NCBI GenBank assembly: GCA_963760095.1
Contig: CAVXBT010000014.1
Coordinates: 64,359-128,358 of the forward strand
Direction: 5' to 3'
Source of the DNA: an uncultured Actinomycetota bacterium
GTDB taxonomy: Bacteria > Actinomycetota > Actinomycetes > Mycobacteriales > Mycobacteriaceae
Length of the DNA: 64,000 nt
Shown piece by piece: positions 1 to 64,000 of this stretch (positions within the stretch are counted from its first letter, which is position 1; the number at the start of each line of letters is the position of its first letter). Under the pieces are notes generated by a model. It was given only the letters and a program-made list of their open reading frames with translations. It was not told where the DNA came from and made no database searches. The position numbers and the translations under genes were made by a program.

Positions 1-833
1 AAGTCGGTGACAAACATTCGGCGGCCCTTCCGATCCAGGGCGATGCCGATTCCTTCCATCAAGTGCGTGAAGATGATCTCAGGAGCGGGGCGCTCCTTCA
101 CATCCGAATCCATCGGCGCGCGATTCACCGTATTGCCGCGCGGCGGATCACCCCGGTCGGTCCAATACATGACGCGAGTCTTGAGATCGAGCTCAAGGTC
201 GATCGGCTCCGGCAGCCCGTCATAAAGAAGTTCGATGTCTGTTCGATTACCCGCCGTCTGGCCCGCGGGAATTTCGATGCCGGCGCGGAGCAGACGGCCC
301 TTGCCGGCGTTGTCGGGACCTTTTTGTGTCCAGTAGACCTGGTCGCCATCGACGTCGATGGCCACGCCCACGCACCATTTTTCAGGATCCGGCCCCGGTC
401 GCGGGTCGCCCTGGCCGGTGTCAACGAGGGTCTCGATGTCCGAGCCGTCGAGATTGGCGCGCATCAGGCGCATCCCCTCGCGGTCACACCAGTACAGCTT
501 TCTGCTGGTCTTTTCGAGCTGCAACTGCTTGGGAGTGAACGTGCCGCCTTCGGGAACGATCGTCCTGCGATTCTGCCCGTCCAGGTCAGCTCGCTCGATG
601 GAACCGTCGTCCGCCGCGGGATGCCCCATGTTGGTCCAGTAAATGTGTCCCGCCGTGACATCGACCGCGATGCCATCGGGATATCTGCACTCAGTCACGA
701 TGACCTTGCGGTCCGAGCCGTCCGGATTCAGCGAAATGACACGGTCACTGCTGAGTTCCAAGAGAAACAGTCGGCTGACTGCGGTTTGATCGCCGGACGC
801 ATGTTGCCGCTCCGGGATTTGTGAACTGACCAT
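1..833 (-). CDS. YWTD/LDL-receptor class B repeat beta-propeller protein, partial (runs off the left edge)
   Basis: Manual translation from ATG 833: MVSSQIPERQ...PDGIAVDVTAGHIYWTNMG...RKLYWCDREG...DQVYWTQKG...RVMYWTDRG...RRMFVTD. Repeated YWTD-like motifs, no stop before the edge. Absent from the ORF track. Confidence 0.85.
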   Translation of the reverse strand, partial: MVSSQIPERQHASGDQTAVSRLFLLELSSDRVISLNPDGSDRKVIVTECRYPDGIAVDVTAGHIYWTNMGHPAADDGSIERADLDGQNRRTIVPEGGTFTPKQLQLEKTSRKLYWCDREGMRLMRANLDGSDIETLVDTGQGDPRPGPDPEKWCVGVAIDVDGDQVYWTQKGPDNAGKGRLLRAGIEIPAGQTAGNRTDIELLYDGLPEPIDLELDLKTRVMYWTDRGDPPRGNTVNRAPMDSDVKERPAPEIIFTHLMEGIGIALDRKGRRMFVTD

Positions 834-1075
834 ATGTCTTTACTCCAGGTACTCAGTTGGGATCCGAACCGGATACCGGATTCACCGCTGTGCGAGGTAA
901 TTCCATCGTTGAGCAAGCCGACGACCCAGTCGATGTGTTTGTTGACAGGGATCGACAGCAAGCCTTTGTCCGCGGCGACAGTCGCCTGCGCCGCCTCGAG
1001 ATCAGCTGCCGCAGGGCGGTCGTCGGCGCAGTATGAGGCCGTCGGGCGAGCTGGACCCTGGGCCTGTCGTTCATC

Positions 1076-1492
1076 GTGCTGACGGTCGCGTTCCACACCA
1101 CCGGGGTGGTGCTGATGGCGTTCGTCGGAACGCGGATTCGGGTCAGGGTTGAGAAGCAGAAGCTCAATCCGCTGCGAGTAATTGCGATCCTCAGCGGCGT
1201 CATCGCAGCGGTCGCGGTGATCTTGGCCGTGCTGCACGGGCTGGAGGCCATGCTCTGGGCGGCGGCATATCTGTGGCTTGGCGCGTTCGGCTCGTATATC
1301 GACGCGCTGCTCTATTCCTTGGGCACGATGACGTCGGCCAGCACAGCGGAAGTGGGATCCCAGTGGCATATGGTGAGCGCGCTGGACGCGATGGACGGCG
1401 CGCTACTGTTCGGCATCAGCACGGCGTTCATTTTCACGGTGATGCAGGACTACTGGCCGATGCTCTCCCGCGGACGCCCCGGGACGCCCTGA
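1076..1492 (+). CDS. Small membrane protein, Ion_trans_2 (K+ channel pore)-like with a degenerate filter; 5' end possibly frameshifted
   Basis: Hydrophobic helices flank LLYSLGTMTS...QWHMVSALDAMDGALLFGISTAFIF. The upstream ATG at 1033 is 1 nt out of frame. Confidence 0.55.
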   Translation: MLTVAFHTTGVVLMAFVGTRIRVRVEKQKLNPLRVIAILSGVIAAVAVILAVLHGLEAMLWAAAYLWLGAFGSYIDALLYSLGTMTSASTAEVGSQWHMVSALDAMDGALLFGISTAFIFTVMQDYWPMLSRGRPGTP

Positions 1493-1742
1493 TTGGGAGC
1501 GTCCGCTAGGTCGGCGCCAGGACAAATCGCCTGCAATATTCGCTGTGACCGGGCACTCCCGCGTGGGGTCCGCATCTTCCAGAACGCGCTGCCAATCTCA
1601 TTGATCGAACTGCCACATCGCGCGTGCACCGCGATCTGATGCCCGCAGGGACTTCAGCTTTTTGATGTGTGTACTGGGCTGTCGCAAGTCGAAGTTCGTC
1701 GTGGAATAGCCCGGCTGGGGCGCGGTCCGGTGAGACGATGAC

Positions 1743-2441
1743 GTGATGGCAATGTCATCTCAGCCCAGCCCCCGCCCGCTGACGACGCCCCGTGCTGCCG
1801 CGTTGGCCGGTGTGGTCTTTGCGGTGTTGTTTGGCGCCGTGCTGATCCTGATTCGCACCAAAATGCCTGAGGGCACCGCAGATTCGTCCGAATGGCTGAA
1901 TAGTCGCGGCAGCGGGATCGAGATCGCGAAGACGCTGATGCCGTTCGCGGGCATCAGTTTCTTGTGGTTCATCGGGGTGGTCCGCGACGGGTTGGGGCGC
2001 TATGAAGACAAGTTCTTTGCGTCGGTCTTCATCTGCAGCGGTGTGCTGTTTTTGGCCATGATGTTCGTCTCGACCGCTGCGGCTGCCGGCTTGGTAGCCA
2101 GTAACGGCGGGATCACCGATCCGTCGGCGCATGTGGCGACGATCCAGTTCGCGAAGACGATGATGCTGTCGGCCAGTCAGACTTATGCGGTCCGGATGGC
2201 TGCGGTGTTCATGATGTCGCTGGCAACGATTTGGCTTCGGACGGGCTTGATGCCACGGTGGCTGGTCGGCCTGAGCTATCTGGCCGCCGTTGGATTGCTG
2301 GTGGCCAGCGACATCAGCATGTGGATCACGATGGCGTTCCCGGTCTGGGTGTTGATGGTCAGCGGCTTGCTGTTGGCCCGAGCGGGGTTGTTCGAGGAAC
2401 TGAGGGCTGGTGGGGGTGGGCCGTCGGAGGCTGCCCGGTGA
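1743..2441 (+). CDS. Multi-pass membrane protein of unknown function
   Basis: 232 aa ORF with about six hydrophobic segments and protein-like composition. Confidence 0.75.
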   Translation: MMAMSSQPSPRPLTTPRAAALAGVVFAVLFGAVLILIRTKMPEGTADSSEWLNSRGSGIEIAKTLMPFAGISFLWFIGVVRDGLGRYEDKFFASVFICSGVLFLAMMFVSTAAAAGLVASNGGITDPSAHVATIQFAKTMMLSASQTYAVRMAAVFMMSLATIWLRTGLMPRWLVGLSYLAAVGLLVASDISMWITMAFPVWVLMVSGLLLARAGLFEELRAGGGGPSEAAR

Positions 2442-2551
2442 ACGCGGATGCGATGGTGGTCGCTTGGTTGAGTGGTCGCCGACGAAATGGTTTAGGGGGT
2501 GTGATCGGGGCGTGCTGTTCGCACGGATAGCGCAGAGGAGGAGTCCGAAGG

Positions 2552-2791
2552 ATGCCGATGAGTGATCATGACTGGAGCAAGCCAGCGGCGGTGGCCATTC
2601 CGAAGGAGGGTTACTTTGAGCTCGGACGATTGCCGCCCGCTTGGACATGTCACTGGGTGCGGTGCAAAAGTCGCAGCGCCGGGTGCAGTAGCTCGCCGAC
2701 GCCATGGCCGGCGGGGAGCCGGGCGACGTGGTCGCGACGCCGACAGCACAAATTGACCACATTCTGCGTGATTCGGCGTGACTTGCCGTGA
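2552..2791 (+). pseudogene. Fusion scar: 5' stub of a conserved gene joined to an HTH gene fragment
   Basis: Strong RBS GAGGAGGAG then MPMSDHDWSKPAAVAIPKEGYFEL. After about 2620 another frame reads RTIAARLDMSLGAVQKSQRRVQ*LADAMAGG (HTH-like, internal stop). Confidence 0.5.
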
Positions 2792-2886
2792 CGTGTTTCC
2801 GTAGCTAGAGCCGGGTTTGAACCCCTGAGCAGCACCGCTGAATAGGGTCTAAGTCCCTCCGCCACCGCCACCGCGACGGAGATGTG

Positions 2887-3669
2887 TCACGGGCTTCCGG
2901 GATGCAGGCCGTCGCGGATGCCTTTCACATCGTCGTTGATGCCCTGCAGATCACCCTGGATGGCTTGTAAAGCGGATTGGGAATCCTGCAACACCTGCCG
3001 CGTCTTGTCGGACTGTGCAGGTTCGTACTTGGGGCAATACGAGATCACTGCAGCGGCAGTGACATCGGCACTTTGATCCGCGTCCCAGATCGACGATCGC
3101 TGCACGAAGCGCACGGCCTCTTCGTAGTCGGGGTGCCGGTCGAGAAAGTCGCAGACCGCGTGCCCTTGGGCCGTGACGTAGTCATTGCTGGGAACTGGCA
3201 CGCCCTCGTGTTGCAACGCACCGATCAACGCCCTGTCGACGATGCCAAGCTGCGGGGCGTGGCTGAGTGGTGGAGTTGGTGGTTGCTGCGCAGCCGGGCT
3301 GGGTCGCTCAACTGACGGCGGGTCTGCCGCTGGATCGGCGGTCGGATGGGTGCGGTGGATCGCGAACATCACGACTGCCGCGGCGACGGTCGCGACCAGA
3401 GACAGCGGCAGCGCCAACGGGAGACCGAAGCGGCGCCGGACACGCTTGCGTCGGTAAGGAGCGATGTCGTCGTACTTATTGCGCGGCGACCGGGTACGGG
3501 GAACAGCCGCTATCGGATCTGGTTCGTCCGGCTCCGGGTGGTGCCCCAGGCGCTCGTCAAGAAGTCTGTCGAGCTCACGACTGGACAACTCGCCGCCGTG
3601 CTCGCCGAGTAGACGGCGCTCAGCTGCCAGACGCCGCAACTCGGAGTCGATCGTCTCGCGATCGCGCAT
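2887..3669 (-). CDS. DUF732 domain membrane-anchored protein
   Basis: N-terminal helical region, one TM helix and a Pro linker. C-terminal GHAVCDFL...AAVISYCP two-Cys DUF732 pattern. Confidence 0.8.
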   Translation of the reverse strand: MRDRETIDSELRRLAAERRLLGEHGGELSSRELDRLLDERLGHHPEPDEPDPIAAVPRTRSPRNKYDDIAPYRRKRVRRRFGLPLALPLSLVATVAAAVVMFAIHRTHPTADPAADPPSVERPSPAAQQPPTPPLSHAPQLGIVDRALIGALQHEGVPVPSNDYVTAQGHAVCDFLDRHPDYEEAVRFVQRSSIWDADQSADVTAAAVISYCPKYEPAQSDKTRQVLQDSQSALQAIQGDLQGINDDVKGIRDGLHPGSP

Positions 3670-3720
3670 GCTCTGAGCTTAGGACTACATGGCCGGTGAG
3701 CGCCTCGTGTTTTCTTGCTG

Positions 3721-4095
3721 TCAATGCGGCCCGACCCCGATTTCGTCGCAAATCGGGCCGACGATCCACAGGCCGCCGCGTGGAGTGCAGAACGGCTGAT
3801 CGGGCGTAGGCGGCGGTGGCGGAGGCGGGGGCGTCAGCACCGGGGGCGCAATGTCCGCCGAAAACCAGCTGTCAGTCGGATTCCCCCGGTAGTCGACCAT
3901 CGGTACATTGCCGGTTCCGAGCTTGGTGATGAAGTAGTTATGGCACACGTTCATGTCCCAGCGAATACCGCGGTCTGGCGGTGCCTGACCTGGGCACCAG
4001 GTCATCACATTCACGCTCGGGTCCGCCTGGACGGGACCTGCGCCGAGCCCAAGACCGGCCAGCGCGAGGCTGCCAGACACCGCGACCGTCGTCAT
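3721..4095 (-). CDS. Secreted Cys/Pro-rich hypothetical protein
   Basis: Signal-like MTTVAVSGSLALAGLGLGAGPVQA-DP, WCPG...WDMNVCHNY motif and poly-Pro tract. Start uncertain (ORF extends to 4188). Confidence 0.7.
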   Translation of the reverse strand: MTTVAVSGSLALAGLGLGAGPVQADPSVNVMTWCPGQAPPDRGIRWDMNVCHNYFITKLGTGNVPMVDYRGNPTDSWFSADIAPPVLTPPPPPPPPTPDQPFCTPRGGLWIVGPICDEIGVGPH

Positions 4096-4221
4096 GAACC
4101 GTGAAATGCTGCGGATGATCGCTAGTTTGCGCCCGCGGCGGGCGGAACGCATGGGGAATCTTCCCCACATTCCCCGTCGCTGGGGCACAGTGGAGCCTCT
4201 ACTCAGTTACGGGGGGTTGTT

Positions 4222-5505
4222 GTGAGCCCTCTTCGGCAGGTCGGTCGCTCACTTATCATCGCGGTGTTTGTCGGCGGCGCGACGTTGGCGCCGATCGCTC
4301 GGGCAGACGATCCGGATGACGCGTTGACCGCGTTGATGATGGGCGGCACGACGATGCCGACGCCCAGCGAGTTCTGGCAGGACACCATCATCACCGACTA
4401 CATCGACCCGGCCACCGGCGAGAACTACAGCCCGTTGCTGGTTCCGACACCCGAATCGGGTGCCAGTACCTCGCTGCCGGTCGGCCTGGCCAACCTGCAG
4501 GCGGCGATGGCTCAGCAGCCCGCGAACCAGCCCTACCTGGTCGAGGGTTACTCACAAAGCGCGCAGATCGCGATCGACGAAAAAGTCGGTCTCATACAGG
4601 CCGGGTCCCCACCACCCGACGTCACTTTTCTGCTACTCGGTTCGGGTAATCGCCCCGACGGCGGGTTCCTGGAGCGGTTCCCCGGTTTGGTCATTCCGGG
4701 TGCACCGGGTTTCGACTTCAACGGCGCCGAGCCGACCGATGCCGGCATCACCACGATCGACATCGCGAACCAGTACGATGCCGTCGCGGATTTTCCGCAG
4801 TACCCGATCAACGTGGTGGCCGACCTCAACTCGCTGATGGGTTTCATCTACGCCCACGCGGCCTACGGGGATGGCCCGCTGCCCTATGACGTCCCCGCCA
4901 TCTAGCCATCCTCGGATCCGCTGAGCGGACCGTACGCCAGCGAATACGTCTTGGGGTCCACCGAAACCGTCAAACAGGTCGACGGCGACACCACGTTCTA
5001 TTTCATCCCGACCAACGACCTGCCGCTGCTCGACCCGCTGCACAGTCTGGGTGTGCCCGAGTCGGTGCTCAACATCGTCCAGCCGGCACTGCAGGTCATC
5101 GTCGAAGCCGGCTACGACCGATCCACGCCGTTCGGCGACCCGACACCGGCCGAGCTGATCCCCACCATCGACCCGGCGACGTTCACCCTCGAATTCACGA
5201 ACGCCGTCGTCCAGGGCGCCGACAACGCCTTCGAACTCTTCGGAGCCCAGCTACCCGGATTCGCCGAGCTGGAGAGCCTGTTCACGTCGGCCGAGACGTG
5301 GTCCGAAGCGAACGTCGAAGTCCCCTACGACCAAGTCGTCACCGAACTCAACAACGACGTCAACCCGCTCACCCTCTTCGCTGGGTTGGAGGGGCCGATT
5401 GGCACGGACATTCAGAACCTGTTGGATCTCAGCGGGATACAACAAGACCTTCTCGACCCGGTCCTCGGACTCGTCGGTTCGCTCGGCGGATTGGTCACCA
5501 GCTGA
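4222..5505 (+). pseudogene. PE-PPE domain (cutinase-like serine hydrolase) gene interrupted by one in-frame TAG at 4903-4905
   Basis: ORFs 4222-4905 and 4951-5505 share a frame, separated only by the TAG. GYSQSA nucleophile motif and signal peptide; the typical PE-PPE continuation TTFYFIPTNDLPLLDPL follows the stop. Confidence 0.8.
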
Positions 5506-5565
5506 ACAGTTCACCGATTCGTGGATTCGGCGAAAGTAGCCTCCTGCCGAGGCTTTAATGAGGCG

Positions 5566-6927
5566 ATGGAACTGATGACCCCCACCGATTCGGTGTTTCT
5601 GATGACCGAATCGCGCGAGCACCCCATGCATGTCGGCGGGCTGCAGCTGTTCCAGCCGCCGGAGGGTGCCGGTCCGGAGTTCGTCCGGGAAACCTATGAC
5701 GCGTTGGTCGCCAACCGCGATTTCCAGCCCACCTTCCGCAAGCGACCCGCGAGGCTGCTCGGCGGAATCGGCAACGTCGCGTGGGCCTACGACGACGCGG
5801 ATGACATCGACATCGAGTATCACGTGCGGCGCTCGGCGCTGCCCACACCAGGCCGGGTCCGCGAGCTGCTCGAGCTGACCTCGCGCCTGCACAGCAGCCT
5901 GCTCGACCGGCACCACCCGCTGTGGGAAGCGCATTTCGTGGAGGGATTGAACGACGGCAGATTCGCCGTCTACAGCAAGTTCCACCACTCGCTGATCGAC
6001 GGTGTCTCCGCGTTGCGGCTGATGCAGCGGACGCTGTCGACCGATCCCGATGATTCTGAGCTGCAAGCGATTTGGAGCCTCCCCCGACGTCACCGTCAGT
6101 CAGCCGGCAAGTCCAGGTGGCAGACGCTGACCCAGTTGGCGGGCTCTGTTGCGGCGTTTGGTCCGTCGACCTGGTCGCTGGCCCGTGCCGCGCTGGTGGA
6201 GCAGCAGTTGACGTTACCGTTCGCCGCGCCGAGGACCATGTTCAACGTTCCCATCGGCGGTGCGCGGCGAGTGGCCGCCCAGTCGTGGACGCTGGACCGG
6301 TTCAAAAGCATCAAGCGGGCCGCCGGGGTGACGGTTAACGACGTCGTTCTGGCGATGTGCGCCGGTGCGCTGCGCGAGTACCTGCTGGATCAACAAGCGC
6401 TGCCCGACACGCCGCTGATCGCGATGGTCCCGGTGAGCATGCGTTCGGAGGAAGAGGCCGACAGCGGCGGCAACCAGGTCGGCGCCCTCTTGTGCAACCT
6501 GGCCACCGATGTGGACGATCCGGCGAAGCGGCTCAAGACGATCAGCGCATCGATGCGGGGCAACAAAAAGATTTTCTCCGAATTGCCTCGGCTGCAAGCG
6601 TTTGCGTTGTCCGCGTTTCTTATCGCACCGCTCGGGCTCGCCGCGGTGCCGGGTTTCGTCTCGTCGGCGCCACCGCCGTTCAATATCGTCATCTCCAACG
6701 TGCCTGGGCCGACCGAGCCGATGTACTGGGGAGGTGCCCGGCTGGACGGCAACTACCCGCTGTCGATCGCGCTGGACGGGCAGGCGTTGAACATCACGCT
6801 GGCCAACAACGCCGACAACATCGACTTCGGTTTGGTCGGATGCCGGCGAAGTGTGCCGCATCTGCAGAGGTTGCTCGGCCACCTGGAAAGCTCGCTCAAG
6901 GATTTGGAGCGCGCGGTCGGGGTCTGA
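5566..6927 (+). CDS. tgs2: Wax ester/triacylglycerol synthase (WS/DGAT), Rv3734c ortholog
   Basis: HHSLIDG catalytic motif, ESREHPMHVGGL N-terminus, synteny with the NUDIX gene and ligC. Confidence 0.9.
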   Translation: MELMTPTDSVFLMTESREHPMHVGGLQLFQPPEGAGPEFVRETYDALVANRDFQPTFRKRPARLLGGIGNVAWAYDDADDIDIEYHVRRSALPTPGRVRELLELTSRLHSSLLDRHHPLWEAHFVEGLNDGRFAVYSKFHHSLIDGVSALRLMQRTLSTDPDDSELQAIWSLPRRHRQSAGKSRWQTLTQLAGSVAAFGPSTWSLARAALVEQQLTLPFAAPRTMFNVPIGGARRVAAQSWTLDRFKSIKRAAGVTVNDVVLAMCAGALREYLLDQQALPDTPLIAMVPVSMRSEEEADSGGNQVGALLCNLATDVDDPAKRLKTISASMRGNKKIFSELPRLQAFALSAFLIAPLGLAAVPGFVSSAPPPFNIVISNVPGPTEPMYWGGARLDGNYPLSIALDGQALNITLANNADNIDFGLVGCRRSVPHLQRLLGHLESSLKDLERAVGV

Positions 6928-6930
6928 GAC

Positions 6931-7416
6931 GTGCCCAAGCTCAGTGCGGGACTGTTGCTCCACCGGGAGCGCGACGGCGTTGTCGAGGTTCTTGTCGGAC
7001 ATCCGGGCGGACCGTTCTGGGCCCGCAAAGACGATGGCGCATGGTCGATTCCGAAGGGCGAGTACACCGACGGCGAAGACCCGTGGGCGGCCGCGCAACG
7101 TGAATTCCAAGAAGAGGCGGGGTTGGCGCCGCCGACCGGGCCGCGGATCGATCTCGGTCTTTTCAAGCAGCCCAGCGGCAAGGTGCTGACCGTGTTCGCG
7201 GTGCGCGGTGACCTGGACATCACCGACGCGCACAGCAACACCTTCGAGCTGGAATGGCCGAAGGGATCCGGACGGTTGCGGCAATTCCCCGAGATCGACC
7301 GACTCGCTTGGTTTTCCGTCGAGCTCGCCCGGGTCAAATTACTGAAAGGCCAGCTTCCTTGCCTCGATCTCTTGATGGCACACGCGAGCTTGGCCGGTTT
7401 GCGTCAGGGTTGGTGA
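6931..7416 (+). CDS. NUDIX hydrolase (Rv3733c-like)
   Basis: PKGEYTDGEDPWAAAQREFQEEAG Nudix box; synteny with tgs2. Confidence 0.9.
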   Translation: MPKLSAGLLLHRERDGVVEVLVGHPGGPFWARKDDGAWSIPKGEYTDGEDPWAAAQREFQEEAGLAPPTGPRIDLGLFKQPSGKVLTVFAVRGDLDITDAHSNTFELEWPKGSGRLRQFPEIDRLAWFSVELARVKLLKGQLPCLDLLMAHASLAGLRQGW

Positions 7417-7437
7417 ACCCGGCGTATCTTCACACTC

Positions 7438-8343
7438 ATGCAGACCCTGCGAACACCTGACGACCGGTTCACCGATCTACCCGAATTCCCTTACAAGCCA
7501 AACTATTGCGACGTCTCCGATGACGACGGCGGCACGCTGCGGATGGCATGGGTGCAAGACGGACCGGACGACGCCGACCCGGTGCTCTTGTTGCATGGGG
7601 AGCCGTCCTGGTCGTTCCTGTACCGCAAGATGATTCCGGTTCTGGCCGAAGCGGGCCATCGCGTGGTCTGTCCGGACCTGGTCGGCTTCGGTCGCTCGGA
7701 CAAGCCGGCCCGCGTCGAGGACCACACCTACGCCCGCCACGTCGAATGGGTGCGAACACTGGTTTTCGACAATCTGGATTTGCATCGGGTGACCCTGGTC
7801 GGGCAGGACTGGGGCGGGCTGATCGGGTTGCGGCTGGCCGCCGAGCATCCCGAACGCTTCAGCAGGCTGGTGGTCGCCAACACCGGGCTGCCCACCGGTG
7901 ACATCCCGATGCCGAAGATCTGGTGGCGGTTTCGCGAGGCGATCCAGACGGCTCCGGCGATCGACGTCGGCCGCTTCGTGCAGGGTGGCTGCCGTCGGCC
8001 GATGAGCGACGCGGTGCGGGAAGCCTACGACGCGCCGTTTCCCGACGACACCTATTGCGCTGCACCGCGTGCCATGCCCGGTTTGGTGCCGACGTCGCCG
8101 GACGATCCTGCGGCGGCGGCCAACCGATCCGCGTGGGCCGCGCGATCCGCGAGCTCGACCCCTATGCTGGTCGCATTCAGTGACGGCGATCCGATCACCG
8201 GAGGCATGGCGCCGATCTTTAAGCGCGAGATGCCGGGCGCGCAGGGGATCGATCATCCGGTGGTACGCAATGCCGGGCATTTCTTGCAAGAGGATGCCGG
8301 CGAAGAACTCGCCGGGTATGTTGTCGACTTCTTACGCAGCTGA
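7438..8343 (+). CDS. Haloalkane dehalogenase (DhmA/DhlA-like alpha/beta hydrolase)
   Basis: LHGEPSW, QDWG nucleophile, FSDGDPIT acid and HFLQED base motifs. Confidence 0.88.
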   Translation: MQTLRTPDDRFTDLPEFPYKPNYCDVSDDDGGTLRMAWVQDGPDDADPVLLLHGEPSWSFLYRKMIPVLAEAGHRVVCPDLVGFGRSDKPARVEDHTYARHVEWVRTLVFDNLDLHRVTLVGQDWGGLIGLRLAAEHPERFSRLVVANTGLPTGDIPMPKIWWRFREAIQTAPAIDVGRFVQGGCRRPMSDAVREAYDAPFPDDTYCAAPRAMPGLVPTSPDDPAAAANRSAWAARSASSTPMLVAFSDGDPITGGMAPIFKREMPGAQGIDHPVVRNAGHFLQEDAGEELAGYVVDFLRS

Positions 8344-8348
8344 GCGCG

Positions 8349-8789
8349 TCAGCACGACACCGTGATGGCGAACGTCTCCGCCGCCAACTGAGTCCGTTTG
8401 GCGTCGTTGAAACCCAGCGCCGCGCCGGTGATGTGATAGGTGGGACCCGTCATCGTGACTGTCGCCTCGCCCTGCAGTTCACGCTCGTAGGAACCGGTGA
8501 AGCCACCGAGGTCCTGGAATCGCACGAACTCGGCCTTCAAATGGTTGGCATTGGACAGCATCGCGGTCATGCCCGACTTGTCGAGGGCGGTGTGGATCCT
8601 CGTCATCCATTCGATCGACTCGCAACGCACCGAATACGTGGTGCCCACGTCTTTGCCGTCAATGGTGAGCGCTGCGGTACCGGGCGGCAAAACCCCGGGC
8701 CTGGGCGGGGCTGCCTTGTCGGACGAGCAGCCGGCGGTAATGCCGATCATCAGCACGGCCGCAGCGGCAAGGCCGATTCCGTTCTTCAC
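8349..8789 (-). CDS. LpqH (19-kDa antigen) family lipoprotein
   Basis: Lipobox ITAG-C, ALTIDGKD...SVRC motif, C-terminal FAITVSC. Start uncertain. Confidence 0.8.
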   Translation of the reverse strand: MKNGIGLAAAAVLMIGITAGCSSDKAAPPRPGVLPPGTAALTIDGKDVGTTYSVRCESIEWMTRIHTALDKSGMTAMLSNANHLKAEFVRFQDLGGFTGSYERELQGEATVTMTGPTYHITGAALGFNDAKRTQLAAETFAITVSC

Positions 8790-8884
8790 AGGTCGAAACC
8801 TAGCGCCACCCGTGCGCAAATGCATTACCGAATCTCGACGACCGTAGCCACCTGCATGTTCTTTGTCGCCTGCACAATACAAAT

Positions 8885-10117
8885 ATGACCGCCACGTCGA
8901 GTGTCGCCGGCCCGCAGGAACTGCTGATGCAATTGCTGAATCCGGCCAACCGCGCCAACCCGTATCCGGTGTACGAGCAGTTCCGGGAACGCGGCCCCAT
9001 CCAGTTGCCGGGAGCCAACCTCACCGTGTTCTCGGGCTTTCGTGACTGCGACGAGGTGTTGCGGCATCCGTCGTCCTCTGTCGACCGGTTCCAGTCGACG
9101 GTCGCTCAACGCATGCTCGCCGACGGTGCGCTACCACGTCCGATGGGGCCGCAGGGATTCTTGTTTCTCGATCCGCCCGACCACACCCGGCTGCGCAAAC
9201 TGGTCAGCAAGGCGTTTGTGCCCAGGGTGGTCAACGAATTGGCGCCGCACATCACCGACGTGGTCGGCGGATTGCTGGACCGGATCGCCGAACGTCGCCG
9301 GTTCGACGTCGTCAGGGATCTGGCGTATCCGCTGCCGGTGGCGGTGATCTGCCGGCTGCTGGGCGTTCCGCTGGAGGACGAGGCGGGATTCGGCCGCGCC
9401 TCGGCGCTGCTGGCGCAGGCGCTGGACCCTTTCTTCGCGATCACCGGCGAACCGGCGGCGGGGATGGAGGAGCGCATCGCCGCCGGCCGGTGGCTGCGGG
9501 AGTATCTGCACGGCCTGATCGCCCAGCGCCGGTCCCGGCCCGGCGACGATCTGATGTCACGCCTGATCGCCGTCGAGGAGTCCGGCGATCAGCTGACCGA
9601 AGACGAGATCGTCTCGACGTGCAACCTGTTGCTCATTGCCGGGCACGAGACCACCGTGAACCTGATCGCCAACGCCATCTTGGCGATGTTGCGCCACCCC
9701 GCCGAGTGGGCCGCGCTGGGTGGTGAGGCCGACCGTGCGTCGGCGGTCATCGAGGAAACGCTGCGCTACGACCCGCCGGTGCAATTGGTGGTCCGAATCG
9801 CCGCCGACGACATGACGGTCGGTGACACCGAGGTGGCCAAGGGCGACACCATGATGATGCTGCTGGCCGCGGCTCAGCGTGATCCCGCCGAATTCGAGCA
9901 AGCAGGGACGTTCGACCCGGATCGAAATGCTTTCCGGCACTTAGCGTTCGGGCGTGGTCTGCATTACTGTCTGGGCGCTCCGCTGGCCCGCCTGGAGGCC
10001 GCCGTGGCGCTGTCGGCGGTGACGGCGCGATTCCCCGGCGCGCGACTGGACGGTGAGCCGGTCTACAAACCCAACGTCACGCTGCGCGGGCTGGCGACGC
10101 TCGAGGTGACGGTCTAG
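8885..10117 (+). CDS. Cytochrome P450 (CYP164A-like)
   Basis: AGHETT I-helix, EETLR ExxR, FGRGLHYCLG heme-Cys motif. N-terminus resembles CYP164A as recalled. Confidence 0.92.
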   Translation: MTATSSVAGPQELLMQLLNPANRANPYPVYEQFRERGPIQLPGANLTVFSGFRDCDEVLRHPSSSVDRFQSTVAQRMLADGALPRPMGPQGFLFLDPPDHTRLRKLVSKAFVPRVVNELAPHITDVVGGLLDRIAERRRFDVVRDLAYPLPVAVICRLLGVPLEDEAGFGRASALLAQALDPFFAITGEPAAGMEERIAAGRWLREYLHGLIAQRRSRPGDDLMSRLIAVEESGDQLTEDEIVSTCNLLLIAGHETTVNLIANAILAMLRHPAEWAALGGEADRASAVIEETLRYDPPVQLVVRIAADDMTVGDTEVAKGDTMMMLLAAAQRDPAEFEQAGTFDPDRNAFRHLAFGRGLHYCLGAPLARLEAAVALSAVTARFPGARLDGEPVYKPNVTLRGLATLEVTV

Positions 10118-11196
10118 GAGTTACCCAGCCCGGGGACGATGTCGCCGAGGCTGAAGGTGACGGGGCTTTCCAGTTGCGCATAGGTGCACGAGCCTGGCTC
10201 CCGGTCGGGACGCCAGCGGCTGAACTGGGCAGTGTGGCGGAACCGCTCACCTTCCATGTGGTCGTAACGCACTTCGACGACCCGCTCGGGCCGCAGCGGC
10301 ACGAAGGACAGGTCTTTGCCGGCATTCCAGCGGGAGAACTCGTTCTTTCGTGGCGTGCGTTCACCGGCCTCGTGGGCAGCCCAATTCCATGGGTGATCAG
10401 CGAAGCCGGTCACCAGGGTCTGCAGTTCGGTGAAGAGCCGCCGCCTCTCGGTCATCGGAAAAGCGCCGATCACGCCGACCGATGCCAGTGTGCCGTCGTC
10501 CTTGTACAGCCCGAGCAACAGCGAGCCGATCGCGTCGGCTCCCGACTTGTGCACGCGGTAACCAGCGACCACGCAGTCTGCCGTTCGCTCGTGCTTGATC
10601 TTGAACATGATGCGTTTGTCCGGCTGATACGTGATCGTCAGCGGCTTGGCGACGACGCCGTCGAGGCCGGCACCCTCGAACTCGTCGAACCAGCGCTGCG
10701 CGGTCGCCTGATCCGTCGTCGCGGGCGTCACGTGAAACGACGGGCCCGAGCCATCGAGCGCGTCGACCAGGGAACCCCGGCGTTCGGAGAACGGTCGTCC
10801 GGTGTAGTCGTCATCGCCGAGCGCCAGCAGGTCGAAGGCGATGAATGACGCGGGCGTGCGTTCGGCGAGCATCCGTACACGCGAGTCGGCCGGATGGATG
10901 CGCTGCTGCAGCGCCTCGAAATCCAGGCCCTGATAGGCGCCGCGGGTTCTGGCGATGACGATCTCGCCGTCGATCACGCACCGCGTCGGCAACTCGGCGG
11001 TGGCCGCGGCGACTAGTTCGGGAAAATATCGGGTCATCGGTCGCTCATTGCGGCTGCCCAGCTCGACCTGATCGCCGTCGCGGAACAGGATCGACCTGAA
11101 TCCATCCCATTTGGGCTCATATGAGGCATCCGGCGGGATGGATTTCACCGATTTGGCCAGCATCGGCGAAATCGGCGGCATGACAGGCAAGTCCAT
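10114..11196 (-). CDS. ligC: ATP-dependent DNA ligase C (Rv3731 ortholog)
   Basis: YEPKWDGFR adenylation motif, EGVVAK, divergent from the PrimPol gene. CACAAT -10 hexamer 6 nt before the ATG suggests a leaderless mRNA. Confidence 0.93.
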   Translation of the reverse strand: MDLPVMPPISPMLAKSVKSIPPDASYEPKWDGFRSILFRDGDQVELGSRNERPMTRYFPELVAAATAELPTRCVIDGEIVIARTRGAYQGLDFEALQQRIHPADSRVRMLAERTPASFIAFDLLALGDDDYTGRPFSERRGSLVDALDGSGPSFHVTPATTDQATAQRWFDEFEGAGLDGVVAKPLTITYQPDKRIMFKIKHERTADCVVAGYRVHKSGADAIGSLLLGLYKDDGTLASVGVIGAFPMTERRRLFTELQTLVTGFADHPWNWAAHEAGERTPRKNEFSRWNAGKDLSFVPLRPERVVEVRYDHMEGERFRHTAQFSRWRPDREPGSCTYAQLESPVTFSLGDIVPGLGNS

Positions 11197-11234
11197 TTGC
11201 ACATTGTGCTGGAACCCTGTGCTGGAATCGGAAT

Positions 11235-12260
11235 ATGGCAGCTGCAGCGGAGGAACTCAACGTCGACGGCATCGCGGTCCGGCTGACCAATCCGGACAAG
11301 GTGTACTTCCCGAAGCTGGGTGCGGGGGGCACCAAGCGCCGGCTCGTCGAGTACTACCGCGCGGTCGCGAGCGGCCCGATGCTCGCCTCGTTGCGGGACC
11401 GCCCCACGCATCTGCAGCGCTTTCCCGACGGTATCGACGGCGAGGAGATCTACCAGAAGCGCATACCCAAGCACCATCCCGACTACCTGGAGACTTGCCA
11501 GATCACCTTTCCGTCAGGGAGGACCGCCGATGCGTTGAGGGTGACTCACCCGGCCGCCATCGTGTGGGCAGCGCAGATGGGCACGATCACCCTGCACCCG
11601 TGGCAGGTCCGCTGCCCGGATGCCGAGCATCCCGACGAGCTGCGCATCGATCTGGATCCGCAGCCGGGCACCGGCTTCGACGAAGCACGCACCGTCGCCG
11701 TCGACGTGCTGCGGCCGCTGCTCGATGAGCTCGGCCTGGTGGGTTTTCCCAAGACGTCCGGCGGTCGCGGGATCCACGTGTTTTTGCGAATCAAAACCGA
11801 CTGGGATTTCATCGCGGTACGCCGTGCCGGCATCGCGCTGGCCCGCGAGGTGGAGCGTCGCGCACCGGACGCGGTGACGACGTCGTGGTGGAAGGAAGAA
11901 CGGGGCGAGCGCATCTTCATCGACTTCAACCAGAACGCCCGCGACCGAACGTTCGCATCGGCCTACTCGGTGCGGCGCACCGCGATCGCGACCGTGTCAA
12001 CGCCGTTGACGTGGGACGAGCTGGCAAGCGCAGACCCCGACGACTACACCATCGCGACCGTGGCCGACCTGGTGGCGAGTCGCGATGACCCGTGGACCGA
12101 TATCGACGCGATCGACCAGTCGATTGCGCCGCTGCTGGAAATGGTGGCAGCCGACGAGGAGCGCGGGCTCGGCGACATGCCGTATCCGCCCAACTACCCG
12201 AAGATGCCGGGCGAGCCGAAACGCGTTCAGCCGAGCAAAGATACCGATCTGAAGAAGTAG
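11235..12260 (+). CDS. PrimPolC / LigD polymerase-domain protein (Rv3730c ortholog)
   Basis: RLTNPDKVYFP, ELRIDLDP, KTSGGRGIH and FIDFNQN AEP motifs; divergent from ligC. Confidence 0.92.
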   Translation: MAAAAEELNVDGIAVRLTNPDKVYFPKLGAGGTKRRLVEYYRAVASGPMLASLRDRPTHLQRFPDGIDGEEIYQKRIPKHHPDYLETCQITFPSGRTADALRVTHPAAIVWAAQMGTITLHPWQVRCPDAEHPDELRIDLDPQPGTGFDEARTVAVDVLRPLLDELGLVGFPKTSGGRGIHVFLRIKTDWDFIAVRRAGIALAREVERRAPDAVTTSWWKEERGERIFIDFNQNARDRTFASAYSVRRTAIATVSTPLTWDELASADPDDYTIATVADLVASRDDPWTDIDAIDQSIAPLLEMVAADEERGLGDMPYPPNYPKMPGEPKRVQPSKDTDLKK

Positions 12261-12262
12261 GC

Positions 12263-12901
12263 CTAATGCAGCCGACCGGCGACGAACGTCGCGGCCTGGT
12301 CGGTCGCTACGGGAACGTATCCAAGGTGCGCGATGATACTTCCGCCCTCAGCGCAGATATTGTCGTTGGGAAGGCAGATGTCGATGGTCTTCGCGCTGTA
12401 GCTCGGGTCGATCGCCGGAATTTGGTTGTCCGCCAAATGCTTTGCGTAGCTGCTCTGAGGATTTCCGAACAGGGCAACAGCGGCAACGTGATTGGCGACC
12501 TGCGGGGGCAGTTGGTGGCTGGTCAAATCGGCCACACCTGCGCCCTGCGAATACCCTCCGATCACCACCTTGGTGTTCGGGCAGCTGGCAACTGTGCTCT
12601 GCACATGGGCGACCTCGTCAGCGGCGCCGGCCTTGGAGCTGTTGGCGTAATCGGTGGTCGACGGGTAGTCGACCGGGTAGAGATTGACCGACTTGCCGGG
12701 AAGTTGCGCGGTCAGCGAGTCGAAGAAGGCCTGGCCGGGTCCGCCGGGGCCGACGGGCTCGCCGGTGCCGCGCGCGAACACCACCTCGGCGTTGGTACAT
12801 CCGTCCGCTGCGGCAACCGGAATGCCGGCGGGAACGGCGAGCAGGGGCAAAACCATCAGCGCCGCACTGGCAACAATGCGTCCGATGCTGCGTCTAGTCA
12901 T
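12263..12901 (-). CDS. Cutinase family protein, intact
   Basis: Signal peptide, VVFARGTGE, GGYSQG nucleophile, C...D.IC...H. Confidence 0.9.
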   Translation of the reverse strand: MTRRSIGRIVASAALMVLPLLAVPAGIPVAAADGCTNAEVVFARGTGEPVGPGGPGQAFFDSLTAQLPGKSVNLYPVDYPSTTDYANSSKAGAADEVAHVQSTVASCPNTKVVIGGYSQGAGVADLTSHQLPPQVANHVAAVALFGNPQSSYAKHLADNQIPAIDPSYSAKTIDICLPNDNICAEGGSIIAHLGYVPVATDQAATFVAGRLH

Positions 12902-12960
12902 CTTTGAATGCTGCCATCTTTTTGATCCGTCGGGCGCGGTACAGGGAATAGCATCACGTC

Positions 12961-14268
12961 ATGATGCCATCGCGGCGTGGCGATGTGGCCCCACCGTCGC
13001 TGCTTCAAGCCGACAATGGCCTGCCGCGTGGTGTCCGCGGCGCCGCCGATCCGCGTTTCGCGAACGTGATCCGGCTGTTCGCCGGACTTTTTCCCGGACG
13101 ACGATTCGGCGGCGGGACGCTGTGCGTCTACATCGACGGCCGGCCCGTCGTCGATGTCTGGACGGGTTGGTCGGACCGGGCCGGCGAGGTGCCATGGGCG
13201 GCTGACACCGGAGCGATGGTGTTCTCGGCGACCAAGGGAGTCGCTTCCACCGTGATTCACCGGCTCGTCGATCGCGAGCTGGTGTGTTACGACACCCCGG
13301 TTGCCGAGTACTGGCCGGAGTTTGGGGCCAACGGCAAGGCCGACATCACCGTCCGCGACGTCCTGCGGCATCGATCCGGACTGTCGCACCTCAAGGGCGT
13401 CAGCAAGACGGAATTGATGGATCACCTGCTCATGGAGGAGCGGCTGGCCGCTGCACCGGTCGATCATCTACGCGGCGCCCCGGCGTATCACGCGCTGACC
13501 TACGGTTGGCTGCTGTCCGGTCTGGCCCGAGCGGTGACGGGTATGGGTATGCGAGAGCTGATCCGCGCCGAGTTGGCGTCTCCGCTGAATACGGACGGGC
13601 TGCACCTTGGTCGTCCTCCGGCCAAAGCTCCGACCAGGGTTGCGGAGATTCTGGCGCCGCAGAGCACCCGGCCCAATCCGCTGTTCAACTTCGTCGCGCC
13701 AAGGGTTGCCGGTCTGCCATTCTCGGGCGCCCTGGGTGCGATGTACTTTCCCGGCATCAAATCCTTTGTGCAAGGCGATATCCCGTTTCTTGACAGCGAG
13801 ATCCCGGCCGCCAATGGCGTGGTAACAGGGCGCGGGCTGGCCAAGATGTATGCCGCACTGGCCAATAACGGCCGCATCGACGGAACCCAGTTCCTCTCGT
13901 CGGAGCTGGCGGAAGGCTTGACGGGCAAGCCGCAGCTGCTGCCGGACCTGAACATCATGGTGCCGATGCCGTTCCACCTCGGCTACCACGAATCGCCGAT
14001 TCCCGGCCTGCTGAAGGGGTTCGGCCATATCGGTCTGGGCGGAACCCTCGGCTGGGCAGACCCGGAAACGGGCAGCGCGTTCGGCTTCGTGCACAACCGC
14101 TTGTTGACGCCGATGGTGTTCGACATGGCATCGTTTGCGGGACTGGCCCGCCCGCTGCGCAGTGCCATCACCGCCGCGCGTCAGGTCGGTCCCGTCGAGG
14201 TGCCGCAGTTCGGTGCAACCTACGGCGCGCAGCGAAAGCCGGGCAAGGTGGCGTCGGGCAGGCGGTAG
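12961..14268 (+). CDS. Serine hydrolase, beta-lactamase/esterase family (Lip-type)
   Basis: FSATKG SxxK motif, YHALTYG, FGHIGLGG. Start uncertain. Confidence 0.85.
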   Translation: MMPSRRGDVAPPSLLQADNGLPRGVRGAADPRFANVIRLFAGLFPGRRFGGGTLCVYIDGRPVVDVWTGWSDRAGEVPWAADTGAMVFSATKGVASTVIHRLVDRELVCYDTPVAEYWPEFGANGKADITVRDVLRHRSGLSHLKGVSKTELMDHLLMEERLAAAPVDHLRGAPAYHALTYGWLLSGLARAVTGMGMRELIRAELASPLNTDGLHLGRPPAKAPTRVAEILAPQSTRPNPLFNFVAPRVAGLPFSGALGAMYFPGIKSFVQGDIPFLDSEIPAANGVVTGRGLAKMYAALANNGRIDGTQFLSSELAEGLTGKPQLLPDLNIMVPMPFHLGYHESPIPGLLKGFGHIGLGGTLGWADPETGSAFGFVHNRLLTPMVFDMASFAGLARPLRSAITAARQVGPVEVPQFGATYGAQRKPGKVASGRR

Positions 14269-14275
14269 CTCGTCG

Positions 14276-15136
14276 CTACTGGTCTTCCAACAATCGCAGC
14301 GGGTGTAAGCCGTCGACCGCGCCGACGAACGGCGGGTGGATGCTGTAGCCCAGCATGCGGCGGATGTCATCGGACACCGTTCGGGCGATATCCCGCGACA
14401 CCGACAGGGTGAAGGCTTCCATCGGTCGCAGCCATGGTTGGCAGTACTGCGCCGTGGCGGCAAGGCGGTCGCCGGTCGTGGTGTTGGCTCCGCCGCCGTG
14501 CCACAGGGTGCCCACGAAGAACACGCACGAGCCAGCAGGCATGACGACGGGTAGCGCCTCGTCGTCCGGACCAGGTCGCCGCTTGCCCCAGCGGTGGCTG
14601 CCCGGGTACAGCACCGTCGCGCCGTTATCGGCGGAGAAGTCGTCGATCGCCCAGATCGTGGCGGCGGCCAGCGGCTCCCGGGGCCGGGGAATCGGGTAGA
14701 AGCCGTCGTCGTGGTGAGCCAGCTGGACGGCTTCCCCGGGCTGAATGTTGATGGCCTGCAACGCCGAAAGCAGGTAGTTGGGCATCAGCAGCCGATCCAG
14801 CACGGCCAGCACCCGCGGATTGTCGACCAGCCGGTCGCACACCCGCGTCCTGCTCAGCACGCTGTAGACGCGTTGCGTACGTCGCCCCTCGAAAGTGTTG
14901 CGTCCGGTGTGGCCGAGCCAAGGACGCACGACGTCGCGGATCTGCCGGCACTCCTCGGCGGTGAGCAGGTTCTCCCAGATGACGTATCCGTCGCGGTCCA
15001 GCGCCGCCATGTCGGCCTCGACGGTCGCCGGATCCACCGACGAACCGCCGCTGGACGTCCACCTATACCGCAGCGCCAGATCGCCCCGCAGGTCCTCCAG
15101 CGTTGTGGCGGACTCGTCGTCGTTGCCCACCTGCAC
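14276..15136 (-). CDS. Phytanoyl-CoA dioxygenase (PhyH) family Fe/2OG dioxygenase
   Basis: HHDDG (HxD) and WHGGG facial triad, then R.A.TAQY. Confidence 0.88.
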   Translation of the reverse strand: MQVGNDDESATTLEDLRGDLALRYRWTSSGGSSVDPATVEADMAALDRDGYVIWENLLTAEECRQIRDVVRPWLGHTGRNTFEGRRTQRVYSVLSRTRVCDRLVDNPRVLAVLDRLLMPNYLLSALQAINIQPGEAVQLAHHDDGFYPIPRPREPLAAATIWAIDDFSADNGATVLYPGSHRWGKRRPGPDDEALPVVMPAGSCVFFVGTLWHGGGANTTTGDRLAATAQYCQPWLRPMEAFTLSVSRDIARTVSDDIRRMLGYSIHPPFVGAVDGLHPLRLLEDQ

Positions 15137-15210
15137 ACAGTAAGCCCGGTTCGACTCGAAACATAGCCAAAGTCGACCTGAAATGCCTGGTCGTCGGTAA
15201 CCTCGCGGGC

Positions 15211-16260
15211 ATGCTGTTCGCGGCTCTGCGCGACATGCGATGGCGAATGCGACGCCTCGTCATCGCGGTCGTCAGCACCGGACTGATCTTCGCGATGACG
15301 CTCGTGTTGACCGGACTGGCGAACGGCTTTCGGGTGGAGGCCCAGCGAACCGTCGATTCCCTGGGCGTCGACGCATTCGTGGTCAAGGCCGGCGCGGCCG
15401 GACCGTTCCTGGGTGCGACACCATTCGCCGAAGTCGACCTGGCTCGGGTGGCCGCCGAACCCGGCGTCGTGGCTGCGGCCCCACTGGCCACCGCGCAGTT
15501 GACGATCAAGGAAGGTACGTCAACGCGAAACACTACGGCCTTCGGCGCGCCGCAGCACGGACCCGGCATGCCGCGCGTCAAGCAGGGTCGGGCACCATCG
15601 ACGCCGGACGAGGTCGCGGTGTCGAGCACGCTGGGCTGGCACGTAGGCGACGATATGCAGTCGGGTGCGCACGCATTGCGGATCGTCGGCATTGTGCCCA
15701 ATTCCACCACACTGGCGAAGAGGCCCAATATCTTCCTGACAACCGAGGGCCTGCAGCAACAGGCGTACAACGGTCAGCCGCTGGTCACATCGATTGGGGT
15801 CGTCGGCGCACCCCGACAGCTCCCGAGTAGCTACCAGGCCCTCGATCGAGCAGCCGGAGTCAACGACCTGCTGTCACCGGTGAAGTCGCCTGCGGGTGCG
15901 ATCACGATTATGGCCACCTTGCTGTGGATCGTGGCGGTGCTGATCGTCGGATCATTGGTGTACCTCTCGGCGCTCGAGCGGTTGCGCGACTTCGCGGTGT
16001 TCAAAGCGATTGGCGTGCCTACGCGGTCGATCCTGGCTGGGCTCGCGCTGCAGGCGGTCGTCGTCGCGCTGCTCGCGGCGGTGCTGGGCGTCATCCTTGC
16101 GCAGCTGTTGGCCCCGTTGTTCCCGATGACTGTCGTGATTCCTGCGAGCGCCTACCTGGCGTTACCCCTGGTCGCGATTCTGGTCGGTCTCCTGGCCAGC
16201 CTCGCCGGACTGAGGCGCGCGGTAACGGTCGATCCTGCGCTCGCGTTCGGAGGTCCTTGA
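15211..16260 (+). CDS. ABC transporter permease, FtsX/MacB type (Rv0072/Rv2563-like)
   Basis: MLFAALRDMRWR start, periplasmic domain and ERLRDFAVFKAIG FtsX motif. Confidence 0.88.
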   Translation: MLFAALRDMRWRMRRLVIAVVSTGLIFAMTLVLTGLANGFRVEAQRTVDSLGVDAFVVKAGAAGPFLGATPFAEVDLARVAAEPGVVAAAPLATAQLTIKEGTSTRNTTAFGAPQHGPGMPRVKQGRAPSTPDEVAVSSTLGWHVGDDMQSGAHALRIVGIVPNSTTLAKRPNIFLTTEGLQQQAYNGQPLVTSIGVVGAPRQLPSSYQALDRAAGVNDLLSPVKSPAGAITIMATLLWIVAVLIVGSLVYLSALERLRDFAVFKAIGVPTRSILAGLALQAVVVALLAAVLGVILAQLLAPLFPMTVVIPASAYLALPLVAILVGLLASLAGLRRAVTVDPALAFGGP

Positions 16261-16263
16261 GCC

Positions 16264-17256
16264 GTGGGGGATCTGAGCATCGCCGACCTCGTCGTCGAGT
16301 ACTCCAGCGGCGGGTACGCGGTCCGGCCGATCAACGGTCTGAGCCTCGATGTGCCGGCGGGATCGCTGATGATCCTGCTCGGGCCCAGCGGCTGCGGGAA
16401 GACCACCCTGCTGTCCTGTCTGGGCGGGATTCTGCGCCCTAAGTCCGGGTCAATCACGTTCGACGGCGTCGACATCACGGCGCTGGAAGGCGGTGCGCTG
16501 GCCAGGTACCGCCGCGACGAAGTTGGGATTGTTTTCCAGGCGTTCAACTTGGTGCCGAGCCTGACCGCTCTGGAGAACGTGATGGTCCCGCTGCGCGCGG
16601 CCGGAATGTCACGTTCGGCTACCCGCCAGCGCGCCGAGGAACTGCTGACGCAGGTAGGTCTCGCGGATCGTCTAAAACATCGCCCCGGTGACCTCAGCGG
16701 CGGGCAGCAACAACGCGTCGCCGTTGCTCGTGCGATCGCTTTGGATCCGCCCCTGATCCTCGCCGACGAGCCGACCGCCCACCTTGACTTCATCCAGGTG
16801 GAGGAGGTGCTGCGGCTGATCCGCTCGCTGGCTCAGGGCGAACGGGTGGTGGTGGTGGCCACCCACGACAGCCGGATGCTGCCGCTGGCCGACCGCGTCG
16901 TCGACCTGGTACCTGCTGTGGCGTCGACGAGTCGGCCGCCGGAGACTGTCCACCTGAAAGCCGGTGAGGTGCTGTTCGAGCAGAGCACCATGGGCGATCT
17001 GATCTATGTGGTTTCCGAAGGCGAGTTCGAGATCGTGCGCGAAGTAGCCGAAGGCGGTGAGGAATTGGTCAAGGTAGCCCGCCCCGGCGACTACTTCGGC
17101 GAATTCGGTGTGCTGTTCAACCTGCCGCGTTCGGCGACCGTGCGCGCTCGGACCGACGCGAAAGCCGTCGGCTACACCGCGCATGCGTTCCGGGAACGGC
17201 TCGGCGTAAAGGGTCTGGGTGACCTGATCGAGCGGCGCGAGCTTCCCGGCGACTAG
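16264..17256 (+). CDS. ABC ATP-binding protein with C-terminal cyclic-nucleotide-binding domain (Rv0073/Rv2564-like)
   Basis: Walker A GPSGCGKT, LSGGQQQR signature, cNMP motif GDYFGEFG...PRSATVRA. Confidence 0.92.
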   Translation: MGDLSIADLVVEYSSGGYAVRPINGLSLDVPAGSLMILLGPSGCGKTTLLSCLGGILRPKSGSITFDGVDITALEGGALARYRRDEVGIVFQAFNLVPSLTALENVMVPLRAAGMSRSATRQRAEELLTQVGLADRLKHRPGDLSGGQQQRVAVARAIALDPPLILADEPTAHLDFIQVEEVLRLIRSLAQGERVVVVATHDSRMLPLADRVVDLVPAVASTSRPPETVHLKAGEVLFEQSTMGDLIYVVSEGEFEIVREVAEGGEELVKVARPGDYFGEFGVLFNLPRSATVRARTDAKAVGYTAHAFRERLGVKGLGDLIERRELPGD

Positions 17257-17329
17257 TGGGGCAAGAAGCGGTGGAGGTTCTCTCGGCGCCAAGAGGCCGG
17301 CCGGAAGCCAAGCGGATATAAAGAAGAGC

Positions 17330-17716
17330 GTGGCTCCTACTTTTCACGACGTGATCAAGTCCAAGTACCTGCTGTTGACCACTTTCACCAGGGACGGCCG
17401 CCCCAAGCCCACCGCGATCTGGGGGGTGCCCGAGGGCGACAAGCTGCTGGTGATCACCGATGACGGGTCGTGGAAAACCAAGCGGATCAACAACACGCCC
17501 CGAGTGACGATCGCCAAGAGCGGATCGTTGGGTAAGCAGAAGAGCGACGAAGTCGAGGGCGTCGCCCGGGTGCTGCCGAAATCGGAGACGCGGCGGGTCT
17601 ACAACGCCGTCCTGAAGCGGTACTGGTACCACGCCGCGTGGTTCTATGCGCACTCGATTGTGCGGGGTGGAATCGACAAGGTCCACGTCGGCCTGGAGAT
17701 CACGCCCGTTGGTTAG
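17330..17716 (+). CDS. PPOX-class F420-dependent oxidoreductase
   Basis: [17 protein letters not shown]...[11 protein letters not shown]. Confidence 0.88.
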
Positions 17717-17769
17717 CCAAGCTTCCCAGGCATTGTGCGCTCGCGTTATGGGAGCGTTATAGTAGCCGC

Positions 17770-18264
17770 ATGCGTCTTTCTCGTCTGAGCACCGCCGTCC
17801 GCGCCGGCGTCGCAGTGCTCGCCCTCAGTGCCGCCGCGACCGCCTTCCCGCATGTCGCCAAGGCTGATCCGGGGTTCGCGCCGTGCGATGGCTGTTCGTC
17901 AAACGATTCCACCGACGACTTTCCGATACCTCGCCGAATGATCTCGACCACCTGCACGCCCGAGCAGTTGCTTGCAGCCGCACGGGATTTCGCGCCGGTG
18001 TATTACCAGCGGTACATGACGGACTACGACAATCATCCGAACGTTCAGCAGGACACTCAGAACAAGGTGCACTGGTTCTATTCGTTGTCAGCGGCGGACC
18101 GCAGAGCTTATTCCGCTAACTTTTATGCACCCCAGATCGATCCGCTGAATTTGGCCTGGCCCAACCACATGAAGATCTTCTTCAACAACAAGGGCGTCGT
18201 CGCCAAGGAAACCGAGAACTGCCAGAACTATCCGGCCGGCGACATGTCGGTGTGGAACTGGTAG
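17770..18264 (+). CDS. DUF5078 family secreted protein
   Basis: Signal peptide, [25 protein letters not shown]...[14 protein letters not shown]. Confidence 0.75.
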
Positions 18265-18278
18265 CGCGCGGCGCGTAG

Positions 18279-18965
18279 CTAACCCGTCGGCTCGGTCATG
18301 AGACCGACACAAATCGCCGTGATCAGCCGCGTGAGCGCGGCGGTGAAGTCGATGTTCCAGTCGGGCGGGACGTCCGTTCGATCCGCGTAAGCATCAGCGA
18401 GCTTTTTCGGCGGGTTGGCCATTTGCCACAACGGCGCGGCCAGCGAGTAGGCGGCAAGAAGAACGTCGAATGCGCCCGCACGGCCCAGCCCCGGCAGCGC
18501 CTTCTCGATCGCATCGGTCAGCGAGAGCACGGCAGCGGTGCTGATCTGTTTAAACCCGAGAACCCGTTCGAGCTCCACCTCGTGCTCGAGGTGGATGTGC
18601 AGGTTGGCGAGCAGGTCGCAGAACAGCGGGTCGGCCGCCAAGCCGTTGGCCAACGCTTCGGCGACCCGCGCCGGCGACGTGGGTCCGGGCTCGCGCAGGC
18701 TTTCACACACCGTGTCCGAGAACCGGCCCCACCCCTCGGCAGCCAGATGCAGCAGCACCTCTTTGTGCGAGGTGAAGTAACGGCGTACCGCGGAATGGTG
18801 CACTCCGGCGCGACTGGCGACGTCAGTCAAAGTCACCGACGCCACACCGGATTCCAGCGCCAGCGACCGCGCGGCTTCGATCAGCGCCGTCGCACGTTGG
18901 CGCTTCTTGTCCTCGGTGCGGGCGCGCTGGAAGGTGAGCTGCGGCACCGCGCGAGAATAACGCAC
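18279..18965 (-). CDS. TetR family transcriptional regulator
   Basis: FQRAR...VTLTDVASRAGVHHSAVRRYFTS HTH; divergent from mmpS. Confidence 0.9.
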   Translation of the reverse strand: MRYSRAVPQLTFQRARTEDKKRQRATALIEAARSLALESGVASVTLTDVASRAGVHHSAVRRYFTSHKEVLLHLAAEGWGRFSDTVCESLREPGPTSPARVAEALANGLAADPLFCDLLANLHIHLEHEVELERVLGFKQISTAAVLSLTDAIEKALPGLGRAGAFDVLLAAYSLAAPLWQMANPPKKLADAYADRTDVPPDWNIDFTAALTRLITAICVGLMTEPTG

Positions 18966-19029
18966 CTCGACTGATTGCGGGCCGCCCTTTAACCCGGTAG
19001 CGTCCGTTTACGCACGTAGGGTGCGTTAT
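18957..19029. promoter_or_regulatory. Candidate TetR operator half-sites ATAACGCACC / GGTGCGTTAT
   Basis: ATAACGCACC at 18957-18966 and its exact reverse complement at 19020-19029, plus a local palindrome TACGCAC-gtagg-GTGCGTT. Confidence 0.55.
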
Positions 19030-19282
19030 ATCAGTGCCGCTCGTTCGGTGGGAAATGGGCCGTGGGGAAGGAGTCGACAATCCGGGTTGCGCGCATGGTT
19101 TACTCGTCGGGGTTCGGTAGTGCCGCGAAGCCGCCGTCGGTCGGTCGGTCGAGGTGATCATCGCGCCGGCACCCTTAGACGTGACGCCGCGTTCGGTGTG
19201 CCGGCGGGTAGCGTGATTCGCCGACCGGTCGGTGAATGTCTTCGATTAGGTGGGATGTCGCCGACCAAGAAAACGGCAACGG

Positions 19283-19729
19283 GTGAAGGGGATTTCGATT
19301 TTCAGGGTGCTGGAGCGGGTGTGGATTCCGCTCGTGATTGTTATCGTGGTCGGCCTCGGGGGGTTCACGGTGTGGCGGATCCACGGCATCTTCGGCTCTG
19401 AGAAGCGCCCTGCCTATTCGGACAGCGCGAACGACGACAGCAAGCCCTTCAACCCCAAGCGGCTGACCTACGAGGTGTTCGGTGCCCCCGGCACCGTGGC
19501 CGACATCAGCTATTTCGACGTCAACGGCGATCCGAAGCGAGTGGACGGCGCACACCTGCCCTGGAGCTTGAAGCTCGAGACGAAGGCGGCTTCCGTCGTG
19601 GGAAACCTTGTGGCGCAGGGCAATAGCAATACACTCGGCTGCCGCATCGTGGTGGACGGTGTAGTCAAGGCCGAAAAAGTCTCGCACGAGGTCAACGCCT
19701 TCACCTTCTGCGTTCTGAAGGGCGCATGA
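19283..19729 (+). CDS. mmpS: MmpS family membrane protein
   Basis: N-terminal [18 protein letters not shown]...NLVAQG...GCRI. Overlaps the mmpL start. Confidence 0.92.
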
Positions 19730-22662
19730 TCAGCGCGCCAGCGAGCACCGAACCCACGAAACCGCCGTTCGTGCCGCGGACGATCCATCGGCTGGCGGTG
19801 CCCATCATTTTGGCGTGGATAGCGATTGTTTTCCTGGTGAACTTCACCATTCCACCGCTGGAGAAGGTTGCGGAACAACGTCAGGTTTCACTGAGCCCCA
19901 AAGACGCGCCCTCGGTCGAAGCCATGGAGCGCATGGGCAAGAAATTCAAAGAGTCTGATTCCGACAGTTTCGCGATGGTCGTGTTGGAAGGCGATCACCA
20001 CCTCGACGACGATGCGCACCGGTACTACGACACCATGATGCGTCAGTTCAAGGCCGACCCGGCGCATATCCAACATGTGCAGGATTTCTGGGGAGACCCG
20101 CTGACGGCGCCGGGCGCAGAAAGCAAGGACGGCAAAGCCGTCTACGTACAACTCAACCTCGCCGGCAACCAAGGTACGACCTTGGGTGACCAATCATTAA
20201 AAGCTGTCCGCGACATCGTGAACCGATTACCTCCGCCAAAAGGAGTGACGACCTATGTGACCGGCCCTGCGGCGCTGGTGACAGACATGCATCACAGCGG
20301 CAACAGCACCCTCGTAAAGATCACTGTCGTAACGCTTTTGGTGATTTTAACCATGCTGCTTTTGGTCTACCGCTCTGTCATTACCGTGGTTCTGCTGCTG
20401 GTCATGGTTTTCGTTGAGCTACAGGCGGCACAGGGCATCGTCGCATTCCTGGGATATCACCAGCTGATCGGGCTTTCCACCTTCGCGGTGAATCTGTTGG
20501 TGTCGCTGGGAATTGCGGCCGGAACCGACTACGGCATCTTCTTCTTCGGCCGTTATCAAGAGGCGCGTCAACTTGGTGAAGATCGTGAGAGCGCGTTCTA
20601 CACGACGTACCGCGGGGTCGCCCACGTCGTCCTTGCCTCAGGTTTGACGATCGCGGGCGCGACGTTCTGCCTGAGCTTCTGCCGGATGCCGTACTTCCAG
20701 ACTTTAGGTGTGCCATGTGCAGTGGGCATGCTGGTCGCGGTTGCTGTCGCGCTCACTCTGGTGCCGGCCGTCATCGTGGTCGGTGGTCGTTTTGGACTGT
20801 TCGACCCCAAACGAAAGATCCGGACGCGTGGTTGGCGGCGGGTAGGCACGGCGGTGGTGCGCTGGCCCCTGCCGATTCTTGCGGCGGCGTGCGGGGTTGC
20901 CCTCATCGGCCTGATAACACTGCCGGGATACAAGACCAGCTACGACGACCGCCAGTACATACCGCACGACATCGCTGCCAACAAGGGATACGACGCAGCG
21001 GAGCGGCATTTCTCCCAGGCCCGGCTGATGCCCGAAGTCATGCTGGTCGAATCCGATCACGATATGCGCGATCCCACGGACTTCCTGGTCATCGATAAAT
21101 TAGCCAAGGGCATCTTCAAGGTTCCCGGGGTCTCCAGGGTGCAGGCCATCACCCGCCCCGAGGGCACGGCGATGGAACACACGTCGATTCCTTTCCAGCT
21201 CAGCATGCAAAACGCCGGGCAGGTACAGACCATGAAGTTCCAAAAAGCCCGCATGGACGACATGCTCAAGCAGGCCGACGAGCTCGAGGTCACGCTCAAT
21301 CGGATGAAGCACATGTACGGCCTCATGACGAAGCTCACCGGTGTCACGCACAAAATGGTCGGCGAGACCAAGGAGATGCAGGCCGTCACCGAAGAGTTGC
21401 GCGATGACATCGCCGACTTCGACGACTTCTACCGGCCGATCCGCAGCTACTTCTACTGGGAAAAGCACTGCTACGACATCCCGAGCTGTTGGGCACTGCG
21501 ATCCGTCTTCAACGCCATCGACGGTGTCGACGAGATCGACGAGAAATTCCAGGTGCTCACCAAAGACTTCGATCAGCTCGATTCGCTTATGCCGCAAATG
21601 ATTGCGGAGTTCCCGCCGATGATCGACAGCATGGAATCCATGCGCACGATGATGCTCACCATGCACAGCACCATGTCCGGAATCTTCGGCCAGATGGACG
21701 AGATGAGCGACAACGCCACAGCCATGGGCCACGCCTTCGACGGCGCGAAAAACGACGACTCGTTCTACCTGCCGCCGGAAGTGTTCAAGAACAAGGACTT
21801 TAAACGAGCGCTGAACAACTTCTTCTCGCCGGACGGCAAGGCGATGCGCCTGATCATTTCGCACCGAGGAGATCCGGCAACGCCAGAGGGCATCGCGCGC
21901 ATCGACTTGATCAAGCAAGCCGCCGAGGAATCGCTCAAGGGGACTCCCCTCGAGGACGCCAAGATCTACCTCGCCGGAACCGCGGCCACCTTCAAGGACT
22001 GGAAAGACGGCTCGAAGTACGACCTGTGGATCGCCGGAATCGGTTCGCTCTGTTTGATTTTTATCATCATGCTGATCATCACCCGAAGTCTTATCGCCGC
22101 TCTGGTGATCGTCGGCACGGTGGCGATATCGCTGGGTGCCTCATTCGGCCTGTCGGTGCTGGTGTGGCAGTACCTGCTGGGATTCAGGTTGCACTGGATG
22201 GTGCTGGCGATGTCCGTGATCATCCTTCTCGCGGTCGGATCAGACTACAACCTGCTGCTGGTGTCCCGGTTCAAAGAGGAAATCGGGGCCGGGCTGAAGA
22301 CCGGCATCATCCGTGCCATGGGCGGCACCGGCAAAGTGGTGACGTCGGCAGGACTGGTGTTCGCCTTCACCATGGGATCCATGGTGGTCAGCGACCTGCG
22401 CATCATCGGTCAGGTAGGTACCACCATCGGCCTGGGCCTGTTGTTCGACACGTTGGTGGTCCGGTCGTTCATGACGCCAGCCATCGCCGCGCTGCTCGGA
22501 CGCTGGTTCTGGTGGCCGATCAAGGTGCGACCCCGGCCGGCCAGCACGATGCTGCGACCTTCCGGGCCCCGTCCGCTGGTGCGGGCCCTCTTGAACGGCG
22601 ACGGTGTGCGCGGGAGCGACGACGCCAACACAGCGCCCCTGCCGAAAGCGACAACCGGGTAA
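19726..22662 (+). CDS. mmpL: MmpL (RND) transporter, MmpL4/5-like
   Basis: [36 protein letters not shown]; 978 aa. Confidence 0.95.
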
Positions 22663-22690
22663 TTGCGCGGCTGACGACGTAGTCGACGGG

Positions 22691-25624
22691 TTACCGCTGT
22701 TGCACCAATCCACCGGGCGGGTGTTCGTCGACGTCCTTGAGTAGCAGCTCACGCACCGCCGGACGCGGTCCGTACGGCCGCAGCATGCTGCTGGCCGGCC
22801 GCGGACGCACGTGTTGCGGCCACCAGAACCACCGCCCGAGCAACGTGGCCAGCGACGGCGTCATGAACGATCGCACGATCAGGGTGTCGAACAACAGACC
22901 CAGCGCGATCGTGGTGCCTACCTGGGCCATCACCTTCAGCGGGCTGAAGGCGAACGTGGCCATGGTGGCGGCGAATACCAGACCGGCAGAAGTCACCACC
23001 GAACCCGAGCCGGCCATGGCGCGAATCGTGCCCGTCTTGAGTCCGGCGTGAATCTCTTCTTTGAATCGGGATATCAACAGCAGGTTGTAGTCCGACCCGA
23101 CCGCCAGCAGCAGGATGATCGCCATCGCCAGCACCATCCAGTGCAGCTCGATCCCGAGGATGTATTGCCAGAGCAGTACCGAGAGTCCGAATGAGGCGCC
23201 CAGCGAGAGCAGCACGGTACCCACGATGACCAAGGCCGCCACAACGGCTCGGGTGATGATCAGCATGATGACGAAAATCAAGGTGGCCGCGGCAATTCCG
23301 GCGATCAACAGGTCGATGTTGGAGCCGTCGTGCATGTCCTTGTATGTCGCGGCGGTGCCGCCAAGGTAGACCTTGGAGCCCTCCCACGGGGTGCCCTTGA
23401 TCGCCTCGTGCACGGCCTGCTTGATCGGGGTGATGTGGCTGACGCCCTCAGGGGTCGCTGGGTCGCCTTCGTGCGAGATGATCAGTCGGACGGCATGGCC
23501 GTCGGGCGAGATGAACTGCTTGAGACCGCGCGTGAAATCTGGGCTCTTGAACGCCTCCGGCGGAAGATAGAACGTGTCGTCGTTCTTCGCTTTGTCGAAC
23601 GCATCGCCCTGGGCGGTGGCGTTGTCGGACTGCGCTTTCGCCTGGTCGTTGAGACCCGTCGTCGTCGCATAGTTCGACATGATGGTCTGGAGGTTTGCCT
23701 CCTGGCTGGCTATCTGCGGCGGTATCAGCGCCACCAGCTGCGGCTGGATTTTGTCCAACTTGTCGAGATTTGCGCTGAGGTTCTCAATGTTCTCAGTCAC
23801 TGCGTCGATGCCGTCGAGCGCGTTGAAGATGGATCGCAACGCCCAGCAGCTCGGGATGTCGAAGCAGTGCTTCTCCCAGTAGAAATAGCTGCGAATCGGC
23901 CGGAAGAAGTCGTCGAAGACAGCGATGTCGTCGCGCAACGCCTCGGTGATCTGCACGGTTTGTTTGGTGAGGATTACCGTTTGGTGGGTGGTATCGCTGA
24001 GGTCTTGCGTGGTTTTCATCTGCTGGTGCAGCGTTGCCATCGTTTTCCGGAGCTCGTCTGCTTGCTTCAGCAGGTTCTTCGCTTGCTCCTCTTGGTAGTG
24101 CTGGGTCTGGATCCGGCCCGCGGCCTGCGCGCCCATCTGGAAACCGAGAGTGCTGTGGTCGAGCGGCGTGCCCAGCGGCCGGGTGATCGTCTGCACGCGG
24201 CCGATACCGGGGATGTGGAAGACCGCTTTGGCAACCTTGTCCAGGACCAGGAAGTCGGCCGAGTTACGCAAGTCGTGATCGGTCTCGATCATCAACAGTT
24301 CGGGATTCAGCCGGGCCTGGTTGAAATGTTTGTCGGCGACCGCGTAGCCGACGTTGGCCGGGGTGTCCGGCGGCAAGTAGTGACGGTTGTCGTAGTCCGT
24401 CTTGTAGCCGGGCAGAGCCAGCAGGCCGACCAGCGCGATCGCGATCGTCACCGCGAGAACCGGTGCGGGCCAGCGGACGATGGCGGTGCCGATGCGACGC
24501 CAGCCCTGGGTCTGCATCCTGCGCTTCGGGTCCAGCAGCTTGAAGAACGAAGCCACCGTCAGCACCGCCGGGCCCAAGGTCAACGCCGCCAAGACCGCGA
24601 CCAGCATGCCGACCGCACAGGGCACGCCCAGCGACTCGAAATAGGGCAACCGGCAGAAGCTCAAGCAGTACATCGCGCCGGCGATGGTCAGCCCCGACCC
24701 CAGCACGACATGCGCCGTGCTGTGGAACATCGTGTAGAACGCCTCTTCACGCGTCTCACCCAGGCCACGGGCCTCGTGGTAACGGCCGACTATGAAGATC
24801 GCGTAGTCCGTTCCGGCAGCGATCGCCAGCAACACCAGCATGTTGTTGGCGAACGTGGAAAGCCCCATGATTCCGTAGTTCCCCAGCGTCGCGACGACAC
24901 CTCGCGCCGCCAGCAACTCGACGAACACCATGAACAGCATGATCATCACGGTGCTCACTGACCGGTAGACGAACAGCAGCATCACGATGATCACCAGAAG
25001 GGTGACCAAGGTGACTTTCGCGACGCCCTTCTCACCCGCGTGGGACTGATCGGCCATCAGCGGACCCGCCCCAGTGACATAGGCCTTGATCCCCGGTGGC
25101 GCAGGCACCGAGTTCACGATCTTGCGGACGGCTTCGGTGGATTCGGTGGACAGACCGCCGCCCATGTTGCCAGCGAGATAGACCTGGACGTAGGCAGCCT
25201 TTTGGTCGTGGCTCTGGGAGCCCGCCGCGGTGAGCGGATCACTCCAGAAATCCTGGATGTGCTGGACATGCTTTTTGTCTTGCTCGAGCCGCTTGACGAT
25301 CTCGTCGTAATAGCGGTGCGCCTCCGGCCCTAGCGGCTTGTCGCCCTCCAGCAGGATCATTGCCGAGCTGTCGGAGCTGAACTCGTTGAACGTTTTTCCG
25401 ACGCGCATCATCGACTGGAAGGACGGCGCGTCTTTGGGACTCATCGACACCGAGTGGTTCTTGGAGACAACCTCCAGTTGCGGCGCCACGGTGTTGGTCA
25501 CGAAGACAATGCCCAACCAGATAAGGACGATCGGCAGCGCCAGCCGATGGATCCACTTCGGCAGGAACGGCGGGATCAGCGGCTGGGAGACGGGAGGCGG
25601 CGCAGCCTCGGTGGTCTCGCTCAT
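22691..25624 (-). CDS. mmpL: MmpL (RND) transporter, second paralog, convergent
   Basis: [36 protein letters not shown]. Confidence 0.95.
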
Positions 25625-26178
25625 GCGGACTTGTCCAGGCAATAGACGAAGGCATTCACTGTTTCGTTGGGGGGCGAGTGGTTCGGAGCCTTGATGACGT
25701 CACCGCGCCCGTCGTGGTTGTTCACGACGAACCGGCAGGCGATCCAACTGCCGTCTCCTTGCGCTACCAGGTTGGCCGGGATGCCGGGTTTCGTTGACTT
25801 CAAAACGGTATTCCAGGGCAACGGCACGTTGAGAGCCTGCTGCGGATGGGAGTTCTCATCGAGGTAGTTGATGGTTGCCCTGCTGCCCGGTGAGCCCCAG
25901 ACCTCGAGTGTGATCGTCTTGGCGTTGAACTGGTCGATGACGTCAGCGGTCGAGCCACCACCGAACGAACCCTTGTGAACGCCAAAGACGCCGTGCAACC
26001 GGTGCACGACGAATCCGGACAGTGCGACGACAGCCACGATCACAAGCACAAGCCAGAATCGAGTGAGCAGACGAGCCAGTGGCCTCCGTTTGACCGCCCG
26101 CCGAGGGGCGACCTTCTCTCCGTGAACGCCGGGATCCTGGGTCGCCATTGGCTCGGTCCTCGGCTCGGTGGTCGTCAT
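25621..26178 (-). CDS. mmpS: MmpS family membrane protein, second paralog
   Basis: TM helix, [15 protein letters not shown]...NLVAQG...ACRF. Overlaps the mmpL start. Confidence 0.9.
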
Positions 26179-26386
26179 GGGTGCGTCTTCCAATTCCTTA
26201 ACCAGGGGCGAAGCGTGCTCAACTAGTTAGCCTATGTGTAACCTTAGCTACTCTAAACGGAATAGGCGACTGAGAGAAACCGGTTGGTGCTTAGGGATGA
26301 TGCCGGTGACGGGCGAGGAGGATTCGGTGACGATGAGTGCCAGCACGACGGTCGGACGCAGCATCAAAAACGGTAGGATTCCGCGC

Positions 26387-26725
26387 ATGAAGTCTTCCAG
26401 GTTCGGGGTTATTGCGGCCGCCGCCATCGCCGCGGCGATCGGCTTGTCCGCGCCGGCGTACGCCGACCCGGACACCGATTTCGACAATCAGCTTGGGAGA
26501 TTCGGCATCTACGGGGCGCACGACTACAACCCCTACATCGCCAAGATTGCCTGCCGGCGGCTTGGTCAGGGCGTCGACCCCGACGCTGCGGCGACCGCTA
26601 AGTTCATCTCCAACAACCTTGCGAGAGGCACCACGCAGGTGCAGGCGTATCAGTTCCTCGGCACCGCGATCAGCATCTACTGCCCCGACCTGGCGCCCAA
26701 GCTCCAGAACATTCCCGCGCACTAG
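26387..26725 (+). CDS. DUF732 domain secreted protein
   Basis: Signal peptide AYA-DPDTDF, IAKIACRRL...AISIYCP. TAGGAT -10 hexamer 7 nt before the ATG. Confidence 0.8.
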   Translation: MKSSRFGVIAAAAIAAAIGLSAPAYADPDTDFDNQLGRFGIYGAHDYNPYIAKIACRRLGQGVDPDAAATAKFISNNLARGTTQVQAYQFLGTAISIYCPDLAPKLQNIPAH

Positions 26726-26727
26726 CT

Positions 26728-27786
26728 CTAAGCCGTCGGCACGACGCCTCGCGGCAGCGTCAACGGCAGATCGGCGTAAGTGGCGATTCCCGGCGCCGCG
26801 GCAACGACTCCGGGGATCGCGTTGATCGCGGGCATCGCCGTCATGATGTGACCGAGGTCCATGAATTCCTCGAGCGTCGTGGCCTCGAAGTAAGGCGGCG
26901 GCAGGAAACCGACCTTGGTTGTCACCGTGGGCTGCCCGTCGATCTGGATGACCCAGCCGTCCTGGTCGATCTTCCAGTCGGGTTCAAGGGTCTGGCCTTT
27001 GCGCCAGCGGACGTTGAGGTCGATCACAGTCTTGCCGCCGGCGATGCCCTGCCAGCTGATATAGACGCCGGCGACGCATCCGGCGCCGATGGTCCACGAC
27101 GCCATTTCGAGATCGGCCGTGGTTTGGGCGAACTCGGCCACACACCGCACGTCGTCGAGCTCGACGCCGAGCGCGTCGCCCACCAACCGGACGGCTTCAC
27201 CGAAGATGGCCGTCCCCTTAGCCGCCATCGCCTGCAGCTCGGGGTGGTCGATCGGCTGCCCGAAGCCCACCGGCTTCTCGGTCGCCGGTGAGTCGTAGAA
27301 CGTGGTGTCGGCCGCCTCGTTGACAGTGACCTTGTCGACCCGGTTGCACACCATCGCCGACACGATCGCCAACAGCTCGGCGAAGCCCGGGCTGACGCCG
27401 GACCCGAAGATCGTGGAGCCGCCTTTCTCGCAGGCCTCCAAGAGTCGATCGCGGCCCACGCCCAGGTTGTGTCCGGTGATGAACGACGCCGTGGTCACCA
27501 CGTTGACGCCCGCGGACAGGATCCGGACCAGCTCGTCGACGTCGATCCACATCGGGTTGTAGACCACGCAGTCCGGCTTCAAGGCGAGTAGCGCGTCAAT
27601 GTCGTTGGTGGCCGCAACGCCCACCGGCGGGATCCCGACGAGTTCGCCGGCATCGCGGCCGACCTTCTCCGCTGACCAGGCGTAACACCCCACCAATTCG
27701 TAGCTGGGGTTGGCCACGATCGATTTCAGCGAGCTTTTGCCGACGTTTCCGGTGTTCCACTGGACGACTCGGTAGTTGTTTGGCAC
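26728..27786 (-). CDS. Dihydrodipicolinate reductase-like / DAP-DH family NAD(P)-dependent oxidoreductase
   Basis: RVVQWNTGNVG Rossmann start, GSGVSPG, TAMPAINAIP. TATGCT -10 hexamer 6 nt before the GTG. Confidence 0.85.
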   Translation of the reverse strand: MPNNYRVVQWNTGNVGKSSLKSIVANPSYELVGCYAWSAEKVGRDAGELVGIPPVGVAATNDIDALLALKPDCVVYNPMWIDVDELVRILSAGVNVVTTASFITGHNLGVGRDRLLEACEKGGSTIFGSGVSPGFAELLAIVSAMVCNRVDKVTVNEAADTTFYDSPATEKPVGFGQPIDHPELQAMAAKGTAIFGEAVRLVGDALGVELDDVRCVAEFAQTTADLEMASWTIGAGCVAGVYISWQGIAGGKTVIDLNVRWRKGQTLEPDWKIDQDGWVIQIDGQPTVTTKVGFLPPPYFEATTLEEFMDLGHIMTAMPAINAIPGVVAAAPGIATYADLPLTLPRGVVPTA

Positions 27787-27831
27787 TCGCTCAGCATAGG
27801 GAAGCGCGGCCAAACGGGAACGGGATCTCAC

Positions 27832-28416
27832 TCACGATTTGGCCGGTTCAGCGGCGACGCCGGTGAGCACTTGATTTACCAGGCGTTCGGCGAAGTCGTC
27901 GTCAACCGGCTCACCCGTGAGCAGCAGGCGGCCGTGAATGGGAGCGACCAGCATCTCGAGCAGTAGTCGGGCGTCAATGTCGGCGCGTACGTCGCCACGC
28001 TCGATCCCACGCATCACCACGGGAGACAACGCGTCCAGACGACGCGCCCAGAAGACTTCGCGCGCGCCGGCGGAGGCGTCGTCGACCGGAAGCAGCGCCG
28101 CGCGCAGCACCGCCGTGCCCTCGGCCGAGCCCACGTAGGCGATCACGCCCCGGACCATCGCCAGAAGATCCTCGCGGGTCGAACCCGTGTCTGGAGCGGG
28201 AATGGCCTCGGCGCTTCGTTCGAGCAAGGCCGCCAACAGCAGGTTCTCCCTGGTTACCCAGCGGCGATAGACGGTGGTTTCGTGGACGCCCGAGCGCTTG
28301 GCGACCCCGGCTACGGTGGCGCCGTCGAAACCGTTGGCGGCCAACTCCTCGAACGCGGCGGCCAAGACGTTCTGGCGGACATGCTCGCCACGGCGATGCG
28401 ATACGCCTGAGGTCAC
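27832..28416 (-). CDS. TetR family transcriptional regulator
   Basis: VAKRSGVHETTVYRRW HTH and TetR_C-type C-terminus. Confidence 0.9.
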   Translation of the reverse strand: MTSGVSHRRGEHVRQNVLAAAFEELAANGFDGATVAGVAKRSGVHETTVYRRWVTRENLLLAALLERSAEAIPAPDTGSTREDLLAMVRGVIAYVGSAEGTAVLRAALLPVDDASAGAREVFWARRLDALSPVVMRGIERGDVRADIDARLLLEMLVAPIHGRLLLTGEPVDDDFAERLVNQVLTGVAAEPAKS

Positions 28417-28428
28417 GCGATCAAGATT

Positions 28429-28491
28429 ATCGCAACTTTACTTGCAATAGCGGTTCCAGCGGGTGCATGCTATTGCAAGTTAACTTGCGAT
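28429..28491. promoter_or_regulatory. Paired palindromic TetR operators
   Basis: ATCGCAACTTTACTTGCAATAGC (28429-28451) matches the reverse complement of 28469-28491 at 21/23. The core GCAAGTTAACTTGC is a perfect palindrome. Confidence 0.75.
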
Positions 28492-28501
28492 AGGAGCGGC
28501 C

Positions 28502-29719
28502 ATGGACATTTCAGCACCTCGGATCGACTGCACCGGCGCCACCCCGCCGATCGGCTATCGCCGGTTCCACCCCGACGTCAGCATCAACTTCCAATGCAAC
28601 CGCTGGGTGCAGTGGATCGGCGCGTCGGCCATCGACGAGGTGACCGAGTTGGCGGCGGTCGCCAATACTTACCCGGAGTTGATCGACGCCTTTCTCGCCC
28701 TGGCCGAGCAGGCCCGCGCGGCCGATCGCGCGTTCGCTGGCGCGTACTACGACCGGGCAGCCGAGTTCTTCATGACAGCGACCGACCCGCGCCGCCCGGG
28801 CGCGCGCACCCGGTTCCTGGAGGCGATGCGGACCATCTATGACGTGGCGCCCGATTTTGTTCCATTCCGGTCCGGTGCTTTGCCCGCCTACGACCTGCGA
28901 CCGGACCGCCAGATCGGGGCCCCGATCGTCATGTTCGGCGGATTCGACAGCTACGTCGAAGAGTTCCTGCCGATGATCGCCGGCTTGGTCGACGCGGGCC
29001 GGCGCATCGTCGTGTTCGAGGGTCCGGGGCAGGGCAGCGCACTCGAGGACTTCGGCCTCACGATGATCCCCGAGTGGGAGCAGCCGGTGGCCGCCGTCCT
29101 CGACCACTACGGACTCGATGATGTTGCCGCCGTTGGAATCTCGCTGGGCGGAGGTCTGGTGATCCGGGCAGCCGCCTTCGAGCCGCGGATCAGCCGTGTG
29201 GTGGCTTTCGACATTCTCGACGACTTTTTCGAGACGATCGCGCGGCAAATCGGCCGCGGCGTCCGGATTCCGTTGCGCGCGTTGCTCACCGCGCGCGCAA
29301 GGCGGGTCATCAACGCCGTCGCCGACTGGGCAGTTGCTCGCAAGCCGGTTTCGGAGTGGGGACTGCAGCAGGGGATGCATGTCACCGGCACTGCCACGCC
29401 GTACGACTTCTTGCGCTCGACCACCCCGATGAACACCGGCAAAATCTCCAACCTGGTGCGCGCCGACGTGCTGCTGCTTGCCGGTGCCGACGACCACTAC
29501 GTGCCGCTCAAGCAGTTGGGTCGTCAGGTGGGCACGCTGTCGAACGCGCGATCGGTGACCACCCGGATCTTCAGCGCCGCCGAGCAGGCGAGCAACCACT
29601 GTCAGCTGGGCAATATCGGCGCGGTCGGCCGCCTCATCATGGTGTGGATGGATCTGACTGCCGGGTCAGTCCTCGACGGCGAGACCGCGGCGCGTGCGCC
29701 GGCGCCGATGCGTTCCTGA
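28502..29719 (+). CDS. Alpha/beta hydrolase, FrsA/DUF1100-like
   Basis: GGFDS, FEGPGQG, GISLGG nucleophile, ASNHCQLGN. Confidence 0.85.
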   Translation: MDISAPRIDCTGATPPIGYRRFHPDVSINFQCNRWVQWIGASAIDEVTELAAVANTYPELIDAFLALAEQARAADRAFAGAYYDRAAEFFMTATDPRRPGARTRFLEAMRTIYDVAPDFVPFRSGALPAYDLRPDRQIGAPIVMFGGFDSYVEEFLPMIAGLVDAGRRIVVFEGPGQGSALEDFGLTMIPEWEQPVAAVLDHYGLDDVAAVGISLGGGLVIRAAAFEPRISRVVAFDILDDFFETIARQIGRGVRIPLRALLTARARRVINAVADWAVARKPVSEWGLQQGMHVTGTATPYDFLRSTTPMNTGKISNLVRADVLLLAGADDHYVPLKQLGRQVGTLSNARSVTTRIFSAAEQASNHCQLGNIGAVGRLIMVWMDLTAGSVLDGETAARAPAPMRS

Positions 29720-30511
29720 GGATTTGCCGGTCGGGCGCCGGTTGCGCAATCCGGCCGCGGATGCGTCGGCCGCGACGGTGTCGTCGACTTCGGTGTCTTC
29801 GAAGGTGGGCTCGTCGTCAGGCGTCGACTCGGGTTCCACTGACGCCGACTGGACGTCGGGGCCTTGCGCGGTGACCTCGCCGGGCTGCGGTTCGTCAGCT
29901 GGCGTTTCTGACGTCTCGGCTTCATCGCCGTCAGCGTCCTCGGCGTCGGCGTCTTCGGCGTCGGCGGCCTCGGCCTCATCCGCGGCGGATTCTTCGGCCG
30001 CTTCGGTGTCTTCGGCCTCGCCGTCCTTCTTACGGCGTCGCCGCTGCACTTTCTCTTTCTTGGGCTTGATCGGTTTCGGCGGTGGCGGCGGCAGCTCGGC
30101 GACAAACGACAGGTAGAACCCGAAGATGCCGAGCACCGCGACCGCTGCCGCGGCGCCGTAAATGCCGAACAGCCATTGACCCACGTTGTCCAGGTTCAGC
30201 CAGATCTCGCTGATCGCTGTGCCGACAATCAGCACGCCGGCCAGCACGTGTGCCACGACCGACCCGGTCTGCAGCGTCAGCGCCAGCTGAGGCGTCCCGA
30301 ACTCCGGCTTGCGCGACCGCAGCAACGTGAACACCACTGGCAACGCGGCCAGCGCGATCACCAGGCCGGCGACAATGCGCGCCGCTGTGCCCAGAGCGTG
30401 CGAGGTGTCGCCCATCAGCTCGGGCCAACGCGGCAGAACGAAGAAGAAGTAGAGAAGACCGGCGGCGATCGAGAACGTCGCGTGCCACAACACGGCAGCC
30501 TTGCGTCCCAT
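29666..30511 (-). CDS. lucA: Lipid uptake coordinator LucA (Rv3723 ortholog)
   Basis: MGRKAAVLWHA start, four TM helices, poly-Pro and acidic tail. Adjacent to tRNA-Ser as in Mtb. Confidence 0.8.
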   Translation of the reverse strand: MGRKAAVLWHATFSIAAGLLYFFFVLPRWPELMGDTSHALGTAARIVAGLVIALAALPVVFTLLRSRKPEFGTPQLALTLQTGSVVAHVLAGVLIVGTAISEIWLNLDNVGQWLFGIYGAAAAVAVLGIFGFYLSFVAELPPPPPKPIKPKKEKVQRRRRKKDGEAEDTEAAEESAADEAEAADAEDADAEDADGDEAETSETPADEPQPGEVTAQGPDVQSASVEPESTPDDEPTFEDTEVDDTVAADASAAGLRNRRPTGKSSGTHRRRRTRRGLAVED

Positions 30512-30585
30512 GCGCCTCCTTGAGCTGGTATCCGGGAGCGACCAGACTCGGGTCGTACTGGCCTGGTCACACCGCGGATTGTGCG

Positions 30586-32202
<1,617 letters not shown>

Positions 32203-32262
32203 GTCGCGCCAGCGGACCCGCAGAATCCGCATCGTCACCCAGGCTGAGTAGCCTTGCTGACC

Positions 32263-34134
32263 GTGGCCCTCTACCGCAAGTATCGACCGGCGACCTTCGC
32301 CGAGGTGGTGGGACAAGAACACGTCACCGAGCCGCTGTCCACCGCCTTGACGGCGGGGCGCATCAATCACGCGTACCTGTTCTCCGGCCCGCGTGGCTGC
32401 GGCAAGACGTCGTCGGCGCGCATCTTGGCCCGCTCGTTGAACTGCGAACAGGGGCCGACGGCGACGCCGTGCGGTGTCTGTGATTCCTGCGTCGGGCTGG
32501 CTCCCAACGGGCCCGGCAGCATTGACGTCGTCGAACTCGACGCGGCCAGCCATGGCGGCGTGGACGACACCCGTGAGCTACGAGATCGCGCGTTCTACGC
32601 GCCGGCCCAGTCGCGCTACCGGGTGTTCATCGTCGACGAGGCGCACATGGTGACCACGGCGGGGTTCAACGCTTTGCTCAAGATCGTCGAGGAGCCGCCC
32701 GACCATCTCATCTTCGTGTTCGCCACCACCGAGCCGGAGAAAGTGTTGGCGACGATCCGCTCGCGCACCCACCACTATCCGTTTCGGCTGCTGCCGCCGC
32801 GGACCATGCGAGGCCTGATCGAACGGATCTGCGCCCAAGAGGACGTCGTTGTCGACGATGCCGTCTACCCGCTGGTGATCCGGGCCGGCGGTGGTTCTCC
32901 TCGCGACACTCTTTCGGTTCTCGATCAGTTGCTGGCCGGGGCCGACGGCAACCGGGTGAACTATCAGCGCGCGCTGGGCTTGCTGGGTGCCACCGACGTT
33001 GCATTGATCGACGAGGCCGTCGACGCGCTTGCCGCCGGTGATGCCGCGGCGATGTTCGGGGCGGTGGAATCGGTGATCGATGCCGGTCACGACCCCCGAC
33101 GATTCGCCACCGACTTACTCGAACGCTTCCGCGATTTGCTTGTGCTGCAAGCAGTTCCCGATGCCACTACCCGCGGTGTGGTGGATGCTCCCGAAGATGT
33201 GCTGGACCGGATGCGCGAACAGGCGGCTCGGATCGGTCCGGCGACGCTTACCCGCTACGCCGAAGTCGTCCACGCTGGTCTCACCGAGATGCGAGGCGCG
33301 ACGGCGCCGCGCCTGCTCCTCGAGGTGATTTGCGCGCGGCTGTTGCTGCCGTCGGCCAGTGATGCCGAATCGGCTCTGCTGCAACGTGTCGAGCGGATCG
33401 AGACCAGGCTGGACATGTCCATCCCGGTCGGTGACAAGCCTGCGCAGTCCGCGCCGTTGCGGCCGCCCGCCCCCCCAACGCCGCCGGCCACCGCGGCAGA
33501 GCCGACCCCGCCCGACCCCAGCCCGCCCGAGCCGACCCCGCCCGACCCCAGCCCGTCTGAGCCCAGCGCGACCGAGCCCAGCCCTGCCGAGGACAACCCG
33601 ACCGCGGCGGGCTCGACCGAACCGACCGCGGCTGCGGTCCGCACCCTGTGGCCGACGGTGCGCGATAAGGTGCGTCAACGCAGCCGAACCACTGAGGTGA
33701 TGCTGGCCGGCGCCACCGTCCGTGCGGTCGAGGGCAACACCTTGGTGTTGACCCATGAATCGGCGCCGTTGGCCAAGCGGTTGTGCGACCAACGCAACGC
33801 CGACGTCATCGCCGAGGCCCTCAAAGATGCGCTCGGCGTCGACTGGCGGGTGCGATGCGAAGCCGGCGCCTCGATCCCGGCGGCAACCGAGGCGCCGACC
33901 GCACCGGCTCGCCCCACTGAGCGTGGCGGCGATTCCCCTGCCCGCAGGGTCGTGCCTCCGCCTGTGCCGGCGGAAGCACCCGCCGACGCGGAATCCGCTC
34001 AGCGGGCCGAAGAGGAGAGCATGCTCGCCGAGGCCGGCCAGGACGATGCATCGGCGCCACGTCGCGACCCCGAAGAGGCCGCGCTGGAGCTGCTGCAAAA
34101 CGAGTTGGGTGCACGCCGCATCGACAACGGCTAG
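32263..34134 (+). CDS. dnaX: DNA polymerase III subunit gamma/tau
   Basis: MALYRKYRP, GPRGCGKT, zinc Cys cluster, DEAHM, SRT motif. Confidence 0.96.
   Translation: MALYRKYRPATFAEVVGQEHVTEPLSTALTAGRINHAYLFSGPRGCGKTSSARILARSLNCEQGPTATPCGVCDSCVGLAPNGPGSIDVVELDAASHGGVDDTRELRDRAFYAPAQSRYRVFIVDEAHMVTTAGFNALLKIVEEPPDHLIFVFATTEPEKVLATIRSRTHHYPFRLLPPRTMRGLIERICAQEDVVVDDAVYPLVIRAGGGSPRDTLSVLDQLLAGADGNRVNYQRALGLLGATDVALIDEAVDALAAGDAAAMFGAVESVIDAGHDPRRFATDLLERFRDLLVLQAVPDATTRGVVDAPEDVLDRMREQAARIGPATLTRYAEVVHAGLTEMRGATAPRLLLEVICARLLLPSASDAESALLQRVERIETRLDMSIPVGDKPAQSAPLRPPAPPTPPATAAEPTPPDPSPPEPTPPDPSPSEPSATEPSPAEDNPTAAGSTEPTAAAVRTLWPTVRDKVRQRSRTTEVMLAGATVRAVEGNTLVLTHESAPLAKRLCDQRNADVIAEALKDALGVDWRVRCEAGASIPAATEAPTAPARPTERGGDSPARRVVPPPVPAEAPADAESAQRAEEESMLAEAGQDDASAPRRDPEEAALELLQNELGARRIDNG
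33499..33558 (+). repeat. 30-bp tandem duplication in the dnaX Pro-rich linker (EPTPPDPSP[P/S] x2)
   Basis: GAGCCGACCCCGCCCGACCCCAGCCCGCCC followed by GAGCCGACCCCGCCCGACCCCAGCCCGTCT. Confidence 0.85.
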
Positions 34135-34297
34135 CTCGGGTATGTTCGATCTCGAAGCTCCGGCGGTCACGTCACACCGACTTGCGCTGAGCCGAGTCGA
34201 TCACCTTGAAGCCCAGGGGATTTCGGCTCGGCCTAGGCAAACGAACCGTTCGGTCGCGAATGCCGGCAGCAGATTCTGATCTAAAACGCCGCCGCGC

Positions 34298-35608
34298 CTA
34301 GGGCTGCCACCACGGGCGCAGTGGCAGGCTGTCGGTGCCGTGCGTGTCGAGCTTGGATGCCAGCACGTGGTGCAGTTGAATGTTGTTCTGCTCGAACGCC
34401 ACCCGAGACGCCGCCATGTACAGGCCCCATACCTTGGCGGTGGCGATTCCGACCTCGGCGACCGCCTCATCCCAGTGCGCGACGAGGTTGCGGCCCCAGT
34501 CGCGCAGCGTCATGGCGTAGTGGTGACGGAAATTCTCGGCATGGAGCACCTCGAAACCCACATCCTGGATCTCGGACAGGATGCGACCCGAACCGGTCAG
34601 CTCTCCGTCCGGGAAGACGTAGCGATCGGTGAAGCTGCTCGCGCGGAAGTTCGACTTGTTGTTGTTGCGGGTGATGCAGTGGTTGAGCAGCAAGCCCCCG
34701 GTGCGCAACTTGGACTTGAGGAACTCGAAATATGACGGATAGTTCTTGACGCCGATGTGCTCGGTCAATCCGATTGATGAGACGGCGTCGAACCCGGTTT
34801 GGGCGACGTCGCGATAGTCGCAGTGACGCACCTCGGCCAATCCGCCGAGCCCTTCAGCCTCGATCGCTGCCTGCGCCCAGGCGGCCTGCTCTGCGGACAG
34901 TGTCGCACCGATCGCGCGGACGCCGCGGCGGGCCGCGAAGCGCACCATGCCACCCCAGCCGCAGCCGACGTCGAGCAGTTGGTCGCCAGGCTGCAGCCGC
35001 AGCTTCTCGAAGATCAACCGGTACTTGTTGTCCTGAGCCGCCTCCAGCGTCGCTGCTGGATCCGGATAGACAGCGCAGGTGTAGGTCATCGACGGCCCAA
35101 GCACCCATTCGTAAAAAGAATTGGAGACGTCGTAATGGTGGTGAATGGCCCCTGCATCACGAGTCTTGCTGTGTCGCATGCCCTCGGCGATTCGGCGCCA
35201 GCGCGGCAGCACCTCCTGCGGCGGCGGCGCCGCAGGCAGCAGATGCTCGATGCCGACTGAGCGGATGATGCTGGCCAGCAGCCGCGGTGAGGGTCTGGTG
35301 AATTCGACCTTGTCGGCCAGCAAGGCGAGCAAGTCGTAAGGATCGCCGGGGTGCACACCGCGTGCCTCGATGTCACCGGCGACATAAGCCCGTGCCAGCC
35401 CGAGTTCACCTGGGGCGGTGGCCAGATAGGTTGTACCGCGGGGAGTCAGCAGGTCCATTCCCAATTTGGCGTCTTCGGCTCCGGCGCTACTGCCGTCGTA
35501 GGCGGTGAACCGCAAACTCTCGGTGGCGCCGCAGGTGAAGACCGCCAAGACCTCCGCGAGGCTCAACTTGCCCGTGGTGGTAGCCGCGGGCTCCTTGATC
35601 GTAGTCAT
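34298..35608 (-). CDS. cfa: SAM-dependent fatty acyl methyltransferase (Rv3720; tuberculostearic acid synthesis, Cfa/BfaB/TmsB)
   Basis: HHYDVSN, MTYTCA, LLDVGCGWG, YVFPDGEL; paired with an FAD oxidoreductase. Confidence 0.9.
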   Translation of the reverse strand: MTTIKEPAATTTGKLSLAEVLAVFTCGATESLRFTAYDGSSAGAEDAKLGMDLLTPRGTTYLATAPGELGLARAYVAGDIEARGVHPGDPYDLLALLADKVEFTRPSPRLLASIIRSVGIEHLLPAAPPPQEVLPRWRRIAEGMRHSKTRDAGAIHHHYDVSNSFYEWVLGPSMTYTCAVYPDPAATLEAAQDNKYRLIFEKLRLQPGDQLLDVGCGWGGMVRFAARRGVRAIGATLSAEQAAWAQAAIEAEGLGGLAEVRHCDYRDVAQTGFDAVSSIGLTEHIGVKNYPSYFEFLKSKLRTGGLLLNHCITRNNNKSNFRASSFTDRYVFPDGELTGSGRILSEIQDVGFEVLHAENFRHHYAMTLRDWGRNLVAHWDEAVAEVGIATAKVWGLYMAASRVAFEQNNIQLHHVLASKLDTHGTDSLPLRPWWQP

Positions 35609-36981
35609 CGTCGCTGCACCGCCTTTGCATAAAGGTCGAGGAGACGCGAATCTGGGTCGTAGACCTTCTTCACGGTATTGTAGATCTCGCCGCCGTAGAG
35701 TTCGTCGAACTCCTCTCTGCTGTAGTAGGAGTCGGAATACAGCGACTTGTGGCCGTCCAGCGAACCGACCTTCTCCTCGATCAATCGATTCGTCGCGCCA
35801 TCGGTTGCGCCCACCGGAACCGATGACCAGAAGCCGACGTTGACGTAGCTCTGTCCCGGCCGGATCGGATACAGCGACCAGCCTTCATGATCACGTAGCC
35901 GCAACGGGCACAACCAGACCGGAGCGATTGGCACCGTGTCGAGGAACCATTCCAGGAACTCGGTCGTGCGTTCGAGTGGAATCTCGACATCTTGGACCAC
36001 CCGTTCGCGAAGCGGGCGGCCGTTGCGCTTTTCGATGCGGTCGGCGATACCGAACCGCCGGTCGAGTGCCACCAGCTTCCAGTACACGCTGCTGCGGCGG
36101 TAGCGTCGCGGCCACCAACGTCGCAGACGGGGGTTCTGCGCGCCGAAAGCGCCAGAGCACCAGAACCAATCGGTGTCCCACCGCCAGAAGTAGTCGTGCA
36201 TCGTCAACCGGTCTTCCATGGTGCCGGTGTCATGCTGGATGGACCGATAGTAGATGTTCTGCCCGGTGTAGTCGCTGACCGGGCCGGGAGTCTTGGCGCG
36301 CACACCGGCGCATAGGTAGCTCTCGTTCGCGCTGAACACCACACCGTCGAGATAGTCGACGGTCACACCGTCGAAATCACCGGTGTCGATGATGCGGTCC
36401 ATCGCCGCCACCAAGTCGGTCAGCGCGTTGAATCGGACGTGCCGCAGTGCGACGAACGGATGTATGGGCTCCAACTCGATGCGTAGCCTGGTTGAATACC
36501 CTAGCGTGCCATAAGAATTCGGATAGGCGCGGTACAGGTCTGCGTGCTCCTGGGGTGAGACGGTGAGCAATTCGCCTGTGCCGGTGAGGATATCCATCTC
36601 CAGTACCGACTCATGGGGAAGGCCGTTACGAAATGAGGCCGACTCGATGCCCAACCCGGCGACCGCCCCGCCCAGCGTGATGGTCTTCAGTTGCGGGACC
36701 ACCAGCGGCGATAGTCCATACGGAAGTGTCGCGGTCACCAGATCTTCGTAGCTGCACATGCCGGCCACGTCGGCGGTGCGCGCGTCGGGGTCGACCGAAA
36801 TGACGTTCGTCAGACCCGAGATGTCCAATCCGGGCCCACGCCGTTTCGGGCGCACGCGAAACAAATTGGAGGTGGGCTTGGCGAGTCGGACCGACGTCGT
36901 CGCGGGAATTGAACGATAGCTGGCCAACAACCGCTCAACGCCCGCCGCATGAGCTGCCGGTGCGGAAGCAGGGACAGGCAT
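35605..36981 (-). CDS. FAD-binding oxidoreductase (Rv3719; BfaA/TmsA-like)
   Basis: VVPQLKTITLGGAVAGLGIES, GHKSLYSD. Overlaps the cfa start. Confidence 0.9.
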   Translation of the reverse strand: MPVPASAPAAHAAGVERLLASYRSIPATTSVRLAKPTSNLFRVRPKRRGPGLDISGLTNVISVDPDARTADVAGMCSYEDLVTATLPYGLSPLVVPQLKTITLGGAVAGLGIESASFRNGLPHESVLEMDILTGTGELLTVSPQEHADLYRAYPNSYGTLGYSTRLRIELEPIHPFVALRHVRFNALTDLVAAMDRIIDTGDFDGVTVDYLDGVVFSANESYLCAGVRAKTPGPVSDYTGQNIYYRSIQHDTGTMEDRLTMHDYFWRWDTDWFWCSGAFGAQNPRLRRWWPRRYRRSSVYWKLVALDRRFGIADRIEKRNGRPLRERVVQDVEIPLERTTEFLEWFLDTVPIAPVWLCPLRLRDHEGWSLYPIRPGQSYVNVGFWSSVPVGATDGATNRLIEEKVGSLDGHKSLYSDSYYSREEFDELYGGEIYNTVKKVYDPDSRLLDLYAKAVQRR

Positions 36982-37070
36982 CACATATACGCTAGTCCCC
37001 GACATCCGCCAGCGCAGGAACACCGCACCCCAGGCGGGTGGCGCCGGCCCGTGCAGAGGAGCTTCGTCTA

Positions 37071-37508
37071 ATGGGACACGTCAGTGCAGCCAGCACGATT
37101 CTGATCAACGCTGAGCCCGCAGCCGTGCTGACTGCCGTCGGTGACTACCAGAATGTCCGCCCCAAAATTCTGTCGTCGCACTACCACGACTACCAGGTGC
37201 TGGAGGGTGGGCAGGGACAAGGAACCGTCGCCGGCTGGAAGCTGCAGGCCACCAAGTCCCGGGTTCGCGATGTCCGCGCCAACGTCGACGTCGCCGGCCA
37301 CGCCGTCATCGAGAAGGACGCCAACTCGACCATGGTCACCAACTGGACGGTGGCTCCCGCGGGACCCGGCTCGAGCGTCACCGTCACCACCACATGGAAG
37401 GGCGCCGGTGGCGTGAAGGGCTTCTTCGAGAAGACGTTCGCGCCGCTGGGGCTGAAGAAGATCCAGTCCGAGGTGCTGGGCAACCTGAAGAAGGAACTCG
37501 AAAGCTAG
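37071..37508 (+). CDS. SRPBCC/START family protein (Rv3718c)
   Basis: MGHVSAASTILI...FFEKTFAPLGL; synteny. Confidence 0.88.
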   Translation: MGHVSAASTILINAEPAAVLTAVGDYQNVRPKILSSHYHDYQVLEGGQGQGTVAGWKLQATKSRVRDVRANVDVAGHAVIEKDANSTMVTNWTVAPAGPGSSVTVTTTWKGAGGVKGFFEKTFAPLGLKKIQSEVLGNLKKELES

Positions 37509-37518
37509 CCCGGCCGGC

Positions 37519-38292
37519 TCAGTGGGCCGCAGCTTGGCCGCCGAGGAAGGCGGCGATGCCCTTGACCACGGCGTCGGCGTACTGCTGCCGGCCCTCGGGG
37601 CTTTCCATCAGCGACGAGTCGGTCGCGTTCTTCATGTTGCCGCACTCAACCAGGACGGACGGGTACTGCGCCAGGTTCAGCCCTGCCAGGTCCGAACGCC
37701 CGTACAGGCCGTCCTGACCGATGTAGCCGGCCGGCGGAATACCCGAAGCCTGCATTTGGTCGCGCATGACGCGGGCGAACTGCACCGATGGGCCGGCCTG
37801 GACCTGGTTCAGCGGCGGCGCCGAATAGTTGACATGGAAACCACGTCCGGACGCGGGACCGCCGTCGGCGTGGATACTCACGACCGCGTTCGGGTGCAGA
37901 GCGTTGGCCATCGCCGCGCGCTCGTCCACGCACGGGCCCAGGGCACTGTCGTTGCCGCGCGACATGGCCGTTCGCGCCCCGAGCGCGTTGAGCTCAGCGC
38001 GGATCCGCAGCGTGGTGTCCCAGGTGAAGGTGTGCTCCGGGTAGCCGTCGTTGGTCGTGGTTCCGCTGGCCTGGCAGTCCTTGGTGCCGCCGCGACCGGT
38101 GGGCACCTGACGGCTGATGGATGAGTCGTTGGCGCCGTTGTGACCGGGATCGAGGAAGACGATCATGCCGGCGATGTTGCCCGGGCCCGCGGCGGCGACC
38201 GGGATTGTCGGTGCGGCGGTGCCTACAGCGAGGACGCCGACGGCCCCGAAAGCGGCGGCGGCCCCGACACGCAGGCGAAGAGGTATGCGCAC
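37519..38292 (-). CDS. ami1: N-acetylmuramoyl-L-alanine amidase (Rv3717, Ami1)
   Basis: [26 protein letters not shown] Amidase_3 motifs; signal peptide. Confidence 0.92.
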
Positions 38293-38390
38293 GGCGCCAG
38301 GTTAGCCCGGTGGCGTCTACGCTTGGAACTTCGAACCGCCCGCACGGCGCAGGCGAAACCAAGTCGAGACCAACACGCAAGGGGACTGTC

Positions 38391-38726
38391 ATGCAACCCG
38401 GAGGTCCACCCGACATGTCGGCGTTGCTGGCCCAAGCGCAGCAGATGCAGCAAGAGCTGATGGCCGCCCAGCAGCGACTCATCAATACCGAGGTGCACGG
38501 CAAGGCGGGTGGCGGTCTGGTGGAGGTCACCACCACGGGCAGCGGCGAGGTGGTGGCGGTGACGATCGATCCCAAAGTCATCGACCCCGACGACGTCGAG
38601 ACACTGCAGGACTTGATCATCGGCGCCCTCGCTGATGCCTCCAAGCAGGTCACCGCGCTGGCGCAGCAACAGCTGGGCCCGCTGGCCGGCGGGATGGGCG
38701 GCGCACTGGGTATCCCGGGGGCCTGA
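38391..38726 (+). CDS. YbaB/EbfC nucleoid-associated protein (Rv3716c)
   Basis: AQQMQQEL...GGGLV...[12 protein letters not shown]; upstream of recR. Confidence 0.93.
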
Positions 38727-38736
38727 CCGCACCGAC

Positions 38737-39348
38737 ATGTTTGAGGGACCGGTCCAGGATCTGATCGACGAGCTCGGCAAGCTACCGGGTATCGGGCCGA
38801 AGAGCGCGCAGCGCATCGCCTTTCACCTGTTATCCGTCGAACCGCCTGACATCGACCGGCTCACCGCGGTGCTGGCCAAGGTGCGCGACGGCGTGCGGTT
38901 CTGCGCGGTGTGCGGCAACGTCTCCGACAACGAGCGCTGCCGCATCTGCGCGGATCCGCGCCGGGACGGCTCATTGGTCTGTGTCGTCGAGGAACCCAAG
39001 GATGTGCAGGCCGTCGAGCGCACCCGCGAATTCCGCGGCCGCTACCACGTCCTGGGCGGCGCGTTGGATCCGTTGTCCGGCGTCGGTCCCGAGCAGCTGC
39101 GGATCCGCGAGCTGCTGACCCGGATCGGTGAGCAGGTCGACGGCGTGGACATCACCGAGGTGATCATCGCCACCGACCCCAACACCGAAGGTGAGGCGAC
39201 CGCCACCTATCTGGTGCGGATGTTGCGTGACATTCCCGGCCTGACCGTGAGCCGGATTGCGTCCGGGCTGCCGATGGGCGGCGACCTGGAATTCGCCGAC
39301 GAGCTGACCCTGGGCCGCGCGCTGACCGGCCGTCGCGCAATGGTCTGA
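38737..39348 (+). CDS. recR: Recombination mediator RecR
   Basis: [12 protein letters not shown]4 zinc finger, [18 protein letters not shown]. Confidence 0.97.
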
Positions 39349-39542
39349 GCTGGTGCTTAATCACACTGGCAACTTTGGCACCGAGACCGACCCAGCGAGT
39401 GACGTTTCAATTCGACACCACCAGCGATATCACTGTGCTGATGGTCGAGTCCTGATATCGCATGTGTGGTCAAAGTCGAAGAGGGACTTGGCCCTGAGAC
39501 AGTGACGCAGGAGGCCGGTGTGACAGCAGCGGCGCAACCCCG

Positions 39543-40247
39543 CTAGGCCCGCAGCCTCTCGCGGCGCAGCAATTCCACCTCGGGCAACTGCAGCGGCGCC
39601 AGCTCACCCATCACCCTGCTGAGCAGCAGGTCGGCGAGTTCGGGGTTGCGGGCCAAGCACGGTCCGTGCATGTAGGTGGCCACCACGCTGCCCTGGATCG
39701 CGCCGTCGATCCCATCGCCGGCGCGGTTGCCTGCCCCCTTCGTCACGGCGCCCAGCGGTGACGCTGCATCGCCGAGCACGGTGCCGCCGCGGTGGTTTTC
39801 GAAACCGGTCAGCGGCGCCGTCAACCCTGTCAGCAACGGCCCGGTGACCAGCTCCCCGATGGTGCGAGCCGGCTGCGGCGACGTGGTCACGTCCAGGAGG
39901 CCCACACCGTCGACCCGTTCGCCCGACGACGTCTCATACCAGTGGCCGAGGACCTGGATCGCCGCGCAGATCGCCAGCACCGGCGCGCCTCGGGCCGCCG
40001 CGCGCTGCAATCCCGGGTGGCGGATCAGATGCTTGGTTGCCAGCCGCTGCGCGTAGTCCTCGGCCCCGCCCAACGTGTACATGTCAAGGCTGTCGGGCAC
40101 TGCCTCGGCCAACGTGATCTCGACGATCTCCGCGGCGATGCCTCGCAGTCTCAGTCGTTGCCGCAGCACCGCCGCATTTCCGCCGTCGCCGTAGGTGCCC
40201 ATCACGTCGGGCAGCACCAGCCCGATTCGTATGGTCGAGTCAGCCAT
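39543..40247 (-). CDS. gatD: GatD (CobQ2, Rv3713), glutamine amidotransferase for lipid II amidation
   Basis: YGDGGN, LAICAAIQ, GFENHRG, TYMHGP. Confidence 0.92.
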   Translation of the reverse strand: MADSTIRIGLVLPDVMGTYGDGGNAAVLRQRLRLRGIAAEIVEITLAEAVPDSLDMYTLGGAEDYAQRLATKHLIRHPGLQRAAARGAPVLAICAAIQVLGHWYETSSGERVDGVGLLDVTTSPQPARTIGELVTGPLLTGLTAPLTGFENHRGGTVLGDAASPLGAVTKGAGNRAGDGIDGAIQGSVVATYMHGPCLARNPELADLLLSRVMGELAPLQLPEVELLRRERLRA

Positions 40248-41469
40248 GACGGGCCAATCTGCGCTGCAACTGCAGAAATGCCGTGTAGTTGGCCACCACT
40301 TCGACCGATCCGGGCGGGCACGACGCGATGGCCGCCACGGTGTCGTGCACCAGGGTGTGCTGGACGTCGGCGTACCCCAACCGCACGGCGAGGTCGGTGC
40401 CGCGTTCACCGGCGGCAACCACGGACGTTCTTTCGAAGTGCTCGAAGCGCACATCCCACAGCCAGGAAAGATCTTCGCCGTCGGGCACCTGACCGTTGAC
40501 CGCGATCACCACCCCGGCGGCGTCCTTGTCCACCATGGACAGGGCTTCCTGCCAGCCGGCCGGGTTCTTGGCCAACAGCATCCGCACCGCGTGCGCGCCG
40601 ACCTGGATGGTCCGGTAACGGCCGGCGACCTCGTCCACTCCGGACACGGCAGCCACCGCGGCTACCGGCTCGGCGCCCAGCGCGACTGCGGCTGCCACCG
40701 CCTGGGCGGCGTTGCCCCGGTTCACCGCGCCGGGCAGGGTCAATCGCATCGGCAGCACCAGTCCGTCCGGGCCGTAGAGCATGTCGTCGTCGAACCACCA
40801 CTGCGGGCTGGGCCGTTTGAAATCGGCCCCGGTGGAATACCAGTGGCCCTGGTCACGCACGATCACTTCGCCGCTGCGCGGGCAGCTGACCGAGTCGGCC
40901 GCCCAGCTGCCACCGGCGGCCACCCAGACCACGTTGGTGTGGTCATAAGCGGCCGAGGTCATCAACACGTCGTCGCAGTTGGCGACGACGACCGCGTGCG
41001 GGTGTGCGGCGAGCCCGGCCCGCAGCCTGCGTTCGATGACGTTGATCTCGCCGACCCGGTCCAGCTGATCACGAGACAGGTTGAGCAGGATGATGACCGC
41101 GGGCTCAACGGCATCGGCGACGTGCGGGACGTGCATCTCGTCGACCTCGAGAACCGCGAGCGCGGCCTCGCGGCCGGCGGCTAGCGCGGCAACCAGACCG
41201 GCGTCCATGTTGGCGCCCTCGGCGTTGGTGGCCACCGCCCCAAGGGCGCCCAGGGCGGCCGCGGTCATTCGCGTCGTCGTCGACTTGCCGTTGGTGCCGG
41301 TGACGACGACGGTGCGCCGGTTGGTACCGAGCTGACGCAGAATCGATCGGTCCAGAGTCATCGCTACCAGGCCGCCGATCATCGCGCCGGCCCCCCGGCC
41401 GGTCACCCGCGACGCCCATCGCGCGCCGGCTCCGGCGGCCAGCGCGAGACGTCCTCGGGCGGTGATCAC
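40240..41469 (-). CDS. murT: MurT (Rv3712) Mur-ligase family with DUF1727
   Basis: VTGTNGKSTT, LEVDE, NLSRDQLDR, LAKNPAG, NYTAF. Confidence 0.92.
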   Translation of the reverse strand: MITARGRLALAAGAGARWASRVTGRGAGAMIGGLVAMTLDRSILRQLGTNRRTVVVTGTNGKSTTTRMTAAALGALGAVATNAEGANMDAGLVAALAAGREAALAVLEVDEMHVPHVADAVEPAVIILLNLSRDQLDRVGEINVIERRLRAGLAAHPHAVVVANCDDVLMTSAAYDHTNVVWVAAGGSWAADSVSCPRSGEVIVRDQGHWYSTGADFKRPSPQWWFDDDMLYGPDGLVLPMRLTLPGAVNRGNAAQAVAAAVALGAEPVAAVAAVSGVDEVAGRYRTIQVGAHAVRMLLAKNPAGWQEALSMVDKDAAGVVIAVNGQVPDGEDLSWLWDVRFEHFERTSVVAAGERGTDLAVRLGYADVQHTLVHDTVAAIASCPPGSVEVVANYTAFLQLQRRLARHG

Positions 41470-41598
41470 CCGAGGAAGTTTAAGGGCGATCGCAAGCTCG
41501 GCGCTTTCCCGAGCGCAGCGGGTCGACCTCGCGAACTGAGTCGGCGACACGAGGCGCAGCGACACGGCGATGTCGGCTGATCGTGAAATCCTCCATTC

Positions 41599-42603
41599 AT
41601 GTCCGATACTGCGGCGGCTGGCTCGACCACGATGCCCTGGGGTCGGCCGGTCACCGAGCCGGGCGCCGGATGGGCCGTCATCGACGTCGAGACTTCCGGT
41701 TTCAAACCTGGCAGCGCCCGCGTCATCAGCCTCGCGGTGCTTGCTCTCGACGCCGACGGTCACGTCGAGCAATCCGTGGTCAGCCTGCTCAATCCGGGCG
41801 TAGATCCCGGGCCCACCCACATTCACGGGCTGACCGCCGAGATGCTCGAGGACCAGCCACAGTTCAGTGAGATTGTGGGCGACGTCGTCGAACTCGTCCG
41901 CGGACGCACGTTGGTGGCGCACAACGTCGCGTTCGACTACGGCTTCCTGACCGCGGAGGCCGAGCTTGCCAACGTCGAGCTGCCGATCGACAGCGTGATG
42001 TGCACGGTCGAGCTGGCACGTCGGTTGGAACTGGGCACCGACAACCTGCGGTTGGAAACACTGGCCGCGCACTGGGGCGTCACCCAGCGTCGCGCACACG
42101 ATGCGTTCGACGACGCCGTGGTGCTGACCGATGTGCTCGCGGCCTCGCTGCAGCGGGCCCGCGAACGCGATGTGTGGCTGCCGGTCCGGCCGGTCACCCG
42201 TCGGCGCTGGCCGAGCGGCAGGGTCACTCACGACGAGCTTCGGCCGCTGAAGGTGCTGGCGTCCCGGATGCCGTGCCCGTACCCCAACCCGGGTCCCTAC
42301 GTCAGCGGTGGGCCCCTGTTGCAGGGCATGCGGGTCGCGTTGGCCGCCGAGGTCGAGCGAACCCATGAGGAGCTCGTCGAGCGGATTCTGCACGCAGGAT
42401 TGGCTTACGCCGACGCGGTCGACCAGGAAACCTCGCTGGTGATCTGCAATGAGCACCGCCCGGCTCGCGGCAAGGGTTATCTGGCCCACGAACTAGGCGT
42501 GCCACTGGTGTCCGACGCGAAGTTCATGGACCACGTCGGCGCCGTGGCAGGCGGCACCGGCATCGGCGACGCCCATGCGGGCGAGCAGTTCGCGCTGTTC
42601 TGA
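41599..42603 (+). CDS. dnaQ: DEDDh 3'-5' exonuclease with BRCT-like tail (Rv3711c)
   Basis: VIDVETSG, VAHNVAFD, HDAFDD. Confidence 0.9.
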   Translation: MSDTAAAGSTTMPWGRPVTEPGAGWAVIDVETSGFKPGSARVISLAVLALDADGHVEQSVVSLLNPGVDPGPTHIHGLTAEMLEDQPQFSEIVGDVVELVRGRTLVAHNVAFDYGFLTAEAELANVELPIDSVMCTVELARRLELGTDNLRLETLAAHWGVTQRRAHDAFDDAVVLTDVLAASLQRARERDVWLPVRPVTRRRWPSGRVTHDELRPLKVLASRMPCPYPNPGPYVSGGPLLQGMRVALAAEVERTHEELVERILHAGLAYADAVDQETSLVICNEHRPARGKGYLAHELGVPLVSDAKFMDHVGAVAGGTGIGDAHAGEQFALF

Positions 42604-43475
42604 TGGCAGGCGTGCGGCCGGCCTGGGTTGACGACAAGCTGTTTCCCTTCACAAGCCGGTTCGTCGAATTGAGCGGCAACGTCGTCCATTACGTGGACGA
42701 AGGTGAGGGGCCCATCCTGCTGATGCTGCACGGCAACCCGACGTGGTCATTTGTGTACCGGGACGTGATTGCCGAGCTGTCGGGATCCTTCCGGTGCATC
42801 GCGCCCGACTATCCGGGGTTCGGGTTGTCGACCCCAGCACCCGGATATCAATTCCATCCCGCCGACCATGCGCGCCTGGTGGGCGAGTTTGTAGACCGTC
42901 TCGATCTGCGTGATGTCACCTTGATCGTGCAGGACTGGGGAGGACCCATCGGACTGACGGTCGCCCTGCCACGCAGGGATCGGTTCTCGCGTCTGGTGGT
43001 GGGCAATACCTGGGCGTGGCCGGTCAACGGGGACCCGCATTTCGAGTTGTTTTCCCACTTCATGGGCGGTCCGATCGGCCGCCCCCTAATCCGCCACTTC
43101 AACTTCTTCGTCAACGTCATGATCCCCGCCGGGCATCGGCGCCGGAAGGTTACCGCCGCCGAGATGACCCACTACCGGCTGGCTTTGCCCACGCCGCAAC
43201 GGCGCAACCCGACCGCAATTTTTCCCAAGGACATCACTGCGGCCCGGACATTTCTCGCCGACCTCGAACACGGTCTTGAGGGGCTCGTCGAGATGCCGAC
43301 TTTGATCGTCTGGGGCGACGCTGACATAGCCTTCCGCGCCAAGGAACGTCGGCGCTGGGAAAACCTCATGCCCCGGCACCACACCGTCGTGCTCACCGGT
43401 GCCGGACACTATCTGCAGTCCGACGCCCCGGCTGACTTCGCTGACGCGGTCAGTACTTGGTGCAACAGGCGATAG
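42603..43475 (+). CDS. Alpha/beta hydrolase, haloalkane dehalogenase-like (Rv1833c type)
   Basis: LHGNPTW, QDWGGP, WGDAD, GHYLQ. TGATG overlap with dnaQ. Confidence 0.85.
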   Translation: MAGVRPAWVDDKLFPFTSRFVELSGNVVHYVDEGEGPILLMLHGNPTWSFVYRDVIAELSGSFRCIAPDYPGFGLSTPAPGYQFHPADHARLVGEFVDRLDLRDVTLIVQDWGGPIGLTVALPRRDRFSRLVVGNTWAWPVNGDPHFELFSHFMGGPIGRPLIRHFNFFVNVMIPAGHRRRKVTAAEMTHYRLALPTPQRRNPTAIFPKDITAARTFLADLEHGLEGLVEMPTLIVWGDADIAFRAKERRRWENLMPRHHTVVLTGAGHYLQSDAPADFADAVSTWCNRR

Positions 43476-43494
43476 AAAAGCCACCCGAGCCGTC

Positions 43495-44394
43495 TTACGA
43501 CGCTGGTACTGAACGCATCGGTGTGACGCTGATCGGCCAGTGCAACTCGATCGCGCCGTTTTCACCGACGGTGACCTGATCGGGTGCGAAAGCCGCGGCA
43601 AGGCCGCTGAGCGCCTGGGTCACGGTGGCCGGATCCGAGCTGTAGATCGTGATGGAACGGGCGGGCATCTTGGCAGCGGCTTCGGCCGCGACCACAGCGA
43701 TGTTGTTAAGCACGACCGGCACTTGCCCGACGAGGGCGGTGAGTACCGCAGCGGCGCGCAGATCGAGTCCCCCGGTGGCCAAGATCGCCTTGGCTGTGGG
43801 AGACGACGTCAATTGCGGATTGTTCTGCAGTGCCGCACCGGCCCGTAGGCGTTCGGCGTCGTCGGCGTCGCGATCGCGTTGGATCTGATCCGGGGGTGTC
43901 AGCGCAAGGACGTAGCGGACCTGAATGTCGTCGAACATCGCGACCGCAACCGACGATTTCCACACGGTCGCCAAAGCTGAGTCGGCTGGCGGAGCAGTGT
44001 TCGTCGCGGTGACCAAGTAGCTGTAGTTGGTCCAGTTCTTCCCGGCGGCCGCCAACGACACGGGCTGATACCCGGCAGGCGGGTCGACTGCGTCGGCGAG
44101 CAGATGGATGCCGGTCGGCAGATTTGCCCGAATCCATTCTGCCGCAGCAGCATCCGATCTTTGTCGTGTTGTCGTGGACGCTGCCTCCGGTCGCGGCGCG
44201 GCACCGGTGTGCGTGAACGCCAGCCATCCCACGTGACCTGCCACTGCGAGACCGGCCAATAGCGCCAACGTGATGCGGAAAACGCGGCGCCCGGCCGAGG
44301 CCGACGCGCGATGACGATCCGTCACAAGCTGTGTTGCATGCCAAAGACCGGCGAGGTCAGCCCGGTGGCCGCTCCGGGCGATGTAATGCTGCAT
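43495..44394 (-). CDS. Membrane-anchored hypothetical protein resembling the extracellular tail of actinobacterial GT-C glycosyltransferases
   Basis: One TM helix, then AAAEWIRANLP and RLRAGAALQNNPQL...LDLRAAAVL motifs. Start uncertain. Confidence 0.55.
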   Translation of the reverse strand: MQHYIARSGHRADLAGLWHATQLVTDRHRASASAGRRVFRITLALLAGLAVAGHVGWLAFTHTGAAPRPEAASTTTRQRSDAAAAEWIRANLPTGIHLLADAVDPPAGYQPVSLAAAGKNWTNYSYLVTATNTAPPADSALATVWKSSVAVAMFDDIQVRYVLALTPPDQIQRDRDADDAERLRAGAALQNNPQLTSSPTAKAILATGGLDLRAAAVLTALVGQVPVVLNNIAVVAAEAAAKMPARSITIYSSDPATVTQALSGLAAAFAPDQVTVGENGAIELHWPISVTPMRSVPAS

Positions 44395-44712
44395 CAGTCC
44401 GCCCATCCATGCCGGCCCCAATTGATCGGCCGCCAGTCGGCGGCCCGCACTCGAAGAGGTTAAGGAAACGTACCCATCAAATCGGTGAACGAATCTGATT
44501 ACCTGGAAATATCGACCGAATAACCGGTACGGGCGGCCAGCCATGGTGCAGGCGATCCGGGGGACCTTTTCGGGCGCATGCGTGCTGCGAGGATCTGGCT
44601 ATGCCAACTAGCGTTATCCCCGCCGCACAATGGGCTCAGCGCCGAAAACCGGGGTTGTGCGAAGGCCCAGACCTTGGCCGGATGCTGGTGGCCAAGGTCT
44701 CGGCGTGATGAC

Positions 44713-46563
<1,851 letters not shown>

Positions 46564-46616
46564 CTATGGCGGCGACCGGCGCGTCGCGAACACCCGCGAC
46601 GGGAAGCCGGTCTGGA

Positions 46617-46658
46617 TCAGACCCCGTCGCGGCGTCCGAGAAGGAGCACCCGCTGCAC
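46617..46658 (-). promoter_or_regulatory. leuA leader peptide MQRVLLLGRRDGV* (actinobacterial LEU element), leaderless promoter
   Basis: GTG CAG CGG GTG CTC CTT CTC GGA CGC CGC GAC GGG GTC TGA contains three consecutive Leu codons. TAGAGT -10 at 46666-46671. Confidence 0.85.
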
Positions 46659-46705
46659 GTCGGCTACTCTACCGCGCCTGCGCGGTGGCCCAAAACCCCA
46701 GGCCG

Positions 46706-47095
46706 CTAGTTCGTGGCCGGGACGATCCGCACCGGGATGTCGGTGTTTTCGTCGGTGTAGTAGCTCGCGCACACGCGGTGGTAGCCGTCGGCGATCTGCA
46801 GTGCCACGCCAGTGTTGAGGTCACCGCGCACGGCCAGGATGGGGGACAGCGGCCTGCCCTTCTTGATCTTCTTCAGATCCGCCAACACGTGCGGGTTGTC
46901 GGCAGGCAGCAGCGCCAAGCTCGATGCCCGCAGCAGATCCTTGGCCTTTTTGTGCACGATCGGGGCTTTCTTCAGCGCTGCCACGATTTCATCGATTTGT
47001 GCAGCCGTCGCGAGCAGGGCGAGATAGTCCGCGGCCGCCGGATAGTCATGCTCGTCCGGTGCTTCGCCCCATAGCACCCCGCTGCCACTAGCCAT
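46706..47095 (-). CDS. Small stand-alone ParB/Srx-like domain protein
   Basis: 129 aa; LSPILAVRG...LQIADGYHRVCA matches the ParB/sulfiredoxin DGxHR motif. No HTH. Confidence 0.7.
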   Translation of the reverse strand: MASGSGVLWGEAPDEHDYPAAADYLALLATAAQIDEIVAALKKAPIVHKKAKDLLRASSLALLPADNPHVLADLKKIKKGRPLSPILAVRGDLNTGVALQIADGYHRVCASYYTDENTDIPVRIVPATN

Positions 47096-47546
47096 CGCGA
47101 CCACCCTTCTCAGCACGTCTACGCCGGGCATCCATTAGCCACATTGATATCAAATGCCGGAAAAGCGTTGTCGTTATCTGAACGGTTGGCGACGAGGCCG
47201 TGGTCACTTCGGGCTTCGGTCGGCGGGGTTCCGCACGCTTCTGCCGCCGCTTTCGAGGTGCATGAGCCCTAGCCGCTCCACTCGGCGGTACTGCCGGCTT
47301 GGCTGCGGGCGCAGCGCCGACAACTCCTCTTCCTTCCCGCTGCGCACAACATTGCTAGGGCAGGCGAACGACCGAGGGATCTTGATTACCTGCCAATGCG
47401 AACCCTGGCGTCCCGTTCGTGGGGAGTGTGCGCCCCACAATCGTTGTGTTGACCCTTCGATTGGAAGTCGGGTAGTTCACTACGCATGCGGCCCTGCGGT
47501 CGATGTTTTTACGGTCGAGGCACCGCAACACAATCAGGAGGGTCCA

Positions 47547-48386
47547 ATGACCGTTGTGCAGGAGAAGCGGCCAGTCAAAACCGCCAAGCAAGAGCAGGAC
47601 TGGAGCCATGTTCGTGGCTACGGCTGGCGACCGCAGCTGCCGGACGCCCGGGACAGGGTCTATGCGCCGAGGCTCGAGAGCCTGCCCCCCGAGTACGACT
47701 TGCGGCCGTCCATGCCGCCGGTCTACGACCAGGGCCAGCTCGGATCGTGCACCGGAAATGCGATCGCCGGAGCGATGGAATACGAGCGCGATCGCCAGGG
47801 GTTGTCCGATTTCGTTCCGTCGCGGTTGTTCATCTACTACAACGAACGCGCACTGGAAGGCACCGTGTCCAACGACGCCGGTGCCGCGATCCGCGACGGC
47901 ATCAAGGTTGTCAACACCGGGGGCGTCTGCCCGGAGACGCTGTGGCCGTACAACATCGGGATGTTCACGGTGAAGCCGCCGCAGCGCTGCTACGTCGCCG
48001 CGAAGAAGGATACGGCGGTTCAGTACGAGGCGATCCAGACGCTGGGCGACCTCAAAGACGCGATCGCGTCCAATCTCTCGGTCGTGTTCGGGTTCACCGT
48101 GCACCAGAGCTTCGAATCGCAGGCCGTCGCCCAGACGGGCGTGATGCCGTTGCCTACGCCCGGTGATGCCGTGGTCGGCGGCCATGCAGTTCTCGCAGTG
48201 GGTTACTCGGATCCCAAGGGTCAGCTCATCGTTCGCAACTCGTGGGGAGCCTCGTGGGGTGACCACGGCTACTTCTACATGCCTTACCAGTATGTGACCG
48301 GGTCCAAGCTGAGCGTTGATAGCTCACCGATCGATCACGTGCACTTGGCCAGCGACTTCTGGGCGATCCAGATGGTTTCGTCGTAG
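47547..48386 (+). CDS. C1 family papain-like cysteine protease, no signal peptide
   Basis: YDQGQLGSCTGNA (Gln, Cys), GGHAVLAVGY (His), VRNSWG (Asn). RBS AGGAGG upstream. Confidence 0.92.
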   Translation: MTVVQEKRPVKTAKQEQDWSHVRGYGWRPQLPDARDRVYAPRLESLPPEYDLRPSMPPVYDQGQLGSCTGNAIAGAMEYERDRQGLSDFVPSRLFIYYNERALEGTVSNDAGAAIRDGIKVVNTGGVCPETLWPYNIGMFTVKPPQRCYVAAKKDTAVQYEAIQTLGDLKDAIASNLSVVFGFTVHQSFESQAVAQTGVMPLPTPGDAVVGGHAVLAVGYSDPKGQLIVRNSWGASWGDHGYFYMPYQYVTGSKLSVDSSPIDHVHLASDFWAIQMVSS

Positions 48387-48418
48387 CCGATAACCCGACA
48401 GCGGAATTCCGCGGTGAG

Positions 48419-48454
48419 TACTGCTATCCGGAACATTGAACCGGAATAGCAGTA
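48419..48454 (+). terminator. Hairpin downstream of the C1 protease (terminator or operator)
   Basis: TACTGCTATCCGG-aacattgaa-CCGGAATAGCAGTA, stem with one bulge. Preceded by the perfect palindrome GCGGAATTCCGC at 48401-48412. Confidence 0.55.
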
Positions 48455-48690
48455 GCATCGCTGGTCGTGGGCACTCGGTCCCGGCTAGCGATGTATACGC
48501 GGCCTGCATCAAGCTTGAAGCCATCGACCGGGAGGGAATGGCGATGGTGATTCGCCGCGGCCGTGATCACTAAATGGTCATTCCCCCAACGGGACCCGCG
48601 TAGTGCGCTACGGATGCGCAGCGGTGTCGACGAGGTCCATCCTTCGGGGGTGTCTCACTGTAAGCACCCGCTGTCGCCAGGCCGTCGACG

Positions 48691-50187
48691 GTGACCGCCG
48701 TGCCTCCGCCCGGGCCAGGGCGCCGATCCCTGGTCAGCCCGATCGTGATGGGCGCGACCGTCGAACACCTTGTGCACACCGACCCGCAGGATCGACGTGC
48801 GGTGCTGGTCGAGCTTCGGCTGGACGCGGGCGTGAGGCCGGCCGCGGCTCGCCGCGGCTTCCTCGCACTGTTCACGGAGGTGTTCGGGAACGCGGGTCCA
48901 CCGCGACCGGTGCCCATCGCGCGACGTTACATGCGGTGCATGCTCACTCCCGACGAGATCACTCAGTTGCTGCGCGGAGGCGACTCGGCGACCCAGGCCG
49001 GAGCTCAACGCGCCCGTGGACTCATCTTTCACGTGTGGCCGGACCTGATCCTGCGCGCCCACATCGACCGCTCCATCAGCACCATCAAGGCCGACGCCGC
49101 CGCTCGTACGTTCCGCTGCGGCGGTGACGGCGTGGTGTGGGCAGTGATCGATTCGGGTGTTGACGCCAGCCACCCGCACTTCACCGCGCACCGCACGCTG
49201 TCGGTGCCGGGGGTCGCGAAACTGCACCGCGATTTCACGATCCCGTCGTCCCCGGACGCCAAGCCGTCCCCGCTCACCGACGCCTACGGGCACGGCACCC
49301 ACGTCGCCGGGATCATCGCCGGCGAGGCGCCGCCGGACGCCACGAGGCTGCGGATCGCCCACAATGAACCGACCATTCAGGACCTACCGCAGTGGGAGCT
49401 GCGCACGCTAGCGCAGGGCAGCACCTTGTCCGGCATGGCGCCGACGGCCGGCCTGGTCAGCCTCAAGGTCCTCGACGACAACGGCAACACGCAGTCGAGC
49501 GTGGTGATCCAGGCGATCGATTACGTCCGCACCGTCAACGCGGACGGCCGCGACCTGCAAATTCACGGCGTCAACCTGTCCCTCGGCTGTCCCTGGCCGC
49601 CGGGCGAGTACGCGGCAGGGCAAAGCCCGCTGTGCCGCGAATTGGACCTGCTGACCGGTACCGGCGTGGTAGCGGTCGTCAGTGCCGGAAACGAGGGCGC
49701 AGGCGGAACCCTGGAGGGCCCGTCCGCGGACGTGCGCGGGCAGTTGTCGACGATCACCGACCCCGGAAACGCGGCCACCGCCATCACCGTCGGATCTGTG
49801 CACCGCTACCGGCCGCACACCTACGGAGTGAGCTTCGACTCGTCGAAGGGGCCCACGCTGGACGGGCGCCTCAAGCCGGAACTGGTGGCGCCCGGTGAAG
49901 CCATCACCTCGGCCGCCACCGGGCAACTGGCCGCTGTTCCGCCGCTGGCACCCGCCGCGGGCGACCCTTCGAACGTGGCCCGCTACATCGAAGATAGCGG
50001 CACCTCGATGTCGGCGGCCCACGTTTCGGGGGCGATCGCTGCGTTCTTGTCGGTCCGCAGCGAGTACATCGGGCAGCCGGCGATGGTCAAGAAACTGTTG
50101 TGCGACTCCGCGACAGACCTGGGACGACACGAGTTCTACCAGGGTTCCGGCTTGATCGACCTGCTGCGGGCCCTGTCCAACACCTAG
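48691..50187 (+). CDS. S8 subtilisin-like serine protease with N-terminal prodomain, no signal peptide
   Basis: VIDSGV (Asp), HGTHVAG (His), SAGNEG (oxyanion Asn), GTSMSA (Ser), SSKGPTLDGRLKPELVAPG. Confidence 0.93.
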   Translation: MTAVPPPGPGRRSLVSPIVMGATVEHLVHTDPQDRRAVLVELRLDAGVRPAAARRGFLALFTEVFGNAGPPRPVPIARRYMRCMLTPDEITQLLRGGDSATQAGAQRARGLIFHVWPDLILRAHIDRSISTIKADAAARTFRCGGDGVVWAVIDSGVDASHPHFTAHRTLSVPGVAKLHRDFTIPSSPDAKPSPLTDAYGHGTHVAGIIAGEAPPDATRLRIAHNEPTIQDLPQWELRTLAQGSTLSGMAPTAGLVSLKVLDDNGNTQSSVVIQAIDYVRTVNADGRDLQIHGVNLSLGCPWPPGEYAAGQSPLCRELDLLTGTGVVAVVSAGNEGAGGTLEGPSADVRGQLSTITDPGNAATAITVGSVHRYRPHTYGVSFDSSKGPTLDGRLKPELVAPGEAITSAATGQLAAVPPLAPAAGDPSNVARYIEDSGTSMSAAHVSGAIAAFLSVRSEYIGQPAMVKKLLCDSATDLGRHEFYQGSGLIDLLRALSNT

Positions 50188-50197
50188 CCGCGAGGGG

Positions 50198-51478
50198 ATG
50201 AGGATCGTGACCGACTTCAACGGATTGACCTACTACGAGGTCGATTTCAACTCCGACGGCACACTCGACACCGCTGGCGGCGCGGGCGACGGCGGACTGC
50301 CGGCGGCGGTGGCCGCCGGCGGCATCAACGATCTGTTCGTGTTCTCACACGGCTGGAACAGCGGGGTGGATTCCGCGCGCGACCTCTATCAGGCGATGTT
50401 CGGGCTGCTGGCCAACCAGCTCGGCGGACATCTGTCGAGCAGTGCCGCGGTGGGGATCATCTGGCCCTCGCTGCTGTTTCCCGACGACGACCCCGACACC
50501 GCACCGCCGGTGCCGTCGACCGGCGCGCAGTTGGCCGCTGCGCTCACACCGGCCTTCCCGGGCCAGCAGCAGCAGCTGGCCACCATGGGTCAGTTGCTCG
50601 ACCAGCAACCCCAAGACCCGGTCAAACTGACCCAGTTCCATCAGCTCGCGGCCGGATTGGTGACCACACCGGCCCAAGGTGTCGAAGACACCGGCGAGGC
50701 GGCCCTGCTCACCGCCGACACCGCGACGGCATTCGGGCACGCGGCGGCCATGGCGCCACACGCCCCAAGCGGCGCGCAGGGCATCGGCAACCCGTTCACC
50801 GGGTTGTGGAGCGGCGCGCGTGAGGTGCTGCGCACCCTGAGTTACTACGAAATGAAGAACCGGGCCGGCGTGATCGGCCAGAGCGGCCTCGGCCCACTGC
50901 TCGCCGGCCTCACTGGGCCAGGCGGCCCACCGCGAATCCACCTGATGGGTCACAGTTTCGGGGCCCGGCTGGTCTCTTACTCCCTGGCGGGTCTGCGCGC
51001 CGATCAGACCGGCGCGGCCAGCCCGGTCAAATCGCTCACCCTGATCCAGGGCGCGTTTTCCCACTTCACTTTCGCCTCGTCCCTGATGTTCGATCCGTCC
51101 CGGGCGGGTGGGCTGGCGGGCGCCGGCAGCCGGGTCGACGGGCCCTTGCTGGCCACGTTCAGCAGCGCCGACCGGGCGTGCGGGTGGTGGTATCCGACGG
51201 CGAGCATGCTCGCCGGTCAGGACAGCGAATCCGCCACCGACCTGGTGTTTCGGTGGGGCGCGATGGGCCACGACGGGTACCAGCAGACCCCGACGCCTGC
51301 CACGGTGCTGCTGCAACCGCAGGGAAAGCCGTACAGCTTCGGGTCCGGCAACTTTTACGACCTGGATGCCAACGCGGTCATCTGCACCAACCAGTCCCCC
51401 ATCAGTGGGGCGCACAGTGACATCCGCCACCCAGAAGTGCTCTGGGCCGTCGTCGCCGCTGCGGGGCTCAGCACCTGA
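50198..51478 (+). CDS. Alpha/beta hydrolase (lipase/esterase-like), no signal peptide, coupled to the S8 protease
   Basis: FSHGWN oxyanion motif, GHSFG nucleophile elbow, FSSAD, GAHSDI. 10-bp gap with GAGGGG RBS after the S8 stop. Confidence 0.85.
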   Translation: MRIVTDFNGLTYYEVDFNSDGTLDTAGGAGDGGLPAAVAAGGINDLFVFSHGWNSGVDSARDLYQAMFGLLANQLGGHLSSSAAVGIIWPSLLFPDDDPDTAPPVPSTGAQLAAALTPAFPGQQQQLATMGQLLDQQPQDPVKLTQFHQLAAGLVTTPAQGVEDTGEAALLTADTATAFGHAAAMAPHAPSGAQGIGNPFTGLWSGAREVLRTLSYYEMKNRAGVIGQSGLGPLLAGLTGPGGPPRIHLMGHSFGARLVSYSLAGLRADQTGAASPVKSLTLIQGAFSHFTFASSLMFDPSRAGGLAGAGSRVDGPLLATFSSADRACGWWYPTASMLAGQDSESATDLVFRWGAMGHDGYQQTPTPATVLLQPQGKPYSFGSGNFYDLDANAVICTNQSPISGAHSDIRHPEVLWAVVAAAGLST

Positions 51479-51607
51479 TCGACAGTCGTCAGTCCAAGGC
51501 AGCCCCGGTGGGCGGTCGGCGGTGGCGGCCGTCAGCCGGGTGCCGTCCCACGTATTCTGTTCTCGACCCAAAACCGACCAGTAACTTTCGAACCTAAGAG
51601 AGCAAAA

Positions 51608-53910
<2,303 letters not shown>

Positions 53911-53917
53911 CCCGCGG

Positions 53918-55084
53918 GTGAGCCCTGCCGATTCCCGCCGGATCGCGCGCTGCTCACTGATCGCCATGACCATGGCGTGGCTGCTTGCCGGCCAAAGGTT
54001 CCCGCCCGCCCACGCCGATCCACCGGCGCCCATGCCGGAACCGGTCCTGGGGCCGCTGGCGCCCGGTGAGGTGATCCGGATCGGTCCGACCGCGGGGACC
54101 GGGACGCCGACCCGTGACTACGGCATCGGGGCCACCGACTTGTGCGTGTTCATCGAGTTCCCCACGCAGGTGGTGCAGGTCTGCGGCGACAGTTTCGCCG
54201 GCCAGGGCGTCGGCTTCGGCGGTTACTATTCGCCGATCGCGTTGCGCGTGGACACGTCGTCCGTCGATGACCCGGACGGGGTCCGCTACACCGGGGTCAC
54301 CGGCGTCACGGAGCCGCTGCTGGCCGACCCAACGCCGTCGGGCGCATCCCAGCTACCGGCCGGCGTCGTGCAGATCAACCGGCAGAATTACCTGCTCGTC
54401 ACCACCACCAAAGACCTGGTGCCGCAGACCTCACGGTTGGTGAAAGCCGAACCCACACAAGGCTCTTGGCCGACCCTTCCGGGTTCGGTCCGGGAAGCCG
54501 ACTATGCGGGCGGCCGGCAGTCGCAGATCAGTGGCTACTACGACCCGATACCGACGTCTGAGTCGCAGACCGGCTGGGTGTACGTCGTCGCCGATGACTT
54601 CGACCGCAGTCAACCGGCGGTGCTCTACCGTGTTGCACCCCAACACTTCGGCGACCGTTCGCGGTGGCAGGGCTGGGCGTCGGGTCCTGATGGTGGTTGG
54701 GATAAGCAGCCAACGCCATTGTGGGGCGACCTGATCGGTGAGATCAGTTTCAAGCAGATCGACGGTAAGGCGGTGCTGTCGTATTTCAATTCGAGCACCG
54801 GAAACATGGAAGTGCGGGTGGCTGACGACCCGACCTCGCTGGGCAGTTCGCCGGTCACCACCGTGGTCCAGCACGACGACTGGCCCGAACCCGCGGAAAG
54901 CCTGCCGCCGCCTTACGACAACCGGCTGGCTCAGCCCTACGGTGGGTACATCTCCCCGGGCTCGACACTGGACGAGTTGCGAGTGTTCGTCAGTCAGTGG
55001 CACAACGTCGATCCGCGGGCCCGCTCCCCTTACCGGGTGATCCAGTTCGCGGTCAACCCGTTCAAGCCCTGGTCAGAGCCTTAG
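53918..55084 (+). CDS. DUF4185 protein, Rv3707c ortholog (GH183 endo-D-arabinanase family)
   Basis: Signal peptide, GATDLC...CGDSF, PYGGYI...FVSQW motifs; follows asd as in Mtb. Confidence 0.85.
   Translation: MSPADSRRIARCSLIAMTMAWLLAGQRFPPAHADPPAPMPEPVLGPLAPGEVIRIGPTAGTGTPTRDYGIGATDLCVFIEFPTQVVQVCGDSFAGQGVGFGGYYSPIALRVDTSSVDDPDGVRYTGVTGVTEPLLADPTPSGASQLPAGVVQINRQNYLLVTTTKDLVPQTSRLVKAEPTQGSWPTLPGSVREADYAGGRQSQISGYYDPIPTSESQTGWVYVVADDFDRSQPAVLYRVAPQHFGDRSRWQGWASGPDGGWDKQPTPLWGDLIGEISFKQIDGKAVLSYFNSSTGNMEVRVADDPTSLGSSPVTTVVQHDDWPEPAESLPPPYDNRLAQPYGGYISPGSTLDELRVFVSQWHNVDPRARSPYRVIQFAVNPFKPWSEP
55044..55069 (+). repeat. attL core AGTTCGCGGTCAACCCGTTCAAGCCC
   Basis: Last codons of the DUF4185 gene (FAVNPFKP); repeated at 56686. 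Confidence 0.88.
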
Positions 55085-55500
55085 ATCTCGTGGCTGGTCC
55101 GCACTGCGTCCGCAGCAGACCCAAGAGACTGATCCAGCAGGTGCCCTGCCGCCTTGCGGGTCCGGTCGTTGGCCTCAGATGTGAGTACGTCGTCGAGGCG
55201 ATGGCCGCAGAGGATGCCCGAGCGCCCGCTGGACCGTGACGACATCGCAGCCTGCTCGGATGAGCCGGGAGGCGTAAAAGTGTCGCGGGTCGTGCAGCCG
55301 GTACGGAACACCCACCTGGTTGCGGGCACCGCGCCAGTATCGCGCCACCGTGGCTGCGTGGGCGGGCAGCTTGGCGTCACGGCTGCCGGGGAACAGCCAG
55401 CGGTCAGGGTTGTCGCCGGGTCGGTCCGGACCTCATAGCGACCCATAGACGCGACCGCGCCCGACACGAACTTGCGTCGGTTCTGGACCTGCCGACGGTG
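55081..55500 (-). pseudogene. Tyrosine integrase C-terminal remnant, frameshifted
   Basis: Mixed frames give RWLFPG...YRLHDPRHFYASRLIRAGCDVVTVQRALGH (HxxR, LGH), TYSHL (catalytic Tyr) and ANDRTRKAAGHLLDQSLG...*. Confidence 0.88.
55097..55118 (+). repeat. 22-bp repeat GTCCGCA(C/G)TGCGTCCGCAGCAG, copy 1, candidate integrase arm site
   Basis: Second copy at 56578-56599 (21/22). Each copy holds two GTCCGCA units. Confidence 0.7.
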
Positions 55501-55549
55501 GTTAGATTAGGTACCGAGCAGATGACACCGAAGAAATGGAAATCCTGCC

Positions 55550-64000: not shown

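Follow-up and report, generated by a model that had tools for sequence, protein, structure and literature searches.

Genes in the leuA-ask interval

We analysed a 64,000-nucleotide stretch of DNA (the window) from an uncultured Actinomycetota bacterium of the Mycobacteriaceae. As the initial annotation had claimed, four open reading frames lie between leuA and ask, encoding a small ParB/Srx-like protein, a C1 protease, an S8 protease and an alpha/beta-hydrolase. The leuA and ask starts are 5.08 kb apart, and asd comes after ask. The features are as follows.

44713..46530, minus strand: leuA (2-isopropylmalate synthase); Pfam HMGL-like 1.7e-77, IPMS_D2, LeuA_dimer; backbone flank, outside the module
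46706..47095, minus strand: small gene with a supported ParB/Srx fold; 129 aa from the probable start M13, open reading frame extending to 47131; outside the module
47096..47546, no strand: divergent intergenic region of ~450 bp between the ParB/Srx gene and C1; G+C slightly lower
47547..48386, plus strand: C1 papain-family cysteine protease, 279 aa; Pfam Peptidase_C1 52.8 bits; facultative neighbour of the module
48691..50187, plus strand: S8 subtilase; Pfam S8 2.2e-42; proposed gating protease of the module
50198..51478, plus strand: alpha/beta-hydrolase, predicted lipase-like, 426 aa; triad S253/D325/H406; proposed latent effector
51608..52873, plus strand: ask (aspartokinase); Pfam AA_kinase 7.7e-55 plus ACT domains; backbone flank

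The size of the leuA-ask gap varies from 296 bp to 14 kb among 30 same-genus relatives, and other peptidases occur in the gap of relatives, for example a Peptidase_A4 in L104. The divergent intergenic region is the left boundary of this variable insert. Alignments of homologues begin at M132 of the long C1 open reading frame, and a search of the region for a promoter consensus found none.

We place the C1 gene at 47547-48386 and regard the open reading frame from 47154 as over-extended, because the homologues and the JGI gene calls are 279-280 aa long. The score against PF00112 clearly exceeded the gathering cut-off (52.8 vs. 20.7 bits), and the motifs QGQLGSC, GGHAV and RNSWG can be read from the translation. 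In the S8 subtilase, for which ATG 48748 is a possible alternative start, the catalytic D163/H201/S446 motifs are conserved across 52 orthologues. A conserved N-terminal region of ~125 aa, the putative prodomain of the initial annotation, is followed by the catalytic domain; searches with this region against Pfam and the PDB returned no match. It is the catalytic part alone that matches the PADLOC 'subtilase' model PDLC03014 (1.9e-47), and Pfam searches revealed no recognisable sensor domain.

The hydrolase yielded no match in Pfam, NCBIfam or PADLOC. Across 29 sequences, down to 28% identity, HGW (51-53), GHSFG (251-255, containing S253), D325 and H406 are invariant. The AF2 model (pLDDT 85) shows alternating strands and helices, with two low-confidence loops around a helical insert. 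This insert (~109-185) is bracketed by flexible loops at ~95-108 and ~186-198, just before a lid-like helix at 199-236, and the same two loops correspond to indel-rich columns in the family alignment. Foldseek matches were lipases and phospholipases only, all of them weak (best E 0.03, TM <= 0.25). Judged from its conserved residues, the catalytic apparatus is intact. The family comprises 4035 cluster representatives, some of them fused to S8, CHAT or Endonuclease_NS, and one fused relative has a weak DUF900 match. Members of this family are called 'serine/threonine protein kinase' in the NCBI annotation, which our analysis corrects.

The motifs of the three hydrolytic enzymes were thus as first annotated: those of C1 are present, those of S8 conserved, and the Ser-Asp-His residues of the hydrolase invariant. 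The reported lack of signal peptides was also borne out by a crude Kyte-Doolittle check, which found no N-terminal hydrophobic stretch or transmembrane (TM) segment in any of the four proteins. We describe both the C1 protease and the S8 subtilase as cytoplasmic.

The open reading frame of the small protein has 141 codons (46706-47131, minus strand). Because most of its >3600 homologues are 129 aa long, the true start is probably M13 at 47095. The protein has no Pfam match, ParBc included. For its AF2 model (pLDDT 88.6), the best 30 Foldseek matches were all sulfiredoxin, KorB, Osa, Noc or ParB, with probabilities reaching 0.99 and E-values no better than 8e-3, and ADGYHR, a DGxHR-type motif, is invariant. 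Together, the structural matches and the motif support a ParB/Srx fold, in agreement with the first description of the protein. The gene order in related MAGs is DUF4185 - ParB/Srx gene - leuA, and the gene adjoins leuA on its upstream side in relatives, whether or not they carry the island; G017 has it and the S8-hydrolase pair on separate contigs. Resident next to leuA on the upstream side, the ParB/Srx gene stands outside the module.

Linkage and spread of the S8-hydrolase pair

In the window, the hydrolase starts 10 bp past the S8 stop codon. In ~72 of 78 genome loci, the gene immediately before the hydrolase is S8; these loci come from Mycobacterium, Mycolicibacter, Mycobacteroides, Rhodococcus, Streptosporangiaceae, Micromonosporaceae and Actinomycetospora, and the median gap between the two genes is 19 bp. 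A 401-genome sample of the family contained 20 further hydrolase loci, 18 of which have S8 immediately upstream. The same adjacency occurs on plasmids of Burkholderia, Rhizobium (pRL11) and Rhodococcus (pRB98), and a hydrolase-protease coupling was clear in six of the seven plasmid contexts examined, the seventh being Rhodococcus pNit. The distance matrices of S8 and hydrolase are strongly correlated (Mantel r 0.92, p 0.001), and the two proteins are joined in single-chain fusions (P0263 and P0302). S8 followed by the hydrolase is a conserved, mobile two-gene cassette whose genes co-evolve. In the window, the cassette is an accessory insertion at the variable site that separates leuA from ask. 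The S8-hydrolase form turns up sporadically in mycobacteria, in ~4.5% of the family's species, and is also present on proteobacterial plasmids.

The protease partner is exchanged within the hydrolase family. Four single-chain proteins fuse the hydrolase to CHAT (P0320, P0333, P0350 and P0378). As separate genes, CHAT precedes the hydrolase in L017 and lies near it in L018, while L014 carries the order C14, S8, hydrolase. The hydrolase is followed by C25 and CHAT in Nostoc, by CHAT in Planktothrix and by C25 in Sinorhizobium. These caspase-like partners (CHAT, C25, C14) are confined to more distant members of the family.

We analysed the neighbourhoods of the pair for a defence context. Neighbours within ±2 genes form 136 clusters, and a PADLOC scan of 124 cluster representatives gave only a handful of scattered matches. 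There was no defence-island enrichment around the pair, whose neighbours are ordinary metabolic genes. Within the window, PADLOC returned no match for the hydrolase, C1 or the small protein, and the catalytic domain of S8 alone matched the 'subtilase' and IetS models. The island setting suggested by the initial annotation was therefore not recovered, as this domain is the only component matched and the neighbourhoods are metabolic. A search of a viral contig collection found no homologue.

Comparison with described protease-effector modules

Latent effectors switched on by a protease are emerging as a widespread principle of bacterial immunity and cell death. To our knowledge, a single alpha/beta-hydrolase example has been tested so far, and it is paired with a caspase. 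The caspase domains of VMAP systems always occur with a neighbouring alpha/beta-hydrolase; this coupling was predicted by Kaur, Burroughs, Iyer and Aravind (eLife 2020, PMC7159879), who read the hydrolase as a lipid-directed effector. In the module of Lysobacter capsici AZ78, LcHydrolase is cleaved at two sites by LcCaspase, and its N- and C-terminal fragments together are lethal to E. coli (Evans et al., bioRxiv 2025, PMC12642450). That study reports the module as widespread in Actinobacteria and Pseudomonadota and finds LcHydrolase nearest to lipases by HHpred. It describes LcHydrolase as tripartite, the middle segment being removable and lying between an N-terminal part and a C-terminal one that starts at the lid region. 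It further presents MBL-fold nuclease zymogens, a single effector family served by trypsin-like, caspase-like or S8 proteases (Fig. 1B, PMC12642450). The term 'undescribed' in the initial annotation hence does not hold, given a caspase/hydrolase coupling predicted in 2020 (PMC7159879) and a protease-activated hydrolase zymogen shown in 2025 (PMC12642450). By analogy, the S8-hydrolase pair appears to match this already described protease-associated alpha/beta-hydrolase module.

The resemblance to LcCaspase-LcHydrolase lies in its taxonomic spread, its closeness to lipases and its tripartite layout, and in the caspase-like CHAT, C25 and C14 proteases with which the family of the window's hydrolase pairs or fuses. 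In contrast, the protease of the window is an S8 subtilase and does not belong to the caspase superfamily, so that cleavage at R|G motifs would not be expected. LcHydrolase has ~297 aa and the hydrolase of the window 426 aa, and the two are likened by design and description, not by sequence; the latter may belong to a different alpha/beta-hydrolase lineage. Moreover, the proteases in the modules of Kaur and Evans are joined to a sensor (STAND, WD40, VMAP and similar) by fusion or by linkage, whereas the S8 of the window has no recognisable one. A STAND-type LuxR/LAL regulator adjoins the pair in about a third of the related loci, the window not among them. The vWA-MoxR/VMAP and GAP1 conflict systems (PMC7159879) share with our pair a protease with an obligatory neighbouring alpha/beta-hydrolase. 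However, they hold it inside multi-gene NTP-dependent systems (MoxR, vWA, VMAP, STAND), while the pair of the window is free-standing, and none of these genes recurs beside the pair in our neighbourhood survey. The MBL-fold nuclease zymogens resemble the hydrolase family in their interchangeable proteases and differ in that their effector is a metallo-beta-lactamase-fold DNase. The locus thus adds a subtilase-served version of the hydrolase family that is minimal, sensor-less and made of two genes.

In gasdermin-protease pairs (bGSDM, and the fungal HET-Q1/HET-Q2 with its S8 protease), proteolysis frees an autoinhibited killer. IetAS, reportedly described by Gao and colleagues in 2020, is said to include a subtilase in a defence module. 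Both resemble the proposed module of the window in relying on a cytoplasmic protease, subtilase or caspase-like, for defence or cell death, but the window has no gasdermin, and its putative effector is an enzyme and not a pore former.

Two known subtilase systems were considered and rejected for the S8 protein. The hallmark of IetAS is a full-length IetS (~750-850 aa) beside the AAA ATPase IetA. The S8 protein scored 33.9 bits against the NCBIfam model IteS (cut-off 900), its PADLOC IetS match was partial and covered only a portion of the catalytic domain (E 8e-14), and the leuA-ask gap contains no IetA ATPase gene. A type VII secretion mycosin is recognised by passing the TIGR03921 cut-off, a signal peptide, a C-terminal TM anchor and an ESX locus. 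Here, the TIGR03921 score was 82.3 bits against a cut-off of 278.75, hydrophobic segments were absent, and the flanking genes are leuA and ask.

Proposed mechanism and alternative readings

We propose that the S8-hydrolase operon (48691-50187 followed by 50198-51478) is a protease-plus-latent-hydrolase cell-death module, a reading that we consider reasonably probable by analogy with the modules above. The hydrolase would be made as a latent, lipase-like zymogen. Upon a stress or infection signal, the cytoplasmic S8 would cut exposed loops of the hydrolase, the candidates being those at ~95-108 and ~186-198 around the helical insert. This would open up the Ser253-Asp325-His406 active site, and the enzyme so activated would split an ester; acyl lipids, whether of the membrane or others, are the likeliest substrate, and the cell would stop growing or die. 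An anti-phage role of the pair is conceivable in the same conditional sense. The protease-gates-effector logic of the initial annotation thus survives for S8 and hydrolase, which are adjacent, co-evolve, occur as fusions and swap protease partners; it does not extend to C1 or the ParB/Srx gene.

A different reading, which we regard as unlikely, is that the pair belongs to a regulated lipid-processing or oxylipin pathway and serves neither suicide nor defence. The hydrolase, perhaps matured by S8, would act as a lipase and release fatty acids, which would pass to a fatty-acid alpha-dioxygenase and a catalase-related haem protein. The whole set would be under LuxR/LAL (STAND-type) control, and the window would hold the lipase/protease half only. 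Three further genes accompany the pair in ~21-27 of the 78 loci, arranged in six or more different orders: one for a LuxR-LAL regulator (AAA_16 + GerE), one for an An_peroxidase protein and one for a protein weakly similar to catalase. Over its whole length, the An_peroxidase protein is homologous to the fatty-acid alpha-dioxygenases of plants (4kvj, E 4e-119; 4hhr, E 2e-116), enzymes that are pathogen-induced there. A homologue occurs in 9 of 18 hydrolase-bearing genomes vs. 37 of 383 others (odds ratio 9.4, Fisher p 4e-5, kinship ignored), and the neighbourhoods of the pair are metabolic and not defence islands. However, the window pair has no adjacent dioxygenase or LAL gene, the sole alpha-dioxygenase homologue being on another contig, and the dioxygenase, LAL and catalase-like genes are missing from most pair loci. 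Nor does the pathway explain why members of the hydrolase family are fused to or paired with CHAT/C25 proteases and Endonuclease_NS. The two readings overlap, since a lipid-releasing effector fits the zymogen model.

The recurrent alpha-dioxygenase linkage hints at a lipid substrate for the hydrolase and offers a testable lead to an acyl-lipid substrate. In its most specific and quite unlikely form, the lipase would feed a bacterial oxylipin branch, running from regulator to protease, lipase, free fatty acid, 2-hydroperoxide and a further product. If true, this series would parallel, in prokaryotes, the lipid-mediator cascades that run from lipase to dioxygenase in the immunity of plants and animals, and it would name the substrate class of protease-activated alpha/beta-hydrolase effectors.

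In conflict systems, it is often the effector that varies. Here, the hydrolase is invariant while its partners vary among S8, CHAT, C25/C14 and Endonuclease_NS, and no sensor domain was recognised in S8 itself. The roles could therefore be reversed, with the hydrolase as a constant sensor or regulator that, for example, binds or hydrolyses a small-molecule signal and switches on the variable protease or nuclease. We consider this decidedly unlikely: fragments of LcHydrolase are themselves toxic, with the protease as activator (PMC12642450), the invariant triad and oxyanion motif are those expected of an enzyme effector, and flexible, indel-rich loops suit a protease substrate.

The initial annotation had joined all four genes in one protease-gated defence island; in such an island, C1 and S8 might act in a cascade. 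C1 is rare, being carried by 10 of 401 family genomes, yet lies beside the pair in two arrangements. Homologues at 77-81% identity sit upstream of S8 in the leuA-ask clade only, and the Mycolicibacter type has a homologue at 25-31% identity downstream of the hydrolase together with a chagasin I42 gene. The C14 caspase upstream of the pair in one relative offers a parallel, and C1 and hydrolase co-occur across genomes (Fisher p 0.0075, resting on three genomes). Nevertheless, ~68 of the 78 pair loci have no C1, the hydrolase is missing from seven of the nine other C1-bearing genomes, and an eighth (G131) carries the two genes on separate contigs. The two closest relatives, L022 and L037, have lost C1 and kept the ParB/Srx, S8 and hydrolase genes. 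In Mycolicibacter, a chagasin inhibitor accompanies C1, which suggests a self-contained C1-inhibitor cassette. C1 is a facultative neighbour with a weak link to the pair, and the ParB/Srx gene stays by leuA irrespective of the island. Of the four-gene system, the S8-hydrolase pair alone stands as a conserved unit; we judge the single island very improbable.

Unrelated or exported degradative enzymes (for nutrient scavenging or cell-envelope remodelling) that merely share a gap of variable size and peptidase content are extremely improbable, given the missing signal peptides and TM segments, a mycosin score far below its cut-off (82 vs. 279 bits), and an S8-hydrolase coupling that extends across phyla and into single-chain fusions.

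Gene content of the leuA-ask gap

Four genes in all lie between leuA and ask in the window. The initial annotation described them as encoding a ParB/Srx-like small protein, a papain-like C1 protease, a prodomain-bearing S8 protease and an α/β-hydrolase, with complete catalytic motifs in the three hydrolases and no signal peptides. We confirmed the four open reading frames and these features, with the exception of the S8 prodomain; all four proteins lack signal peptides and membrane segments by a simple hydropathy check, and the papain Gln, Cys, His and Asn motifs are present in the C1 protein. A longer C1 reading frame starting at 47154 was rejected, as neither homologue alignments nor gene calls in relatives supported it. 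Scanning the island for promoters and terminators gave nothing above shuffled expectation.

Genes of the leuA-ask region (window coordinates)
44713-46530, minus strand: leuA, left bound of the region
46706-47131, minus strand: small ParB/Srx-fold protein, ORF of 141 codons, likely start M13 at 47095
47547-48386: C1 protease, bounds from homologue alignments and gene calls in relatives
48691-50187: S8 subtilase
50198-51478: α/β-hydrolase, 426 aa, starting 10 bp past the S8 stop codon
51608-52873, plus strand: ask, right bound of the region, followed by asd

Within this genus, the space between leuA and ask (46530-51608) is a hot spot of variation. Across 30 same-genus relatives the gap ranges from 296 bp, where leuA and ask are directly divergent, to about 14 kb; direct divergence is also the arrangement in M. 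tuberculosis. The cargo differs from relative to relative and includes DUF4185, glyoxalase, SDR, peptidase A4 and LuxR genes as well as C1 and the S8-hydrolase pair. In one close relative, a Peptidase_A4 (eqolisin-type) gene, unusual for a mycobacterium, lies in the same variable region beside C1 and a LuxR/LAL regulator (locus L104:1542-2465).

A subtilase-hydrolase pair and its neighbours

We collected 78 loci encoding a relative of the hydrolase, one genome per species, and mapped the window proteins onto them. In about 72 of the 78 loci, the gene just upstream of the hydrolase is S8, at a median distance of 19 bp, and the two proteins co-evolve (Mantel r = 0.92, p = 0.001 between their distance matrices). 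These loci span Mycobacterium, Mycolicibacter, Mycobacteroides, Rhodococcus, Streptosporangiaceae, Micromonosporaceae and Actinomycetospora, and the leuA-ask position of the pair is limited to some ten soil MAGs, all closely related. Clustering of the genes up to two places from the pair gave 136 families, almost all of them singletons, which argues that the pair is mobile as a self-contained cassette. Even sampling of the family (401 species genomes) found the hydrolase in 18 (4.5%), and S8 was immediately upstream in 18 of 20 other hydrolase loci. The S8-hydrolase order also crosses phyla, being annotated on plasmids of Burkholderia, Rhizobium johnstonii (pRL11) and Rhodococcus oxybenzonivorans. 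One 9.7-Mb family genome (G359) carries three separate pairs on a single contig.

The initial annotation treated all four genes as one system, a composition that these distributions did not bear out. C1 was found in 10 of the 401 family genomes; it is missing from most pair loci and occurs mostly in genomes that lack the hydrolase. It lies upstream of the pair in the leuA-ask clade, and the window's two nearest relatives (L022 and L037) retain the small gene, S8 and the hydrolase and have lost C1. We rate any functional link between C1 and the pair as possible but weak. In the Mycolicibacter type, C1 is downstream of the hydrolase, and shares just 25-31% identity; a chagasin-family (I42) inhibitor gene comes next, and this protease-inhibitor couple has the look of a C1-inhibitor cassette in its own right. 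No chagasin-type C1 inhibitor was found in the window or anywhere in its genome.

Repeated pairs and C1-inhibitor couples in related loci (L) and genomes (G)
G359:C2:119140-121408: S8-hydrolase pair
G359:C2:383854-386131: S8-hydrolase pair
G359:C2:1082109-1084839: S8-hydrolase pair
L093:11511-12534: Mycolicibacter-type C1 and chagasin
L051:9908-10934: Mycolicibacter-type C1 and chagasin
G429:C1:1140394-1141080: Mycolicibacter-type C1 and chagasin

The ParB/Srx gene likewise stands outside the S8-hydrolase unit and is a conserved upstream neighbour of leuA. Related MAGs show the gene order DUF4185, small gene, leuA; several relatives have a leuA-ask gap of just 600-730 bp, with room for the ParB/Srx gene alone; and in genome G017 the small gene and the pair are on separate contigs. 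Homologues of the small protein are many and mostly 129 aa long, so its start is probably M13. Its model is confident (pLDDT 88.6), its best 30 structural matches comprise sulfiredoxin, KorB, Osa, Noc and ParB, and its ADGYHR motif is invariant; Pfam, NCBIfam and PADLOC scans gave no matches or spurious ones. An echo of this neighbour occurs on a Planktothrix plasmid (L113:4060-9280), where a ParB N-terminal-domain protein, probably the plasmid's partition gene, is divergent from a hydrolase-CHAT pair.

The link between protease and hydrolase extends beyond S8: as a rule, an S8 or caspase-like protease is adjacent or fused to a hydrolase of this type. Among the longer family members, P0263 and P0302 are hydrolase-S8 fusions, and P0320, P0333, P0350 and P0378 are fusions of the hydrolase with a CHAT caspase-like domain. 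The other protease partners accompany more distant hydrolase paralogues, some within the same genus. A CHAT protease lies immediately upstream of a paralogue in locus L017 and near one in L018, and plasmids carry the orders hydrolase-C25-CHAT (Nostoc), hydrolase-CHAT (Planktothrix) and hydrolase-C25 (Sinorhizobium). In L014:9629-15131 (G060:C2), a Peptidase_C14 caspase with DUF308 membrane repeats precedes S8 and the hydrolase, a row that may form a two-protease cascade ahead of the hydrolase. An Endonuclease_NS-hydrolase fusion (P0390, 818 aa) hints that some proteins combine two effectors or, alternatively, that the hydrolase domain is regulatory.

Candidate activation of the hydrolase by the subtilase

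The hydrolase had no Pfam, NCBIfam or PADLOC match beyond spurious ones such as Cupin_6. Among 1.8 billion cluster representatives, a profile search recovered 4035 relatives, typically 430-460 aa long, and HGW51-53, GHSFG251-255, D325 and H406 are invariant in the alignment down to 28% identity. The AlphaFold2 model is confident (pLDDT 85). Its Foldseek matches were lipases and phospholipases only, all weak, and a PDB profile search with the alignment returned noise and marginal pancreatic-lipase matches only. Seven family members (P0065, P0070, P0089, P0104, P0108, P0113 and P0114) are named 'serine/threonine protein kinase' by NCBI; we detected no kinase domain in the members so named, and the name seems to be an annotation error that has propagated.

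The S8 triad motifs are kept in 52 orthologues. The N-terminal region is conserved and recalls an I9 propeptide, with no match in Pfam (E ≤ 1) or in a PDB profile search (E ≤ 10), so that the prodomain is a resemblance of pattern without database support. PADLOC matched the catalytic domain only ('subtilase', 1.9e-47; IetS weakly), and the protein fell below the cut-offs of the IetS and mycosin family models. The PADLOC 'subtilase' model (PDLC03014) may belong to gasdermin-associated proteases, a guess based on its number lying near that of a 'caspase' model.

In VMAP conflict systems, caspase domains always occur with a neighbouring α/β-hydrolase gene, and the two have been proposed to act jointly (Kaur et al., eLife 2020, PMC7159879). 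α/β-Hydrolases are among the most abundant protease-associated effectors and in that association are widespread in Actinobacteria and Pseudomonadota (Evans et al., bioRxiv, November 2025, PMC12642450). The same study shows a hydrolase of Lysobacter capsici to be cut by its partner caspase at two R|G sites, and the nearest HHpred relatives of that hydrolase are lipases and oligopeptidases. A sister effector, the MBL nuclease, has trypsin-, caspase- and S8-associated clades. Given the caspase-hydrolase precedent and the S8-associated MBL clade, the window pair fits a known design, and the design can no longer be called undescribed, as it initially was. The window pair has an S8 protease in place of the Lysobacter caspase, and its S8, unlike the proteases of the described modules, carries no recognisable sensor domain. 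By length, the window hydrolase is about 130 residues longer than its Lysobacter counterpart. By analogy, we read the locus as a putative subtilase-gated, sensor-less variant of the known protease-activated hydrolase module. Protease gating, first envisaged for the whole island, is supported for S8 and the hydrolase and unsupported for the other two genes.

Under this model, the hydrolase would be made as a latent lipase-like enzyme and activated through cleavage by the cytoplasmic subtilase. By analogy, candidate cut sites would lie in two low-confidence loops of the AlphaFold2 model (~95-108 and ~186-198), which surround a helical insert (~109-185) just ahead of a long helix (199-236) that resembles a lid and of the nucleophile strand. 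Indels in the family alignment are most frequent in these loops, the second of which contains a nearly invariant glycine, G195.

Genomic context and recurrent linkage

The defence-island setting anticipated at first was not seen in the neighbourhoods of the pair: PADLOC gave only scattered matches among 124 neighbour-family representatives, and the Pfam families of the neighbours are mostly metabolic. A viral contig scan found no viral homologue, with one marginal partial match. Because this context is not defence-like, phage defence is left as a possible role; the pair might equally well serve in cell death, whether stress-triggered or developmental.

In about 21-27 of the 78 loci, three gene families recur beside the pair, their order taking at least six forms (L029:2434-8230; also L034, L035, L038, L098, L049, L053, L054, L056, L062, L078, L044, L051, L093, L059, L069, L077, L066 and L095). 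The first is a LuxR/LAL regulator that combines an AAA_16 STAND-type ATPase with a GerE HTH. The second, annotated as 'animal haem peroxidase', is a full-length homologue of plant fatty-acid α-dioxygenases (4kvj, E = 4e-119; 4hhr, E = 2e-116). The third, a protein of ~363 aa, has weak similarity to the catalase distal-haem region (E = 5e-3 to 9e-5) and no match to solved mini-catalases. The three may constitute a gene set of oxylipin type. Of the 401 sampled genomes, 9 of the 18 with the hydrolase and 37 of the 383 others carry the dioxygenase homologue (odds ratio 9.4, Fisher p = 4e-5, a statistic that ignores phylogeny); it lies <1 kb from the pair in two hydrolase-bearing genomes and <12 kb in two more. 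A 'peroxidase family protein' beside the Nostoc hydrolase-C25-CHAT genes was set aside as independent support, being just a remote superfamily relative of the mycobacterial homologue.

This recurrent linkage suggests, speculatively, that the hydrolase releases fatty acids. Equally speculatively, it suggests that some hosts at least have wired the module to a transcription regulator of the STAND type and to an enzyme forming oxylipins. The window itself lacks the LuxR/LAL regulator, with no LuxR remnants in its C1-S8 gap, and its sole dioxygenase homologue is on another contig. Four loci of window-clade relatives (L031, L094, L100 and L104) carry the regulator between C1 and the pair, in the order C1, LuxR/LAL, S8, hydrolase.

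Follow-up and report, generated by a model that had tools for sequence, protein, structure and literature searches.

A 64,000-nt stretch of DNA from an uncultured Actinomycetota bacterium (the window) carries two closely spaced genes on its forward strand, one for a subtilase (peptidase S8) and one for an α/β-hydrolase; both open reading frames are intact and real, as first described. The S8 gene (48691..50187, + strand) encodes a 498-aa pro-enzyme that matches Pfam PF00082 (E = 2.2e-42) and is predicted to be cytoplasmic. No signal peptide or transmembrane segment was found in either protein, and a search of the S8 for a hydrophobic segment returned none (maximum KD19 1.24). Its N-terminus is kept from Met1 onward among relatives, and includes a short motif, RRSLVSPIVM (residues 12-20, 48724..48750, +), ahead of the propeptide, in which conservation of Ser16 and Pro17 is at least 90% among relatives that range from Mycobacterium to Pseudonocardiales and Kitasatospora. 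A Tat signal was considered for this motif and rejected: the h-region is too short, and some relatives begin right at the motif.

The propeptide (residues ~30-125, 48778..49065, +) is of the I9 subtilisin type, running β-α-β-α-α-β-β in the AF2 model with pLDDT of about 90, while confidence is low at the junction behind it (residues 127-133). Foldseek matches the model best to pro-subtilisin E in its unautoprocessed form (3whi, E = 2.4e-18, 477 columns) and to ProN-Tk-SP (3afg); the predicted structure thus has the pro-subtilisin architecture, with the propeptide modeled as docked in the manner of pro-subtilisin. In the catalytic domain (49090..50184, +), the triad expected of an S8 peptidase occurs in subtilisin order as Asp154 (49150-49152, +), His201 (49291-49293, +) and Ser439 (50005-50007, +), together with the oxyanion residue Asn295 (49573-49575, +); all four are invariant in alignments A2 and A5, and their codons were checked. 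The preliminary description gave this protein a prodomain of ~135 aa with a possible autoinhibitory or sensor role. An extension of ~125 aa is indeed present and is of the I9 chaperone/inhibitor type, with no sensor features: beside its catalytic domain this S8 has the propeptide and the short N-terminal motif only, and a fused sensor domain is absent. Scans around the gene for promoters, terminators, Rfam families and inverted repeats gave nothing beyond chance.

The hydrolase ORF spans 50198-51478, its first ATG (50198) sitting 10 nt after the S8 gene. A Shine-Dalgarno-like GAGGGG (50192..50197, +) lies between them, and purine-rich boxes are equally spaced from the conserved start in 70+ relatives. 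Because GAGGGG directly touches ATG 50198, while leaving a 9-nt spacer to GTG 50207, and because the start in relatives matches the position of that GTG, we prefer the latter. The gene is then likely 50207-51478 (+; 423 aa, to which the upstream ATG would add 3), and the proposed 10-bp gap with a ribosome-binding site keeps its site but widens to 19 nt.

The AF2 model of the hydrolase (pLDDT 83.8, pTM 0.88) shows an α/β core with a helical cap. Its HGW oxyanion-hole motif (residues 48-50, 50348..50356, +), the catalytic Ser250 within GHSFG (50954..50956, +), Asp322 (51170-51172, +) and His403 (51413-51415, +) are invariant in alignments A1 and A3, which is to say in hydrolases of three phyla, and the codons of the three catalytic residues were checked (423-aa numbering). 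With the nucleophile elbow, acid and His in order, an oxyanion motif and an α/β sheet, the protein belongs to the α/β-hydrolase superfamily; its intact residues suggest a soluble, catalytically competent enzyme, which is probably latent. Searches of the Pfam, NCBIfam and PADLOC models and of PDB sequences gave no match for it, and Foldseek against the PDB gave weak matches only (all E >= 0.035), every one a lipase, a cutinase or a DDHD PLA1-like domain. The protein is DUF900-like in that it shares with PF05990 the layout HGW ... WPS ... Y-x-x-x-K/R helix ... GHSxG; it differs in falling below threshold (no match at E <= 0.01) and in its far bigger helical insert. Relatives and fusion proteins do match PF05990 (E = 2e-4 to 8e-7), and the M. 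smegmatis homologue has a precomputed match to it. To our knowledge, DUF900 has no established function. The hydrolase family as a whole comprises 1,870 clusters at 50% identity.

The cap (residues ~90-235, 50474..50911, +) is an insert of ~140 residues that separates the WPS strand from the nucleophile strand, lying on the active-site side and holding an invariant SYYEMKNRAGV helix. It had been taken for a low-complexity Ala/Gln-rich insertion. Its composition is indeed rich in Ala, Pro and Gln (19%, 11% and 11%), yet it is conserved as well as the hydrolase core (block conservation 0.65-0.93) and is predicted to form six confident helices, so that it is no low-complexity linker. The insert is found in actinobacterial, proteobacterial and cyanobacterial hydrolases. 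Within it, the loop at residues 181-192 (AMAPHAPSGAQG, 50747..50782, +) has the lowest conservation (0.53) and the lowest pLDDT (56). An (A/G)(Q/A)G(L/I)G(N/D) motif follows the loop in the hydrolases of the window, M. smegmatis, Burkholderia, Rhizobium and Rhodococcus, and is missing in the cyanobacterial hydrolases paired with CHAT/C25 proteins. The loop would be the best candidate region for cleavage; a cap so well conserved and confidently folded could also be a mere substrate-binding lid for which cleavage is unneeded.

An S8 gene lies directly upstream of the hydrolase gene in 76 of 80 related loci, representing at least 43 contexts, with gaps of about 0-36 nt, and in all four further loci at about 45% identity; the pair also occurs on Burkholderia and Rhizobium plasmids and in M. 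smegmatis. In M. smegmatis mc2155 the S8 has 613 aa and the hydrolase 443 aa, and a LuxR-STAND regulator adjoins them. Such adjacency goes far beyond what chance would give. Between the two proteins, pairwise identities are correlated (r = 0.93 over 66 pairs), the hydrolase-partnered S8s form one subfamily across phyla (43-47% identity), and two hydrolase-S8 fusion proteins are predicted. Long open frames in four genomes, considered as fusions, turned out to be separate S8 and hydrolase genes. Pairing conserved across phyla, co-divergence and the two predicted fusions together support the view that the S8 and the hydrolase are a functional unit. Adjacency and co-divergence prove a functional link only; they do not give its direction. 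The earlier hypothesis of a protease-hydrolase unit is partly supported: it keeps its functional pairing and sheds its sensor prodomain and its low-complexity linker. No third gene is conserved across contexts. Distribution is patchy, with occurrence in 8 of 41 relatives and in 26 of the 301 genomes of a phylum sample, and the pair is a self-contained, horizontally mobile two-gene operon.

The protease partner can change. Cyanobacterial homologues of the hydrolase adjoin a C25-like peptidase and a CHAT-nSTAND1-WD40 protein, while in M. litorale the homologue (72% identical) lies between an upstream M4 (thermolysin-like) peptidase and a downstream CHAT-TPR-S giant, with no S8. The neighbor at locus L056 carries HExxH...ExxxD, and the 508-aa partner on Rhodococcus pNit is not an S8, with no Pfam match and no sequence match to a PDB chain. 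With S8, C25/CHAT and M4, at least three unrelated and interchangeable protease classes serve the hydrolase, which looks like the constant partner and effector. CHAT-STAND-WD40 and CHAT-TPR-S proteins are built in the way classically seen in systems of death and immunity. The α/β domains of the M. litorale CHAT giant (DUF7379 and LCAT-like) were considered as kin of the hydrolase and rejected, since they share with it the nucleophile elbow alone.

The pair most likely forms a latent enzyme with the protease that switches it, and would be a subtilase counterpart of a bacterial immune module whose first experimental demonstration dates from 2025. To the best reading, that the hydrolase is a zymogen which the protease activates in the manner of the caspase-hydrolase module described by Evans et al. 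2025, we give an even chance; it draws on conserved pairing and co-divergence, on the swapping of protease class, on catalytic residues that are intact, on the cytoplasmic location and on the predicted folds, all observed here. The S8 would first release itself from its own propeptide, then cleave the hydrolase in or around the cap, best at the loop of residues ~181-192 and possibly a second time near ~92-105. Cleavage would turn the zymogen into an active acyl-ester (lipid) hydrolase, and the outcome would be membrane damage by which the cell dies or stops growing, in response to conflict or in defense, and/or the release of free fatty acids. Inferred in this scheme are the order of action (protease upon hydrolase), the sites of cleavage, the lipid nature of the substrate, the toxicity and the trigger. 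As the S8 of the window has no sensor domain, its control probably lies in transcription, through LuxR-STAND regulators, or in removal of the propeptide.

In the Lysobacter capsici AZ78 module (Evans et al. 2025 preprint, PMC12642450), the α/β-hydrolase paired with a caspase is a zymogen activated by excision of a fragment: LcCaspase cuts LcHydrolase twice, and the N and C fragments are toxic. Linkage of caspases to such hydrolases had been predicted by Kaur et al. 2020 (PMC7159879). As there, a dedicated protease gene here sits beside an α/β-hydrolase gene, the effector occurs widely among Actinobacteria and Proteobacteria, and the proteases beside relatives of our hydrolase carry fused WD40 or STAND sensors. 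The inhibitory fragment of LcHydrolase, between its N-terminal sheet and its lid/nucleophile part, takes the same topological place as the cap insert. Conserved adjacency and co-evolution, typical of the module, hold for the present pair as well (76/80 loci, r = 0.93, other phyla); sensor coupling of the protease does not hold for the window S8 and occurs with relatives (CHAT-nSTAND1-WD40, CHAT-TPR-S, and the additional N-terminal domain on the S8 of M. smegmatis). Further differences are that the protease is an S8 with an I9 propeptide, that the hydrolase has 423 aa against about 295 aa for LcHydrolase (the two being likened by published description), and that our family, unlike LcHydrolase, shows no evident conserved motif for R|G cleavage. 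No A3-like hydrolase was found within 1.5-kb flanks of 30 C14 caspase loci from 201 Actinomycetota genomes, a result uninformative on homology to LcHydrolase.

Other systems bear likenesses too, although most characterized protease-effector modules have a fused sensor and the window S8 does not. In the 'Clade 3' subtilase-linked MBL pro-nuclease modules (Evans et al. 2025; Tuck et al. 2025), an S8 likewise stands beside a latent hydrolytic effector under the same proteolytic licensing logic, but the effector has a metallo-β-lactamase nuclease fold and targets DNA. In gasdermin systems (bGSDM with caspase-like or CHAT proteases; PMC8851545), an adjacent protease frees an autoinhibited membrane-attacking effector, and in fungi a subtilisin, HET-Q2, takes the releasing role by cleaving HET-Q1 (PMC8851545); the effector there is a pore-former and here an enzyme, and our hydrolase has no gasdermin homology. 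The PADLOC 'subtilase' model PDLC03014 matches the S8 catalytic domain (E = 1.9e-47) over profile positions 163-388 of 391 only. IetS models (IetAS, Gao et al. 2020) match weakly, and IetAS membership was rejected, the NCBIfam IteS score being 33.9 bits against a cut-off of 900, with no IetA ATPase gene in the leuA-ask gap. Protease-licensed latent death enzymes have been recognized as a major logic of bacterial immunity only in 2025.

We examined the neighborhoods for signs of defense or of substrate. Defense genes were not enriched among the 134 nearest-neighbor proteins from 37 of the 43 contexts, mostly products of ordinary metabolic and regulatory genes; defense models matched one reverse-transcriptase-like protein and a few stray others. 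There was no match in 50,697 phage records, IMG/VR yielded one weak match, and the 27 plasmid matches are mostly to large replicons, 13 of them typed as non-mobilizable. Non-enriched flanks, absence from phages and an S8 that, in the window, has no fused sensor all speak against an anti-phage role to which the pair would be dedicated. A fatty-acid α-dioxygenase homologue (E = 1.8e-111 to 4kvj) is present in 19 of the 80 loci, in at least four gene orders and often with a LAL regulator, and a LuxR-STAND regulator flanks about a third of related loci, which hints at lipid substrates for the hydrolase family. The peroxidase-family gene of the Nostoc locus and the weak lipase-type fold matches are hints of the same kind. 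The recurrent linkage to the α-dioxygenase offers the first clue, itself open to test, that an acyl lipid is the target.

The same linkage fits a non-lethal alternative, in which a regulated lipase would free fatty acids for an α-dioxygenase or a lipoxygenase-like oxygenase (bacterial oxylipins) in lipid-mediator production or remodeling, the S8 acting as a maturation or turnover protease under the LuxR-STAND regulator and no cell suicide ensuing. Flanks lacking a defense-island signature fit this picture, as do a peroxidase-family gene adjoining the Nostoc hydrolase homologue and a cluster of α-dioxygenase-like, lipoxygenase-like and cyclase-STAND genes on another contig of the window's genome. 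Most loci, the window included, have no oxygenase nearby, however, the cyanobacterial and M. litorale homologues accompany CHAT-STAND-WD40 or CHAT-TPR-S proteins, and so patchy and mobile a distribution would be unusual for core lipid metabolism; we consider this alternative unlikely.

We regard as rather improbable that the two enzymes act in sequence on a shared third substrate, such as an acylated peptide or protein, with the hydrolase an esterase or peptidase that the S8 leaves uncut. Adjacency and co-divergence show a link whose direction is open to either account, peptidases occur among α/β-hydrolases of this size, and Evans et al. note a lipase or oligopeptidase similarity of their own hydrolase (PMC12642450). 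Replacement of the S8 by the unrelated C25/CHAT or M4 beside a nearly unchanged hydrolase is nevertheless easier to explain if the hydrolase is itself the protease substrate, and no third gene is kept across the contexts. It is very improbable that the pair comprises secreted nutritional or envelope enzymes, whether an exported protease with a lipase/cutinase or a mycosin-type secretion-associated protease: I9-propeptide subtilases are mostly secreted and the best, sub-threshold NCBIfam match of the S8 is the T7SS mycosin, but TIGR03921 scores 82.3 bits where the cut-off is 278.75, the proteins have neither a signal peptide nor a membrane-spanning or other hydrophobic segment, the motif at the N-terminus, where some relatives start, is no Tat signal, and no T7SS (ESX) genes were found nearby in the window.

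To return to the protease-activated hydrolase zymogen, a wider and rather doubtful extension of it is that the pair may be the lipid-releasing arm of a bacterial counterpart to eukaryotic lipid-mediator immunity. A licensed lipase would feed oxidation by a neighboring α-dioxygenase and a lipoxygenase-like enzyme under STAND-LuxR control, the effector being re-wirable to subtilase, caspase-like or metalloprotease triggers. The bacterial fatty-acid α-dioxygenase is homologous to the plant α-dioxygenases, of the same haem family as cyclooxygenase. If true, the lipid-oxidation link would tie bacterial cell-death modules to the lipase-to-oxygenase immune cascades of plants and animals. The homologous pair of M. 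smegmatis, a laboratory model, has an S8 that carries an extra N-terminal domain.

The window carries the mycobacterial gene content leuA (44713-46530, − strand), then ask (51608-52873, + strand), then asd, with four extra genes between leuA and ask: a minus-strand ORF of 141 aa and the genes for a papain-like C1 peptidase, the S8 subtilase and the hydrolase. ORF calling gave the S8 gene at 48691-50187 (+; PF00082, E=2.2e-42) and a hydrolase ORF from ATG at 50198-51478 (+). The 10-nt gap first reported is correct as a literal count, the S8 stop codon TAG (50185-50187) being followed by CCGCGAGGGG and then ATG 50198. However, the hydrolase relatives start at the equivalent of GTG 50207, with a purine-rich box at the matching upstream distance, so the true gene is likely 50207-51478 (+, 423 aa), 19 nt after S8.

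Coupling of the two genes, proposed from this one locus, holds widely. Homologous loci were collected from species-representative genomes (80 loci, hydrolase identity 55-92%), representing at least 43 unrelated genomic contexts in Mycobacteriaceae, Rhodococcus, Streptosporangiaceae, Micromonosporaceae, Pseudonocardiales, Kitasatospora and Pseudarthrobacter. S8 lies directly upstream of the hydrolase in 76 of them, with gaps of ~0-36 nt, and the two proteins' pairwise identities rise and fall together (r=0.93); the leuA-ask position is common to close relatives only. The same order is found in M. smegmatis (15-nt gap), in four further genomes at ~45% identity, and in other phyla, on a Burkholderia plasmid and Rhizobium johnstonii pRL11. 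Two predicted proteins (957 and 992 aa) are S8-hydrolase fusions. With 1,870 clusters at 50% identity, the hydrolase family is a large one; it is patchily distributed, occurring in 8 of 41 relatives and in 26 of 301 Actinomycetota genomes, mostly in two families.

The window hydrolase had no match in Pfam, NCBIfam or PADLOC, nor in PDB by sequence or profile; its relatives match DUF900 (PF05990) weakly. Invariant across actinobacterial, proteobacterial and cyanobacterial members are HGW (48-50), WPS (86-88), a SYYEMKNRAG helix, GHS250FG, D322 and H403. NCBI and UniRef label many homologues (P0065, P0070, P0089, P0104, P0108 and others) 'serine/threonine protein kinase', which looks like a propagated misannotation: their sequences have no kinase features and carry a Ser-Asp-His hydrolase triad instead. 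The AF2 model (pLDDT 83.8, pTM 0.88) predicts an α/β core with six confident helices over residues ~106-233. Foldseek gave weak matches only (all E≥0.035), and each is a minimal lipase or esterase (Nir2 DDHD domain, cutinases, LpqC, Bacillus LipA, LCAT). The Ala/Pro/Gln-rich insert preceding GHSFG (residues ~90-235) had been taken for low-complexity sequence; it is as conserved as the core and, with its predicted helices, is on this model a structured cap rather than a linker. Within the insert, conservation and model confidence are lowest in loop 181-192, the best candidate cleavage region. Right after this loop comes a motif, (A/G)(Q/A)G(L/I)G(N/D), that is present in S8-paired hydrolases and a Rhodococcus member and missing in a cyanobacterial clade paired with CHAT and C25 proteases.

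In S8, Asp154, His201, Asn295 and Ser439 are invariant in an alignment with 24 relatives, and the S8 partners from M. smegmatis, Burkholderia and Rhizobium share them without exception. The AF2 model (pLDDT 75, pTM 0.82) shows a compact α/β domain (~30-125), a low-confidence junction (127-133) and then the catalytic domain. Its best structural match is unautoprocessed pro-subtilisin E (3whi, E=2.4e-18, 477 columns), with ProN-Tk-SP (3afg) also among the best. Because these matches span both the α/β and the catalytic domains, the modeled N-terminal region is read as a classical I9 propeptide, an intramolecular chaperone and temporary inhibitor, and the sensor role suggested for it is not borne out: it bears no sensor mark. 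Assignments as a mycosin (82 bits, cut-off 279) or IetS (34 bits, cut-off 900) by NCBIfam were rejected; a PADLOC model labelled only "subtilase" matches (E=1.9e-47) over the catalytic part of its profile only. Neither S8 nor the hydrolase has a hydrophobic segment (maximum Kyte-Doolittle 19-residue mean ~1.2), so both are taken to be cytoplasmic, and a pair of secreted enzymes is very improbable. Candidates for restraining such a sensor-less pro-subtilase are transcriptional control by a LuxR-STAND regulator, the propeptide, or a motif ahead of it, RRSLVSPIVM (residues 12-20), conserved from Mycobacterium to Kitasatospora.

The protease can be exchanged. In Mycolicibacterium litorale (L030) a hydrolase 72% identical to the window's lacks S8 and is flanked by an M4 thermolysin-like metallopeptidase in its stead and, immediately after the hydrolase, by a 1,886-aa protein (L030 11205-16862) that joins an LCAT-like α/β-hydrolase, a CHAT protease and a TPR-S sensor to two DUF7379 regions. 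One of the three remaining S8-less loci has a neighbor with an HExxH...ExxxD motif. In Nostoc (L091), Scytonema (L093), Planktothrix (L094) and Trichocoleus (L095) the hydrolase belongs to a recurrent triad with a C25-like cysteine peptidase and a giant CHAT-nSTAND1-WD40 protein; a peroxidase-family gene lies upstream of the triad in Nostoc MS1. On Rhodococcus rhodochrous plasmid pNit (L089 3903-5429) the gene ahead of a homologue (41% identity) encodes a 508-aa protein that matches neither Pfam, PDB chains (by sequence) nor the S8 profile, and may be an unrecognised partner. A near-constant hydrolase with unrelated proteases is the expected pattern for a hydrolase that is cut by the protease and acts as its effector; that the two enzymes instead act on a third substrate we consider quite unlikely.

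Accessory genes occur at 27 of the 80 loci, in at least five gene orders: a LuxR-type STAND regulator (AAA_16-TPR-GerE) at 26 and an "animal haem peroxidase" at 19. This peroxidase is homologous over its full length to plant fatty-acid α-dioxygenase (4kvj, E=1.8e-111). A single gene of this type is present in the 5.95 Mb of the window's genome, on another contig, so chance proximity is well under 1% per locus; this linkage supports an acyl-lipid substrate for the hydrolase. A non-lethal lipase-to-oxygenase pathway is, in our estimate, unlikely. The most likely reading, held at about even confidence, is that S8 would cut the hydrolase cap and thereby license a latent lipid hydrolase, with death, growth arrest or fatty-acid release as the outcome. 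The preliminary description, a trigger-sensing protease that would cleave the hydrolase in abortive infection, is partly supported, as a prediction from sequence and models. No enrichment of defence families was found among 134 nearest neighbors (37 of the contexts), and the hydrolase had no match in 50,697 phage records and a single weak one in IMG/VR.

Caspase domains of conflict systems were noted always to have an α/β-hydrolase neighbor (Kaur et al. 2020, PMC7159879). In the Lysobacter capsici module, LcCaspase cleaves LcHydrolase twice, at R|G sites, and the pieces from the N- and C-terminus together kill E. coli, the substrate being reported as unknown; subtilisin-type partners are mentioned in that text for an MBL nuclease only (Evans et al. 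2025, PMC12642450). Within this known kind the window pair would be an S8-served, DUF900-like, sensor-less form, and our literature search found no description of an S8 paired with a DUF900-like hydrolase.

Elsewhere in the window's genome (contig 9, L098 4967-12359), a divergent pair is a possible bacterial oxylipin cluster: one arm encodes a 1083-aa fusion of a zinc-ribbon adenylate/guanylate cyclase with an AAA_16 STAND domain, the other a 764-aa haem peroxidase resembling fatty-acid α-dioxygenase and then a lipoxygenase-like protein (516 aa). Downstream of asd, a DUF4185 protein (53918-55084, +; E=1.5e-51) appears unrelated to the cassette. The 141-aa ORF (46706-47131, −), with a ParB/sulfiredoxin-like 'DGYHR' motif seen by eye and no family match, is conserved in the two nearest relatives (L009, L024) alone. 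The signal-less C1 peptidase (47547-48386, +; PF00112, E=7e-14) lies ~300 bp upstream of S8, has an orthologue at the equivalent position of several related leuA-ask islands, and in Mycolicibacter senuensis (L038) a 28% identical peptidase lies directly 3' of the hydrolase; possibly the C1 peptidase is a third protease, loosely associated.
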